From Mobula hypostoma (taxonomy: Eukaryota): a DNA stretch of 64,000 nucleotides. The DNA is taken from positions 123,072,001 to 123,136,000 of the forward strand of contig NC_086097.1 in assembly GCF_963921235.1 (NCBI RefSeq), in the 5' to 3' direction. Below are positions 1 through 64,000 of the stretch, one piece after another; within the stretch, counting starts at the first letter, position 1, and every line of letters starts with the position of its first letter. A program made the translations under genes and the position numbers. The notes under the pieces are model-generated. The model had not been told where the DNA came from and ran no database searches. It saw only the letters and a list, made by a program, of their open reading frames with translations.

Positions 1-165
1 GGGATGCCAAGAGACAATCCTAGTCCAAAGTCAAGGCCCGGAGCAGCCATAAATTGTGGCAGCATCTGTATTCCAGAATGGGCTACACAAAGAAGTTAGG
101 CAGCATTGACGACAACAGTGCATCCCTTCCCGATGAGCTTAAAGCATTCTATGTATGGATAGAAT
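1..165 (+). mobile_element. Decayed Rex-Babar-type LINE ORF fragment
   Basis: Resembles the Rex-type segment at ~17780-17990 (...LWQGLHAI...SLPDELKAFY...); frameshifted. Confidence 0.5.
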
Positions 166-378
166 GTACAGAAGAGAATTGGGATGTCACCAATCACAAA
201 ACAAGGTGCTCTCGGTTGGTTTATTAATCCTTTTATTTCAGATCCCTCAGCAAGCAGTGACCCAATTACCACAAGCAGTTCATCATTCAAAATTTGCAGC
301 GATTATCGAAAACGAGAGCAGTCAGCTCAATCTCTCCCGACAAAGGCACATTCTCACAGACAGCGGCAGCAATAATCA

Positions 379-399
379 ACACACACACACACACACACA
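379..399. repeat. (AC)n microsatellite
   Basis: About 10 AC units seen directly. Confidence 0.95.
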
Positions 400-590
400 T
401 GAAATCCAGAGTAAATACACAATTTACAGGAGGAGCTCTGCAGGTAAGGCAGCCTCTATGGAGAACAACAAAGTGTTAATGTTTCAGGCCAAGACCCTTC
501 ATCAGGACCTCAGCCCAAAATGTCAACTCTTTATTCCTGTCCATTGATGCTGCTTGACCTGTTGGGTTTCATTCGCATTTAGTGTGTGTA
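400..590. mobile_element. Palindromic Penelope-terminus-derived element (decayed hammerhead arms)
   Basis: Left arm ...GTTTCAGGCCAAGACCCTTCATCAGGAC, right arm CAGCCCAAAATGTCAAC...GATGCTGCTTGACCTG...GTGTGTGT; arms are roughly reverse complements. Confidence 0.75.
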
Positions 591-959
591 ATTCAATATA
601 TGCAATTAAATGTTCATAATGTGACATTATAAACAGCTGCTTTGTGTACTAGCACTAAAGAAAACCGTGTAAACAGATACCCAAACACTCCTGTATTGCA
701 TAAGGCAAACAAGGACCAAACATACAGATGCAGTGTCAAGACAGCATTGGATTCTACCATCAGTGGCAATGTGAAAATGCTCCCTGCTAACATTGAAGAA
801 GTATGCCCTTAAAGATTTTTTTTCTCTCTATGATATGGGTTTCCCCTTTCTTGACTTTGATTGCTGTCAGAAACCAGGTTCCTGATGACCAGCAATAGTG
901 ATGTCATCAGGCCAGTAAATGAGGCAATCAATTTGAAGATTTTTCATACAGAACAAACG

Positions 960-1400
960 AAGAATAGAAGGTCATCCGTTTAGAACAGAGATGAGGAGGA
1001 ATTTCTTTAGCCAGACGGCGGTGGATCTGTGAAATTCATTGCCACGGATGGCTGTGGAGGCCAAGTCATTGGGTAGATTTAAAGCAGAGGTTGAAACTCA
1101 TGGTTTCCTTACTGGTAACATGCTATGGTGGAACCTTATTTTGAGGGAGGGTGGGATTAGAAGTTTCAATGGTAATGGTTGTAGGGCATGAACCAACAGA
1201 TTAAATGGTTATGGTAGAGAATGAGAAATGGCAGTTTCAATCATGGTGACTGGCTGGTCTGGTTCTTGATTAGTAAGAGTGTCAAAGGTTACCAGGAGAA
1301 GGCAGGAGAACAAGGTTGAGAGGGTTAATTAATCAGCCATGATGGAACGGCAGAGCGAATACAATGGGCCAAATGGCGTAATTTTGCTCCTACGTCTTAT
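960..1400 (+). mobile_element. CR1 (HER1-like) LINE 3' end, interrupted at ~1094-1262 by an unclassified repeat
   Basis: GAGATGAGGAGGAATTTCTTTAGCCAGA...GGCCAAATGGC...TGCTCCTACGTCTTATGGTC, typical elasmobranch CR1 3' terminus. Confidence 0.8.
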
Positions 1401-2011
1401 GGTCATATGGTCTAAATCAGCAAATAAAAGCAAAAGTTTTAAATACTTTGTTAAACAATTTACAAATCACCAGTTTGAAACTGGAACTCTCGGGGAATCA
1501 AGGCTCATAGCTCTGGTGACCTAGATTCAATTCTGTCCTTGTATATTCTCTCTGTCACTGTGTCAGTTTCCTCCCACATGTTAAAGATGTATAATATAAA
1601 GATAGTATAATTGAAAGTAAAAAAAAACACTTCAGCTGCTGAAAATATTACATCAATAGAAAGAAAGTGCTGGACACGCTGAGCAAGTCAGACAAAGCAC
1701 CTATGGAAAGAGAAACAAAGTTGACTTTGAAGATCTCAACCCTCTATAACTTAAAATAACTTTTTTTTTGCTTTCTTTTCCTGTTCTCTTGAAGGGTCTT
1801 TGTGATGAAATGGTAACCCCACCTGATCTAATGAATGTTTCCAGTATTTTCTGCTCTTATTTCTAATGGGATAATTGCACCATTTTTGTAAGCTTGAAGT
1901 AGCAAGAGTCAAAGGAGGGTTGATGGGTATGTGAGAACAAGCTGCAAAGACACTGATAGAAAATAGTGCAGCACAGGAGCAGGACTTTTGGCCCATGGTA
2001 TTTGCTGAAGT

Positions 2012-2330
2012 AACACACACTAAATGCTGGAAGAACTCAGCAGGTCAGGCAGCATCTATGGAAGGGAATAAACAGTCGATATTTTGGGCCCAGACCCTTC
2101 ATCAGGACTCTTCATGTTTGCCAAACTAATTTTACTAGTCCAACTAAACTAATCCTTTCCATTCTCTGCACATCCATGTGCCTATCCTGTGAGTCCTGAT
2201 GAAGGGTCTCTGCTCAAAATAATGACAGCTTATTCCCCTCCATAGATGCTACCTGACCTGCTGAGTTCATCCAGTATTTTGTGTGTGTGTGTTGCTCAAG
2301 ATTTCCAGCATCTGCAGAATCTCTTGTGTA
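2012..2330. mobile_element. Palindromic Penelope-terminus element with ~80-bp spacer
   Basis: Inverted arms ACACACAC...GACCCTTCATCAGGACTC / GAGTCCTGATGAAGGGTC...GTGTGTGT. Confidence 0.8.
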
Positions 2331-2577
2331 TATCATGAGCCTATCTAAGAGTCTCTTCAATACCTCTAATATTAGTTGCCTCCACCATCACCCCTGGCAG
2401 TGCATTTCAGGCACCCACCACCCTGTGTTTAAAAAAAAACTTTCCATGCACATTTTTGATTTTAGCACAATTCATGGCTCCTGATATTAGACATTCCCAT
2501 GCTGGGAAAAAAATACTGACAACCTGCTCTATCTATGTCTCTCATAGTCATATAAACCTCTATCAGATCTCCCACAG

Positions 2578-2885
2578 GCCATAAGACATAGGAGCAGAAT
2601 TAGGCCATTTTGTGGCAATGAATTCCACAGATTCACCACCCTCTGGCTAAAGAAATTCATCCTTATTTTTACTGTAAAGGGATGTTCTTGAATTCTGAGG
2701 CTGTGGCTATTATCTTAGACTCCCTGACTATAGGAAACATCCTCTCAACTTCCACTGCATCTGGGTCTTTCAATATTCAATAGGTTTCAATGAGATCCTC
2801 CCTCATTCTTCTAAACTCCAACAAGCACAGGCACAGAGCCATCAAACATTCCTCATGCATTAACCCTTTCATTTCCTGGGATCTG
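2578..2885 (-). mobile_element. CR1 (HER1-like) 3' fragment
   Basis: CCATAAGACATAGGAGCAGAATTAGGCC tail; same family at ~14417, 42960, 53310, 56765, 59157, 63478. Confidence 0.8.
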
Positions 2886-3232
2886 CCACTCAAGAAAGAA
2901 CAACCCCAGTTTGTCCATCCTCTCCTAGGAGCACATACCCTCTACCCCGGGCTGCAGTAAGGTAAATTCTTCTGTACCCTCTTGAAAGCTTCCACATCCT
3001 TCCTCGAACGAGGTGACAAGAACTAAATGCAATGCTCCAAAGAGTTTAGAGAAATGGGAGGAGGCAAATGAGACTAGTGGGATTGTTCCCATGAGAGGTG
3101 AAAAGGACAATGGTCAAATGGCCTCTTTCTGTATTGGTACAAGATAATTTGAGTGCTGTACTTCTAGCTTTCTCCTGCCCTCAGACTCACCCTAACTCTA
3201 TCCTAATCTTTGTCCCTCTTCTGAAAGCCTCC

Positions 3233-3625
3233 GTTGTGCCAAATGCCCAAAATGTGCTACTTGCCATTCTTCTTATATGCAGCGTATATGTTGATCTATG
3301 GCCCCAGGCTCAGTCGAGCCAGTTCGGATAGTGAAGGAGATGCTGAGATCAGCAGTTTCTATAGTGATGGTAGGGGAGTTGCAGAAAATTCAATCATAGT
3401 TTTTGATAGCGACAGTAGGGGTAGATGGCCATTATCAGTTTCAAAAGAAATGGAAAGGGACTAAAACTCACAATTTCATTATTGGTGACAGGTTATGGTG
3501 GAACCTTATTTTCAGGGAGGGTGGGACTAGAATTTTTACAATGGCTGGGGGACAGGGATCGAAGGATGAAATGGTGATGGTAGAGAATGAGAAATGGCAG
3601 TTTCAGTTGTGGTGACTGGTTGGTC
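3233..3625. repeat. Unclassified dispersed repeat (other copies 1094-1262 same orientation, ~30510-30935 inverted)
   Basis: Shared blocks such as TATGGTGGAACCTTATTTT.AGGGAGGGTGGGA and GGTAGAGAATGAGAAATGGCAGTTTCA. Confidence 0.7.
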
Positions 3626-4092
3626 AGGTTGTTGATTAGTAAGAGTGTCACAGGTTACAGAGAAGGAAGGAGAGCCATGATAGAATGGCGGAGCAGAATT
3701 GGTGGGCTGAATGACCTAATTTTGCCTCCATGTCTTATGTTCCCATTGGCATTCAGGTCTCTAGCATTTTTATAAGAGCATTGTACAAGCTGTCATTAGA
3801 AACAAGCAGGACCTTTAAATCTCACAATAAAACCATAATCTCCTTCCACTTTACCCACTGCCATTACAACTACAGCAAACAAATCAGTGTTGGGAAATTT
3901 GTAACTGCAGTAATATCAGGAAAAGGCACTGCTTTTACTCCATCCTAATCTTTGTCCCTCTTCTGAAAGCCTCCTTGCTTTTCAAGGGTATTACAGGTTT
4001 ATTAACAGCAAATAGTTAATAGATGTATTGCTTCCAAATATAATAACCAAAGGAAAATCCCTTTAATATGTTGGATGGAGGGCAACCCAATG

Positions 4093-4760
4093 TTCAGATT
4101 CAGATTTATTTATTTATCACATGTACATTGAAATACACAGTGGAATACATCATTTGTGTTGACAACCAACACAACTGAAGGAGGTGCTGGGGGCAGCCCG
4201 CAAGTGTCGCCACACATTCTGGCACCAACATAACATGCTCACAATACTCGGTAGAACAACACAGAACACAACAGGCAACAAAGCAACAGCAGCAAAATAA
4301 GCCCTGTTCCTCCCTCTCACCCACAGTCCTCCAACCCCAGAGCAGGATGCCTCCAGCCTCCAGAGGACTCACAGACTCGGGGCTCTAGCCTTCGAGCTTC
4401 AACTGCTGGACTTTGGATTGACTGTCAGGCTTGCATCTTCAGTATTGACCCACCAGGACTCACCGAAGGCAACGAATAAGGACCCTGAACTCTAGGCCTT
4501 GAACTCTGAACTCTCTGATAACTAGGACCCCGAACACTGGGCTTCAGACTTCAATCCTGTCGATTTGGGTATCTAGGGGGTCACCTCCTGCTGGAACCTG
4601 CCGAGGACTCAGTAACTTGGGGGAGCCACCAGCCCTCATCCCCGACATATGACCAAGGAAATCTTCCATCCCATGTCCCCATCGCTGGTTGCTGAGTGCG
4701 GAATGTGAAGAGCGAAGCAGAAGACTAGACTCCAGCCTGAAATCTGACTCCCCCACATCC
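4093..4760 (-). mobile_element. Non-autonomous LINE-tailed retroelement (related copies ~10688-10920, ~40930-41480)
   Basis: (CAGATT)n tail followed by the shared block GTGCTGGGGGCAGCCC.CAAGTGT. Confidence 0.6.
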
Positions 4761-5189
4761 TTGCCCTGAACCCTAAGTTGACTTATAACTTACTGTAACC
4801 TTTTTTCAATTAATGAATAAGATTACAGCACATCTCCTGGGCAGCATCCCTTTAATATTCTATTTTTCTGTAGTACCTGAAAAATGCAGCCAGCTAAAGC
4901 CCCACACAATATGATATGATTATTGGATTATTGAAACAACAGACTCCGATATTATTTCATTGATTTGTTGAAGCAGTTGACATTCACGGCTGGGGGCAAC
5001 TGAGTGCCTCTGTAATCCAATGCTACAGTTGTATAGATGATACAAATCCCTCTATGTGGCACTAGTCCAGTGCAACAGAGTAGAAAACTGGAAAATTTTG
5101 CAAGCACCAAATAGAAAAGTGACTGGATATAAATATGTATTAGCTACTAAACATTCAGATTTTAGCATACAGCAAGTTGCTTTCACTCA

Positions 5190-5775
5190 TAAACACCAGA
5201 GATTCTATAGTTGCTAGAAACCCAGAATCCCCATTCCCACTCCGACATCCTGATCAATGGCCTCCTCAACTGCCACAAGGCTTCTTTCCGGTTGAGGAGC
5301 AACATCTTGTATTCCAGGTAGCCTTCAACCTGACAGCATCAACATCAACTTCTCTAACTTCCGATAATTTCCCTCCTCCTCCTTCCCTCTTGTTCCCTTC
5401 TTAACTGTCTGTATCTTGTTTTACGGCGGTTGGCATCCAGCTTAATGGTGCATTACCGCCACCCCCTTCTTAACTCTTCTCTTCACCTGCTTATCACCTC
5501 CCTGTGCTGCCCCTCCTCCACCCCTTTCTCCCATGGTGCATTCTCCTCCTATCAGATTCCTTCTTCCTCAGCACTTTAGCTCTTCCACCTATCATCTGCC
5601 AGCTTTTCACTTCGTCTCCCTCCCCCACCCACCTGGCTTCACTTATCACCTTCTAGCTTGTACTTTCCCTGCCCCACCTGCTGAACCAGATTAGTTTCTT
5701 TCCCCTTCCTTTCCAGTCCTGATGGAAGGGTGTGGACAAAAACAACCTTCCATAGATGCAGGCTGAACAGTTGAG
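5190..5775 (+). mobile_element. Penelope-like element 3' region (ORF end, pyrimidine-rich tail, decayed hammerhead)
   Basis: GAGGAGCAACATCTTGTATTCC...CTTCAACCTGACAGCATCAACATCAACTTCTCTAACTTCCG, then CAGTCCTGATG. Confidence 0.75.
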
Positions 5776-5877
5776 TTTAATCTCCTCCTTTCACTTATAA
5801 ACTTTCAAATCTCATCCAATAGCAGAGGAATTACAAGATACTTGACCTTCTTTACAGGGCCTCTGCCCCGTCCCTCT

Positions 5878-5917
5878 TCAGTCCTGACGAGGGGTTCTGA
5901 CCCGAAACGTTGACTGA
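5878..5917 (+). ncRNA. Minimal type-I hammerhead ribozyme motif (Penelope terminus), intact core
   Basis: UCAGUC-CUGACGA-G-GGGUU(CU)GACCC-GAAA-CG-UU-GACUGA: 6-bp helix I, CUGANGA/GAAA core, ACGU palindromic helix III. Confidence 0.75.
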
Positions 5918-5984
5918 TCGTTTCTACGGATGCTGCTCGACCTGCTGAGTTCCTCCAGCGTGTTGTGAGCACAGCACAAGATAC

Positions 5985-8030
5985 TTGGTCTCCTCTAAGG
6001 GGGCACCCCTTATATTCTTAGGGGCCTTTTCTAAATCCGCAACACTCCTCTGGCTCAGAAGTCCTATATATCTCCTGCTTGCTTCCCTTTACATCTGGAG
6101 GTTTGCCTCCAAGAACCTTGGTCTCAAACAATTAGTAAAAATGTTATTCGCTTTTCTCAGTTTCCACCATCTCTGCAACCTTTTCTCAAAATGAGGCTTT
6201 CCATTCTGGAACGCCTGAGACCTCCTTCCAAGACCGAAGTTCCCCTTCCTCTACCATCGATATTGACGAATAGGTAAGGCTCATTTTCATTGACTACAGA
6301 TCTGCCTTTAATACCATCATTCCATATAAACTGATTCCTAAGCTCTGGAACCTGGGCCTTAGCACTCAGATCTGCAGCTGGATCTTCAGTTTCCTCACAG
6401 ACAGGACCCAGGCTGTAAAAATAGGAGACAAGCTCTCCTCTACAATCACTCTGAGCACTGGTGTCCCACAAGGCTGTGTACTCAGCCCCCTGCTGTACTC
6501 ACTGTACACCCATGATTTTGTAGCCAAGTTTCCATCAAACTCAATATATAGGTTTGCTGATGACACAACAATTGTAGGCCGTATCTCGGGTAATGATGAA
6601 TTTGAGTACAGAGAGGAAATTAAGAATCTGGTGGCATGGTGCGAAGACAATAACCTATCCCTCAACATCAGTAAGACGAAGGAATTGGTTGTTGACTTCA
6701 GAAGGAGTAGCGGACCGCACGACCCAATTTACATCAGTGGTGCGCAAGTGGAACAGGTCGAAAGCTTTAAGTTCCTCGGGGTCAATATCACAAATGACCT
6801 GACTTGATCCAACCAAGTAGAGTTCACTGCCAAGAAGACCCACCAGTGCCTTTACTTCCTGAGAAAACTAAAGAAATTTGGCCTGTCCCCTAAAACCCTC
6901 ACTAATATTTATAGATGCACCGTAGAAAGCATTCTTCTAGGGTGCATCACAACCTGGTATGGAAGTTGTCCTGTTCAAGACCGAAAGAAGCTGCAGAAGA
7001 TCGTGAACATGGCACAGCACATCACACAAACCAATCTTCCGTCCTTGGACTCACTTTATACCGCATGCTGTCGGAGCAGTGCTGCCAGGATAATCAAGGA
7101 CACGACCCACCCAGCCAACACACTTTCCGTCCCTCTTCCCTCTGGGAGAAGGTTCAGGAGCTTGAAGACTTGTACGGCCTGATTTGGGAATAGGTTCTTT
7201 CCAACTGTGATAAGACTGCTGAACGGATCCTGACCCAGATTTGGGCCGTACCCTCCAAATATCTGGAGCTGTCTCTCGGTTTTTTTGCACTACCTCACTT
7301 TCCATTTTTCTACTTTCTACTTATGATTTATAATTTAAATTTTTAATATTTACCAATTTTTACTATTTATAATATTTAATATTTGTAATCCAGGGAGCGG
7401 GGAGCGCAGAATCAAATATCGCTGTGACGATTGTACGTTCTAGTATCAATTGTTTGGCAACAATAAAGTATAAAGTATAAGTATTGCACCCACCTGTATC
7501 TCCTCCATTTCCCAGACATCCACCCTCACTCCATCTTCTCACAGCATTAATAGGGATAGAGTTCCTCTTGTCCTCACTTACCACACCATGAGCCTACTCA
7601 TCCAACACATCATTTTTCAAAACTTCAGTCATCTTCAACAGGATCTACCACCAAATACATCTTTACCAACCACCACCCCCCCCTCACTTCCCACTTTGTA
7701 TAGGAATCCTCTGTGATTTCTTTCTCCACTTGTCCCTCCCCAGTGATTTCACTCTTGGCATCTATCCCTGCAAGCAGGACAAGTGCTACATCTGCCTATT
7801 CATCTCCTCCTCACTACCGATCAGAGCCCCAAACATTCCTTCTAGGCGAGACTACACTTTACCTGCAAGTCTGTCAGGGTCATTTACTGTATCCGATGTT
7901 CCTGGTGCAGCCCCATCTATATCGGTGAGACCTGACATAAATTGGAGGACAGCTTTTTCAAGCACCTTCTGTCTATCTGCAACAGCGAGAACTTCCCACT
8001 GGTCAACCATTTTAACTCCACTCCCTAAGG
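5985..8030 (+). mobile_element. Decayed Penelope-like ORF (RT C-terminus to GIY-YIG) split by the Rex insertion
   Basis: 5' part ...GAGGCTTTCCATTCTGGA... continues after 7485; 7770-8020 has Cys-rich linker (CKQDKCYIC) and VIYCIRC..YIGET-like GIY-YIG remnants, homologous to 18588-19058. Confidence 0.75.
6274..7483 (+). mobile_element. 5'-truncated Rex-Babar LINE; RT/thumb pseudo-ORF 6274-7233 with two in-frame stops
   Basis: Continuous frame [17 protein letters not shown]...[19 protein letters not shown]...YRFADDTT...LPSGRRFRS...FFPTVIRLLN; TGA at 6805 and 7180; (AAAGTAT)n tail. Confidence 0.9.
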
Positions 8031-8770
8031 ATAGAGATCCCCTTTTCCCTGATTACTGAAATTGTGGAATCCTCCCCTTAAACCCCCCCTAGCTCCATTT
8101 ATTATTTGATGAACTTTTATTTTCAAATGTCCTTCTGTAACTACTTAGATAAATGCACTCATCTCGAAGATTAGCAGGAGCAGAAGGTATTGTTTAAATA
8201 GCAGATATTGTTGTCTCTGCAGGGTTCCGATCAGCCTTCCAATAAATATACATTTAGTGGCCACTTTATTAGGTACATCTGTACACCTGCACATTAACAC
8301 AAATATCTAATCAGACAATCATGTGGCAGCAACTCAATGCATAAAAGCAAGCAGACATGGTCAAGAAGTTTAGCTGCTGCTCAGACCAAACAGCAGAATG
8401 GGGAAAAATGTGATCTGCGTGACTTTGACTGTAGAATGACTATTAGTGCCAGACAGGAGACTGCTGATCTCCTGGGACTTTCACACACAACACACTCTGC
8501 AGTTTACAGATGATGGTGCGAGAAACAAAAAACCCCCAGTGAGCAGGAATTCTGTGGGCAAAAATGCCTTGTTGATGAGAGACATCAGAGGAGAATGGCC
8601 AGACTGGTTCAAGCTGACAGAATCAGATTCAAAGTCAGGTTTAATATCACTGGCATATGTCATGAAATCTGTTAACTTTACGGCAGCAGTACAATGAAAT
8701 ACATGATAAATAAATATAGAGAAACTGTCACATTAAGTATATATCTATTAAACAGGTAAGTGAAAATAAG

Positions 8771-9332
8771 CAACACACATCAAAGTTGCTGGTGAACGCA
8801 GCAGGCCAAGCAGCATCTATAGGAAGAGGCGCAGTCGACGTTTCAGGCCGAGACCCTTCGTCAGGACTAACTGAAGGAAGAGTGAGTAAGGGATTTGAAA
8901 GCTGGAGGGGGAGGGGGAGATGCAAAATGATAGGAGAAGACAGGAGGGGGAGGGATAGAGCCGAGAGCTGGACAGGTGATAGGCAGAAGGAGATACGAGA
9001 GGATCATGGGACAGGAGGTCCGGGAAGAAAGACAAGGGGGGGGGGGTGACCCAGAGGATGGGCAAGAGGGACAGAGGAACAGAGGGACAGAGGAAGAAAA
9101 AGGAGAGTGAGAGAAAGAATGTGTGCATAAAAAAGAGTAACAGATGGGGTACGAGGGGGAGGTGGGGCCTAGCGGAAGTTAGAGAAGTCAATGTTCATGC
9201 CATCAGGTTGGAGGCTACCCATACGGAATATAAGGTGTTGTTCCTCCAACCTGAGTGTGGCTTCATCTTTACAGTAGAGGAGGCAGTGGATAGACATGTC
9301 AGAATGGGAATGGGATGTGGAATTAAAATTAA
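8771..9332 (-). mobile_element. Young Penelope-like 3' fragment with 13-bp TSD
   Basis: TSD AAGTGAAAATAAG at 8758-8770 and 9333-9345; ORF end, pyrimidine-rich tail (minus strand) and terminal hammerhead motif. Confidence 0.85.
8832..8869 (-). ncRNA. Minimal type-I hammerhead ribozyme motif, intact core with GUC triplet
   Basis: Minus strand UAGUC-CUGACGA-A-GGGUC(UC)GGCCU-GAAA-CG-UC-GACUG. Confidence 0.8.
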
Positions 9333-12037
9333 AAGTGAAAATAAGTAGTGCAAAAACATCAGTAAAACAACTTGTGAGGTGGTGTTTATTCGTTCAATGT
9401 CCATTTAGAAATCGGATGCCAGAAAGGAAGAAGCTGTTCCTGAATCGCTGAGTGTGTGCCTTCAGGCTTCTGTACCTCCTTCCTGATGGTAACAATGAGA
9501 AGGGGGCATGTCCTGGGTGGTGGGGGTCCTTAACGATGCATGCTGCATTCCTAAGGCACCACTCCTTGAAGATGTCTTGGATACTACGGAGACTGGTACC
9601 CATGATGGAGCTGACTAATTTTACAACTTTCAGTAACTTACCCCCTCCCCTCCATACCGGACAGTGATGCAGCCAGTCAGAAGGCTCTCCACAGTACATC
9701 CGTACAGGTTTTAGAGTGTTTTAGTTGACAAACAAAATCTCCTCAAACTCCTAATAAAATACTGTATAGCTGTGTCTTGCCTGTAACTCGAATAACCACA
9801 CATTACAACAGTGGTCTGCAGAAGAGCATCTCTGAATACACAACAGGTTGAATCTTGAAGTGGATGTGCTACAGCAGCAGAAGACCATGAACAGCCAGCC
9901 AATGGCCACTTTATTAGGTACAGGAGATACCTCATACAAGTTGCCACTGTGTGTAAGTATCTAATCTATCATCCAGTTTCTTTGCCCTTGTGTTTTTGGA
10001 CATTCTATCCAACAACTTGTCTTACACATAAGCAGGAGTGGGTCCCATTTTTAGCCGTGGCTTTGTGCTGTGTTGATAGGCCTGGGAGAGACTTGTGTTC
10101 CTGCAATTAATTGTTGTTAGATGGTTGCAAGTGAGAAGGTTACAAATATGGACACTATATAACAACGAATGGGGTCAGATTTAACTTTGGATGATGGAAA
10201 ATGAGCAAAGGTGATACAGGTAGACTTACAGTACTACAATGTTTTTGAACAAGATTCTTATGAAAATGGGTATCTGAATCAGAGAGTATTATTTGAAGTC
10301 ATCAATTCTGCCACTCGGCACTCAAATATTTGTACACAAGCACAAGCCTGGACTTTCCCAGAAAACGGCAGAGCAGCAAATATACTGTAGGTCATTCCCT
10401 GCTACAAACCAGCTCGTAATTCTGACACTCATTGTGATACTTACCTCTTTAATCTCAGTTCCTGATCAATCTCCATGTGTGATATTACTACTTTTGTTAG
10501 TATATTTGTCTTCATAAATATCTCAGTTGATCCCACATTTTAAACAAAACGTTCCTTGGAAGTTATCCTACATGTTTAGCTTCTTAGTTCTAGTTTTAAG
10601 AATATGTTCGCATATCACCTTCCTTGTGATAAAATTTCATATTTGAGTTAATTGTTCATTCTATTCAATATTTTCAGCTTTAGACTGAGATTCAGATTCA
10701 GATTTATTAAGCACATATACATCGAAACATAGAGTGAACTGCGTCATCTGTGTTAACAACCAATACACTCAAGGATGTGCTGGGGGCAGCCCACAAGTGT
10801 TGCCAAATATGCCCACCATGCTCGGCAGAATGAAACAGGATACACCAAGCGACAAAGCAACAATGAAACAAGCCTGTTTCTCCCCACCCCCACCCCCCTA
10901 CCCACGCATACACACAGTCCACTAACCACAGGACAGTTACTATTGAAAACTAAGATTTGGTCCTCTTCAAAATGCTGGCTATTTTGCATGTAGAACAAGT
11001 GCTTCAGCTTTTTTCCTCCCCCCTCAGTGCTGAATCAATATCCTAAAATGTTTAATTTAACACAAGTGCCTGCCTCTTGTTAGCGAGCCAGTTCCCCACA
11101 TGCTCAAGGAGGGTCTCTCCAATACAACAGCTTTAATTTTAGCTGGCAATCATCTTTGAAGGTGATTATGAAATTTGCATTTGAAGTTCACAGTGGCCTA
11201 ATTCTGCTCCTGTGTCTTATGGTGCTCTAACAAGCAAATGACTTTATCAAAGAACGATCAGGTTAATTAGAGGCAGCTTAAGATTCAAGATTGCTTATCG
11301 TCATTCTTCTGTACACGCAGGTAAAGGAGAACAAAATAGTTGTAACTCCAGATCTGATGCAGCATAAAAGTACTCAATAAACATAAAGAACGCAATGAAA
11401 AACACAATCAGATATAAATATAAACGCAATCTTACAAAACACAATGTACTGTTATACACATAGACTGATTATATATCCATCAAGTGCCACAGGGTGATGC
11501 ACATGTAGTGTTAATGTGTGGAGCTGTTGATTAGTCTGATGGCTTGGGGGGAGTAACTGTATTAGAGTCCAGTGTTCCTGCTGTGGATGCTGCATAGCCT
11601 CGTCCCTGATGGGAGCGTGGCAACCTTCACAAATGCACAATGACTCATCCAAACAGCGGTGGTCTTGTATGGATGATGTACTGGGTAGTTAGCAGTTCTT
11701 ATGCTTCATCAAGTAGACCTTTGCTGGATTATGTATTATATGGAAATAAATGATGTGTATGTATATGTGTCCACGGAGAGTGTAACACAGTGGCTGAATA
11801 AACCAAACCCTAGTCTCCTATCAGCTCCCTGAGCAGAAACATCACAACTGGCGTTGAAGGCTGGAGACCAACAAAAAAGAGATAACGGGGCAATAGAAAA
11901 TAAAAGCAAACTCTTTGAATGCATCAGAATGAGGTTTAATATTGCTGCCGTATGTTGTGAAATTTGTTGTTTTGTAGCAGCAGTAAATTGCAGTACATAA
12001 TAGGAACTACTATAAATTACAGTAATATTTATAATAG

Positions 12038-12288
12038 AGTGGATTCCAGTTAATTGAGACACATCAAGACCAGTACATTCTGGCCCAATTAAGCAGCTCC
12101 CCCAATGAGCCAAAGTTAAAAAGGTATAAAAAGACAAGCTACTGCTTAACTGAGTTATCAATTATGTATTTAAATGAAATACAGAATAAATTAGAACACT
12201 ACCAATGCTATTGCAGCACTATAAAACTGTGTATTAGTTCCTAATAGTTAACAACAGAGGAAATCATCCAGTGCATGATGCTGCGTAT
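12038..12288. mobile_element. Tigger/pogo-like MITE end fragment
   Basis: AGTGGATTCCAGTTAATTGAGACACATC is the reverse complement of the end of the 53806-54600 element. Confidence 0.7.
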
Positions 12289-12740
12289 GGGGAGTTCAGG
12301 GAAGGGTAGCATTTCAGGGCAGCTCACTCAGCTTTGGTCCCCAATGGACACTCAGTTCTCACCTGTAGCTCCAAGTAGCTGTTTGCATGCAATAATGGCC
12401 ACAGCTCGGTACTCTGCTTCGACAAGTGGGCAGAAGCAGGTGAGGGTAGCCGGCGCAGCTCATACCCGGGTGAAATGGGGACATGGCTGTCTTAGCATGT
12501 GAAGTCAGCTCTGGCGGACTGAGCAAATGAGATCAACAGTGAGATCCAACAGCCAAGAAGGTGGTTCTGCATTGCCTCGTGGAGAGTGGCGTGCATCACA
12601 AGGCACAGAAGAAGTCATGGTTATCCACTGCAACCAAGGAAGACCCCAGTTTGAGACGACTACCTGTAGCACTGAACACCCACTTCCAAGGTCGAGAGAG
12701 TGGAACTGTCCCAGTGCAACGGCTTTTCCGCTTTCAAAAT
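12289..12740 (+). mobile_element. RTE-like retrotransposon 5' UTR fragment carrying a degenerate HDV-like ribozyme fold (12289-12446)
   Basis: GC-rich insert truncating the Tigger-like MITE; P2 TTCTCACCTGT/GCAGGTGAGGG, L3 starting UCC, P1.1 GG, P4 hairpin. The RTE assignment is by recollection only. Confidence 0.55.
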
Positions 12741-13749
12741 ATGACTGTTCTTCAAGCTGATGCAGTGGGATTTCAGGCTTTTGTACCTCCTACTCAACAG
12801 TAATTGTAATTGTGTACTGCAAATCACCCATGTAAGTATTGGTGGGTGTCAGAGTATCCAGATGGAATTAAAAGGCATTAAGAGAGAACCAGAGAAGTGG
12901 GAAAAGTAAGGAAAAGAGAAGTAAGGAAATGTGATTAATGAGATTGCTCTGAGGGCTGGCCTGGAATTAATGGGTCAAATGGCCATAAAGAATAAGCAAT
13001 ATTAAAAGTATGAGGAGCACAAGAAATAAGCTGCACTGGGTTCTAAAACATACGCTACATCAGCAAAGCTTCTCATACCACGGGAAGTAAAATACTTTAG
13101 TTAAAAAAGATGTTCAAAAGTTACTAGGTCATTTCAATCTAAACACCCAGGAATTAGAGAGGGCTGCTCATTTGGATCAAAGAGTCAGTTTTGAATATTA
13201 GGAAATACGTTATCTCATTGAAGGGTCTGTCTTGGCACTGAAAACTCCAGAGTGAGAGGCTTGTTTGTAGTTTAACTGATGGGGGAGGGATTTCAATCAA
13301 GTGTTTAAACACAGGGAATCTTACATAAGAGTTTTAAGATAAAGATTGGCTTTAATTATCACAATATCAAAATATATAATCACATGTGTCATTTGTACCA
13401 AATTAAAAGAGTGAGGATTGTGCTGGTCAGCTCATAACTGTTGCCACGCATGCAGTGCCAACATAGCATGCCCACAGCTCACTAACCCTAACCTCTAACC
13501 CCTAACCTTTGGAATATGGGAGGAAACCGGAGCCAGTACATAGTGGGGCAGGATAGAGACTGTGGGTGCTAGGTTGAACCAGATGAGGAGGGAAGAACAG
13601 GCAGATAGAACCTTACCCATATGTCCCATTCCACCTACGTGCTGCTTCATGCCAGTAGTTTCTCCTGTAGCCTTTCCGTCCCGATGCAGGAACTCAAGCA
13701 AAATTAATTGATTTACACCTTCTGCCTTGACAAACAAGATTTAGAACTG

Positions 13750-14065
13750 CGGCAGCATGGTTGTGTAGTGGTTAGTGCAATCACTTTACAGCACCGGCAA
13801 ACGCTGTCGGGCTTTCAATATCCACTGCTGTCTGTGAGGTGTTTGTGTGTTCTCTCTGTGACCATGTAGGCTTCCTCTGGGTGCTCCGGTTTCCTAACAT
13901 ATTTCAAAGACGTACAGGTTAGGGGTGAGTAGGTTAGTGACTGGTGAGTTGCTATGTTGGCACCAGAAGTGTGGCGACACTTGCGAACTCTCCAGCACAA
14001 TCTTCACTGATTTGATTTGATGCAAAGACGCATTTCAGTGTCTGTTTCGACGTACATGTGACAAA
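13750..14065 (+). mobile_element. tRNA-derived V-SINE-like element (other copies ~25130-25275, 27290-27570, 36990-37285, 39385-39620, all minus)
   Basis: tRNA-like head GTGTAGTGGTTAG and V-domain-like TTCCTCTGGGTGCTCCGGTTTCCT..CA..TTCAAAGAC. Confidence 0.75.
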
Positions 14066-17000
14066 TTGCGCTGTTGCCATAAAAAAGCAGCATCTGTCAT
14101 TAAGGACCTTCACCATCCAGGCCATGCTCTCTTCTCACTGCTTCCATTGGGAAGGAGGTACAGGAGCCTTAGGTCCCACATCACCAAGTTCAGCTGCATT
14201 TATTACCCTGAACTAGTGTGGATAACTTCACTCACCTCAACTCTGAATTGATTCCACAACCTATGGACTCACCTTTAAGGATTCGCCAACTCATGTTCTC
14301 AGTATCATATTATTTATTTATTTGTTTGTTTGTTTATTTATTTGTAATTGCACAGATTGTTCTCTTTTGCACATTGGTTGTCAGTCTTTGTGTGTAGCTT
14401 TTCAGTGATTCCATAAACCATAAGACCATAAGATACAGGAGCAGAATTAGGTCATTTGGACAATTGAGTGTGCTCTACCATTTCATCATGGCTGATCCAG
14501 TTTTGCTCAATCCCAATCTCCTGTTTTCTCCCTGTATCCCTTCAAGCTCTGATCAATCAAAAACCTATCAACCTTGTCCTTAAATATACATAAAGACTTG
14601 GCCTCCACAGCTGCCTGTGGCAAAGAATTCCACAGATTCACCACTCAATAGTTCCTCTTAAAAACAGTTCTAAAAGGACACCCCTCTATTCTATTGTATT
14701 TCTTTGTTCTACTGTGAATCCCTGCAAGAAAATGAATTTGAGGGTAGTATATGGTGACATTATATGCACCTTGAATATAAATTTAATTTGAACTTTCAAA
14801 TAAAACTAATCTTTCATCTAAAATCTATTTAGACTGGGGCACAAGAATGAACTAATATAGAAAGCCAACAAAATATTATTTCTGACCGTTGAAAGACAAC
14901 ATTGAACTGGGTGAATGAGAGCCTTGAATGCCTGTTGTCTGCTCCTTGGATTCATATGCAGTGTTGGCAAGAGCTGAGGTTTTCACCCAAGTAAATCTGT
15001 CACATACATATGCTCAGCTGAATGTGGTCAAGGACAGTCAGCAACACTTGACAACTAATAAACACAAGGGTCTTTATTCATAAGCAAATTTAATTTAAGG
15101 TGCAAAATTTTCACTGAAGATCTTTCAAGTTGTCACAGACAAGATACTACAAGATATAGATTACTGTCTATTCAATCAAGGTTATGTACTATTAGTAATA
15201 AGTGCCAAATGAGGTAACTATCAAAGATGTGCAGTGTGCAATTGGCTGCTCAAAACAGCAGAAATATTTTCCTAGCTCAGTTCATAGCTTAAAATGCCCC
15301 TCCATCGACGCTGCCTGACCTGCTGAGTTTCTCCAGCATTTTGTGTGGGCTACTCTGGATTTGCAGCATCTGCAGATCTCTTGTGTTCAAAACAGCAAGT
15401 GTGTAGTTGTACAAAAAGAGATGGCTTATCTTGCACTAAATGACGATGTCAAGGGATTAAAACAAACTGAGAAAATTTTGAAGGTAATTGTAAAGACAAA
15501 GAACCCTGGAAATACTTAATTACCTTGGGTCATTATTAGGCAGAGTACAGCATCTTTACCGTTTTTTTTCCAGATCTTGCAACAGCATTGATGGCATTTT
15601 ATCAGTTGCTGAAAGAATGAAAATTGGAATGGGGAAAAGAACGGGTGTGTTACATCTGAAGAGTCTAATAGGTGGTCTTGTTGCATGCACATGCTCAGAG
15701 ACTACCACAAAAAAACAGCATCCATCATCAAGGACCCCACCATCCAGGCCATGCTCTCTTCTCACTGCTGCCATCAGGAAGGAGGTACAGAAGCCTTAGG
15801 TCCCACACCATCAGATTCAGGAACAGTTATTACCTCTCAACCATCAGACTCCTGAACCAGCATGGACAACTTCACTCACCTCAAAAATGAACTTCTTGCA
15901 CAAACTATAGACTCACTTTCAAGGACTCTACATCTCATGTTCTCAATATTATCTATTACTTGTTATTACTAATATTATTATTTGTTGTTTTTGTATTTGC
16001 ATAGTTGCTCTTCTTTTGCGCATTGGTTGCACTGTTCGCGCGGGTGTGTGATTGCGGAGTAAATGAAATGCTCCTGGACACAGATGCTCCTGTTGCCATG
16101 CAGGTGGAATTTTTTAAATATATAATGTTAATATAACTTACAACACTGTTACAAATTGTAACAATAAACACAGAATGGAAGTTGGTAGCTCATTGTTAAT
16201 AAATCATTGGCCATAAATCATAAACGTAATGTGAAAAATTTTTATGGTGCTGTATTTCATTATATCCTTCAATTATTAAATACAAACAAAAGTATATGAT
16301 TCTTCGATTTTCATTCCAATTATTCATGGTATGCATTTTACAAATAAATTTAACTGCCACACAATTTTTAGGCTGCGTAAAATTTTCCTGCTCAGAGGTC
16401 CACACAGCTGTAAAAACATTAGAGGGATTGTTGATTGGCAATTTGTACATCTTTGTGTGTAGTTTTTCATTGAATATAATGTGTTTCTTTGTACCTACCA
16501 TGAATGCCTGCAAGAAAATGAATCTCACGGTAGCGTATGGTGACAATTATGTACCTTCTGCCTTCTGATCATAAACATTCATGGGGCGGTGCGGGGGGGA
16601 GCCTGGAAAATGTAGACCAGAGAGTATATCTGATGAGCTACCTCATAGAGTAGCCACACGTAGAGTCATACAGCCCAAAATCAGGTTTATTATCACTGAC
16701 ATATGTCGTGAAATTTGTTGTTTTGCAGTAGCAATACAATAGTCACAATTAAGAAGTATGAAAAACAATAATGCAAAAAGACAGAAAAAAGTGAGGTAGT
16801 GTTCAGGGTTCATAAATCTGATAGAGAAGGAAAGAAGCTGTTCTTAAACATTGAGTGTGTGTCTTTGCACTCCTGTACCTCCCTTCTGATGGCAGTAGTG
16901 AGAAAAGGGCATGTCCTGGATGGTGAGGGTCTTAATAATGGATGCTTTTCCTGAGGCGTCACCTATTCAAGATGGGTCCTTCAAGCCAACTGGTCCATAC

Positions 17001-17639
17001 TGACCAAACTCCCATCTAAACTAGCCCAGTTTCCCCATATCCCTCTAAATGTTCCCTGTCCATGCACCTGTCCAAGTATTTTTTAAATGTTGATAATGTA
17101 CCTGCCTCAACAACTTCATTGAGCAACTCATTCCTGACCACCTTCTGGGTGAAGAGATTGCCCCCTCAGCTTCGTATTAAATCTCTATTTCTTGAATTTC
17201 TCAATCCTGGGAAAAAGACTATGGTTCAAAGGTTTCAAAGCTACATTTAACATCAGAGAAATGTATACACTATGCATCCTGAAATCCTTTTTCTCCACAA
17301 CCACCCACGAAAACAGAGGGAATAATGAAAAAAATGTCTCTCTGTTTCACAAGAAGAGGGGAGACGTAACAAACAGCTCGCTGATATACGATGTTAAAAG
17401 TCCGTTGCGTCGCTTTTTTCCGAGCTCTGTGCCCAAAGAACTCAGGTCTCTGGACAAACAGCCAGCAGCCAGCTTGCTGCTTTCGATCTTCCGTCTCCCA
17501 CGACACACCGATTCCCTGCAGAGGCACCGTCCTCGAGTCCGCCAGCCTCCAGAGCCATGAAATCCCAGAACTACAAAGGCGTGCTAATCTTCTAGGCCGC
17601 GTGCTTGGTATATTGAATATTAAATATTGATTGTACCCC

Positions 17640-18020
17640 TAAGAGAACAATCAGAATGTTCTCAGATCGGACACTATGAATGGACTGGAAAATCCACTCC
17701 CTACCAAAGCCTAGGACTGTGGTGTTCAAATCAGGTGATCCTGACCTTTATAAGAAATCAAGATACAATCCCTATAAAGCTATCAGAGATGCCAACAGAC
17801 AATACCGGTCCAAATTCAAGCTCCGAGCAAGCTGTCAGTTGTGGCAGGGTTTACATGCAATAATTGCCAACAAAATTAAGTCAGGCACATCGCTGACAAC
17901 AATGCATTCCTTCCAAATGAATTTAATGAATTCTTTGCACATTATGAACAGAAGGGGATTGGAATGTCATCATCGACCCTGACAGTCTCCAATGCATCTG
18001 AATCCATAGTCACCATCACT
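17640..18020 (+). mobile_element. Rex-Babar LINE internal fragment
   Basis: ORF 17680-17982 FKSGDPDLYKKSRY...AIRDANRQYRSK...QLWQGLHAI, the linker between EN and RT. Confidence 0.7.
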
Positions 18021-18231
18021 GTACCTCAGTACATGATAGAATAATACACCAATTTACCTCTACAAGATTATTGCCTTTTCTCTTTTACTCCAATTAAATC
18101 AGCCCCAACCTGCTTAACCTCTGTCCATAGAACAGTCTCTCCTGATTTGGCAACGTCTTGTAAATCTCTTCTACACTCATGTCATCTTTCTTATAGCAGG
18201 GCTACTAAAACAGAACAGAATATTCCAAAGC

Positions 18232-19185
18232 AACGTATACAAAATGCTGGAGGAACTCGGCAGGTCAGGCAGTATTTGTAGAAATGAATAAACAGTCAAT
18301 GTTTCAGGCAGAGACTCTTCTTCAGGTATGGAAAGGAAAGGGAAAGATGTGGGGAGAAGGGATGGAAACTAGCCAGAAGGTGATAGGTGAAGACAGCTGG
18401 GTAGGAAAGGTCGAGGACTGGAGAGGAAGGAAATAGGAGAGAAAAGTGGACCATAGGAGAAAGGGAAGGAAGTGGGGGCCCAGGGGGAGGTGATAGGCAT
18501 GTGACAAGAGGTAAGAAGTCAGAGTAGGGAATAGACGAAGAGGGAAGAGGAAGGGATTTTTTTTTAACCGAAAGGAGAAATTGATGTTCATGCCAGCAGG
18601 TTGAAGACTATCCAGATGGAATATAAGGTTTGCTGCTCCACCCTGAGGATAGCCTCATTGTGGCACAAAAGGAAGTCAGGGACCGACATTTCGGAAGGGG
18701 AATGGGAATGGGAATTGGAATTTAAATGTTTGGCTACCAGGAAGTTCGGCTTTTGGTGGATGGATTGGAGGTGCTCAATGAAGTGGTCCCCCAATTTACG
18801 ATGGGTCCAACCAATGTAGAAGCGGCCAGATCGGGAGCTCCGGACACAATAGACGACCCTAGCAGATTCACAAGTGTTGCCCCAGTGTTTGGGGCACTGA
18901 ATGGAGGTGAGGGAGGAGGTGAATGGGCAGGTGTAGCACTTCAGCCACCTGCAGGGATAAGTGCCAGAAGGGAAATTAGTGAGGAGGGACAAATAGACGA
19001 GGGAATCACGGAGGGAGTGATCCCCATGGAAAGCGGAGAGACAGGGAGGTAAAGACATGTTTGAATATGCTTGGTGGTAGGATCCCTTTGGAAATGGTGG
19101 AAGTTGTGAAGTATGATGTGTTGGATGCAGAGGGTCATAGGGTGGTAGGTAAGGACAAGAGGAATTCTATCACTGTTAAGGTGGT
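18232..19185 (-). mobile_element. Penelope-like element 3' part with GIY-YIG endonuclease remnant
   Basis: ORF 18588-19058: TYPC..KCYTCP...VVYCVRSSRSGRFYIGWTHRKLGDHFIEH...VAKHLNS; ends in a decayed hammerhead terminus at ~18293-18326. Confidence 0.85.
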
Positions 19186-21859
19186 GTACCAAATGTGGCC
19201 TCACCAACGTCTTGTATAACTGCAACATTAATCCCAACCTCTATACCCTCAATGATAAAGGCCAGCATGTCAAAAGGCTTCTTCACCACCATGTGTACCC
19301 AAGATACCACTTGCAGGGAACCATGTACTCATAATCCAAGGCCTTTCTGTTCACAAAGTCATGCAACTGAATTAGGTTCTCCTTCTCTGTTTGAATAAAG
19401 ATTCTGATTAAAAAATAAATGGACATATAAAGGCAGTAGATCGAAGAGAGCCACGATTGGAAATCCATTTTGAAAGATCTTCATTCAGGAAGGTACGAGA
19501 ACACAATACATTCAAACTTAAGAGCAGATAGAACATAGAACATAGAACATTACTTTGGCTCACCATGTTGTGCCAACCTTTTCACCTACTCTAAGATTAA
19601 TCTAACCCTTCCCTCTTTCATAGCCCTCCATTTTTCTATCATCAATATGCCCATCTAAGAGTTTCATATCTGCCTCTACCACCAGCTCTGGCAGGGCATT
19701 CCATGCATCCACCACTCCGGGTGAAAAAGGCTTTGTCTCTGTTCACTTGTTCTAAATGCACAACATTGAAAGATCTGCACAGTGTCTAGCCCCCTCTTCT
19801 GCACACATAGCACGAATGGCTGCAGATGGATTTCTACCCCATTAAGTTTAAATTAAAGTAAGTCATTCCAGTCAAACTGAGAACTGTAACAAATGCATTA
19901 TTTTGTTTGATTATGCAAAGTGAAGTTCACTGCTTGGAATAAGCTCAGTCAGCAATAACCTAAACTCATAGCGAGTTCCATTCATCACTTCCACTGCCTT
20001 CTCATTTTGCCATTTTCCACCTCAATTTTTAAATTGTTTCAACCCCCTCAATCTCCACTCATCCAATCCAGTAATGTGTTGCTCCAAGTCTGCTCTTCTG
20101 TTCATCCCTTACTCTATTCACTCTCATTCAGACCTTCAGACATTACAAACCAGTGCCCCTCTCCTGTACTTCCATATCTCCTAATACCTCATTCACCACG
20201 GCTATATTTCATAAGGAGCTTAAGGAGATTTGGCATGTCATGAAGGACTCTGACAAATTTCTACAGATGTAATGTGGAGAGCATTCTAAATGGTCGCATC
20301 AATGTCAGGTATGGGTGGGGGGAGGGAACTGGTGCTACTGTACAGGATCGAAGTAAGCTGCGTGGTAAACTTAGCTCCATCATGGGCACTAGCCTCCATC
20401 GTGACCAGAACATCTTCAAGGAGCAATGCCTCAAAAAGGTGGTGCCCATCATTAAGGACCCCATCCCCCAGGACATGCCCTGATCTCAGTGGTACCATCA
20501 GGAAGGAGGTACAGAGCCTGAAGACACACATTCAGGAACAGCTTCTTCCCCTCTGCCATCTGATTCTTGAATGGGCATTGAACCCATGAACACTACCTCA
20601 CTACGTTGTTTATTTCCATGTATTTCAACAAATTTCACAACACATGCCTGTGATATTAAACTTGGTTCTGACCCTTGTTGAAGCTCATGTCCAACATCCT
20701 CTTAGGATCTCCCTGACCAGTTTGTCTCGTAAAATTGTAAAGTGCACTGGATATCCTTCAATATTCTAAACATACTAACAAAATTTACTTTTATTTGTAG
20801 CATAATGTGATGGGGCATAATTTTAAGATGATTGGAGGAAAGTATGGGGGGATAGCAGATGTAAGCTTTTTACACAGATAGTGGTGGGTGGTTATGCAAA
20901 CCTTCATATAAACAGTTCAATTGAATCACAGAACACCCAATGTACTTGATAGAATGAAAGGTTCAAGGAATAAAGGTACAGATAGAGTAGATAGGCAAAG
21001 ACATTTTCCCAGGACAGAAATAACTAATAGAAGAGTGCATAATTTTAGACAATAAGACCATAAGATATAGGAGCAGAATTAGGCCATTCAGCCCAATGAG
21101 TCTGCTCCTCCATTCCATCAAGGTTGATCCCAGATCCCACTCAACCCCATACAACTGCCTTCTCGCCATATCCTTTAATGCCCTGACCGATCAGGAAATG
21201 ATCAACTTCCGCCTTAAATATACGCATGGACTTTGCTTCCACCACAGTCTGTGGCAGAGCATTCCAGAGATTTACTACTATATGGCTAAAAGACTTCCTC
21301 CTGACCTCTGTTCTAAAGGGTCACTCCTCAATTCTGAGGCTGTGCTTTTAGTTCTGGATACACCATAGGAAACATCCTCTCCGCATTCACCCTATTGAGA
21401 CCTTTCAACGTTCAGTAGGTTTCAATGAGATTCTCCTGCATTCTTCTAAATTCCAGTGAATACAGGCCCAAAGCTGCCAAACTTTTCTCATATGTTAACC
21501 TCTTCATTCCCAAATCATCCCCGTGAACCTCCTCTGGACTCTCTCCAATGACAACACAACCTTTCTGAGATAAGGGGCCCAAAGCTATTGACAATACTCC
21601 AAGTGCGGCCTGACTAGTGTCTTATAAAGGCTCGGCATTATCTCCTTGCTTTTATATTCTATTCACCTTGAAATAAATGCCAACATTGCATTTGCCTTCT
21701 TTACTACAGACTCAACCTGTAAATTAACCTTCTGGGAGTCTTGCATGAGTCCCTCTGCACCTCTGATGTTTATACTTTCTCCCAATTTAGGTAATAGTCC
21801 GCACTATTGTTCCTTTTACCAAAATGCAATATCAAACATTTCCCAACACTGTATTCCAT

Positions 21860-22531
21860 TTACAACTTTTTTGTCCATTCTTCCAATTTCTCTGAGCCCT
21901 GTTGCAATTGCATTACCTCCTCAGGACTACCTACCCCTCCACCTATCTTTATATCATCCACAAACTTTGCCACAAAGCCATTAATTCCATTATCCAAATT
22001 ACTGACAATGTGAAAAGCAGCGGTTCCAATACTGACCCCCTGAGGAACAACACTAGCTACCAGCAGCCAACCAGAAAATGCCTCTTTTATTCTCACTCGC
22101 TGCCCCCTGCCTGACAACCATTCCACTATCCATGCCAGGATCTTTCCTGTAATGCCAGAGGATTTTATCTTGTTGAGCAGCCTCATGTGTGGCACCTTAT
22201 CAAGTGCCTTCTGAAAATCCAAGTAAATGACATCCACTGCCTCTCCTTTGCCCACCCTGCTTGTTACTTCCTTGAAGAACTCTAAAAGATTTGTCAGGCA
22301 AGATTTCCCTTTACAGAAATCATGCTGACCTTGACTTACTTTATCATTAGTATCCAGATACCACGAAACCCAATCCTTAATAATAGACTCCAACACTTTC
22401 CCAACCACTGAGGTTCGGCTAACTGGCCTATAATTTCCTTTCTTTTGCCTTCTTTCCCTTCTTAAAGAGTGGAGTGATATTTGCAATCTTCGAGTCCTCT
22501 GACACCATGCCAGAATCAAGTGATTCTTCAA
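21860..22531 (-). pseudogene. CR1 ORF2 reverse transcriptase remnant
   Basis: NYRPVS.TSVVGKVLESII...KSCLTNLLEFF...VDVIYLDFQKA.DKVPH...VPQG...KFVDDIKIGG. Confidence 0.9.
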
Positions 22532-23821
22532 TGATCATAACCAATGCATCCGTTAACTCTTCAACAACCTCTCTGAAAACTCTGGGATGTAGTCCATCTG
22601 ACCCTGGTGACTTATCCACCTTAGGACCTTTGGGTTTGCCTAGCACTTTTTCCTTTGTATTATCAATGGCACCCACTCTTGCTCCCTGACACTCATGGAC
22701 ACTCACAGACCTCTGGCAGATTGCTAGTGTCTTCCACAGTGAAAACAGATGCAAAGTACCTATTAAGTTCTTCTGCCATTTCTTTGTTCCCCATAACTAC
22801 CTCACCAGCATAATTTTCCAGTGGTCTAATATCACCTCTCACCTCCCTTTATATAACTGAAAAAACTTCTGGTATCCTGCTTTATGTTATTGGCTAGTCA
22901 ATTATATTATGATCACCGTCTCCTAAGGGTTTCTTTATGTTAAGCTCCTAATAAGATCTAACAACGTCGAGTAGACTCAAGTACAAGTTGCTCTAAAAAG
23001 CCATCTCATAGACGTTCAACAGATTCCCTCTTTTGCAATCTGGCACAAATCTGATTTTCCCAATCCCCTTGCATATTGAAGTCCCCCATTACAATTGAGT
23101 CATTAACCTTATTACATGCCTTTTCCAACTCCCTTTGCAATCTCAACCCCACATCTTGGCTACAATTTGGAGACCTATATGTGGTTCCCATAATGGTTTT
23201 TTCACCCTTGCAATTTCTTAACTCGACCCACAAAGATTAAACATTCTCTGACCCTAAGTCACCTCTTTCTAAAGATGTAATTCCATCTCTTACCAACAGA
23301 GCCACACCGCCACCTATGCCTTCCTGCCTGTCCTTTCAATACAAAGTATATCTTGTGATGATAAGCTCCCAACAATGGCCTTTCAGCTATGACTCAGTGA
23401 TGGCCACAATGTCATACCGACCAATCTCTAATTGTGGCACAAATTCATCCACCTTATTCCGCACTTATTTAAATACAGCACCTTCAGTCCTGCATTCTTC
23501 ACCCTTCTGAATTTGGCCTCTGTGGCACAATTTAACTCTTTGCTCTGTCTGCATTTGTACCCAAGCATTAGCTTGTCCTTCCTTATATTCATACTATACC
23601 GATCATCCACTCGTAAACCTGCTGGTTCATCCTCAGCTCCATTATCCTGGTTCCCATCCCCCTGCCATATTAGTTTAAACCACTCCCAACAGCTCTAGTA
23701 AATCTGCCCGCAACAAATTTGGTCCCCCTCAGATTCAAGTGCAACCATCACTTTTGTACAGGTCCCACATGCCCCAGAAGAGGTTCCAATTATCCAAAAA
23801 TCTGAATCCCTGTCCCCTGTT

Positions 23822-24208
23822 TCAATTCTTCAGCCACACATTTATCTGCCACCTCATTCTATTCCAATCCACATCGTCGCGTGGCACAGGCAGCAATCCC
23901 CAGATTACTGCCCTTGAGGTCCTGCTTCTCAGCTTCCTTCCTAACTCCCTGCATTCTTTTTTCAGGACCTCCTCCCTTTTTCTTCCTATGTCATTGGTAC
24001 CAATATGTACCACGACTTCTGGCTGCTCACCCTCCCTTTTCAGGATATTGTGGGCACGTCCAGAAACATCTTGGGCCCTGGCACCTGGGAGGCAAACTGC
24101 CACCCAAGCTTCGTCTTTGCATCCACAGAATCGTCTGTCTGTCCCCCTGACTATAGAGTCCCCCATTGCTGCTGCCATCATCCTCAGTTCCCTGCCCTTC
24201 TGAGGCAC
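23822..24208 (-). pseudogene. CR1 ORF1 SGNH/GDSL esterase-like domain remnant
   Basis: GDSIVRG...CLPGA...VVVHIGTNDIG motifs. Confidence 0.9.
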
Positions 24209-25616
24209 AGGGCCAGACTCAGTGCCAGAGGCATGTTCGCTGTTGCTTCCCCCAGGTAGGTCATCCCCCGCCCTGCCCAGCAGTACTCAAAATGGAGTAC
24301 TTATTGTTGAGGGGGACAGCCACAGGGCTGGTCTCCATTTTCTAACGTTCCCCCTTCCCTCTCCTGACAGTCACCCATTCATCTGTCTCCTGTAGCTTGG
24401 GGTTACTATCTCCCTGTACCTCCTGTCTATTACTACTTCACTTTCCAGAACAAACCAAAGATCATTAAACTGCAGCTCCAGTTCCCTAACATGGTCTCTA
24501 AGGAACTGCACCTCGATGCACCTAGCACAGATGTGACTATTGGAGAGGCTGTGAGTCACCCAGAAAGCTCACATCTGACAGCGAGAACAGAACACTGGCT
24601 CTGTAGACATACACCTATTCTCTCTAGAGCTGAATAAGAAATAATGAACTTACCTAGACTCTGCCTGTTCTCACTGAAGCCCTGTTTGAGCAAAAGCCTT
24701 ACTACTCTGCTTCAGACTACTCCGACGACGACCGCTCTGCTAGACGGTACCTCTCTTTTTATAGAGACTGGGTTTCCCATCGAAAATCTTTGTTGGACCT
24801 GCGCAGGAATGCTCCTGTTGCGTCTGCACTGTAGTCCAATCAACAACTCCCGTCGAAAAACTTGCTGCGTTTTCAAGCTCTTTGTTAGACCTGCACAGGA
24901 ATGCTCCTGTTGCATCTGCGCAGTCCTCCAATCAGCGTAACTCCAAATTTAAGCTGATTGGAGGAAAGTATAGTGGAGCTGTCAGAAGTATGTTCTTTAC
25001 ACAGAGTAATGGCGAGAGTGTAGTTTTTCACCGGTCCTATTGTACTTCTTGGTTCTACTGTGAAAATTGAATCTCAGGATAGTATGCAGTGTTATTTACA
25101 CATTTTGATATTACATTTACTTTGAAGCTTGGATTGTGGGAGGAAACTGGAGCACCCAGAGGAAACACACATGGTCACAGGGTGAATATATAGATCCCTC
25201 ACAGGACAGTGGCGGAATTGAATTTAGGATAGTGGCGCTGTAATGGTGTTATACTAACCACTGCACGACAGTGGAGCCCCCATTTGAAGCTGCAGCTGTC
25301 CAGCGGAATATGGAGTAAGTTGCTGAACTTGAACTAGAAGTTAGCATATTATTGAAAACCTTTTGAAATCCTCCATTATCAGTACATTGTAATTATTTGT
25401 TGAGATTTCAAACGGTCAATTCAGGTACTGTAAATATAATCACAGTAATCACACATTCTTTTCATGCATTAGGTATTAGCAAGGATCTTCAAAGTAACAA
25501 ATCTAGACTCTCCAGTAAGAGTTCATTGAAATTTATTCATATATTTTGTTGCCATAGTTTCAAACAAAACAACTTAATAACCCATATATTCTCTCAGTTA
25601 AACAGAAAATAAAATT

Positions 25617-26610
25617 TGCAAGGCGGTGGGAATGAAGCAACAGGGAGCTTGGACAAGTTGGGAGAAGGCGGTTGAGAGGAAAGTGACCTGGGCTGAGCTT
25701 TGGAAAGCCGAACCACACCGCATCCAATTTCTCATCCAGGCAGTGTACGATGTGCTTCCAAGCCCATCAAACCTGCACACATGGGGCAAGGCAGAGTCAT
25801 CTGCGTGCCCACTGTGCTCTAAGCGAGGAACCCTGGAGCACATCCTCAGCGGCTGTGCAAGGGCACTTGGTGAGGGACGGTACAGGTGGAGGCATGATCA
25901 GGTCCTGAAGACCATCGCTGAAGCCGTCAGCGCAGGAGTTGAGTGGGCGAAGCGGTCCCGACCCTCCAAGCAGACCATTGCCTTTGTCAGAGCTGGGGAG
26001 CTGTCAATACCTGCCAAAAGAACATCTGCAGGCATTCTGACCTCTGCAAGGGACTAGCAGCTGTTGGTGAACCCCGAAGGGCAGCTGAAGTTCCCCAACC
26101 ATATCGCAGCCACCACCCTGCGACCAGACATTGTCCTGGTGTCTGAGTCGACTAAGCAAGTGGTGCTGCTGGAGCTGACAGTCCCATGGGAAGATAGCTT
26201 GGAAGAGGCCTTTGAAAGGAAGCTCTCCAAGTACGCAGGACTGGTCAGCAACTGTCAGCAGGCTGGATGGAGAGCGAGGTGTCTCCCAGTGGAGGTCGGT
26301 TGTAGGGGATTCATAGCCCGTTCTTTAGCTAGAGCCTTCAGCATTTTGGGCATCGAGGGAGAGAGGAAGAGGAGAGCCATCCGCAGTACCACCGATGCGG
26401 CAGAGAGGGTCTCAAGATGGCTGTGGCTCAAAAGAGGGGAGCCATGGAGTCATAAGTAGCTAGCCATCTGGACACAAGCTGGGGTCTGATCAGCCCCGGA
26501 TGGGTCACCTGGAGGAGGTTGTATGACGTTGAAAGACCCGAAACACCCGATGATTCCAGGAACATCACTGAAGATGTGTCCAGAAGCATCAATAGATGTA
26601 TGTACACAAT
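25617..26610 (+). mobile_element. 5'-truncated HERO-like (REL-endonuclease) non-LTR retrotransposon; ORF 25617-26459 with a single nonsense codon (26055-26057)
   Basis: CCHC knuckle CPLCSKRGTLEHILSGC, RHDQVL, PD-(D/E)xK-like RPDIVLVS...LLELTVPWE, K..KY, VEVGCRGF. Confidence 0.85.
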
Positions 26611-26631
26611 ACCTGGTGCATTGTTTGAATT

Positions 26632-26856
26632 AGAAACACTAAGGATTCTGCAGATGCTTGAAATCCAGAGCAATACACACAAAATGCTGGAGGAACCTAG
26701 CAAGTCAGGCAGCATCAATGGACAGGAATAAAAAGTTGATGTTTCAGGCCGAGGCCGAGTTCTGATGAAGGATCTCAGTCCGAAACATTGACTGTTTAGT
26801 CCTTTCCGTAGATGCTGCCTGAACTGCTGAGCTCCTTTGGCATTTGTGTGTGTTGA
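26632..26856. mobile_element. Palindromic Penelope-terminus element with 12-bp TSD
   Basis: TSD ATTGTTTGAATT at 26620-26631 and 26857-26868; inverted arms; + arm has CTGATGA-A-GGATC(TC)AGTCC-GAAA. Confidence 0.85.
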
Positions 26857-27692
26857 ATTGTTTGAATTGTGTGCTGTGATCAACAACACTGCTTTCAAAC
26901 TAACATTACATTCAGCTAAATGTATTAATTAAATAAAACTGTCACTTAATAATTCACTACAAGGTTTACAGAACGATGCAAATCAATGACTTTTCTACAC
27001 ATCTTACGTATTAAAATGCTGCACGTTATAGAAAAGGCTGTATATCTAGCTAGATTTACAGTTGCTATTCTCACATAAATGCCAATACAGCATAGTGGTT
27101 TAAAACCTTATTTCAATCTTCTTTATAAAACTATTAATGGTGATCACACCTGGATAGCTATCAGTTTTAACATGACGACCACATGTAATGTACAGATGAC
27201 AAAGAAGTTCCATTGCGCATTGCCGCATTTTGCAGATGAGCACAATATCTTTCAACAATCAGCTTTGATAAAAGAGTTGCTTTAATTGGCAGAGGTACAT
27301 TGAAACACCAAAATGTACAGTGAAATGCAGGGTTTAAACCAAATCATGTCAATGAGGATTGTGATAGGGGTAGGTAGCAAGTGTCGTCATGCTCCACTGC
27401 CAACCTAACATGCTGACAACTAACTAACCCTAAGTGAATGTGGGAGGAATGCGGAGCACATGGAGGAAACCCGTGTGGACACGGCGAGAACGTACAAAAT
27501 CCTTACAGACTGTGGCGGCCACTAATTGGTGATCACTGTAAAGTGACTGTGCTAACTGCTAGGCTAATACCTTCACATCACTCTGAGAATTCAACACTTC
27601 GAGACATGGGCAACACATACAAAATGCTGGAGAACTCAGCAGGTCAGGCAGCAACTATGGAAAAGAGAATACAGTCAATGTTTCGGGCCAAG

Positions 27693-29560
27693 AACATAAG
27701 GCCATAGGACATAGGAGCAGAATTAGGCCATTCAGCCCATCGCATCTGCTCTGTCATTCCATCATGGCTGATCCTGGCTCCCACTCAACCTCATACACCT
27801 GCCTTCTTACCATAATATTTGATGCCTTGACTGATCAGGAAGCTATCAACTTTCATTTTAAACATAGCCACAGTCTTGGCCTCCACCACAGTCTGTGGCA
27901 GAACACTCCACAGATTCACTACTCTCTGGTTAAAAAAACTTCCTCCTTACCTCTATTCTGAAGGGTCACCCGCACAATTTTGAGTAAGTACCCTCTAGTT
28001 CTGGACACCCCCACTATAGAAGACATTCTCCACATCCACTTTATCTAGTCCTTTCAACATTCGGTAGGTTTCAAAGGGATCCCCCAACATTTTTCTGAAT
28101 TCCAGTGAATATAGGCCCAAAGCTGCCAAACTTTCCTCATATGTTAGCTCTTGCATTCCCGATCATCCCTGTGAACCTCCTCTGGACTCTCTCCAATAAC
28201 AACACAACCTTTCTGAGATAAGGGGCCCAAAACTGTTGACAATATGCCAAGTGGGGACTAACTTCTGTGTCTTATAAAGCCTCAGCATTATCTCCTTATT
28301 TTTATATTCTATTCCCTTTGAAATTAATGCCAACATTGCATTTGCCTTCTTTACCACAGACTCAACCTGAAAATTAACCTCTGGGAGTTCTGCATGAGGA
28401 CTCCTAAGTCCCTCTGCACCTCTGATGTTTGAATTTTCTCTCCATTTAGATAATAGTCTGCACTAGTGTTCCTTTTACCAAAATGCATTATCATGCATTT
28501 CCCAACACTGTATTCCATTTGCCACTTTTTTGCCCATTCTTCCAATTTGTTTAATTTCATTTGAAATTGCATTGCTTCCTCAGCACTACCTACCCCTCCA
28601 CCTATCTTCGTATCATCCGCAAACTTTGCCACAAAGCCATAAATTCCATTATCTAAATCACTGACAAACAATGTGAAAAGTAATGGTCCCAATACTGACC
28701 ACTGAGGAACACCACTAGTCACTGGCAGCCAACCCGAAAAGGTCCCCTTTATTCCCACTCACTGCCTCCTGCCTGTCAGACATTCCTCTGTACAGGCCAG
28801 TATATTCCCTGTAATGCCATGGGAATTTATCTTGTTAAACGCCTCATGTGTGGCATCATATCAACTGCCTTCTGAAAATCCAAGTAAATGACATCTACTC
28901 TCTCTCCTTTGACCACTCTGCTTGTTCCTTACTCAAAGAACTCTTTAACAGATTTGACAGGCAAGACTTCCCTTTACAGAAACTATGCTGACTTTGACTT
29001 ATCTTATCATAAGTCTCCAAGTACCACAAAACCCAATCCTTAATAACAGACCCCAACACTTTCCCAACCACTGAGGTTCGGCTAACTGGCCTATAATTTC
29101 CTTTCTTTTGCCTTCTTCCCTTCTTAAAGAGTAGAGTGACATTTGCAATCTTCCAGTCCTCTGAGACCATGCCAGAATCAAGTGATTCTTGAAAGATCAT
29201 AACCAATGCATTTGTTATCTCTTCAGCAACCTCTTTCAGAACTCTGGGATGTAGTCCATCTGGTCCAGGTGATTTACCACCTTAAGACCTTTCAGTTTGC
29301 CCAGCAATTTTTCCTTTGTAATAGCAATGGCACTCACTCCTGCTCCCTGACACTCACAGACCTCTGGCACACTGCTAGTGCCTTCCACATTGAAAGCTGA
29401 TGCAACGTACTTATTGTTCATCTGCCATTTCTTTGTCTCCCATTCCCCTCTCACCAACATCATTTTCCAGTGGTCCAATATCAACTTTCATCTCCATTTT
29501 ACTCTTTATATAACTGAAAAGACTTTTAGTATCCTGCTTTATATTATTGGCTAGTTTGCC
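27693..29560 (-). mobile_element. 5'-truncated CR1 LINE (RT remnant) nested in a Penelope terminus (27610-27692 and 29561-29910)
   Basis: ORFs 28351-28758 (SGVPQ.SVLGPLLF...KFADDTK) and 28895-29206; the host hammerhead motif GTTTCGGGCCAAGA|CCCTTCATCAGG is split by the insertion. Confidence 0.9.
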
Positions 29561-31328
29561 CTTCATCAGGGCTGGAAAGGATGAGCAGAAGTCAAAGTAG
29601 AAGGTGAGGGGAGGGAAGGAAGAAGTACCTGGCAGGTGATGGGTGAAACTGAGAGGGGGGGGGGTGAAGTGAAGAGCTGGGAAGTTGATTGGTGAAGGAG
29701 ATAAAGGGAAGGGGGAATCTGATATGACAGGACAGAAGATCATGGAGGAAAGGGAAGGGGGAGGAGCACCAGAGGGAGGTGATGGGCAGCTAAAGAAACA
29801 GGTGAGAGAGGGAAACAGGAATGGGGAATGGTGGAAGTACTGGAAGTTCGAGAGATCGATATTCATGTCATCGGGTTGGAGGCTACTCAGAGGGAAATCA
29901 AGGTGCTGCCCCTCTATGAAGGCTCATCATGGCAGAAGACTTACAGACATGAATTTTCCTTGTTCCTCCTATGTGACTCCTGTGTCAGGGATGTGCAAGG
30001 TGAGATGCCATGCTCTGTTTTATGTCCGGCTGTAGTGGGTATGTTTGTTATTAAGTGCTCCTAGTAGGAACTGATCTTTCCAAGCCTGGACCAGGACACC
30101 TATCGTAAGTGAACATTTATCCTTCAGCATTCTGACTGACAGTGGGGGAATCTAGCACCTGAGGGCACAGACTCACAATACAAGGCCATCCCTTCAGAAA
30201 GGAGAAGAGCAGGAAATTTCTTTCACCAGGGGATGGAGAATCTGTGGAATTCATTGCCACAGGAAGCCAAGTCATTGGCTATATTTAAAGTGGAGGCTGA
30301 TAGCTTCTTGATTTGTAAGGGTGTTAAAGATTACAGGAAGAAGGCAGGAGAATAGGGTTGAGAGGGATAATAAATCAGCTATGATCGAATGGCAAAGCAG
30401 GCTCGAGGGGCCAAATCACTTAATTCTGCTCCTATGTCTTAGGGTGTTCTGCACTGCACAACACTGAGCCACCATCTCTATCTGTTCTTGATGATCATTT
30501 TGAGTTCCATTTCCAGATCAGTAACTGACCAGGAAATAAACATGATTGAAAGTGCCATTTCTGAATCTGTATGATCATCACCATCCGTTCCTATTCCCCA
30601 AACATCACCACTGAAACTTTTGGTCCCTCTATCCCCCATTGTCATCACTAAAAAAAGAAGACTCCCCTCCACAGCATGTCACCAGTAACAAAAACATGAG
30701 TTTCAATCCTCTTCCATTGATTTTAAAACTGAAGGCCACCTAGCTCACTATCACTATTGAAAACTATGATCATTTTACTGCAAGTCCCCACCATCACTAT
30801 AGCAACTGCTGACCCCAACGTCTCCTTCGCTACACAAACTGCTGACTCAGCTGAACTTGTGATAATCAATCAGCCTACACCCAGCATGCACCAGGAGTGG
30901 CAGGTAGGACACTGTGGGCATTTGGCTCAACTGAGATTTTCCGCAGAGGTACAGCGATCAATAACTCTGTGTAGGCACTCACCTTAGAATTTAGCCCTAA
31001 CACTAGCATCCAAAAATATAATTTATATAAGCAAAAGGATTTCAGAACTGTCAACTCAGTACTCTGTAAAATGAGAAGGAAATTAAAGCAATCTGTGGGA
31101 GCTGCAGGCTGTTATCCAGCAGCCGTCTTTAGAAAGTAGATGGGTACAGAATTAAAGATAGAATTGAGTTGCTCTGTGCAGGTGAATAATGTATCTCTCA
31201 CATGCAATCCAGCCAAAAGGTACAACAAACTTTGAATAATAACTTAGTTATTGTCGCTGTATTCCAAAGAGAGTTGGTGCTAACAACATTATTGTACACA
31301 CTTTAAAAAGGAAACCTTGCAACAAATA

Positions 31329-31752
31329 CACTCAGTAGCCACTTTATTAGATACCTCCTAAATGGCTACTGAGTGTACGCTTGAGCTTTTCTGTTGCTAT
31401 AGCACATCTCCTTCAAGGTTTGCTATGTTGTGCATTCAGAGATGCTCTTCTGTACACAACTATTGTAACACGTGATAATAGAGGTACTGTCACCTTCCTG
31501 TCAGCTTAAATTGTCTGGCCATTGTCCTACGACCTCTCTCATTAACAAGGCAGACCAAATATCAGAATGGGGAAGAAATGTGATCTCATATGTTTGAGAC
31601 CGTGCAATAATTATTGGTGCTAGACAAGGTGGTTTGGGCATCTCAGAAACTGCTGGTTTCCTGGGATTTTCATGCACAAGTCCCTAGGGTTTACAGAGAA
31701 TGGTGCAAAAAATAAACCAAAAGATCCACTGAGTGGCAGTTCTGTGGCCAAT
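31329..31752. mobile_element. Rearranged Tc1-derivative MITE
   Basis: TA-CACTCAGTAGCCACTTTATTAG terminus; internal pieces in both orientations. Confidence 0.7.
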
Positions 31753-33423
31753 AAGTGTATATGTCCTCCAGTCCTGATGAAGCGTCTCAGCCCAAAACAT
31801 CACCTCTTATTCCCCTCCATAGATGCTGCCTGACCTGCTGAGTACCTCCAGCATTTTTTGCGTGTTATTCTGGATTTCCAGCATTTACAGAATCTCATGT
31901 TTATGGTTCCCCAGTGCTCTCTTTGCTTTGGAGATAAGCTGAACAGCTTTGCAAGTTGGTAAAGTCTCTGTGAAGTTACGTGTTTCTGTGGTCGAATGCA
32001 TTTGAAGTTACGTTGATCAATACCTGTTATTTCTGAAAATTAAGTCCATAAGGACGTTTCCCTTTTGCTCTTTTCCTGTAGTCTGCAGATAGCACAACAG
32101 CAATCAAAAGACTTGTGGCAAACAGCTCCCACAATTAATAAGGTGAATCTACTCCTTACAACCTCCTCCAAAATTCATTCTTGACAGTTACATAATATAT
32201 ATTATACATAATTATGATAAATAGATATTGTTAAACGACTGTAAATATATGTTATACATCAACTATGTTTTAATAAAATCCTCTCTCATCAGATTAATGT
32301 GGCTAAATTAACAATTGGCAATGTAAGGACTTTAAAAACCTGAGCGCTTGTGTTGTAAGTGGCAGTTTGTGACACTAATGGAATCAAAATAAGATATAGC
32401 TAACCCGTTGATAAATCAGCCATCACAGTGTTGAGATAAATTAAGTTTAGGTTTTAAAACGATTGTTAAAGTCTTCTCTCTTTTTGCATTCCCCATTCTG
32501 GCTCCCTTCTGACCCCTTTTCTTCTCATCACCTCCCTCTGGTGCCCCTCTTCATTCCTTTTGTCCCATGGTCTGTTCAAGTTCAAGTTTAATTGTCATTC
32601 AATCATACATGAATACCCACCAGTACAGCCAAATGAAACCACATTACTCCGAGGCCGAGGTGCAAACTACAGTACAGCACAAGGCACATATAAGATCGCA
32701 AGCACATATGTCAGTAAAATAAATTCATACAATCAAAAATATAGTCCAAGACCCTGAGTCCATAAAAGTTGCAGCAGCCCACAGAGAAAAACACAACATG
32801 GCTTGTCTTCTGCCGAGCAAACACTAGGGGGCAGCACCAACTCCAGCCTGGACGCACGCCACATAGCCCTTGGCACGCACCGACTCCAACACCTCTCTCC
32901 TGCACGTCTGTAAACAGGCGACGCCACGTCTTGGGGCCTCGTCCTTGCTATGACCAATGCCATACATCTCCCCTGCTGTCCGCCGATAACAAGAAAGCGA
33001 CTAAGATGATCTCTCATTGTTAAACTGCACATCGTCTTTGCACACTGACTCCTCCAATGCAGGCACCAAGTCCAGCTCCTTCAGCTTCTCTACCAAGACC
33101 TGCAGTACTTTACTTGCAATCTCCTTTTCTTTCAGATTCCTTCTACAGCTCTTTACCTTTTCCACAGATCACCTCCCAGCTTCTCAATTCATTCTCCCTC
33201 CCCCATCCACCTACCTCCTCCCCTACCTGGTTTTACCTATCACTTGTCACTCCTTTGACTCCCTATACCTTTTTATTGTGGCTTATTCCCCCTTCCTTTC
33301 CAGTCCTGATGAAGGGTCTTGGGCCAAAACGTCCACTGTTATTTCTCTCAATACATGCTACCTGACCTGCTGAGTTCCTCCAGTATTTTGTGCGTGTTAC
33401 ATAAGACCTAATCATGTGGGAAT

Positions 33424-33732
33424 GTTGGCGCGTGGCCAAGTGGTTAAGGCGTCGGTCTAGTGATCTGAAGGTTGCTAGTTCGAGCCTCAGCTGAGGCAGT
33501 GTGTTGTGTCCTTGAGCAAGGCACTTAACCACACATTGCTCTGCGATGACACCGGTGCCAAGCTGTATCGGCCCTAGTGCCCTTCCCTTGGACAACATTG
33601 GTGGAGTGGAGTGTTGTGAAGACTTGCAGCATGGGCAACTGCCTGTCTTCCATACAACCTTGCCCAGGCCTGCGCCCTGGAAACCTTCCAAGGCTCAAAT
33701 CCATGGTCTCACGAGACTAACGGATGCCTATA
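33424..33732 (+). mobile_element. tRNA-derived SINE with CORE-like central block
   Basis: A box TGGCCAAGTGG, B box GTTCGAGCC, GTGTCCTTGAGCAAGGCACTTAAC; TSD TA(A/G)TCATGTGGG at 33409-33420 and 33733-33744. Confidence 0.85.
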
Positions 33733-34844
33733 TAGTCATGTGGGTAATACACAGTTAGCCTGTGAGGTCTGACATTTGGAACAATTGCAAGACAGGAAGT
33801 TACCGCTTTACTTTGAAGTTTTATAGAAAACCAAATACAAATGTAATGCTTCCTAATAAATGTTCACTTGCATCAGAGGTTCAGGGTGATTGCTGTTACA
33901 GCCCTCAGGCTTAGTCAAAACAGCAGTTGCTTCATGGTACGTTGCCTGCAGTTTCACCTTTCGGTATATAATATCCTCACTTTCATATGTCCTTGCACAT
34001 TTCGCTGTAACCCTTCCAAAAGCCCACTGCCAATTTTCAATAGAAATCCCGAATTCACTACCAAAATGTCAAAGAAGTCATTTAATTATCATTGTGTTGT
34101 TTGTCCTTGATAATATTATAATGTTGTTTGAAGCAACAGTGAATCTCTCTCTCTCTCTATTTACTTACTTACTTACTTACTTTCTGTCTGGGTACTCTCC
34201 AACTTGATGGCATGAATATAAATTTCTCCTTCCAGTAAACAAATTTTGCCCCCCCCCCCCATCTTCCTCTGTTTCCCATACTGACCTTTCACTTCTTCTC
34301 ATCTGCCTATCATTTTGACCTGGTCTCCTCCGTCCCTTTCTCCTATTGTCCACACTTCTCTCCAATCAGATTTTTTCTTCTCCAGCGCTGGACCTTTCCC
34401 ACTCTCCTGGCTTCACCTATCACCTTCCAGCTAGCCTTTTTCCCCCTCCTCCCCACCTTTTTATTCTGACTCTTCTCCCTTCCTTCTCTGTCCTGAAGAA
34501 GGGTTTTGGTCCGAAACGTCAAATGTTTACTCTTTTCCATTACCAAACAGCCTGTGTCAGGTGAGATCTGCTTCAGAAAGCAATGGTTGGATAAGAAAGG
34601 GTTGCTTCTTACTGTACAATGAACTCAGTGATCCTTGAAAGGGAAAGAGCAATCTTACGAGGAATGCTGAATTTAATATCTCAAAATGGCTGCATGCTTA
34701 CAGAAATACATCTAAAATAGGTGCTTCCCACCCAAGGTGGCTACATTGCTCTTCCTGAACCAATCCTGCTGATAACTGAACTTCAGACAAATTTATGGTA
34801 TTTGACTGTCCTGTAAAATCACAAAATCTCTCATTCTGCATTCA

Positions 34845-36300
34845 AAGTTCAAAGTAAATTTTATATTGAAGTACATATATGTCACTATATACAACCCTGA
34901 GATTCATTTTCTTGTGGGCATACTCAGCAAATCTGTAGAATAGCAACTATAACAGGATCAATGAAAGATCAACCAGAGTGCAGAAGACAACAAACTGTGC
35001 AATTGCAGATATATAGCAATATAATAATAAGAACGTGAGATAATGAGATAAAGAGTCCTTAAAGTGAGATCATTGGTTGTGAGAACATTTCAATGATGGG
35101 GCAAGTGAGTGTAGTTCTCCCCTTCTATTCAAAAGCCTGATGATTGAGAGGCAGTAACTGTTCTTGAACCCGGTAGTGTGAGTCCTGAGGCTCCTGTACC
35201 TTCTCCCTGATGGCAGCAGCGAGTAGAGGGCATGACCTGGTTGCTGAGGATCTCTGCTGATGGATGCTTCTTTCCTACAATGTTACATGTAGAAGTGCTC
35301 AGTGGTTAGGAGGGCTTTACCCATGAACTACTGGGCCAAATCCACTGTCTTTTGTAGAATTTTCCATTCAATAGTATTGGTGTTTTCATACCAGGCCGCG
35401 ATGCAGCTGCTCAATATACTCTCCACTACACATCTGTTTGTCAAAGTTTTAGATGTCATGCCGAGTTTGCACAGACTCCTAAGGAAGTGGAGGTGCTGCC
35501 GAGCTTTCTTTGCAGTTGTACTTACAGTACATGCTGGATCCAGGACAGGTCCTCTGAAATAAGAACATCCAGGAATTTGAAGTTTCCACCTCTGATCCTC
35601 GATGAGGACTGGCTCATGGACTTTTGGTTTCCCTCTTCTGAAGTCTATAATCAGTTCCTTGGTCTTGCTGACATCGAGTGAGAGGTTGTTATTATGAAAT
35701 CAGTCAGCCAAATTTCCAATCAAAATCAGGCTTATATTACAATGACACACATCATGAAGTTTGGTGTTTTGTAGCAGCGTTGCAATGCAAGATATGAAAA
35801 TTACCGTAAGTTACAAAACTAAATAAATAGGTAGTGCTCATGGACCATTTAACAATCTGGTGGTGGAGGCTAAGAAGCTGTTCCTAAAAGGCTGAGTGTG
35901 GGTCTCCAGGCTGTTGTACCTTCTCCCCAGTGGCAGAATTGAGAAGTGGGCATGTCCTGCCTGGTGAGGGTACTTAGTGATGGACGCCAGGTTTTTGAGG
36001 CACCACCTCTGGACGAAGTCCTGAACAGGAAGCAGGGCTGTGTCGTGATGGAGCTGACTAAGTCTGCACATTCTGCAGCACCTTTCGATTCTGCACAATG
36101 GAGACTCCATACTAGGCGGTGGTGCCGCCAGTCAGAATGCTCTCTGTAAAAATTTGCTAGTCCTCGGTGACATACCGTACCTTTTCAACACCCAATAAAG
36201 AGGAGCCGCTGGTAGTCCTTATTCACGACAGTGCGAATATTTTGGGCCCAAGATCAATCCTCTGCGATGCTGACATCCATCAACTTGAAACTGCTCACCC
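34845..36300 (-). mobile_element. Two adjacent decayed Rex-Babar 3' fragments
   Basis: LP.GRRY.SL...FRNSF motifs on the minus strand (e.g. ORF 35838-36110) and (TTTGAAC)n-type tail. Confidence 0.7.
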
Positions 36301-37504
36301 TTTCCATCACTGAATAAAGAGAACTTTCCAGCACGTGTGGCCTGTGGACAGCACGCTTCCATGTCCTTCCCTGACGAGACTGAGACACGGATGCTGGGAC
36401 AACACCTAGTGGCTGTCAGCAGGAGACAACAACTTTGGGAAAGGCTCACTCAAGCCATTCAACCTTGGGTTCTAGATTGTGCGTTGAATTATGATGACAG
36501 ACGCAATGGTATCAATAAACCAGAAACCCAGAGATAATCCAAAGAAAATCAGAAGAATGGGTAGGGGCTGAGGATGGGGGTGAGGGTGGTGTCGTTGAAT
36601 TGGCAGTTTTGCTCTCCATGGCATGTCCTCCACTCTAAATGCAATGAATTTTCTCCAGGACTGTCAAAGAGAAGTAAATATAAATATATCAGTGACCTTT
36701 CTCTTCAAAATACCCCAAAAACCATAAGCCTTTAAGGCCAAAGCCGATTTCTATTCATTCTCATTACTGTCACCAAATCTGATTTTCATCTCCAGCTCTT
36801 TTAGTGTCATGAGGTTAATAAATGATACATAGGAAACCATAATAAATAAGAAGAGAAGCGGTGAATATATTATGTGTGCCCTAGTGTGGTCATTCAATCT
36901 TTCTCTGCTTTGCAAGATTTGGGTTTCAAGGATACATACTCAATGCCAATGTTAACCCTTCTCTCCGACACAGCTAAGATTAGGTAAAGGATTACTTTAT
37001 TTGTCACATGTACACTGAAGAAAGCAGTAAAATGTATTGTTTGGATCTGCAGCCAATAAAGTTCATGGATATACCGGGGGCAGCCCACAAGTGTCGTCAT
37101 GCTTCCAGCACCAACACAGCATGCCCACAACTTACTAACCCTAATCTGGATGTCTTTGGAACGTGGGTGGAAACCAGAGCACCCGGAGGAAACCCACGTG
37201 GTTGTGTGCAAAAAGTACAAACACCTTAAGGGCAGCAGCGGAACGTGCTGTGAAGTGTTATGATAACCCTGCACTACCGTACCACCCACACAAATAAACA
37301 CGAAATAATTCTTCAGAATGTTTGCAGACCTTGAACCTGAACACAGAGCAATTCCCCATTTGCTTCTTATTTCCTTTCAGAGGAAACTCACGTTAGTTAC
37401 TTAATTGATTTTTCAGAGTTATATAGAGTAATACAGCATGGAAACAGGCTCTTCGGCCCATCTCATCCATGCCAACCAAGATCGAAGCGAGCATCACATT
37501 TACC

Positions 37505-38852
37505 TGCTTATGGCACAGTTCAGTGTCCCCTTGGTTTTCAAGGCAGCAACCATCATTCCAGTACCAAAGAAGGTGAGCCTGTCTAAATGATTATAGTCCG
37601 GTGGCATTACCATCAACCATTATGGAGTGTATTAAAGCTTATCTCCCGGTTACATGGGACCTGTTCCAGTCTATCCACTGACGATGCAAGAGCTTCTGTC
37701 CGTCCACTCTGTCCTGTCCTACCTGGAAGATGGGGTCTCATATGCCAGACTGCTGTTTATAGACCTCAGTTTGGTATTTGATGCCATCATATCCCAGAAA
37801 CTGGTTGGGAAACTATCCTCACAGTGTCCCAACAGCTCCCCCTGTAACCAGATCCTAGACTCCTCAATGGCAAGGCAACAGTCGGTCCATGTGGGCAGCA
37901 ATATCTCCAGTCCCATTACACTGAACACTGGCACTCCCCAAGGCTGTGTGCTCAGCCCGCTGCTGGTCACACTGCGGACGAATGACTGTGTCACAGGATT
38001 CAGCTCGAACCTTGTCTTCAAGTTTGCAGACGACACAGCAGTGGCTGGCCTCATCAACAACGATGATGAATCTGAGTACAGAGGGGAAGTGGAGCAGCTG
38101 GTGGACTGGTGTGGGAAGAACAACCCAAGTCTGAATGTGGGGAAAACCAAGGAAATCAGTGTTGGCTTCAGGAAGGAGCAGATGAACTAACCCCCTTCGT
38201 GAATACACAGTGCCTCTGTAGAGTGTGTTAAGTAACCTCACCTGGTCCCTCAATATCACCTCCCTGAACTAAAAGGCACAGCAGCGCCTCCAATTCTGAG
38301 GAGAATGAGGCAAGCAAGGCTCTCACCCTGCATCTTAACTACATTTTACAGGAGCACCACTGAGAGCGTCCTGACAAACTGCACCTTCATCTGGTATGGG
38401 AGCAGCCGAGCATTAGACCGGAAGTCCCTACAAAGGACTATGAGAACAGCTGAGAGGATCATAGGGGTCTCCCTACCATCCATCATTTATCAGGAATACT
38501 GCATATGCAGGGCCCTTAGTATTATCAAGGATGTTCCCGCCCATCCAACGTCCTCTTTGAATTTCTGCCATCAGGTATGAGACGCCGATGCATAATGACA
38601 AGAACAGTTAGGATGGGAAACAGCTTCTTCTGTCAAGCCATTCAAAGTGTCACCAGTTAATATGTTCTGCACCTTATAATATTTAATGTATGTACTTTAT
38701 TTATGTGTATTAATCTGTAGATTTAACCTTACTTTCCTAAGTTAAAGTGTGTTATGTGTACTAGAGTGATTTACACCCTGATCCAAAGAAACATTGTCTC
38801 ATTGGATGCTATACGTGTATATAGTTAATTGACAATAAACTTGACTTGACTT
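37505..38852 (+). mobile_element. Decayed Rex-Babar LINE (RT to 3' tail)
   Basis: ORF 37654-38190 YARLLFID...[13 protein letters not shown]...KFADDT; (ACTTG)n tail at ~38839-38852. Confidence 0.85.
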
Positions 38853-39862
38853 GATCCTTCTAAACTTCTCCTATCCATCTTCCTGTCCAAATAAATGTCT
38901 TTTAAATGTTGTTACTGTTTCTGTCTCACTTCCTGTCTTTCCTGATTCTTATAACTTTCTGATTGCACATTTCATTTTATCATTGCTTTCTTTCCCACCT
39001 CATCTACTAAAGTTCAGAGCTACATTTGGGTTTGAAGTTGGTTTAGACACACTGCATTCCTTGCCATATGGCGAAAGTATGTGCTGTGCATACAGATGTT
39101 GGAAAAGACTACGAAAAGTATTCTTTGTCCCTTATACTTGATGAAGCAAGTAATAAATACAACTTTATCTAATTTAATACAAACTCTTCAAAAAATTGTA
39201 ATTTTTTAAAGTTAAACACAGGAAACAGTTGGTACCTAAGCACCCAGGGATGAAAGTTAGTCCTTAGACCTCATCATCATCAACCAGGCCATTTTTATTA
39301 ATTCCCGTGAACTGGGCATCACTGTTATGTTCAGCATACATGGTCCATTCTTGACTGCCCTGGAGAAAATAGTGATAAACTATTTTTATTTAGAGATACA
39401 GTACAGTAACAGGCCCACACCATCCAATTACACCCATGTGACAATTAACCTACCAACCCATGCATCTTTGGAATATGGAAGGAAAGCGGAGCACCTGGAG
39501 GAAACCTAACAGTTACAGGGAGAATGTACAAACTCCTTACAGAAGTGGGGGGGGGGGGGATTGAACCTGGGTCGCTGGCACTGTAATAGCATATGCCAAC
39601 TGTTACACTACCATGCCGACCCAGCTTCTTATCTTCTTGAATCACCTAGACCACATGGCTAAGTCCTTCCCAGTGTTGACAGATAGGATTTTAACTCAGT
39701 GACAATGGCAGATATTTTGAAATTGGGGAAGCTTGGTGGTGGTGTCGCTATGGGTCTGTTGCCCTTTTCATTCTCAGCAACAATGTTGCATTTTTGTTGA
39801 TTTTTCTTCTCTGCCATGGAAGCAAGTTGTGGACACGGTGGAAGGTGTGAATATTAAAGCGT

Positions 39863-40332
39863 TCCTAATAAAGTAGCCACTGAGTGTGTGTTCGTGGTCT
39901 TCTGCTGGTCTAGACCATCCACTTCAAGGCTCGACGTGTTATACCTTCAGAGATGCTCTTCTACACCCCACTGTTGTACTGTGTGGTTATCTGAGTTAAT
40001 GTCCCATTTCTGTCAGCTTGAACCAGTCTGGCCATTCTTCTCTGACCTCTCTCATTAACATAGCTTTTTCATCTACAGAACTACCACTTCCTGAATGATT
40101 TTGTTTTCCACACCATTCTCTATAAAGAATGTTGTGCATGAAAACCCCAGGAGAATACTCAAACCACCCCATCTGGCACCAACTATCAATCATTCCAATG
40201 TCAAAATCACTTAGTTCACATTTCTTCCTCATCCAGCTGTTCGGTTGAGTTGCTGCTACATGATTGGGGGGATTAGATATTTGCATTAACGAGCAGGTGT
40301 AGAGGTGCATCTAAAAAACTGGCCACTGAGTG
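39863..40332 (-). mobile_element. Tc1-derivative MITE
   Basis: CCTAATAAAGTAGCCACTGAGTG ... GGCCACTGAGTG-TA termini; transposase N-terminal remnants. Confidence 0.75.
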
Positions 40333-41959
40333 TAGTATAATAGCTGTGACTGGCATGTACAAATTACCCAATTATGGAATTTTAATTAAAAAATGGAAGC
40401 ATTTATCTGCTTCCATGATCCAGATCCAAGCAACATCCTATAGAATACCAAATACTTATGCAATACTTGTATAATGTATGCTCAATAATGTGTTATATTG
40501 ACATGTGCACATATATCTATATAATTTACATGCATAAGCATTTTATTTCTGCAAGCACTTTTTTCCTTGGGTCTTAACTGAAAGGCAGGAAAAAATGTTT
40601 AATGTCTATTTTCTCCCCTCCACATGACATATCACAAGAGTAAGGGCATTAATTAAATTGAGAGCGTAAATGATTTTGTAAATGTTTGTACTTGGGATGA
40701 TAAATCAAACTTCTATTAGTACAGCGGGACATCACCTAGGTGCAGGAGATTAACTGTGAAATGTGTACACACAGTGAGATCAGCTATAATAAAGCTATTG
40801 GAGATGAAAGCATCACAAAGACAACCACTGAGTTACAGACAAAGTGAAGAAGTTTTGCATGGCAGCAGGGACGAATTTATGTAGGCAGAGGAAACCAGTC
40901 ATGTTGTGTAAAGTGCAATGTTCAGGTGCAGACTCAGATTTAGGTTTACTTAACACTTGCAGAATGGAATCATACAAAGAAATGTGTCATTTGTTTTCAC
41001 AACCAACACCCAAAGATGTGCTGGGGGCAGCCCGCAAGTGTCCAGAGCTGACAAAGCATGCCCACCATGCTTAGCAGGACAACACAGAACACAACAAAAC
41101 AGAACTTTGCAAGCAACAAAGCACCAACAGTGACACAGGCCCCATTCCTCCGTCCCTCCCTCTCACCAGCCCACAGACACGCCAGTCCTGTAACTCCAGG
41201 GCAGGCAGTCCTTTTCACCCTTCAGCAGACTCGTGGTTTCACAGACACTAGGCCCCGACTTCCCCAGTGGTCTCACAGAAATTTGCAGACTCTGGCTCTG
41301 GCCACCGGGCCTCAACTTCTGGACCTCCGATCGCCCTTCAGACTTCGATCTTCGGTATTGACCCATGACATGCAGATGATGGCCAATGAGGACTCTGGCT
41401 GAGTGTCCGAATGCCAGGCCTCGAACCCTGGATTTGCCGATGACGGGACACCAAAAACTAGGCTTCGAACTCCATTCTCGTTAATAGGGGCGGGGTAAGT
41501 AGAATGTGAGGTTACTGTGTTTGATCTATCGTTTGGGGAGAAAACTGATGGTTGAGTTCCTACAGTGAATATCTCCTGAATATCACTGATTCAAAGATTC
41601 AATCCATCAATCTTGTAAGTGCTCCTCGTCAGTTGAGGCCAGTTCATTGGCTATATTTGAGAGGGAGTTAGATATGGCCCTTGTGACTAAAGGGATCGGG
41701 GGTATGGAGAGAAAGCAGGTACAGGGTTCTGAGTTGGATGATCAGCCATGATCATACTGAACGGCGGTGCAGGCTCGAAGGGCCGAATGGCCTACTCTTG
41801 CACCTATTTTCTATGTTTCTATGTCCTCCCTTGACCATACCTTCGAGTTCCTCACCACTGGTGCTGTGGTTTACGGTCTCTGCCTATATGCTGGGACTAT
41901 TTGCCTGGTAATCAGACTTGCCAAAGAATGGGCGTGTGACAGCGCAGTAAGCATTCTTG

Positions 41960-42570
41960 ATGGAGGTGTCAGAGATCTCTTCAAGATGGCCAGGTTGAAA
42001 TCTTCCACAATGATTAGGAAGGCCTCAAGGTGTGCTGTCACCTAACTGCTTATCACGATGCTCTGCTCCTCCAGTGCCAGCTTGAACTTTGCCAGGACTG
42101 GAATGCACACCACTACCAACTCCCTCGGCAGATAAATGGACGATACTTGACCGCCAGATCTTCCTGGTCAGGTGAGCAAGGCTGAGACAGAACTGCCATG
42201 TCTGTGCACCACAATGATTAATCATGAAGCAAATGCCACTTTCGCTGCCTTTACCTATTGCCACTGTCAGGTCCGTGCAGAAGAAAGGGATGCCCTCGGG
42301 CTGAAATACGATATCCGGTGTTTTGGGAGTGAGCCACGTCTCTGTGAAGCAAAGCACACAGAAGTCCCTGATTTCCTTCTGGTACTGCAACATTATTCTG
42401 AGGTCTTCAACTTTATTGTCCAGAAACTGTACGTTAGGCAGGAGGATGGTAGGGATCTCAGGCCTCAAGGTCCTCTGTGTCAGTTTTGCCTGTAGCCCAA
42501 CGGCAGTGTTTTGTTTAAGTGAAACTGCACTTGCGATCTGAATGGTCTGCAGTCCAGCGCCTGCCAATTT
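41960..42570 (-). mobile_element. Rex-Babar LINE AP-endonuclease domain remnant
   Basis: ORF 42025-42567 PTILL.NVQ.LDNKVEDLR...CVLCFTETWL. Confidence 0.8.
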
Positions 42571-42924
42571 TCAAGATTGATAGATATTTTAAAATGTCTT
42601 CAAACAATGTTGCTTACTGAAGTTCCTATGAATGAGACTCTTGATTTCAGCTATAGTAGTCCTGAAGGGAATAGCAGATTTCCAGCTTCGGAGCTGCATG
42701 CGAAGATTTGCCACTCTCCAGTGGCATTTTGCGTGGATAATAACTTGACAGACTATTTTATTGGCATTGAACTATATCGTGTGATGCTGAGGCACAGCTG
42801 AAATGGTTAGAGATAAGTCAGTCAATATCAGCTCAGACAACAATAATTCCTATCAGCTGGAGGCAAAATTAGCTTCCTGTTCTTGCCAGTTTTCTGGAAA
42901 AATCCTGAATAATATGTACACATG

Positions 42925-43718
42925 GTACACACAAAATATTGGTGGAACTCAGCAGGTCATAAGACCATAAGACAGGAGCAAAATTAGGCCATTCAAACCA
43001 TTGAGTCTGGTCATGGCTGATGTATTATTCCTATCAACCCCATTCTCCTGCTTTCTTCTTGTAAACTTTGACACCCTATATATCAACCTTGGGTTTAAGT
43101 ATACCTAATGAATTGATCTCCACAGCCATCTGTGGCAATGAAATGTATAGATTCACCACCCTCTGGCTAAAAAAATTCCTCCACATCTCTGTTCTAAAGG
43201 GTCATCCTTGTATTCTGAGACTGTGCCCTCCGGTCCTAGACTCCCCCACTTCTGGAAACATCTTCTCCATGTCCACCCTGTCTAGGCCCTTCAATATTTA
43301 GTAGATTTCAATGAGAATCCTCCTCATTCTTCTAAACTCCAGCAAGTACAGGGTCGGAGCTATCAAATGCTCCTCTATGGAAGGAAATAAACAGTTGACA
43401 TTTTGGGTCGACATCCTTCATCAGGGCTATTATTAAAACCGGCAGGAACAGGAAGCTAACTAATTTTGTATTCAGCTGATGGGAATTATTGCAGACTGAG
43501 CTGATATTAACTGACTTATCTCCAAACATTGTAACTTTGCCTCAGCATCACACTACATAGTTCAATCTCTATAAGCTAGATTGTCCAGTTATTAAGGGTC
43601 TCGGCCCAAGATGCCGAGTGTTTATTTCCCTCCGTAGATGCTGTCTGACCTGCTGAATTCCTCCAGTGTCTTATGTATGTTGCATTGGATTTCCAGCATC
43701 TGCAGAATCCCGCGTTTG
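42925..43718. mobile_element. Palindromic Penelope-terminus element with TSD, nested CR1 (42958-43372) and captured inverted flank (43435-43593)
   Basis: TSD TAATATGTACA(C/A)ATG at 42910-42924 and 43719-43733. Confidence 0.8.
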
Positions 43719-44613
43719 TAATATGTACAAATGTATTCAGCAAACTTCAACCATCAGACTCCTGACCACCGTGGGTAACTTCACTCACCTCAACTCTGAA
43801 CTGATTCCACAACTTATGGGCTCACTTTAAGGACTCTCCAGCTCATGTTCTCAGAATTTATGTATGTATATATGAATTCACTTTATTTACTATTATTTGC
43901 TTTTTTGTATTTGCTCAGTATGTCTTCTTTTGCATATGTGTGTGTAGTTTTTCATTGATTCTGTTGTAGTTCTTTGTTCCACTGCGAATGACTGACACTT
44001 GACCACCAGGTGTTCCAGGTCGGGGGAAGGACCGAGTCAGAACCAACTTGAAGCAAATGCGGCTGCCTTCGCCTTTACCTGACACCGCTGTCTGGTCCAT
44101 GTGGTGGAAGGTGAAGCCCCAGGGCTTCTCCTGCAAGATGCGAGCAAGAAGATCACCTGCCCGCACAGTTGCCCGACCAGGATTTCTTCCCCACTAAGTA
44201 CTTCTGTTCAGCTGCCACTGAATCAAACCATCAAAAGAGGCTCTTTGACCCATTAGGTCTGCTGTCACTAATCCCAAAGTGGGTTTTCAGCTTTATGTGT
44301 TTGTAGGATTCCTCTCCCACCTCACTCACTAGGAGTGATTTTAAGGCTGCCATGCAGATGTTGACAAAATTCCCTAAAGTCAAAATCAAAGTAAATTTAT
44401 CATCAAAGTCACCATATACTACCTTGAGATTCAGTTTTTGTGGACAATTGAAGGGAAATAAAGAAGTACAACAGTATTTATGAAAACCATACATAAACAA
44501 AGACTGACAAACATCCAATGTGCAAAAGAAAGACTGTCAAATCAATGTGGTGGTGATGAACAAGGTCGTCTAGAATACAGGTGTTGATATTTCCTCCATT
44601 TCAATCCCTATAT

Positions 44614-45080
44614 ACACTTAGTGGCCATGTTATTAGGTATACCTCTTTAATGCAAGTATTTTATCAGCCACTCATGTGGCAGCAACTCAATGCATGCAGA
44701 TATGGTCAAGAGGTTCAGTTGTTGTTCAGACCAAACATCAGAATGGGGAGAAAATGTGAGTTACATGACTTTGACCATGGGATGATTGTTGGAGCCAGAT
44801 GGGGTGGTTTGAGTATCTCAGAAACTGCTGATCTCCTAAACATTTGCTAAAGTTTACAGAGAATGATGCAAAAAAACAAACAAAACAATCTAATGAGCAG
44901 CAGTTCTATGGATAAAAGCACCTTGTTAGTGAGAAGTCACGGGAGAATGGTCAGACTGATTCAAGCTGACAGGATGGTGACAGCAACTCAAATAACCTTG
45001 CATTACGATAGTGGTGTGTAGAAGAGCATCTCTGAACACACATGCTGAACCTTGAAGTGGATGGGCTACAGCAGCAGAAG
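44614..45080 (+). mobile_element. Tc1-derivative MITE (right end missing)
   Basis: TA-CACTTAGTGGCC..TTATTAGGTA; MGRKCELHDFDHGMIVGARWGGLSISETADLL. Confidence 0.8.
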
Positions 45081-45179
45081 ATAACTCGTGTTCTCAGTCA
45101 CACACATGAGAAAATCTGCAGATGCAGGAACTCCAAGCAAAACACACAAAATGCTGGAGGTACTAACAGGCCAGGCAAT

Positions 45180-45373
45180 AGAAGAGAAGAGAAGAATAGC
45201 CCTTAACTCGGCAGTGGAGTTATCGGGACACCGTCATGACGGAGTTTCCGTAGCAAGCTATTCTTGTTTTTACGAGGCCGAGTTGCTAGCTCGACACTCA
45301 GCCTGACTTGGATTCGAACTCGGGAACCTTTACTCCGGAGTCTGGTGCTGATATTATTGCGCCACCAAACGGG
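45180..45373 (-). mobile_element. tRNA-derived SINE inserted in a Penelope terminus
   Basis: 12-bp TSD AGGCCAGGCAAT (45168-45179, 45374-45385); minus-strand A box TGGCGCAATAA and B box GTTCGAATCC; (TCTTC)n tail. Confidence 0.85.
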
Positions 45374-46336
45374 AGGCCAGGCAATGGAAATGAATAAACA
45401 GTCGACACTTTGAGCCGAGAATCTTCACCATGTTCTCAATGTTATTTATTTCTTCTTTTAAATTATTTGCACAATTTATCTTCTTTTGTACAGTGGTTGT
45501 TAGTCAGTCTTTGTTATGTATAGATCTTCATAAATTCAATTGTCTTTCTTTATTTTCCTCTAAATACCTGCAAAAAATGATTCTCAATGTAGTATATTGT
45601 GACATAGGTACTTTGATAAGAAATTTACTTTGAACTTTCAGTCATTGTGTTTCTCAATAATAAATTATTGACAATCAGTTGCAAAGTAGAATGAGTATGT
45701 TGCTATTATTAATCTAATTTTACTACAAGTCGATTGCTCTACTTATACATGTTAACACCTTTCATAAAACCGACTATTGTCAAGAAATTGTTATGATGAA
45801 GAACCTTGGGTCGGGAATGTTACCTGCTTGCCTTTCCACGGATGCACCTTGACCTTCTGAGTGCTTCCTCATTTTCCATTTTTAATTGTGATTTTCAGTA
45901 TCTACGCTCTTTTTAATTTTCTCCTGACTGACAGGCACTTCAATTTCTGCTTATAAAAAGTAAAATGTATAGAAGTTGTGAAGTAATCGTAAGGATTTTA
46001 ATCTCAGCTAAAAATATGGATGATGGTTATAAACTCTGGCAGGTGAGATCATCAGAGCCCCTCACTGTGATTATTCCTCTTTAATCACTCACAGCTGTCA
46101 GTTAAATAATTTCATGAAGTAAAATATTTACTCTGTTTAACATATCTTTGCTCCCTGAAGAAATGCATATCATCATAGAGTCAGCATCCTTATAGCAGCA
46201 TCATCCTTGAGGGACGGATGGTGATGAGTTGGGTGCCAGACTGATCATTCCCAACGTACCATGAGAAACAGGAGTGAGCCAGCAGACAGACTACACCTGC
46301 CTTGTGTAGAAGACTTCTTTATGCTGAAGAGTTTAT

Positions 46337-46522
46337 GCTGGCCAGTGGCGTAGTAGCATCAGCACTGGACTTTGAGGCGAATGGTCCAGGTTCAAATCCA
46401 CTTTCCATCCGTCCTCGGTTGAGCACTGAGCTAGCAACTCGGCCTCGGTGAAAAACAGACCAATGCTAAATAAATGGCCAGGTTGCCACCTGATGTACCA
46501 CAAACCGCAGAAAGGAACAAAC
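46337..46522 (+). mobile_element. tRNA-derived SINE related to 45180-45373
   Basis: TGGCGTAGTAG, GGTTCAAATCC, shared GAGCTAGCAACTCGGCCTCG block. Confidence 0.75.
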
Positions 46523-48182
46523 AATGCTGAGAGGTTGATAGTGAACCAGCCTTACAGTGCTCTTACTCGCAAATGTAGAATGAACCATAAAAAGACATTG
46601 TAGCCACATGGAAAATCACCACAATTTTGTCCTACTTGGGCAACATTCACAGATTATGAACAATTGCATCATAGGTACTATCATGATACATTTCTAAGTG
46701 TACAGGAACACCACCTTTTTCACTCTATAATTTACAAGTGAAGGGATCACCCCAACCAGTCACAGTTAATTTCTAAACCAATTATGAGTGATCTTAAAAT
46801 ACAGAACTGCTTATTTAAGTCACTGACATCAGACAAGTGGAACTCGCAAAAATACAGTAACTGCATGTTGGTTCAGATTATAATTTATTAGGAGCATCAG
46901 TCTTAAAGTAAGATAAATACTCACAGAAATGAATACTCCCGGAACCTGTTGACAGAAGTTAATGTCTAATTTTGCCTCACGCAGAACTCCCACAAGGGTA
47001 TTGGTAATGCATTGATGTTAGAGTAACCTTATTCAACTGAGAAGTCATTTAGGACAAATTCTGTCTTTTGTTATGGAAGTTAGCCATGTGAAAAATATAC
47101 AATGTGTCATGAAGTAACAAAAAAAAAACATAAAGCTAGATCATCATGTAACAATCCACGCTAAAAGCATAAATTTCAGGGTTGCATGGAGTTGGGGCTG
47201 GTGTAGTCTTTGCAGAACTTACAGTTAAGTAGGGGGCAGACCACCTTGGTGGCATATCCAAGTTCAAGTTTAACTGTCATCACGGTCAGAGTCATACAGC
47301 ATGGCCCAGCGGGTCCTTGCTCGTGCCCACCTGTCCAGTCCCCATTCCTAAGCACCTGCCCTCTTTCTACCTGTCCAAGTGCTCTTTGAATTATACTATT
47401 GCATCCTGTCTCATCTTCCTGTAGCAGCTCATTTTGTATACTCACCACGCCTCACGTGAACAAGTTTTCCCTCAAGCCTCTTTTTAATCTTCATCTAATG
47501 CATAAAAGGATTACTGAATAATGGTACGCCTTAATCCTTTTTGTAGAGTGAGCAGGATTAACAATGAAAAAAAATCACATCAATTTTGCCAAGATTATTC
47601 TGCTTTGATCATTTACTTTCCTATATGATTCAAATTTGCATTTGTTTTTTGAATTTTGAGTCATTTTGAATTTTAATTGTCATTCAACCATACACATGTA
47701 TACAGCTAAATGAAACAGTGGTCCTCTGGGTGCAAAACACAGTAAATACAGTCACACACAGCACACAGTGCACATAGTTATGATAGCACATACAGACACG
47801 AAATGACATTAGCACAAGACCCTGAGTGGCATGGCCTGGAGATTAATGATGAATGGGGTATTGTCCTGGAGCCATGTTTCTGCACGAACAAGCATGCAGA
47901 AGTTCCTCATCTCCTGGTGGGTCATCTGCAGACAAAGGCAATCTAGTTTGTCCTTCGGGCGTGAACTCAATGTGTTACATTTACCACCTAGGGCCTTGTC
48001 TGTTATTCCAGTGAGTTACAAAGACAAGATTGTCATCCAGAACTACTGGACCAACAACTTCATAACAGTTTGGGCTGGCAAGGGTGTTGACAGTGCGGAG
48101 AGTATGCAAGTACAGACCACAGGAATACAATGTGCATTTCTGATCCTTCTAGCTTTGTGACTTAGAAAAAACATACAATCTT

Positions 48183-49365
48183 ACACACACAAAAAGCTAG
48201 AGGAACTCAGCAGGTCAGGCAGTATATATGGAGGGAAATAAACAGATGACTTTTTGGGCCAAGACTCCTCATCAGGACTGGAAAAGAAGGCGGGGGGGGA
48301 TAAACTGGAGTGAGAAGGTAGGGGAAGGGGAAGGAGTACAAGCTGGCCAGTGGATAGGTAAAGCCGAGTGGGTGGAGGAGGGAGGATGAAGTGAGAAGCT
48401 GGGAGATGATACTGCAGGTGAAAGAGGTAAAGTGCTGAAAAAGAAGGGATCTGATAGGAGTGTGGACCATGGGAGAAAGAGAAGGCAGAGGGAGGTGATG
48501 AGCAGGTGAGGAAAAGAAAAGGAGTAAGAGGAGAGCCAGAGTTGGTAATAGAAAAAAAGAGGAGGAGGAAAGAGGATAAATTACCAAAAACTAGAGGGAG
48601 GAGAAGATGGCAGCGCGATGCAGCTCGCAGCGGCCTCTCCAGTGAATGATATCTGTTATCTGTCAAGTAGGGTGCTGTACACAATCCTGACTTGATGGAG
48701 ACAGACTTGAGGGCACGGAGGAACATCTGGTGAAACATCTGAAATGCCTGTTTCGCCGCCGCTGCTACTGTGTGATCCAGAATATCCGGAGGGGAAGGCC
48801 CCGAGTCCTCGGCTTTGCTTGTTGCTCGGCAGCCGGGGCAGGGTCAAAGCGCTCGGCAGAGATGGCGCTCAGTGTTTAGTGTCGGAGGCTCGAAGTTTTC
48901 AGACGGACTCGGAGTCAGCTGCGGTCAGGTGCTTCCAATGCATCGGCAAGTTTGCGGCGATTCCGTCTGCGTGAGATGACGGGGCTATCGGGATTTGAGA
49001 CTTTTTTTACCGTGCCCGTGGTCTGCTCGTTATCAGATTACGGTATTGCTTTGCACTGTTGTAACTATATGTTATAATTATGTGGTTTTGTCAGTTTTTA
49101 GTCTTGGTTTGTTCTGTGTTTCTGTGATATCTTTCTGGAGGAACATTGTATCATTTTTTAATGTATGCATTTCTAAATGACAATAAATGAGGACTGAGTG
49201 TCCTCATAATCTAAAATCTAAATCTAATCTAAAAAATCAATGCTTATGCCGACCAGTTAGGGACTATACAGATGGAATATAAGGTGCTGCTACTCCAACC
49301 TGAGAGTGGCAGGAGAGGAGGCCATACATCAACATGTCAGAATGGGAATTAAAATGATTGGCCAA
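48183..49365 (-). mobile_element. Penelope-like 3' fragment split by a non-autonomous insert
   Basis: Terminus ACACACAC...CTCATCAGGACTG, purine-rich tail, resumes at ~49236. Confidence 0.8.
48597..49235 (+). mobile_element. GC-rich non-autonomous LINE-derived element with YY1-like 5' motif and (AATCT)n tail
   Basis: Begins GGAGGAGAAGATGGCAGCG; ends AATGACAATAAA...AATCTAAAATCTAAATCTAATCT; no tRNA boxes and no RT. Confidence 0.7.
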
Positions 49366-52300
49366 TATTTTGCGATCACTATCTCCCAATTTTGCTAATG
49401 TTTGCCTGTTGTATACTTCAAAAATTGCAGGTTAGGCTGCTGAAGAATCATAAGAGTTTTAGGGCACAGAGAATCAGCCAGCAATGATCACCCACCCCCC
49501 CCGCAACTCCATCCATCCCACAATCTCTTTGACCCCCCTCCCCCCACCATCAGATAGGAGGCACTGAAGCATTAGAACAAGGTCTGCTAGCCTTCCCCAG
49601 GCCGTGAAACAACTGGACTCCCTGCCACCGCCCAGGTCTCACCACGCATGAAGCACCAGTAGCGTTATTCTGTTTACTTTTTAACTTGAGTCGTAAATGC
49701 ACCTTATAATTTGTTAATTTATTTCTGGTAATATTACTTTACGTGTTATATGTGTGAGCTACATGTACTCTGTTGTGTATCTTGGTCCAGAGGAACGTTG
49801 CTTCGTTGAACAGAAAACATGTATACGGTTAAAATGGCAATAAACTGGGACTTGAGAAGGGCCCTTTGGTGGTAAGCGGAGTGATGCGGGGTCGGTGGCT
49901 TTCCGGCTGTGCAGCTCCTCGCACTAAAGTTAACGTAGTTGATTGAGCCCACCAGTTCTGCCTTGCTCCTTAACCTAATCTGCTTTGTCCGTGGACCTGT
50001 TTGACTTTCAAGAATCAAGATCCAAGTTTAAGATCAGTGCATAACGGTAAAGGAGAATGAAGTGATTCTTACTCTGGATCTGAAGCAGCTTAAAAATATA
50101 CAGTGAGCACAAAGAATGTGATAATAAAAAACACAATAAATATATATACATAGCTTATATACACAGACTGGCTGTATGTACAGTACATACTGTAGAGTGG
50201 TGCTCGGTACTCACACCTTCCCTACAAGGATATTTTTCCCTGCCACTTTAGATGCAACCCATCTTTCCTTTATCATTTGTGAAAATAATAGAGGTGAGTT
50301 CATTGATAAAACAGCTGAAAATGCTTAGGCCTTGAAAGTTGCCTGAGGAACTCCTGTAGTAATGTCTAGCTTACTGTCTCTTCACCCTTAAATGATTTTT
50401 TGTGTAATCAAAGTCCAAAGTAAACTTATTACCAAAGTACATATATGTCACCATTACTACCCTGAGATTCAATTTCTTGCAGGCATTCACATTAGAACAA
50501 TGAAATACAACCGATTTAATAAAAAACTGCAAACAAGGACTGACAAACAACCAATGTTTAAAAGACATAATACAGAGTCACCTGATCTGTAGAGAGGGTG
50601 ACTTGGACAGAAGATAATAAAGTAGTGGTGGGGTGAGTAAATGGGTGGGGTGTTGTAAACGGGTGGGGGTGTTGATCAGCCTGATGGCTTGGGAGAAGTA
50701 ACTGGCTTTGAGTCTGGTATTCCTGGCATGTATGCCATGTATTCTCATCCTTGACGGGAGTAGAGCAACCAGCCTATAAGCAGGATGGGTTGGATCTTTC
50801 ATGATGTTACTGGTCTTTTTCAGGCACTTTTCTGTATGCATGTCCTTGAATGCAAGTCGCCTCCACACCTGTTGCACTGCTTTCCCTGCAAGGATACTGA
50901 TTCCCTTCCACTTCAGACGCAGCCCGTCCTTCTACTGGTCCCACAGCGCCCAAAAGGCATTTCAATTACCTGAATGTCCTCCTTCCTGCGCCAGCTCTTC
51001 AGCCAATCATTCATCTATCCTATGCTTATATTTCTCCCTTCACGACCATGTGGCACAGGGGGTAATTCTGAGAGTGTGACCATAGAGATCCCACTTTGTA
51101 ACGTTCTGCCTAAACTCACTTAGTAGGAACTTGGCCCTCTTTATACCGATGGCATTAACACCAATGTGCATTGCATCCTCTGTCTGTTCTTCCTCCCCCT
51201 TCAGAACGTTCTCTACCTAAAGAGGTTTAAAGATTAAAGATTAGGTTTATTTGTCATATGTACATTGAAACCTGATAAACATAAGGTAACCGCCTGGTCA
51301 CGGGAAGAATGCACCAGCTCTTCTCAGGCAGCGGTGCGAACTCAACTTCCATTTAGAGACAGCGCTACAAAGCAATGAGCTATTCACTACTCCACCGTCC
51401 CTGATCTGAGATGTTCATGACCCTGTCACCAGGCAAGCAACATAGCATTCAGGAGTTTTAATCTTGGTTGCAGAAACACCCTCACTAATCTCTCACCACT
51501 ACTACATGCTGAGGTTTTTCCCTCCACTAATACGCATCGGACCCACAAACTGCAGTGTCACAAATTCGGCTGATTTTGTTGCTTTTTGTTCGGTTTACGA
51601 GGGAGTGACCTGAAGTTACTCCTCTACACTTCATGCTGCCCACACCCCTCCCTTCTGTCTATACCTGTGGTGCGACCAAACACCTATATGTAGCGGCTAT
51701 GGCATTTTCACAGCCCATCGAACCACAGCTCTACTGCTCTCTGCAGGAATGGCCCTGATCGCCCACATCCTGCAGCAAGAGAGTATACTACTGTACGAGC
51801 TTTTATATCCTAGTCCCCTTAGAGTCAGTCGTAGAACACTACAGGACAGAAATGGACCATTCAGCCCATCTAGCCCATGTTGAGCTATTAATCTGCTCAG
51901 TCCCATCGACCTGCACCAGGTCCATAGCCCTCCATACCCTTCCCATCCATGTACCTATCCAAATGTTCCTTAAATGTTGAAAACAAACACATATCCAACA
52001 TATCCACTGGCAGCTCGTTCCATACTCTCAGCGCCCTCTGTGAAGAAGAAGTTCCCCTTAAATATTTCACCTTTAATCCTTAACCCATGACCTCTAGTTC
52101 TAATGTCAGTGGAAAAAGCCTGCTTACACTTACCCTGTCTATACCCCTCAAAGCTGAGAAAGGCAAGGAAACAATTCCTCCGGACAGTACAGACAAAGGG
52201 CTCTGGCATGCTTTGGCTTTATATCAGAACACAGGTTCAGTGTTTCAAATGCCCTCACAGCACAGAGAACAAAGCCTTTAGCAAAACATTATACATACTT

Positions 52301-53805
52301 AAAAAAGTGAACAGCATCTAAGATAAGTTCTATATTATTTCCCCTGTTGTTTTCTATTTGTGAATTCTCCGCACGTCTGTATCTATAATTTAACTTCAGA
52401 GTTTTGTCATTTGCCTACAGGAAACTAAGTAATAATGCCGTGGAACAGATTTCAATGTTACTGCAGATTGACAGCATCCGGTTCGTCTCCAGCAAGTTGC
52501 ATAGTGGAGATCCCACTACAATGACAATATGCCTCGCCACCAGTCTCACAAGTGCATCAGCATGACATTTCCATTTCACACACTATGCTTCTTTCTGGCT
52601 CTCGGGCTCTCTCAGCAAAAAATCTCAATTTAATAGCAGCTGTGCTAAATTAGAGTGTAATTTCCTGCTGTGAGCTCTTTCCCACTGGGAACCGGCCTAT
52701 AACTGTTAGAAAACTAGCAGTGACATCTCCAGTGGAGAGTGATGGAAGGAAGGGGAAGCTGGTTCACTGATTAGTTATATGCGAGGCTCTACAACGGTAG
52801 TCAAAACAGCCCAACGCACCACTGGCAGCAGCCTACCCACCATCGGGACATGTGTACAGATACTCCTGTGCCTAGCATCACCTTATGTATGTACAATCTA
52901 TATATAAATATAAATGTATAAGATAGCTTATATACATTGATTGATTTGTTTACTATCGTGTTCTTTATCTTATTGTGTTTTTTCTGCTGCATTTTGTTCC
53001 CCGTTGCACCTGTGCACTGGAAATGACAATAAACAATCTTGAATGTGATCAAAAGCAAGCCCCTTGGTTACCTTCACTCACAGCACTGCCATGACTTTAA
53101 ACCTGAGCTGTTCAGCCAAGTTGTGTCAGCCGGGGTCAGTTTAGTGCTGAGCAATTAGCACTGAAGAAAGACCGTTAAGACCAATGTAGACAGCTTGTGG
53201 TGTAACTACAATTAGAAAGAAAATCATGCTTTTAAACAGCAACATCACATTAGGAGCTCGGACTGTTTCGAATCTATGACACTACATTGTAATGGTGCTG
53301 GACTCCTAGACCATAAGACCATAACTCATAGGAGCAGAATTAGGCCACTCGGCCCATTGAGTCTGCTCCGCCATTCCATCATGGCTGACTTATCATCCCT
53401 CTCAACCTCATTTGCCTGCCTTCTCCCTGTAGCCTTTGATACCCTTAAGAAACTATCGACCTCTATTTTAAATACATCGAATAACTTGGCCTCCATAGCC
53501 ATCTGAGGCAATGAATTCCATAGGTTCTTTCTCAGCTCTGTTACATGCTTGTATTTTGAGTCTGCGCTGTCTGATCCTAGACTCTCCCATTATTGGAAAC
53601 ATTCTCTCCAGGTCCACTCTATTTAGACCTTTCTATATCCAGTAGGTATCAATGATATTCCCCCTCATTCTTCTAAAGAACAGTAAAATCGGGCTCCTGG
53701 GAAGGAGGCTAATGGATTACAACAGCACGACACCCCTTGCCAATGCAAATCCAATTAAAATTTCAAGTACAATTTGATTTTCATTTGTGTGTACACTTTG
53801 TTATT

Positions 53806-54600
53806 CAGTGGAATCCAGTTAATTGGACTATTGGTTAATTGGAGCAACTGCTAAAATAGGACAACTCTTAAAGAACAAAAACTAATCAAGAAAATAGCTG
53901 GGATTCCCTTCATTTATTTGGGACACTATGCCACTCAATGAGGTAGGAAACTGTTGCTGAACAGTTTCTAACTCGAGTCAGACACATGAACTTTTGTGGC
54001 CATTAGACACCACGCCGTGCTGAGAGCAAACAGTTTTTAAATAGCGTCAGTTGTGTGTGTTTGCTTTCAAAAAGCAGTGATTTTTGTCACTGATAGTTGG
54101 CGAGAAATAAGCGGTAATACAATTCCGAACTTTTTGCTCACTGCAGTTTCAAGTGTTCAAGCTTGGAGTTGCCAGAAACAGACGGGAGTGAAAATGACAT
54201 TACTCCACTACATCAACAAGTTAGGTACTACCAAAAATTTGGAGGTACCGACAATCATCCTGAATGTCACAATGAAAATGAAGATTTGGAGGATGCAATC
54301 ATCAAAAACATTGTTTTAAGGCAGGCACTAGGTGTCTGCACTGATCTTGTTCATTTACAGTCAATCAAAAGAACGAGGCCGCATACTAATACACAGTTTT
54401 ATACTACTGCAGTAGTACTGATAGTCTTCTACTTTGTTCTCTATTTCATTTAAATACATAATTTGTTACTCAATTAAATGGTAGTTTGTCTTTTTTATAC
54501 CCTTTAACTATTTTCATGAAACTTCGGCTAATTGGGGCAGCTGCTTAATTAAGTCAAAGTGCACTGGTCCCGAGGTGTCCCAATTAACCGGAATCCCCTG
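53806..54600. mobile_element. Tigger/pogo-like non-autonomous DNA transposon (partial copy at ~61970-62470)
   Basis: TIRs CAGTGGAATCCAGTTAATTGG / CCAATTAACCGGAATCCCCTG-TA. Confidence 0.8.
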
Positions 54601-55719
54601 TACATGGCTGACTGCTTTCTCCGCTCAGCCACCTATTTCTGAAGGTGCTATATCATGCTGTGTTGCTTCTCAGGTGCTTTTTACCCTCTGAGGCTACCCA
54701 CACAGGTTGAAGCAGTGAGTGTTGACATGCCTTTCAACCAGTTTCATCACTGCCTCAATTAAAGTCAATCCACACAGACTTTCCAGCAGAGATCTATAAA
54801 CAACAATGAGGAGAAACAGCCCAAGGCAATTTTATTCCTATTTAGATCACCTGCAGTGGCTACTGAGAGATCAGTTACAAAGCGCAATGATATGGAACAG
54901 ATGTGGCAAGTAGCATGAACAAATTTAAAGAAACCAGATAAACAAATGGGCAAAATAAATGGAAGAAATGACGATGGTGTTGGGTAACCAATGGTGGGGA
55001 AAGGATGATAAATCCAGAGCAGGCGGACTCAGTGCGTACATCGACAAGGGTTGGTGCACAAGCTCTTCTGTGGTGTTCTATGTTCTGTAACAACTGAACA
55101 TCAAACAAATGAATGCTGCCACATTGCCTGCTCAGGGAGTTTCCTGTTGTGTTCATCATGTCTATCTGCATTCCACCCCCCCCCCCCCAAATGCTCCCGC
55201 GCACGCACCGGGAGAACCTTATAAAGCCGTCGATTCTCTACAAAGCAAGCATAAGGACAGTCTCTTCATAATTGCAGCAGACTTCAATCATGTTATTTAA
55301 TGTGTTTTATTTTTGTTCTTTTTTATTGGGTTCTTTATGCTTACTGAGTTTTTTTATTCTGCATCAGATCTGGAGTAACAATCACTTTGTTCTCCTTTAC
55401 ACTTATGTACCAATGAATGGCAATAAACAATCTTCAAATGTGAATATAAAATGTCAATGCAAACACAGACCAAATGAAACCAAAGTCTTACAGCCAAAGA
55501 ATCATAGGTATGTTCCTATGCTGTATATTCTAAGTAACCTAATGCCACTATACTAAACATCCTGTACCTAACAAAATGGCCACTGAATGCATGTTTGCTG
55601 CCTTCTGCTGCTGTAGCCCATCCACTTCAAGGTTCAATGTGTTGTGTGTTCAGAGATGCTCTTCTGCACACCACTGTTGTAACGCATGGTTATTTGAGTT
55701 ACTGTTGCCTTCCTTTCAG

Positions 55720-56690
55720 CTCCAAGGGTCCTGTGATTTCAGTCCCTGAGGCCGATGTGGAGGGCGAACTCACAAACAGCATCCAGCCCCAACGGGGTAC
55801 CTGGTCAGGTACGAAAGACCGGTGCTGTGCTGTGCTGATCAACTGGCTGGACTGTCTGCTCAGATTATTAACCTCTCACTTCACCGGTCTGAGGTACCCA
55901 CCTGCTTCAATTATACAGGTGCCGAAGAAGAATGTGATAGCCTGCCTCAGTGAGTATCGTCTAACAACACTTACTGTATATCCACTGTGATGAAGTGTTT
56001 TAAGAAGTTGGTGATGAAATATATCAATAACTGTCTGAGAAGTGACCTGAATCCACTCCAATTTGCCTACCAGCACAATAGATCCACAGGGAAATGCCAT
56101 CTCACTGGCTCTTCACTCAACTGTGGAACATTCGATTAGCAAAAATGCATATATCAGGATGTTCTTTATCGACTGCTGCTCACCATTCAATACTATCATC
56201 TCCTCAAAACTAATCAGTAAGCTTCAAGACCTTGGCCTCAATACCTGCTTGTGCAATTGGATTCTCAGTTTCCTTACCTGCAGACCCCAGTCAGTTTGGG
56301 TTGGCAACAATATCTACCCCACAATCTCCAACAGCACAGATGCACCACAAAGCTGCGTGGTTAGCTCCCCGTTCTACTCGCTTTACACTTACTACCGTGT
56401 GGCCAAGCACAGCTCCAATACCATATTCAAGTTTGTGTCACAGGCTGAATCAAAGGTGGTGACGAATCACCATATAGGAGGGAGACCAAAAATCTGGCTG
56501 AGTGGTGTCATAACAACAACCTCCCACTCAATGTCAGCAAGACCAAGGAGCTGATTATTGACTTCAGGAGGAGGAAACCTAAGTCCACGAGCCAGTCCTC
56601 GTCAGGGATCAGAAGTGGAGAGGCTCAGTAACTTTATATTTTTCAGTGTTATCATTTCAGAGGACCTGTCCTGGGCCCAGCACATAATTA
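55720..56690 (+). mobile_element. Decayed Rex-Babar RT fragment truncating a Tc1 MITE
   Basis: ORF 56063-56554 DPQGNAISLALH...YIRMFFID..SPFNTIISSKL...APQSCVVS. Confidence 0.8.
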
Positions 56691-57384
56691 CAACTATATT
56701 CTGGCATCACAAATTTAATTCAACATTTTGCCTCCTATATATCCTATATCTATTTATTTATTCGTAAGACCATAAAACATGGAAACAGAAAAAGGCCATT
56801 CGATCCATCATCTGCTCTCCCTATACATCATGGCTGGTTTATTATCCCTCTCAACCCTATTTTCCGGCCTTCTCCCTGTAACCTTTGACACTCTTACTAA
56901 TCAAGAACTTAGCAACCGCTGCTTTAAATATGCCCAATGACGTGGCCTCCACAGTTGCCCGTGCCAATGAATTGCACAGATTCACCACCACCTGGCTGAA
57001 GAAACTATTCCTCATCTCCTCATCTCTGTTCTAAAGGAACATCCTTCATTTTCTGAAGCTGTTGCCTCTAGGTCCTAGACTTTCCCACTATCAGAAACAT
57101 GCTCTCCATGTTCACTCTATATAGGCTTTTCAATATTCAGTAAGTTTCAATTAAATCCCCCCTCATTCTTTAAAACTCCAGCGAGTACAGGCTCAGAGCC
57201 ATCAAACGCTCTTCATACATGAGCCCTATCATTCCCAGGATCATTATCGTGAACCTCCAGTGCAGCTTCTCCAATGCAAGCGCTTACTTACTTAGATAAG
57301 GGGCCTACAGTTAACACCGGTGTTGCAAATAAAAGTAATTTTCATCTGTTTAACTGACTTTTGTGGAACATATAAAATATTACG

Positions 57385-57928
57385 GTGACCACTTTATTAG
57401 GTACACCTGTACACCTACTCATTAATGTAAATATCTAATCAGCTAATCATGTGACAGCAACTCAATGTATAAAAGCATGCAGACATGGTCAAGAGGTTCA
57501 GTGTTGTTCAGACCAAACATTAGAATAGAAAAGAAATGTGAACTAAGTGACTTTGACTGTGGAATGATTGTTGGTGCCAGAAAGGGTGGTTTGAGTATCT
57601 CAGGAACTGTTGATCTCCTGAGATTTTCACACAAAACAGCCTCTAGAGTTTCACAGAGAATAGTGCAGAAAAACAAAAAAAATATCAAGTGAGCAATAGT
57701 TCTGTGGACAATACAACCTTATTAATGAGAGAGGACAAAGAAGAATGTCCAGACTGATTCAAGCTGACAGGAAGGAAACACTAACGCAGATAACCACACA
57801 TTACAACAGTGGTGTGCAGAAGAGCATCTCTGAATGCACAATACATCGATCCTTGAAGTGGATGTGCTACAGCAGCAGAAGACTACACCGGGTTCCACTC
57901 CTGTACCTAATAAAGTGGCCACTGAGTG
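57385..57928 (+). mobile_element. Tc1-derivative MITE, both termini present
   Basis: GTGACCACTTTATTAGGTACA ... TGTACCTAATAAAGTGGCCACTGAGTG-TA; transposase DNA-binding-domain remnants in ORFs 57465 and 57745. Confidence 0.85.
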
Positions 57929-58107
57929 TATGTTTTGGTATTTATCCACTTAATATTCCTCTGAAAGCAAATAATTTGAATGGTCAATAGATAATTACAC
58001 AGAACAGTTAAATACTACAAGCACAAGTATTCATATGAAGTAGCAAATCATGTTCACTCCAAAGAAAAACATTTTTAATGCAGTTCATTTCAATTGTTCA
58101 AATATAC

Positions 58108-58177
58108 TGTTGTAAGCCCTCAGTGATCTGCAGCAGTTTCATTGTCGTAAACCCTCAGTGAACTGCAGCAGTTTCAT
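58108..58177. repeat. 35-bp tandem duplication
   Basis: TGT(T/C)GTAA(G/A)CCCTCAGTGA(T/A)CTGCAGCAGTTTCAT x2. Confidence 0.9.
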
Positions 58178-59770
58178 TTCTCCATCATTAGGATGGAAGT
58201 GAGGATGTTTGCTGATAACTTTGTAATGCCAGTTCCATTCCCAATTACTTAGGCCACAAGGTGGATGGACAATAGCCCTCAAGAGGCTGATGAGTGCCAT
58301 GTAATATAAATGCCAAAGGAGTGCCAGTCAAAGTCATTTCCAATCATCTTCCTATGACGATCAATGAGAAATATCTCACCATTGACATGCTGGGCATCAT
58401 CATAAGACATATGAGCAGAATTATGCCATTCAGCACATCTAGTCTGCTTCACCATTCCATCATGGCTAATTTGCCCAATATGCCCAATGGCTTGGTCTTT
58501 GGCAATTCCAGATCTACCACCCTCTGACTCCAGCCATATATCACCAGCCAAAACAACAGTATAGCTTCAAGATCTGAGACCACATATTCTGTGGCAAGTG
58601 ACATACAAAACCTTTCAACTACCCACAAGGCACTGTGGTGTGATGGAATGCTTTTGACTTGTCTGGAAAAGCAGAGATTTCCAAAAACCGCGACAGGTCT
58701 CAGTATCACCCAGGGCAGTACAGCCACCTTGACTGGACCTCATTTGTCATCCTGAACAATCATGTCTTCTTCCATTCACAAATTCACTGCAGCACTTCGA
58801 CACCGATCCTTTCATCGCACCTCATCCCATGAACCGCCAACGACTAAACACTTACATAGGCACCCAACATCAGCCATCTCCTCCCAAGTTACATATCACT
58901 TTGTTAAAATACGCTGCTATCCATTTGGTGTTGCTGACCTACAGCACTGTGGGAATGCATTTATTGCAAGGACTATTGCAGCCAGCAATACACCTTTTCA
59001 AGCAATATGATCACCTTCCAATGACATCCACAACCCATTAGAGTACTTAAATACCTTTGAATGACAGGCTACAGAAGAAAAACTCAAAAAAAAAACATGT
59101 AAGAGAAATAAACCAGAATAGAGAATAGATTCTGATCAGTCATGTCAGATGATAAACATAAGACTATAAGGCATTGGAAAAGGATTAGGCCATTCGGCCC
59201 ATCAAGTATAATACGACATATAAGCATGCCTTATTTATTATCCCTCTCAATTCCCTTCTCCCTGTAACCTGTGCCATCCTTACAAGAACGTACAAACTTC
59301 TGCTTTAAATACACCCAATGACTCGGCCTCAGCTATCTATGGCAATGAATTCCACAGATTCACCGCTGTCTGGCAGAACAAATTCCTTCTTATCTCAATT
59401 CTAAAGGGAATTCTTTGTTTTCTGAGGCTATGTCCTCTGGTACTAGACTGTCCCACTACTGGAAACATCTCCACAAATATCTAGCTCACAAGTGGGTTAA
59501 AGGTATGCCCCAGATAGATACTGTATATTAATTATATCTGCAGGTAGACATGCAAATGTAGATTTAAAATTAGATGTTAATTTTTAATGTTAAATCTTTA
59601 TTTAAATATTCAAAATATTTAAAGCATAAAATATTAATTGCTTTTGGTGTAGCTACAGTTAGAAAAAAAACTTACTTTTAAACAGTAACATCAAATTAGA
59701 AGCTGGGTTTGTATCAACACTGACGTTTGCTGCATCTGTTCCGCCACGCACACAAAAAAACTTGCTTGTA

Positions 59771-60296
59771 CACTCAGTAGCCATTTCTTCTACCTAATAA
59801 AGTGGCCACTGAGTTTATATGTGTGGTCTTCTGCTTCTGTAGCCCATCTACTTCAAGGTTCAATGAGTTGTGTATTCAAAGATGCTCTCCTGCACATCAC
59901 TAATGCGTGGTTATTTGAGTTACTGTTGGCTTCCTGTCAGCTTGAACCAATCTGACCTCTCTCATTAACAAAGTATTTTTGCCCACAGAACTGCTGCTTT
60001 ATTTGTGCTTTTCGCACCATTCTCTGTAAACACTAGAGACCGCTGTGTGTGAAAATCCTCGGAGATCAACAGTTTCTGAGATATTCAAACAACCCCATCT
60101 GGTACCAACAATCACTCCGTGGTCAAAGTCTCTTAGATCACATTTCTTCCACATTCTGATGTTTGGTCTGAACAATAACTGACTATGTCTGCATGTTTTT
60201 ATATATTGAGTTGCGGCCATACGATTGGCTGATTAGATATCTGCATTAACGAGCAGGTCAGGTGTACAGGTGTACCTAATAAAGTGCCACTGACTG
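59771..60296 (-). mobile_element. Tc1-derivative MITE flanked by TA
   Basis: TA-CACTCAGTAGCCA ... CCTAATAAAGTGCCACTGACTG-TA; ORF 59999-60220 transposase N-terminal remnant. Confidence 0.85.
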
Positions 60297-61560
60297 TAAT
60301 TTTCAATAACCTTTGACCCTTTCTCAGCATATCCAGTAAATAACAGTCCTATACTCCACCACAGTGAATATGCTATACCCTGCCTGTCCATTATTAACCA
60401 ACTTCCTGCATCTGCTTTTCAACTTCAAAAGAGGAAAAGATAATTCCCCAAGACATTTGCAAAGAGCTTCTTCAATCGTCTCTATTGAGTTTCTGCTGCC
60501 AGCAGCAATAACGATAAAAATGATGAGGTGATTTTTTTTTTGAGATGAAGGACATCTAAAACAACCTCAAGGAAATGAAAATATGGATTAAAGAACTAAA
60601 CAGCTGGATCACAGAATTGCAAGGTACTGGTTATTAATATACACTGCATTTAAGTAAGGCCCTTGCCCAAGAATTAAAAGTGTCCATAATGTGCTCTTAA
60701 GTTATATTCAATGCATTGACTGAGAGACTAATATATTTTCTGTTTGTGTTTACACCTTCTGAGTAAGGTTAATAGGAATCTGCTCTATCTGTCAATGTAC
60801 TGAATACCAAATCTAAACTGAAATTAAATTACAGGCTTCTTAATGAAAGCAGTAATCATCATAGTCCTAAACCACTACAGCACAAAAAACAGGCCCTTTG
60901 ATCTGTCTGCTTATGCTGTCTGAACCTATCAACCTTCGGCCAGACCATAGCCCTCCATACCATCCCCATACATGTTCATACACAAACTTCCCTTAAATGC
61001 TGAATTCAAACCTGCAACTACCTCTTCTGCTGGCAGCTCATTCCACACGCACACCACCCTCTGACTGAAGAAGTTTTCCCTCAAGTTCTCCTTAAACATT
61101 TCACCTTTCACCCTTAACTCAGTTCTAGTCTCACCCAACCTCAGTGGACGTTCAAGTTAAATAGCTTTAACCAAGTGAGCTAAAAATTACTTTGTAAATG
61201 GAAATGTTTTTATTGAAGGCTACATGACAGAATATTTTATTAAAATTGTAAAAAATTTTCAGTTTGTGTTTGGCTCCAGTTTCTCTGCAATGAGGAAACA
61301 CACAGACAGACTGCGCAGAGTGAAATGATTATGATCAGTAATAGAATCGTATGGGGGCTTCTGGTAGAAACTTCAAATCACATAACAGAACACAAAACAA
61401 TGTAAAATACTTGCTGAGAACTTCTCAGTGATTGTGCAGGCCATGTTCCTTATTTCTTAATTAAGACAAAGAATGGTTTGATTGTGGCTCTATGTTCTTT
61501 CTAGGCACGTCACTATTTTAATAATGACGTCCATCATATTTCATTGCTGGAAACAATCAT

Positions 61561-61566
61561 TTTATT
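61561..61566 (-). terminator. Candidate polyadenylation signal AATAAA for CCDC102B
   Basis: TTTATT on + strand, 140 nt downstream of the exon's TAA; further AATAAA near 61209-61241. Confidence 0.45.
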
Positions 61567-61705
61567 GAGCCACTTCTTTCCAACAAAAGTCTTCAACTTG
61601 TGGAAGATCTTCCATCAATCTTGGGATCAGTTTGATGATATAAAGTGCTTAAGCCTAAATTTTCTTTCCCTCAGCACCCCGCCCCCCGCTTCCCCTTTTG
61701 ATGTC

Positions 61706-61813
<108 letters not shown>

Positions 61814-62759
61814 CTACAACAACATAAATAAAAAACATAATCATTATCAAGCCCTTTATCATGAGGTTCCTTGTCCTAAGTGCAGAAATAGAACTGTGGC
61901 AGAGGAAATGGTTCATTGAATAATAAACAATAGAGAGTCTGCAGATGCTGAAAATCCAGAGCAATGTACACTTAACTGGGGCAAGAGACTGTTGTCGAAC
62001 AGGTTCTGACTAGTATCAGTCGTGCACACTTGTGTGGCCATTAGACATTACACCGTGCTCAGAGCAAACGCTTTTTAAGTAGTGTCAGCTGCATTTGTTC
62101 GTGTTCAAAAATTTTTCTCACAGATTGTTGGCAAGTAAGAAAATTCTGAACTGTTTTGTTGACTGTGATTTCAAGCATTCAGGCTTGGAGATGCCAGAAG
62201 CAGCCGGGAGTAAGAATAAAACGATTTCACCACTTCAGCAAGTTAGGAGCTGTGATGAATTTGAAGGTATTGACAATCACCTTAAATGTTACAATGAAAA
62301 TGAAGATTTGGAGGATGCATTATTGATAAAATTATATGAAGGCAGTCCACTACCTATGCTAGGTGTCTGTACTGATTTTATTCATTGCATACACTGGATA
62401 ACTATTTGGAACTAATACACAGTTTTATAGTACTGTAGTATACTGGTGGGTTCTAATTTGTACTGTATTTCATTTGGAGGCTACCTTATTAAATATATTC
62501 AAGACATAGATTTTTGCATAGCAGGGAACTTAAGGGTAATGGAGAAAATGCAGGTAGGCGGAGGTGAGTCTACAGTCAGATCAACCATGATCTTATTGAA
62601 GCAGGTACGTTGGAACAGATGGCATACTCCTGGTGGAGGCAGTAGGAATTAGCCAAAATGAATCTACATGTTCTAAGCATGGAAAAACTGTCCTGCCTAG
62701 CATCACAAGGTTTAACATATGAGGCTGACTGCTCAGTCTTAATCCTCCTCTTCATTTGG

Positions 62760-63285
62760 AAGAAGACACACCAGTGGCTATATTTCGTAAGGAGTCTGAG
62801 GAGATTTAGTATGTCACCAAAGAGTCTTGCTAATTTCTACAGATGTACCGTGGAGAGCAATCTGACTGGTTGCAATACTATCTGGTATGGAAATGTCAGT
62901 GCACAGGATTCAAAAAAGCCAGCTCCATCATCAGCCTCCCTACCATCTACGACTCCTTCAACAGGCAATGCCTCAAGATGCAGCATCCTTCATTAAGTAC
63001 CCCCACCACCCAGGTCATGCCCTCTTCTAATTGCTACCGTCAGGGAGGAGATACAGGAGCCTGAAGACACACACGGAGTGTTTTAGGAACAACTTCTTCC
63101 CCTCCACCATCAGATTTCTGAATGGACATTGAACCCAGGGACACTTCCTCATATTTTGCACTACTTAGTTTTTTAAATATTTTTCTTATGGTAATTTCTT
63201 ACTTTTTTATATTGCACTCTGCTACTGCCACAAAACAACAAATTTCGTGACATAGGTAAGTGATAATAAACCTGATTCTGATTCG
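62760..63285 (+). mobile_element. Rex-Babar 3' fragment (intronic to CCDC102B)
   Basis: LYFVRSLRRF.MSPK.L.NFYRCTVES.LTGC..IWYG; (GATTCT)n tail. Confidence 0.8.
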
Positions 63286-63477
63286 TTTTCCACTTCTTCT
63301 CCTCCTACAATCTCTTCTTTCCCATTCCTTCCCCTTCCTTCTCTTACCACCCGACTCATTTTCCAAAATATGCAAGAAGTCCAATCTGATCTGATCTGAA
63401 ACCTACAGAAACCCTGCGTCCCATGTCAGGGAAGATGATACACTCAGGTCCCAGTTCTGCATTAGAGACTTTTCAGA

Positions 63478-63930
63478 GACCATAAGACCATAGGCTATAG
63501 AGCAGAATTAGGCCACTTGACCCATCGAGTCTGCTCCACCATTTCATCATGGCTGATCCATTTCCCCCTCAGCCCCAATCTCCTGTCATCTCCTGTATCT
63601 CTTTATGCCCTGACTAATCAAGAATCTATCAACCTCTGCCTTACATATACCCAAAGACTTGGCCTCCACAGCCACCCGTGGCAACAAATTCCACAGATTC
63701 ACCACACTCTGGTGAAAGAAATTCCTCCTCAACTCCATTCTATTATGAGGCAGTGTCCTCTGGTCTTGGACTCCCCCTCCATAGGAAACATCTTTTTTTT
63801 ACTCAACCTCTCTATAGGGCCTTTTAACAGTTGAGAGGTTTCAATGAGACCCCCCTTTCCCATTCTACTGAGAGTTCTACAGGCTCAGGGCCATCAAAAC
63901 TCCGTATATAATAAGCCTTTCAATCCTACA
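63478..63930 (-). mobile_element. CR1 (HER1-like) 3' fragment
   Basis: GACCATAAGACCATA...GAGCAGAATTAGGCC tail. Confidence 0.8.
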
Positions 63931-64000
63931 AGCACTTTGCCAGTCTGGATACTTGTGGATACTAGTGTTTAAAATAGCTGCTCCAGCATCTGCCCGGAAT

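Follow-up and report, generated by a model that had tools for sequence, protein, structure and literature searches.

A minimal hammerhead motif at the end of a truncated Penelope-like insert and its dispersed, decaying family in Mobula hypostoma

The window analysed here, a 64-kb stretch of the Mobula hypostoma genome, contains a short minus-strand Penelope-like insert composed of the end of the element's open reading frame, a pyrimidine-rich 3' UTR, a hammerhead motif, and a segment lying 3' of it (Table 1). The insert had been predicted to be young and flanked by a target-site duplication, and a perfect 13-bp duplication was indeed found around 8771-9332. When rejoined, the two flanks gave one older repeat, with 20 matches spanning its junction. 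The end of the insert past the hammerhead likely corresponds to a reverse-transcription start.

Table 1. Positions, strands, and basis of the features identified in the window.
Feature	Position	Strand	Basis or remark
Target-site duplication, left copy	8758..8770	.	perfect 13 bp
Minimal type-I hammerhead motif	8832..8869	minus	strand read, descriptor, predicted fold
Helix I, 5' strand	8869-8865	minus	
Core CUGACGA	8864-8858	minus	
Extra A	8857	minus	
Helix II	8856-8845	minus	
GAAA	8844-8841	minus	
CGUC	8840-8837	minus	
Helix I, 3' strand	8836-8832	minus	
Predicted cut, C17 (8837) / G1.1 (8836)	8836..8837	minus	presumed from hammerhead numbering
Whole 5'-truncated Penelope-like insert, 562 bp	8771..9332	minus	96% identical to full-length copy L061
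Final 53 codons plus stop of element ORF, GIY-YIG endonuclease end	9168..9329	minus	
Pyrimidine-rich 3' UTR (pseudo-LTR body)	8870..9167	minus	last 12 nt predicted to pair with core in young copies
Sequence 3' of ribozyme	8771..8831	minus	insert end ~66 nt past cut, nearer of two preferred ends; PMC11167929
Target-site duplication, right copy	9333..9345	.	perfect 13 bp
Second descriptor-intact copy, sister family	5879..5916	plus	helix II GGGU/ACCC, GUU triplet
Decayed head-to-head pair	436..564	.	profile
Divergent decayed copies at 2109-2036 (minus) and 2192-2265 (plus)	2036..2265	.	profile
Heavily decayed copy with internal loss	5714..5775	plus	by eye
Decayed copy	18256..18330	minus	38-mer scan, profile
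Decayed head-to-head pair, joint at ribozyme 5' edge	26699..26831	.	profile
Single copy interrupted within helix II by an insertion carrying reverse-transcriptase sequence (28351-28758)	27635..29575	minus	
Decayed copy	31769..31842	plus	profile
Decayed copy	33301..33374	plus	profile
Decayed copy	34488..34540	plus	profile
Two decayed divergent copies	43374..43656	.	profile
Decayed copy	45374..45436	minus	38-mer scan, profile
Decayed copy	48206..48280	minus	profile

Read on the minus strand, the motif shows helix I, the full core, ACGU, and the GUC triplet as originally described. All core positions (C3 U4 G5 A6 N7 G8 A9, G12 A13 A14, the A15.1-U16.1 pair, and H17) are present, together with the extra nucleotide before 10.1, helices I and II, and a palindromic helix III; helix I comprises 5 bp, and the palindrome ACGU replaces helix III. 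The 5-bp helix II that had been proposed would require a 2-nt loop, and the predicted fold gives instead 4 bp, including two G-U pairs, with a CUCG loop. Pair 10.1-11.1 is G-U rather than the usual G-C, as it is in 13 of 19 young copies drawn at random; older subfamilies carry G-C at this place. A scan with the 38-mer located 14 places in the window at no more than 14 mismatches, compared with none in 30 shuffles. The bare CUGANGA..GAAA pattern showed no excess over chance in the window (10 occurrences versus 6.6 expected), and an Rfam search of the window did not report the hammerhead family at E ≤ 10. The core, the helices, and the element context support the identification as a minimal type-I hammerhead at a Penelope terminus; judged by sequence, 8832..8869 is a real minimal hammerhead motif ending a truncated Penelope-like element, of a kind already published.

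A profile search of the window recovered 20 copies, and none in the reversed sequence. The more than a dozen intact or decayed copies listed in the original prediction are all real (12 coordinates were recovered by the 38-mer scan or the profile, that at 5714 was confirmed by eye, and 27672/29561 are halves of one copy), but only two of the 20 (8864 and 5884) pass the full descriptor and are intact. The second of these belongs to a sister family (5879-5949), which has its own downstream sequence and is ~10% diverged; the four copies sampled all keep C11.1-G12 and C7, and the family may be a second active lineage. Older and more distant relatives of the motif with a U-rich helix I, located at 1680-1743 and 45794-45861 of the window and at L063:7805 on the minus strand, are probably a separate ancient Penelope family. 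Regarding coding potential, 22 of the 23 long frames scanned in the window had retroelement-type matches only, or none. A minus-strand frame at 23822-24286 gave a GDSL esterase-like match (E 3.6e-7), and the other long frames are reverse-transcriptase fragments; GDSL esterase-like domains occur in ORF1 of some LINEs. Additionally, a palindromic repeat of ~56 bp was found at 31324-31380 and 59766-59820, with a related half at ~8254-8285 and 9899-9950. Its appearance is that of a small DNA transposon's terminal inverted repeats joined together, and its match to Rfam mir-9256 is weak (E 0.011, far under the gathering score).

The full-length copy L061 bears a 1043-aa frame with a hammerhead at either end, and the element measures 3513 bp from cut to cut. 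Its single ORF (L061, L062) encodes a reverse transcriptase, a zinc-finger linker, and, at the C-terminus, a GIY-YIG domain; the RVT_1 and GIY-YIG matches are both under the Pfam cut-off, and a solved-structure search with the ORF returned no match. The linker C-x4-C-x2-C and the C,C,H,H of the endonuclease were read in the translations and agree with the CX2-5CxxC and CCHH pattern, a trait common to Neptune and Nematis. Pseudo-LTRs formed by partial tandems, inverted truncated partners, and an optional tail of 30-40 bp were all seen. Assigned to its clade by these motifs, the element is a Neptune-type Penelope-like retrotransposon. It shares with the Neptune clade (Craig et al. 2021, PMC8557442) the reverse transcriptase, the linker, the C-terminal GIY-YIG with CCHH, the partial tandems, the adjacent inverted truncated copies, and the 30-40 bp tail. 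It differs in the clear 9-14 bp target duplications of many copies and in a copy number far above the 37,000 of the richest Naiad genome in that report. The ribozyme and both preferred 3' ends precede the ATG, which lies ~138 nt past the cut. An exact 26-mer around the start codon occurs at 625 genome places, and the ORF whose last 53 codons the insert carries has 151,008 first-look candidates. Two ORF starts situated 3516 bp apart on one strand (G000:C2:157232327 and 157235843) constitute a full tandem, a candidate donor arrangement. Many young inserts, such as L001, L002, L014, L024, and L295/L337, are composed of two short head-to-head arms, each with a terminal tail, which is consistent with priming of both DNA strands. 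Contigs from four sequencing runs, which are blind to starts, ends, strand, and level, covered all 30 bins of the window insert and lacked a clean splice joint on the strand of the element.

A genome-wide motif search, proposed along with the original prediction, identified 66,493 structure-compatible copies in the 3.48-Gb genome with a pattern keeping the core and the helices; an exact 31-mer gave 39,897 copies and the 20-mer just downstream of the motif 99,838, each with a reversed control of 0. The profile, run over 106 evenly spaced 10-kb stretches, yielded 213 matches, corresponding to ~700,000 fragments (bootstrap 574,000-823,000), a rough total given that random stretches under-count young copies (12 pattern matches in 1.06 Mb, or 39,000, versus 66,493). 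With the window included, 114 of 233 profile matches cover the ribozyme. The predicted density of about one copy per 5 kb thus holds for family fragments; intact motifs occur at ~1 per 52 kb (19 per Mb), about one fragment in ten is intact, and intact copies are mostly single. In number the family is no record, since the axolotl has 126,247 type-I hammerheads in a 28-Gb genome (PMC7229834); its density is higher than in the axolotl.

When compared with the minimal hammerheads of metazoan Penelope-like pseudo-LTRs (Cervera & de la Pena 2014, PMC4209133), which were reported for the fish elements Xena, Poseidon, and Neptune, the family shows the same type-I layout, core, extra nucleotide, palindromic 15.2-16.2, and short helix I, as well as two copies ~3.5 kb apart in full elements, with most copies single and truncated. 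In contrast to that set, the 66,493 intact copies of one family exceed a maximum of ~9,000 (X. tropicalis), variety between copies is low, G10.1-U11.1 appears in the youngest subfamily, and there is an A6C subfamily, a variant that the available text of that report does not mention. Animal non-LTR retrozymes (PMC7229834; 10.64898/2026.07.22.740005) likewise show very high numbers of type-I hammerheads and are derived from or related to Penelope termini. These are short tandem repeats expressed as circles, whereas the present copies represent truncated, dispersed ends of an autonomous element. A retrozyme identity (tandem units of 150-450 bp without an ORF) was rejected for the window copy, which is single and carries an ORF end. 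In the literature, hammerhead counts in cartilaginous fishes were not found beyond one species in a bioRxiv survey, as far as the available text of that survey goes (10.64898/2026.07.22.740005); high counts or A6C may be present in Lunse et al. 2016.

Once inserted, the motif is subject to neutral decay. Non-CpG mismatches in 94 old copies amount to 97/939 in the core (10.3%) and 173/1744 in the tail (9.9%; p=0.74). Of 95 older copies, 41 have A in place of the catalytic G12, and the CG of helix III reads CA in 31, TG in 30, and is intact in 22. Helix II variants had been taken as evidence of pairing; they are mostly CpG decay, and among 95 old copies the first pair of helix I showed no covariation (p=0.47). 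Between subfamilies, the helices show pair-keeping single changes only. The absence of excess core conservation over the flanks had been named, together with a lack of cleavage, as grounds for abandoning the ribozyme: such an excess is lacking among copies, as the mismatch rates indicate, but exists between subfamilies (p=0.0035). It holds only against the upstream and +4..+20 flanks, because the segment +20..+66 (31/46 invariant) is as constant as the motif (26/36). The oldest and youngest subfamilies are identical at 34/36 motif positions, 13/40 upstream, and 45/64 downstream.

In order, the subfamilies show divergences of 15.5%, 12.5%, 11.6%, 5.1%, and 3.0%. Apart from A6C and the G-U pair, the differences between them lie at the free position 7, in the loop, or in the helices, where pairing is kept. 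A6C is a trait of the 11.6% subfamily, found in 16 of 95 older copies and linked to other diagnostic letters (A6G was found in 0 copies and A6T in 1); its exact 15-mer has 5,988 genome matches, compared with 2 for the control. A6C copies and the young subfamilies group together (97/86), and A6C is not one clade. In published work, A6C is a natural variant with cleavage strongly lowered in Mg2+ but not in Mn2+ (PMC7151607, PMC3088659). An element with an A6C core spread widely, in line with the dispensability of cleavage for insertion in vitro. Despite the rapid decay of CpGs in copies, donors retain the CpG-rich palindrome.

Regarding the ability of single copies to cut, the 38-mer monomer is predicted, from folding energies that omit tertiary core contacts, to pair its own core shut. 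A predicted energy of -11.5 kcal/mol was obtained for the active double hammerhead; a pair of closed monomers reaches -22.0 and a misfolded dimer -30.3. For the window copy, the predicted probability that helices I and II form is ~0.6 for an RNA starting at helix I, compared with ~0.001-0.002 when the native upstream sequence is included. Young copies are predicted to pair their core with the 12 nt preceding the motif, while older subfamilies lack this upstream effect; the median open-core probability is 2.6e-4 in 60 random flanks versus 1.7e-6 in the native context. Single minimal hammerheads were reported not to cleave in vitro, and dimers to cleave little (PMC4209133). The hammerhead of an anole element needs protein in order to cut; insertion in vitro does not depend on this hammerhead, and core mutants still insert there (PMC11167929). 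Scattered single copies, that of the window included, are likely inert according to these folding models. Three hammerhead copies spaced 145 bp on one strand at G000:C2:12242896-12243220 form a retrozyme-like mini tandem, which could form a cis dimer.

The ends of the copies were studied in 103 young copies sampled by the downstream 20-mer, with positions counted from the cut. At the 3' side, 55 copies end at +50..+79 (near +66), 47 at +95..+117 (near +102), and one beyond; 81 span the whole core. Since inserts end ~66 or ~102 nt past the cut, most of them include the ribozyme, which would account for the motif being so common. The anole element Poseidon PAc (Frangieh et al. 2024, PMC11167929) has two internal reverse-transcription start sites and a "tail", and it resembles the present element in its two 3' ends ~36 nt apart downstream of the hammerhead, in the uncut ribozyme of its inserts, and in its AT-rich targets. 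In contrast to PAc, in which the ribozyme and the ends lie inside the ORF, both precede the ATG here, the linker is Neptune-type, and 5' ends pile up at the ribozyme edge, a feature that the available text of that report does not describe for PAc.

This pile-up was seen in the same sample, in which 15 of 103 copies begin at -37..-28 and one at +1, and in genome-wide 5'-breakpoint patterns, which required four non-element letters before the site and for which copy numbers were estimated from the 103-copy sample. The patterns gave 713 matches at -32 (8.7%), 485 at -30 (4.1%), 157 at -34 (1.2%), 132 at -20 (0.9%), 378 at the cut (1.5%), and 86 at +12 (0.3%). Direct joins to the target flank account for 10/30 junctions at -32, 12/20 at -30, and 4-6/30 at the cut, many with 9-14 bp duplications; as rates, these joins reach 2.9% at -32 and 2.5% at -30, ~10x commoner than at the cut (0.3%). 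Among the 30 junctions read at the cut, 17-18 are inverted arms, often held together by 3-4 letters repeated in helix I, and ~6 are small internal changes; junctions were sorted in this way at -32, -30, and the cut. The small excess at the cut probably consists largely of such inverted arms, and it is no proof of cleavage. In L293, L307, and L310, exactly the C at the cut site is missing, as in ~7 of the first 100 cut-breakpoint matches, which could be background deletion or re-joining after cleavage. A breakpoint peak at -36..-28 (28 in 9 nt) also exists among 172 old copies, but poor upstream conservation can mimic it. Of the 42 ORF-start copies, the upstream repeat exceeds 325 nt in 11, and the 5' end of 7 falls at -41..-26, which is compatible with long tandem as well as short-start templates. 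In some young copies (L012, L013, and L015), a perfect branch-point-like heptamer and a pyrimidine tract lie just before the AG at helix I.

The explanation that we consider highly probable is that the hammerhead works only in the donor RNA, assisted by protein or by a second copy, and that the dispersed single copies are inert by-products that decay. Reverse transcription would start at the two 3' ends, copying the ribozyme first, and the template RNA would still be uncut at that stage, so that inserts hold an uncut ribozyme; judging from these ends and from the anole element (PMC11167929), this order of events would explain the copy number. The 5' end of many donor RNAs would lie close to the first base of helix I, where short copies would then stop. 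Selection would keep the motif only in donor lineages and, because the A6C subfamily spread, not strictly even there. Against this explanation stand the restriction of the upstream misfold to young subfamilies and the cut breakpoint, at 1.5% versus 0.3% and 0.9% at the controls.

That the pile-up at -32/-30 marks the RNA start is slightly short of an even bet. A template 5' end would be expected to leave the sharp fall seen between -32 and -34, and the A at -32 stands within YYANWYY, an initiator-like motif, in all six subfamily consensuses. A rival that we regard as rather unlikely explains the same positions as a splice acceptor or roadblock, where splicing factors or helix I microhomology stop or divert the enzyme. 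It draws on the pyrimidine tract ending in AG (-31) directly before helix I in every subfamily, on the D. virilis intron that ends at helix I (PMC4209133), and on the 19 of 30 junctions at -32 that are inverted arms, several joined via self-complementary helix I letters. However, no recurrent upstream exon or spliced first exon was found in 70 junctions at -30, -32, and -34, and the direct flank joins cannot be caused by helix I microhomology.

A start at helix I would also permit a more elaborate scheme, in which the RNA starts at the 5' helix I and is cut at the 3' ribozyme, so that its ends share the 32-nt ribozyme sequence, and cDNA primed 66/102 nt in runs off at the ribozyme's 5' edge, jumps by way of this shared sequence to the cut end, and continues into the ORF. 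The pile-up, the tenfold preponderance of direct flank joins over the cut, and the initiator-like A favour it, as does the internal promoter of the Penelope pseudo-LTR (PMC2377424); it would also account for uncut ribozymes in inserts despite ribozyme conservation. Nevertheless, we consider this strand jump improbable: read-through RNA from tandem donors gives the same inserts, as the 11 ORF-start copies with long upstream repeat illustrate, the start in D. virilis lies 120 nt upstream of the intron end meeting helix I (PMC2377424, PMC4209133), and the A6C subfamily spread with a weakened core. If it were true, a non-LTR element would perform a retrovirus-like strand transfer with the ribozyme as its terminal redundancy, the short inserts, in their tens of thousands, would be relics of jumps that failed, and the spread of A6C would testify to a lineage in which cutting had been tuned down. 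The transfer would then answer both the purpose of the Penelope hammerhead and the regeneration of pseudo-LTRs.

Less probable still is that the motif has ceased to be a ribozyme in this lineage and is kept for a non-cutting role, for instance as promoter sequence or as a fold that binds protein. A6C as a subfamily trait, G10.1-U11.1 in the youngest subfamily, and the insertion of anole core mutants in vitro (PMC11167929) would suit such a role, but the other subfamily changes fall on position 7, the loop, and pair-keeping helix sites, the CpG-rich palindrome persists in donors despite its fast decay in copies, and the A6C variant still cuts, best in Mn2+ (PMC7151607). Finally, the original prediction that intact dispersed copies cut host introns or read-through RNA, alone or in trans via ACGU, appears very improbable: the number of structure-compatible copies, the loss of inhibitory upstream sequence in helix I-truncated copies (2.6e-4 versus 1.7e-6), and the depletion of retrozymes from Xenopus introns (10.64898/2026.07.22.740005) are outweighed by the scarcity of intact and mostly single copies, the misfolding predicted for the window copy in its own context, a predicted active double hammerhead far less stable than closed monomers or the misfolded dimer, head-to-head pairs whose members, being on opposite strands, are unable to form it in cis, cores that are lost at a rate no different from that of the flanks, and published monomers that did not cut (PMC4209133).

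The hammerhead in Penelope is thus of a known kind, and a vast host-cutting pool is unsupported; the value of the family is as a test bed. The role of the ribozymes of Penelope-like elements has been called unclear (PMC8557442). The ~100,000 young copies provide single-base statistics on the starts and stops of Penelope reverse transcription, the 5'-end pile-up yields a precise predicted position for the RNA start, and the successive subfamilies, from A6 to A6C and then to G-U at 10.1-11.1, supply natural variants for cleavage assays.

Follow-up and report, generated by a model that had tools for sequence, protein, structure and literature searches.

A single Penelope-type insertion in the genome of Mobula hypostoma carries, between its two arms, an inverted copy of host DNA taken from its own upstream flank. 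The copy constitutes the spacer between the arms (43429–43594, minus strand), as delimited by alignment and by contigs that bridge it to both arms, and its template is the flank at 42738–42893 (plus strand). All positions refer to the window, i.e. the whole stretch of 64,000 nt that was analyzed. The copy lies inside the target-site duplication (TSD) and between the arms, and the template lies outside; the locus thus holds an inverted copy of target-adjacent single-copy DNA within the TSD. Taken together, the data support a local event within one Penelope-type insertion, by which single-copy host DNA was duplicated in inverted orientation. The original prediction had read the locus as a record of template switching onto target-adjacent DNA during integration. 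Its duplication part was retained, given that flank and copy were each represented by about one contig per sequencing run; copying by the reverse transcriptase of the element during integration is one possible route, and a host repair polymerase may equally have been at work.

Sequence evidence for the inverted copy

When 42738–42893 was aligned with the reverse complement of 43435–43594, 130 of 160 columns matched. The identity of roughly 80% that had been read by eye between 42737–42893 and the reverse complement of 43435–43593 was thereby confirmed, with slightly refined limits. Of the 156 aligned pairs, 26 are mismatched, 14 by transition and 12 by transversion (corrected distance, 0.19); the alignment also includes one 4-nt gap. 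Its score of 171 compares with a best value of 28 for 300 shuffled sequences. Across the window, each of the two segments matched only the other. Self-comparison of the window yielded 14 two-copy pairs, three of which were inverted. Flank and copy formed the sole inverted two-copy pair less than 10 kb apart; the members of the other two were separated by 10.7 and 27 kb.

Architecture of the insertion

From left to right, the locus comprises the flank, the left TSD (42910–42924, plus strand), a tail-less antisense arm (42927–43428), the spacer, a sense arm with a 3′ tail (43594–43718, plus strand), and the right TSD (43719–43733, plus strand). Between the template and the left TSD, alignment identified 14 flank bases that are absent from the copy (42894–42907, plus strand). 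The two TSDs match at 14 of 15 positions, a level found at only these two sites in the window, and their score of 12 exceeds the maximum of 8 obtained for 150 random pairs. The 15-bp TSD originally proposed to bracket the whole unit was therefore borne out.

The left Penelope-like arm is interrupted by a repeat of roughly 413 bp (42960–43372, minus strand), which was absent from the original prediction. Sequence comparison divided this arm into an outer, tail-less piece (42927–42959, minus strand) and an inner piece (43373–43428, minus strand). The interrupting repeat is the 3′ end of a LINE-type repeat with many copies in the window, which we take to be CR1. It represents a later insertion: other copies of the arm join across its position, and the piece is also present in organism C (see below). 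A longer copy of the LINE repeat at 21052–22898 carries RVT_1 (E = 8 × 10−17). This copy and another at 27696–29555 contain a reverse transcriptase frame; each is 1.9 kb long, and the two are 84% alike and lie 4.8 kb from each other.

In the right arm, likewise defined by sequence comparison, some 10 inner bases are missing, among them the first hammerhead core box. This arm extends about 35 bases past the start point of the left arm; a tail is thus found on one end only. In the available text of PMC8557442, an inverted copy with a one-sided tail is described as the usual layout of endonuclease-bearing Penelope-like elements. The insert shows this Penelope-like layout, with an inverted 5′-truncated copy, a one-ended tail of 30–40 bp, and a TSD.

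Minimal hammerheads of Penelope-like elements have been described (PMC4209133, available text). In the insert, the left arm has only the first core box, located in its inner piece, and the right arm has none; both boxes were present in four of nine other arms tested. A minimal hammerhead ribozyme in the insert was rejected on the grounds that neither arm has both core boxes, and an Rfam search over the window gave 0 matches at the gathering score. The copy had been predicted to sit between inverted hammerhead arms. It does lie between two inverted arms, neither of which retains a whole hammerhead core. Several short arms (2110, 2192, 31770, and 43428) have almost identical end points, which lie immediately outside the first hammerhead core box.

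Identity of the arm family

At least 14 copies of the arm family are present in the window. The segment at 18591–19166 (minus strand) is collinear with the arm at 18225–18345, and its top Atlas matches were GIY-YIG clusters (0.96). In a related copy near 7885–7920, a C-x2-C motif lies between the endonuclease motifs; two cysteines between the GIY-YIG motifs are given as a mark of Penelope endonucleases (PMC8557442, available text). The evidence for endonuclease-bearing Penelope-like elements thus comes from longer copies of the arm family, located outside the insert itself.

Decayed GIY-YIG endonuclease ends of Penelope-like copies were observed at 7547–8020 and 18588–19166. A Pfam search of the decayed endonuclease pieces found no family, and a six-frame motif scan of the window detected no Penelope-type (telomerase-related) reverse transcriptase. 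Pattern scans for further arm loci returned three viral matches, and first 0 and then 7 metagenome matches. All ten agreed with only 17–22 bases of the pattern and were discarded as chance. Two open frames at 25602–26459 (plus strand) presumably represent the 3′ part of a restriction-endonuclease-type retroelement.

Copy number and presence in relatives

Four sequencing runs were compared with the sequence at 85% likeness: X1 from organism A (possibly the sample of origin), X8 from organism B, and X9 and X11 from one sample of organism C. Summed depth on flank plus copy corresponded to about one contig per run (12–16 in X1, 48–49 in X8), and on the arms plus LINE piece it reached 10^4 to 10^6. 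The original prediction had named a high-copy repeat inserted twice as the finding that would overturn it; these depths, with roughly a single contig in each run for flank and copy and 10^4 to 10^6 for the arms, speak against such a repeat.

One organism B contig (43378–43659, 5 other letters) and one organism C contig (43329–43655, 30 other letters) run without gaps from the left arm through the spacer into the right arm. A further organism C contig, in which 42863–42907 is missing, connects the left arm and the LINE piece with the flank. The insert is therefore in place, with arms and copy, in the two relatives B and C. Among the joints listed (15, with 1288 more beyond the listing), none skipped the insert as expected for an empty site, and both relatives carry it. 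Among the matches listed in the four runs, no contig spanned the whole stretch. The segment missing from organism C (42863–42907) and the stretch omitted from the copy have their right end in common. In organism B, 20 bases (42911–42930) that include most of the left TSD are missing.

It is extremely improbable that no templated copy was made at all, and that the pair instead reflects two insertions of one repeat or a faulty assembly. Old repeats less than 85% alike would escape the run comparison; nevertheless, flank and copy were each covered by about one contig per run and had no further match in the window. As for an assembly error, flank and copy differ at 17% of sites, and the two relatives share the layout and show changes of their own.

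Junctions and proposed mechanism

The spacer starts at 43428/43429. The reverse complement of 43428–43434 is identical to 42908–42914 (plus strand; seven of seven bases), a segment that overlaps the first 5 bases of the left TSD and is the probable start of the copied stretch. Because the first seven spacer bases match the edge of the left TSD, copying probably began at the cut itself. The match was noticed post hoc; seven bases would match by chance in 0.4% of 31-base windows and in 1.6% of AT-rich ones. Global alignment puts the 6–7 junction bases elsewhere, with a shorter gap. Under the seven-base reading, the copy begins 5 bases inside the left TSD and a 14-base deletion is needed. Judged from these alignments, the copied stretch probably reaches into the left TSD and omits 42894–42907.

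The omitted bases lie in a weak DNA hairpin (−3.3 kcal/mol), which was equalled by 8 of 200 shuffles, and by 31 of 200 in a wider context. They also have a 6-base word in common with the inner end of an intact arm (chance 3.4%). This word was set aside as a priming site because the bases after it do not fit. Exact homology at each junction amounts to 1 base.

We consider it probable that a single integration of a Penelope-like element with an endonuclease involved priming of cDNA at both cut ends, and that the left cDNA doubled back on the strand to which it belonged. The endonuclease would cut the two strands at a stagger of 15 bases and thereby produce a pair of 3′ overhangs that account for the TSD. 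Both 3′ ends would then prime short cDNAs on element RNA, the right arm from the tail start and the left arm from an inner start. Since an element arm sits between the TSD and the copy, the left end would have been extended first on element RNA. Next, at the single-stranded overhang, the left cDNA would fold onto the strand that carries it and grow leftward by about 165 bases along the resected or displaced flank. Either the reverse transcriptase of the element or a host enzyme such as polymerase theta might perform this synthesis. Finally, the extended left cDNA and the right cDNA would be joined, sharing no more than 1 base of exact homology. Afterwards, the locus would mostly have decayed, with a LINE inserting into the left arm.

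Folding back appears to be the simplest path because, from within the TSD onward, the top strand reads as the reverse complement of what lies upstream on that strand. Folding on the overhang would have to start at the left TSD edge, which the first seven spacer bases match. The certainty of this reading is limited by the fact that this is one case, too old for clean junctions, and that only one of the four head-to-head pairs found in the window contains such a copy.

A copy in this orientation that ends close to the break would also result from invasion of the flank duplex, or of a sister chromatid, by the right cDNA at about 42738, followed by synthesis toward the break up to run-off. By eye, the end of the copy loosely resembles (four of six bases) the inner bases that the right arm has lost. 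However, exact homology at the right junction is limited to 1 base. Moreover, the left fragment, once cut, is without a bottom strand across the TSD and therefore cannot supply the 5 TSD bases with which the copy starts. We thus regard strand invasion as very unlikely.

Other head-to-head pairs and relative ages

Four head-to-head arm pairs were detected in the window, two of which (417–589 and 26643–26860) have no or almost no spacer. The latter pair, within 26620–26868, has a TSD with 12 of 12 matching positions and a tail on the left arm, and a TSD search for the pairs at 417 and 2013 found none. In the pair at 2013–2331, the arms differ at 12 of 97 sites, and the interrupted host repeat runs on through an 81-base spacer. 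Another copy of this repeat near 19520–19735 aligns in order with the left flank, the spacer, and the right flank of the pair (4, 0, and 0 of 300 shuffles as good), and short repeats are found at both spacer ends. The pair is a younger one, and may represent two close insertions or one event. It was rejected as an inverted flank copy, its spacer being in direct orientation.

In the window, then, one of four pairs has an inverted copy and two of four have target DNA between the arms, numbers too small to give a rate. Possibly, although we would not presume it, and as the second of these counts hints, head-to-head Penelope insertions routinely arise from two separately primed cDNAs at the target, with the gap often filled with target copies. 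If true, this family would be a genome-wide source of local inverted duplications, and two-ended priming would be favored over self-priming on antisense RNA.

Organisms A and C are about 9–11% apart. As the insert, the copy, and the LINE piece are present in organism C contigs, we infer that all three are older than the A/C split, with the copy roughly twice as old. The two arms differ from each other at 19 of 81 sites, and flank and copy at 26 of 156 (P = 0.22, no significant difference). Each arm is about 18% away from the majority state of the 14 window copies (16/91 and 16/87). This divergence is twice the 8% expected from half the distance between flank and copy, and allows the arms to be older than the copy. 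Part of it may be a subfamily difference because the two arms have five non-majority states in common. The ages of arms and copy agree, only within wide error.

These values bear on a history in two steps, in which a spacerless head-to-head insertion later broke at its center, at a hairpin or cruciform, and the break was mended by host repair with a templated copy of nearby DNA. The arms do look somewhat older than the copy, both in their non-CpG differences (16/69, compared with 24/152 for flank and copy) and in their distance from the majority state; the right arm has lost its innermost bases, and spacerless pairs such as those described above exist. On the other hand, the age gap is not significant, the end of the left arm coincides with the ends of other truncated arms, and nothing in this model puts the start of the copy at the TSD edge. 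Such a later repair is therefore unlikely, and fold-back during integration remains our preferred explanation.

Probable host gene and hairpin

An exon resembling CCDC102B was found at 61709–61813 on the minus strand. A profile of the next CCDC102B exon had no match in the window, and the same approach recovered six of six leave-one-out controls. As the next exon is absent from the window, the locus is probably intronic in a CCDC102B-like gene, with minus-strand pre-mRNA probably crossing it. If real, the intron would exceed 61 kb. An in-frame stop directly follows the exon, and some homologues end at the same place.

The polarity of such a pre-mRNA fits a further route, in which the right cDNA jumped to minus-strand host pre-mRNA, copied it toward the cut, and was joined to the left cDNA. 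The position of the exon, with the next one outside the window, agrees with this route, and one pre-mRNA co-insertion has been reported for L1 in the available text of PMC10191854. However, an RNA spanning the site gives no cause to stop at the TSD edge. In addition, the intronic position is itself deduced, and the in-frame stop, where some homologues end, weighs against it. An RNA template appears unlikely too, slightly more so than a history in two steps.

On the minus strand, the stem formed by flank and copy folds at −342 kcal/mol, compared with −227 kcal/mol for 20 shuffles, as expected of any inverted repeat. Its longest perfect run is 16 bp, or 30 with G-U pairs. The window holds 30 inverted pairs of at least 30 bases within 2.5 kb, so the hairpin of flank and copy is not special. 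A search of sequencing-run records of the DNA kind returned no RNA run carrying the stretch. A dsRNA role for the locus, which the original prediction had raised, is possible but unsupported.

Among the 26 variant rows listed for flank and copy, and within the 111 sites visible on both sides, three of nine flank changes in organism C face three of nine copy changes in organism C. These paired sites (42774/43558, 42795/43537, and 42857/43475) are matched pairs in organism C in all three cases. Chance was estimated at 0.025 for the overlap and at 0.002–0.028 for three matched sites in neutral simulations, for a pattern noticed post hoc. The paired changes are a weak hint of conversion or selection, and no more than a lead. 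On the basis of three sites, it seems very unlikely that conversion, or selection on an intronic hairpin, has since maintained the match between flank and copy.

Comparison with known systems

The locus is a single, ancient, and decayed one in a fish genome, and its value is that of a pointer to how the inverted ends of Penelope-like elements form. Their origin is stated to be open in the available text of PMC8557442. DNA of the target flank can be added between the arms only at the target; therefore, such loci can separate two-ended priming from a palindrome self-primed beforehand. The scar described here suggests that the two halves of the insert were joined at the landing site. As the arms are very abundant in the genome, the question of the inverted ends could be decided by counting young copies.

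Within the Penelope-like elements, the closest counterparts are inverted pLTR insertions of the Pen2a_Av type, for which captured host DNA between the pLTRs has been reported (PMC3846280, PMC8557442). As far as described in the available text, these have in common with our locus an inverted truncated 5′ copy, a tail on one arm only, and a single TSD round the unit. In contrast, their captured DNA is unrelated or distant, and not an inverted copy of their own flank. In the available part of PMC3846280, the inverted junction is explained by self-priming on an antisense template, which alone would not put target-flank DNA into the middle of an insert, as observed here. For an anole Penelope protein, cutting and extension of both strands have been described, with two start sites that define the tail (PMC11167929, available text). 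This fits one arm with a tail and one without. Our literature search, with most subscription papers and supplements outside its scope, found no inverted copy of the own flank reported for Penelope insertions, and the available text of PMC12910113 and of 10.64898/2026.07.22.740005 contains nothing on flank copies in such insertions.

Outside this family, two systems, human L1 and R2, resemble the proposed fold-back. In L1 retrotransposition, the available text of PMC10191854 (Nam et al. 2023) lists foldback inverted duplications of 52–220 bp upstream of the target in three cases (0.3%), plus one foldback combined with twin priming. These have been modeled as self-annealing of a resected end (bioRxiv 10.1101/2024.12.14.628481, available text). 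Like them, our locus has a short inverted duplicate beside the target in a TSD-bearing insertion, and its length of about 165 bases falls within their range. It differs in that the bare reciprocal end folds on itself in L1, whereas here the TSD and the copy are separated by an element arm; furthermore, a different enzyme family is involved, and the event is a fixed germ-line one. The second system is R2, whose cDNA ends snap back onto nearby target DNA in PRINT (PMC11371274, PMC11331408, available text). There, too, the 3′ end of a cDNA primes on nearby target, which leads to reverse-complemented target DNA at the junction. R2 snap-back, however, involves one cDNA, and snap-back onto target DNA is its rarer subtype, whereas two outward-facing cDNA arms are present here. 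In a family for which we found no report of such a scar, this locus would, by analogy, have worked like L1 foldback and R2 snap-back.
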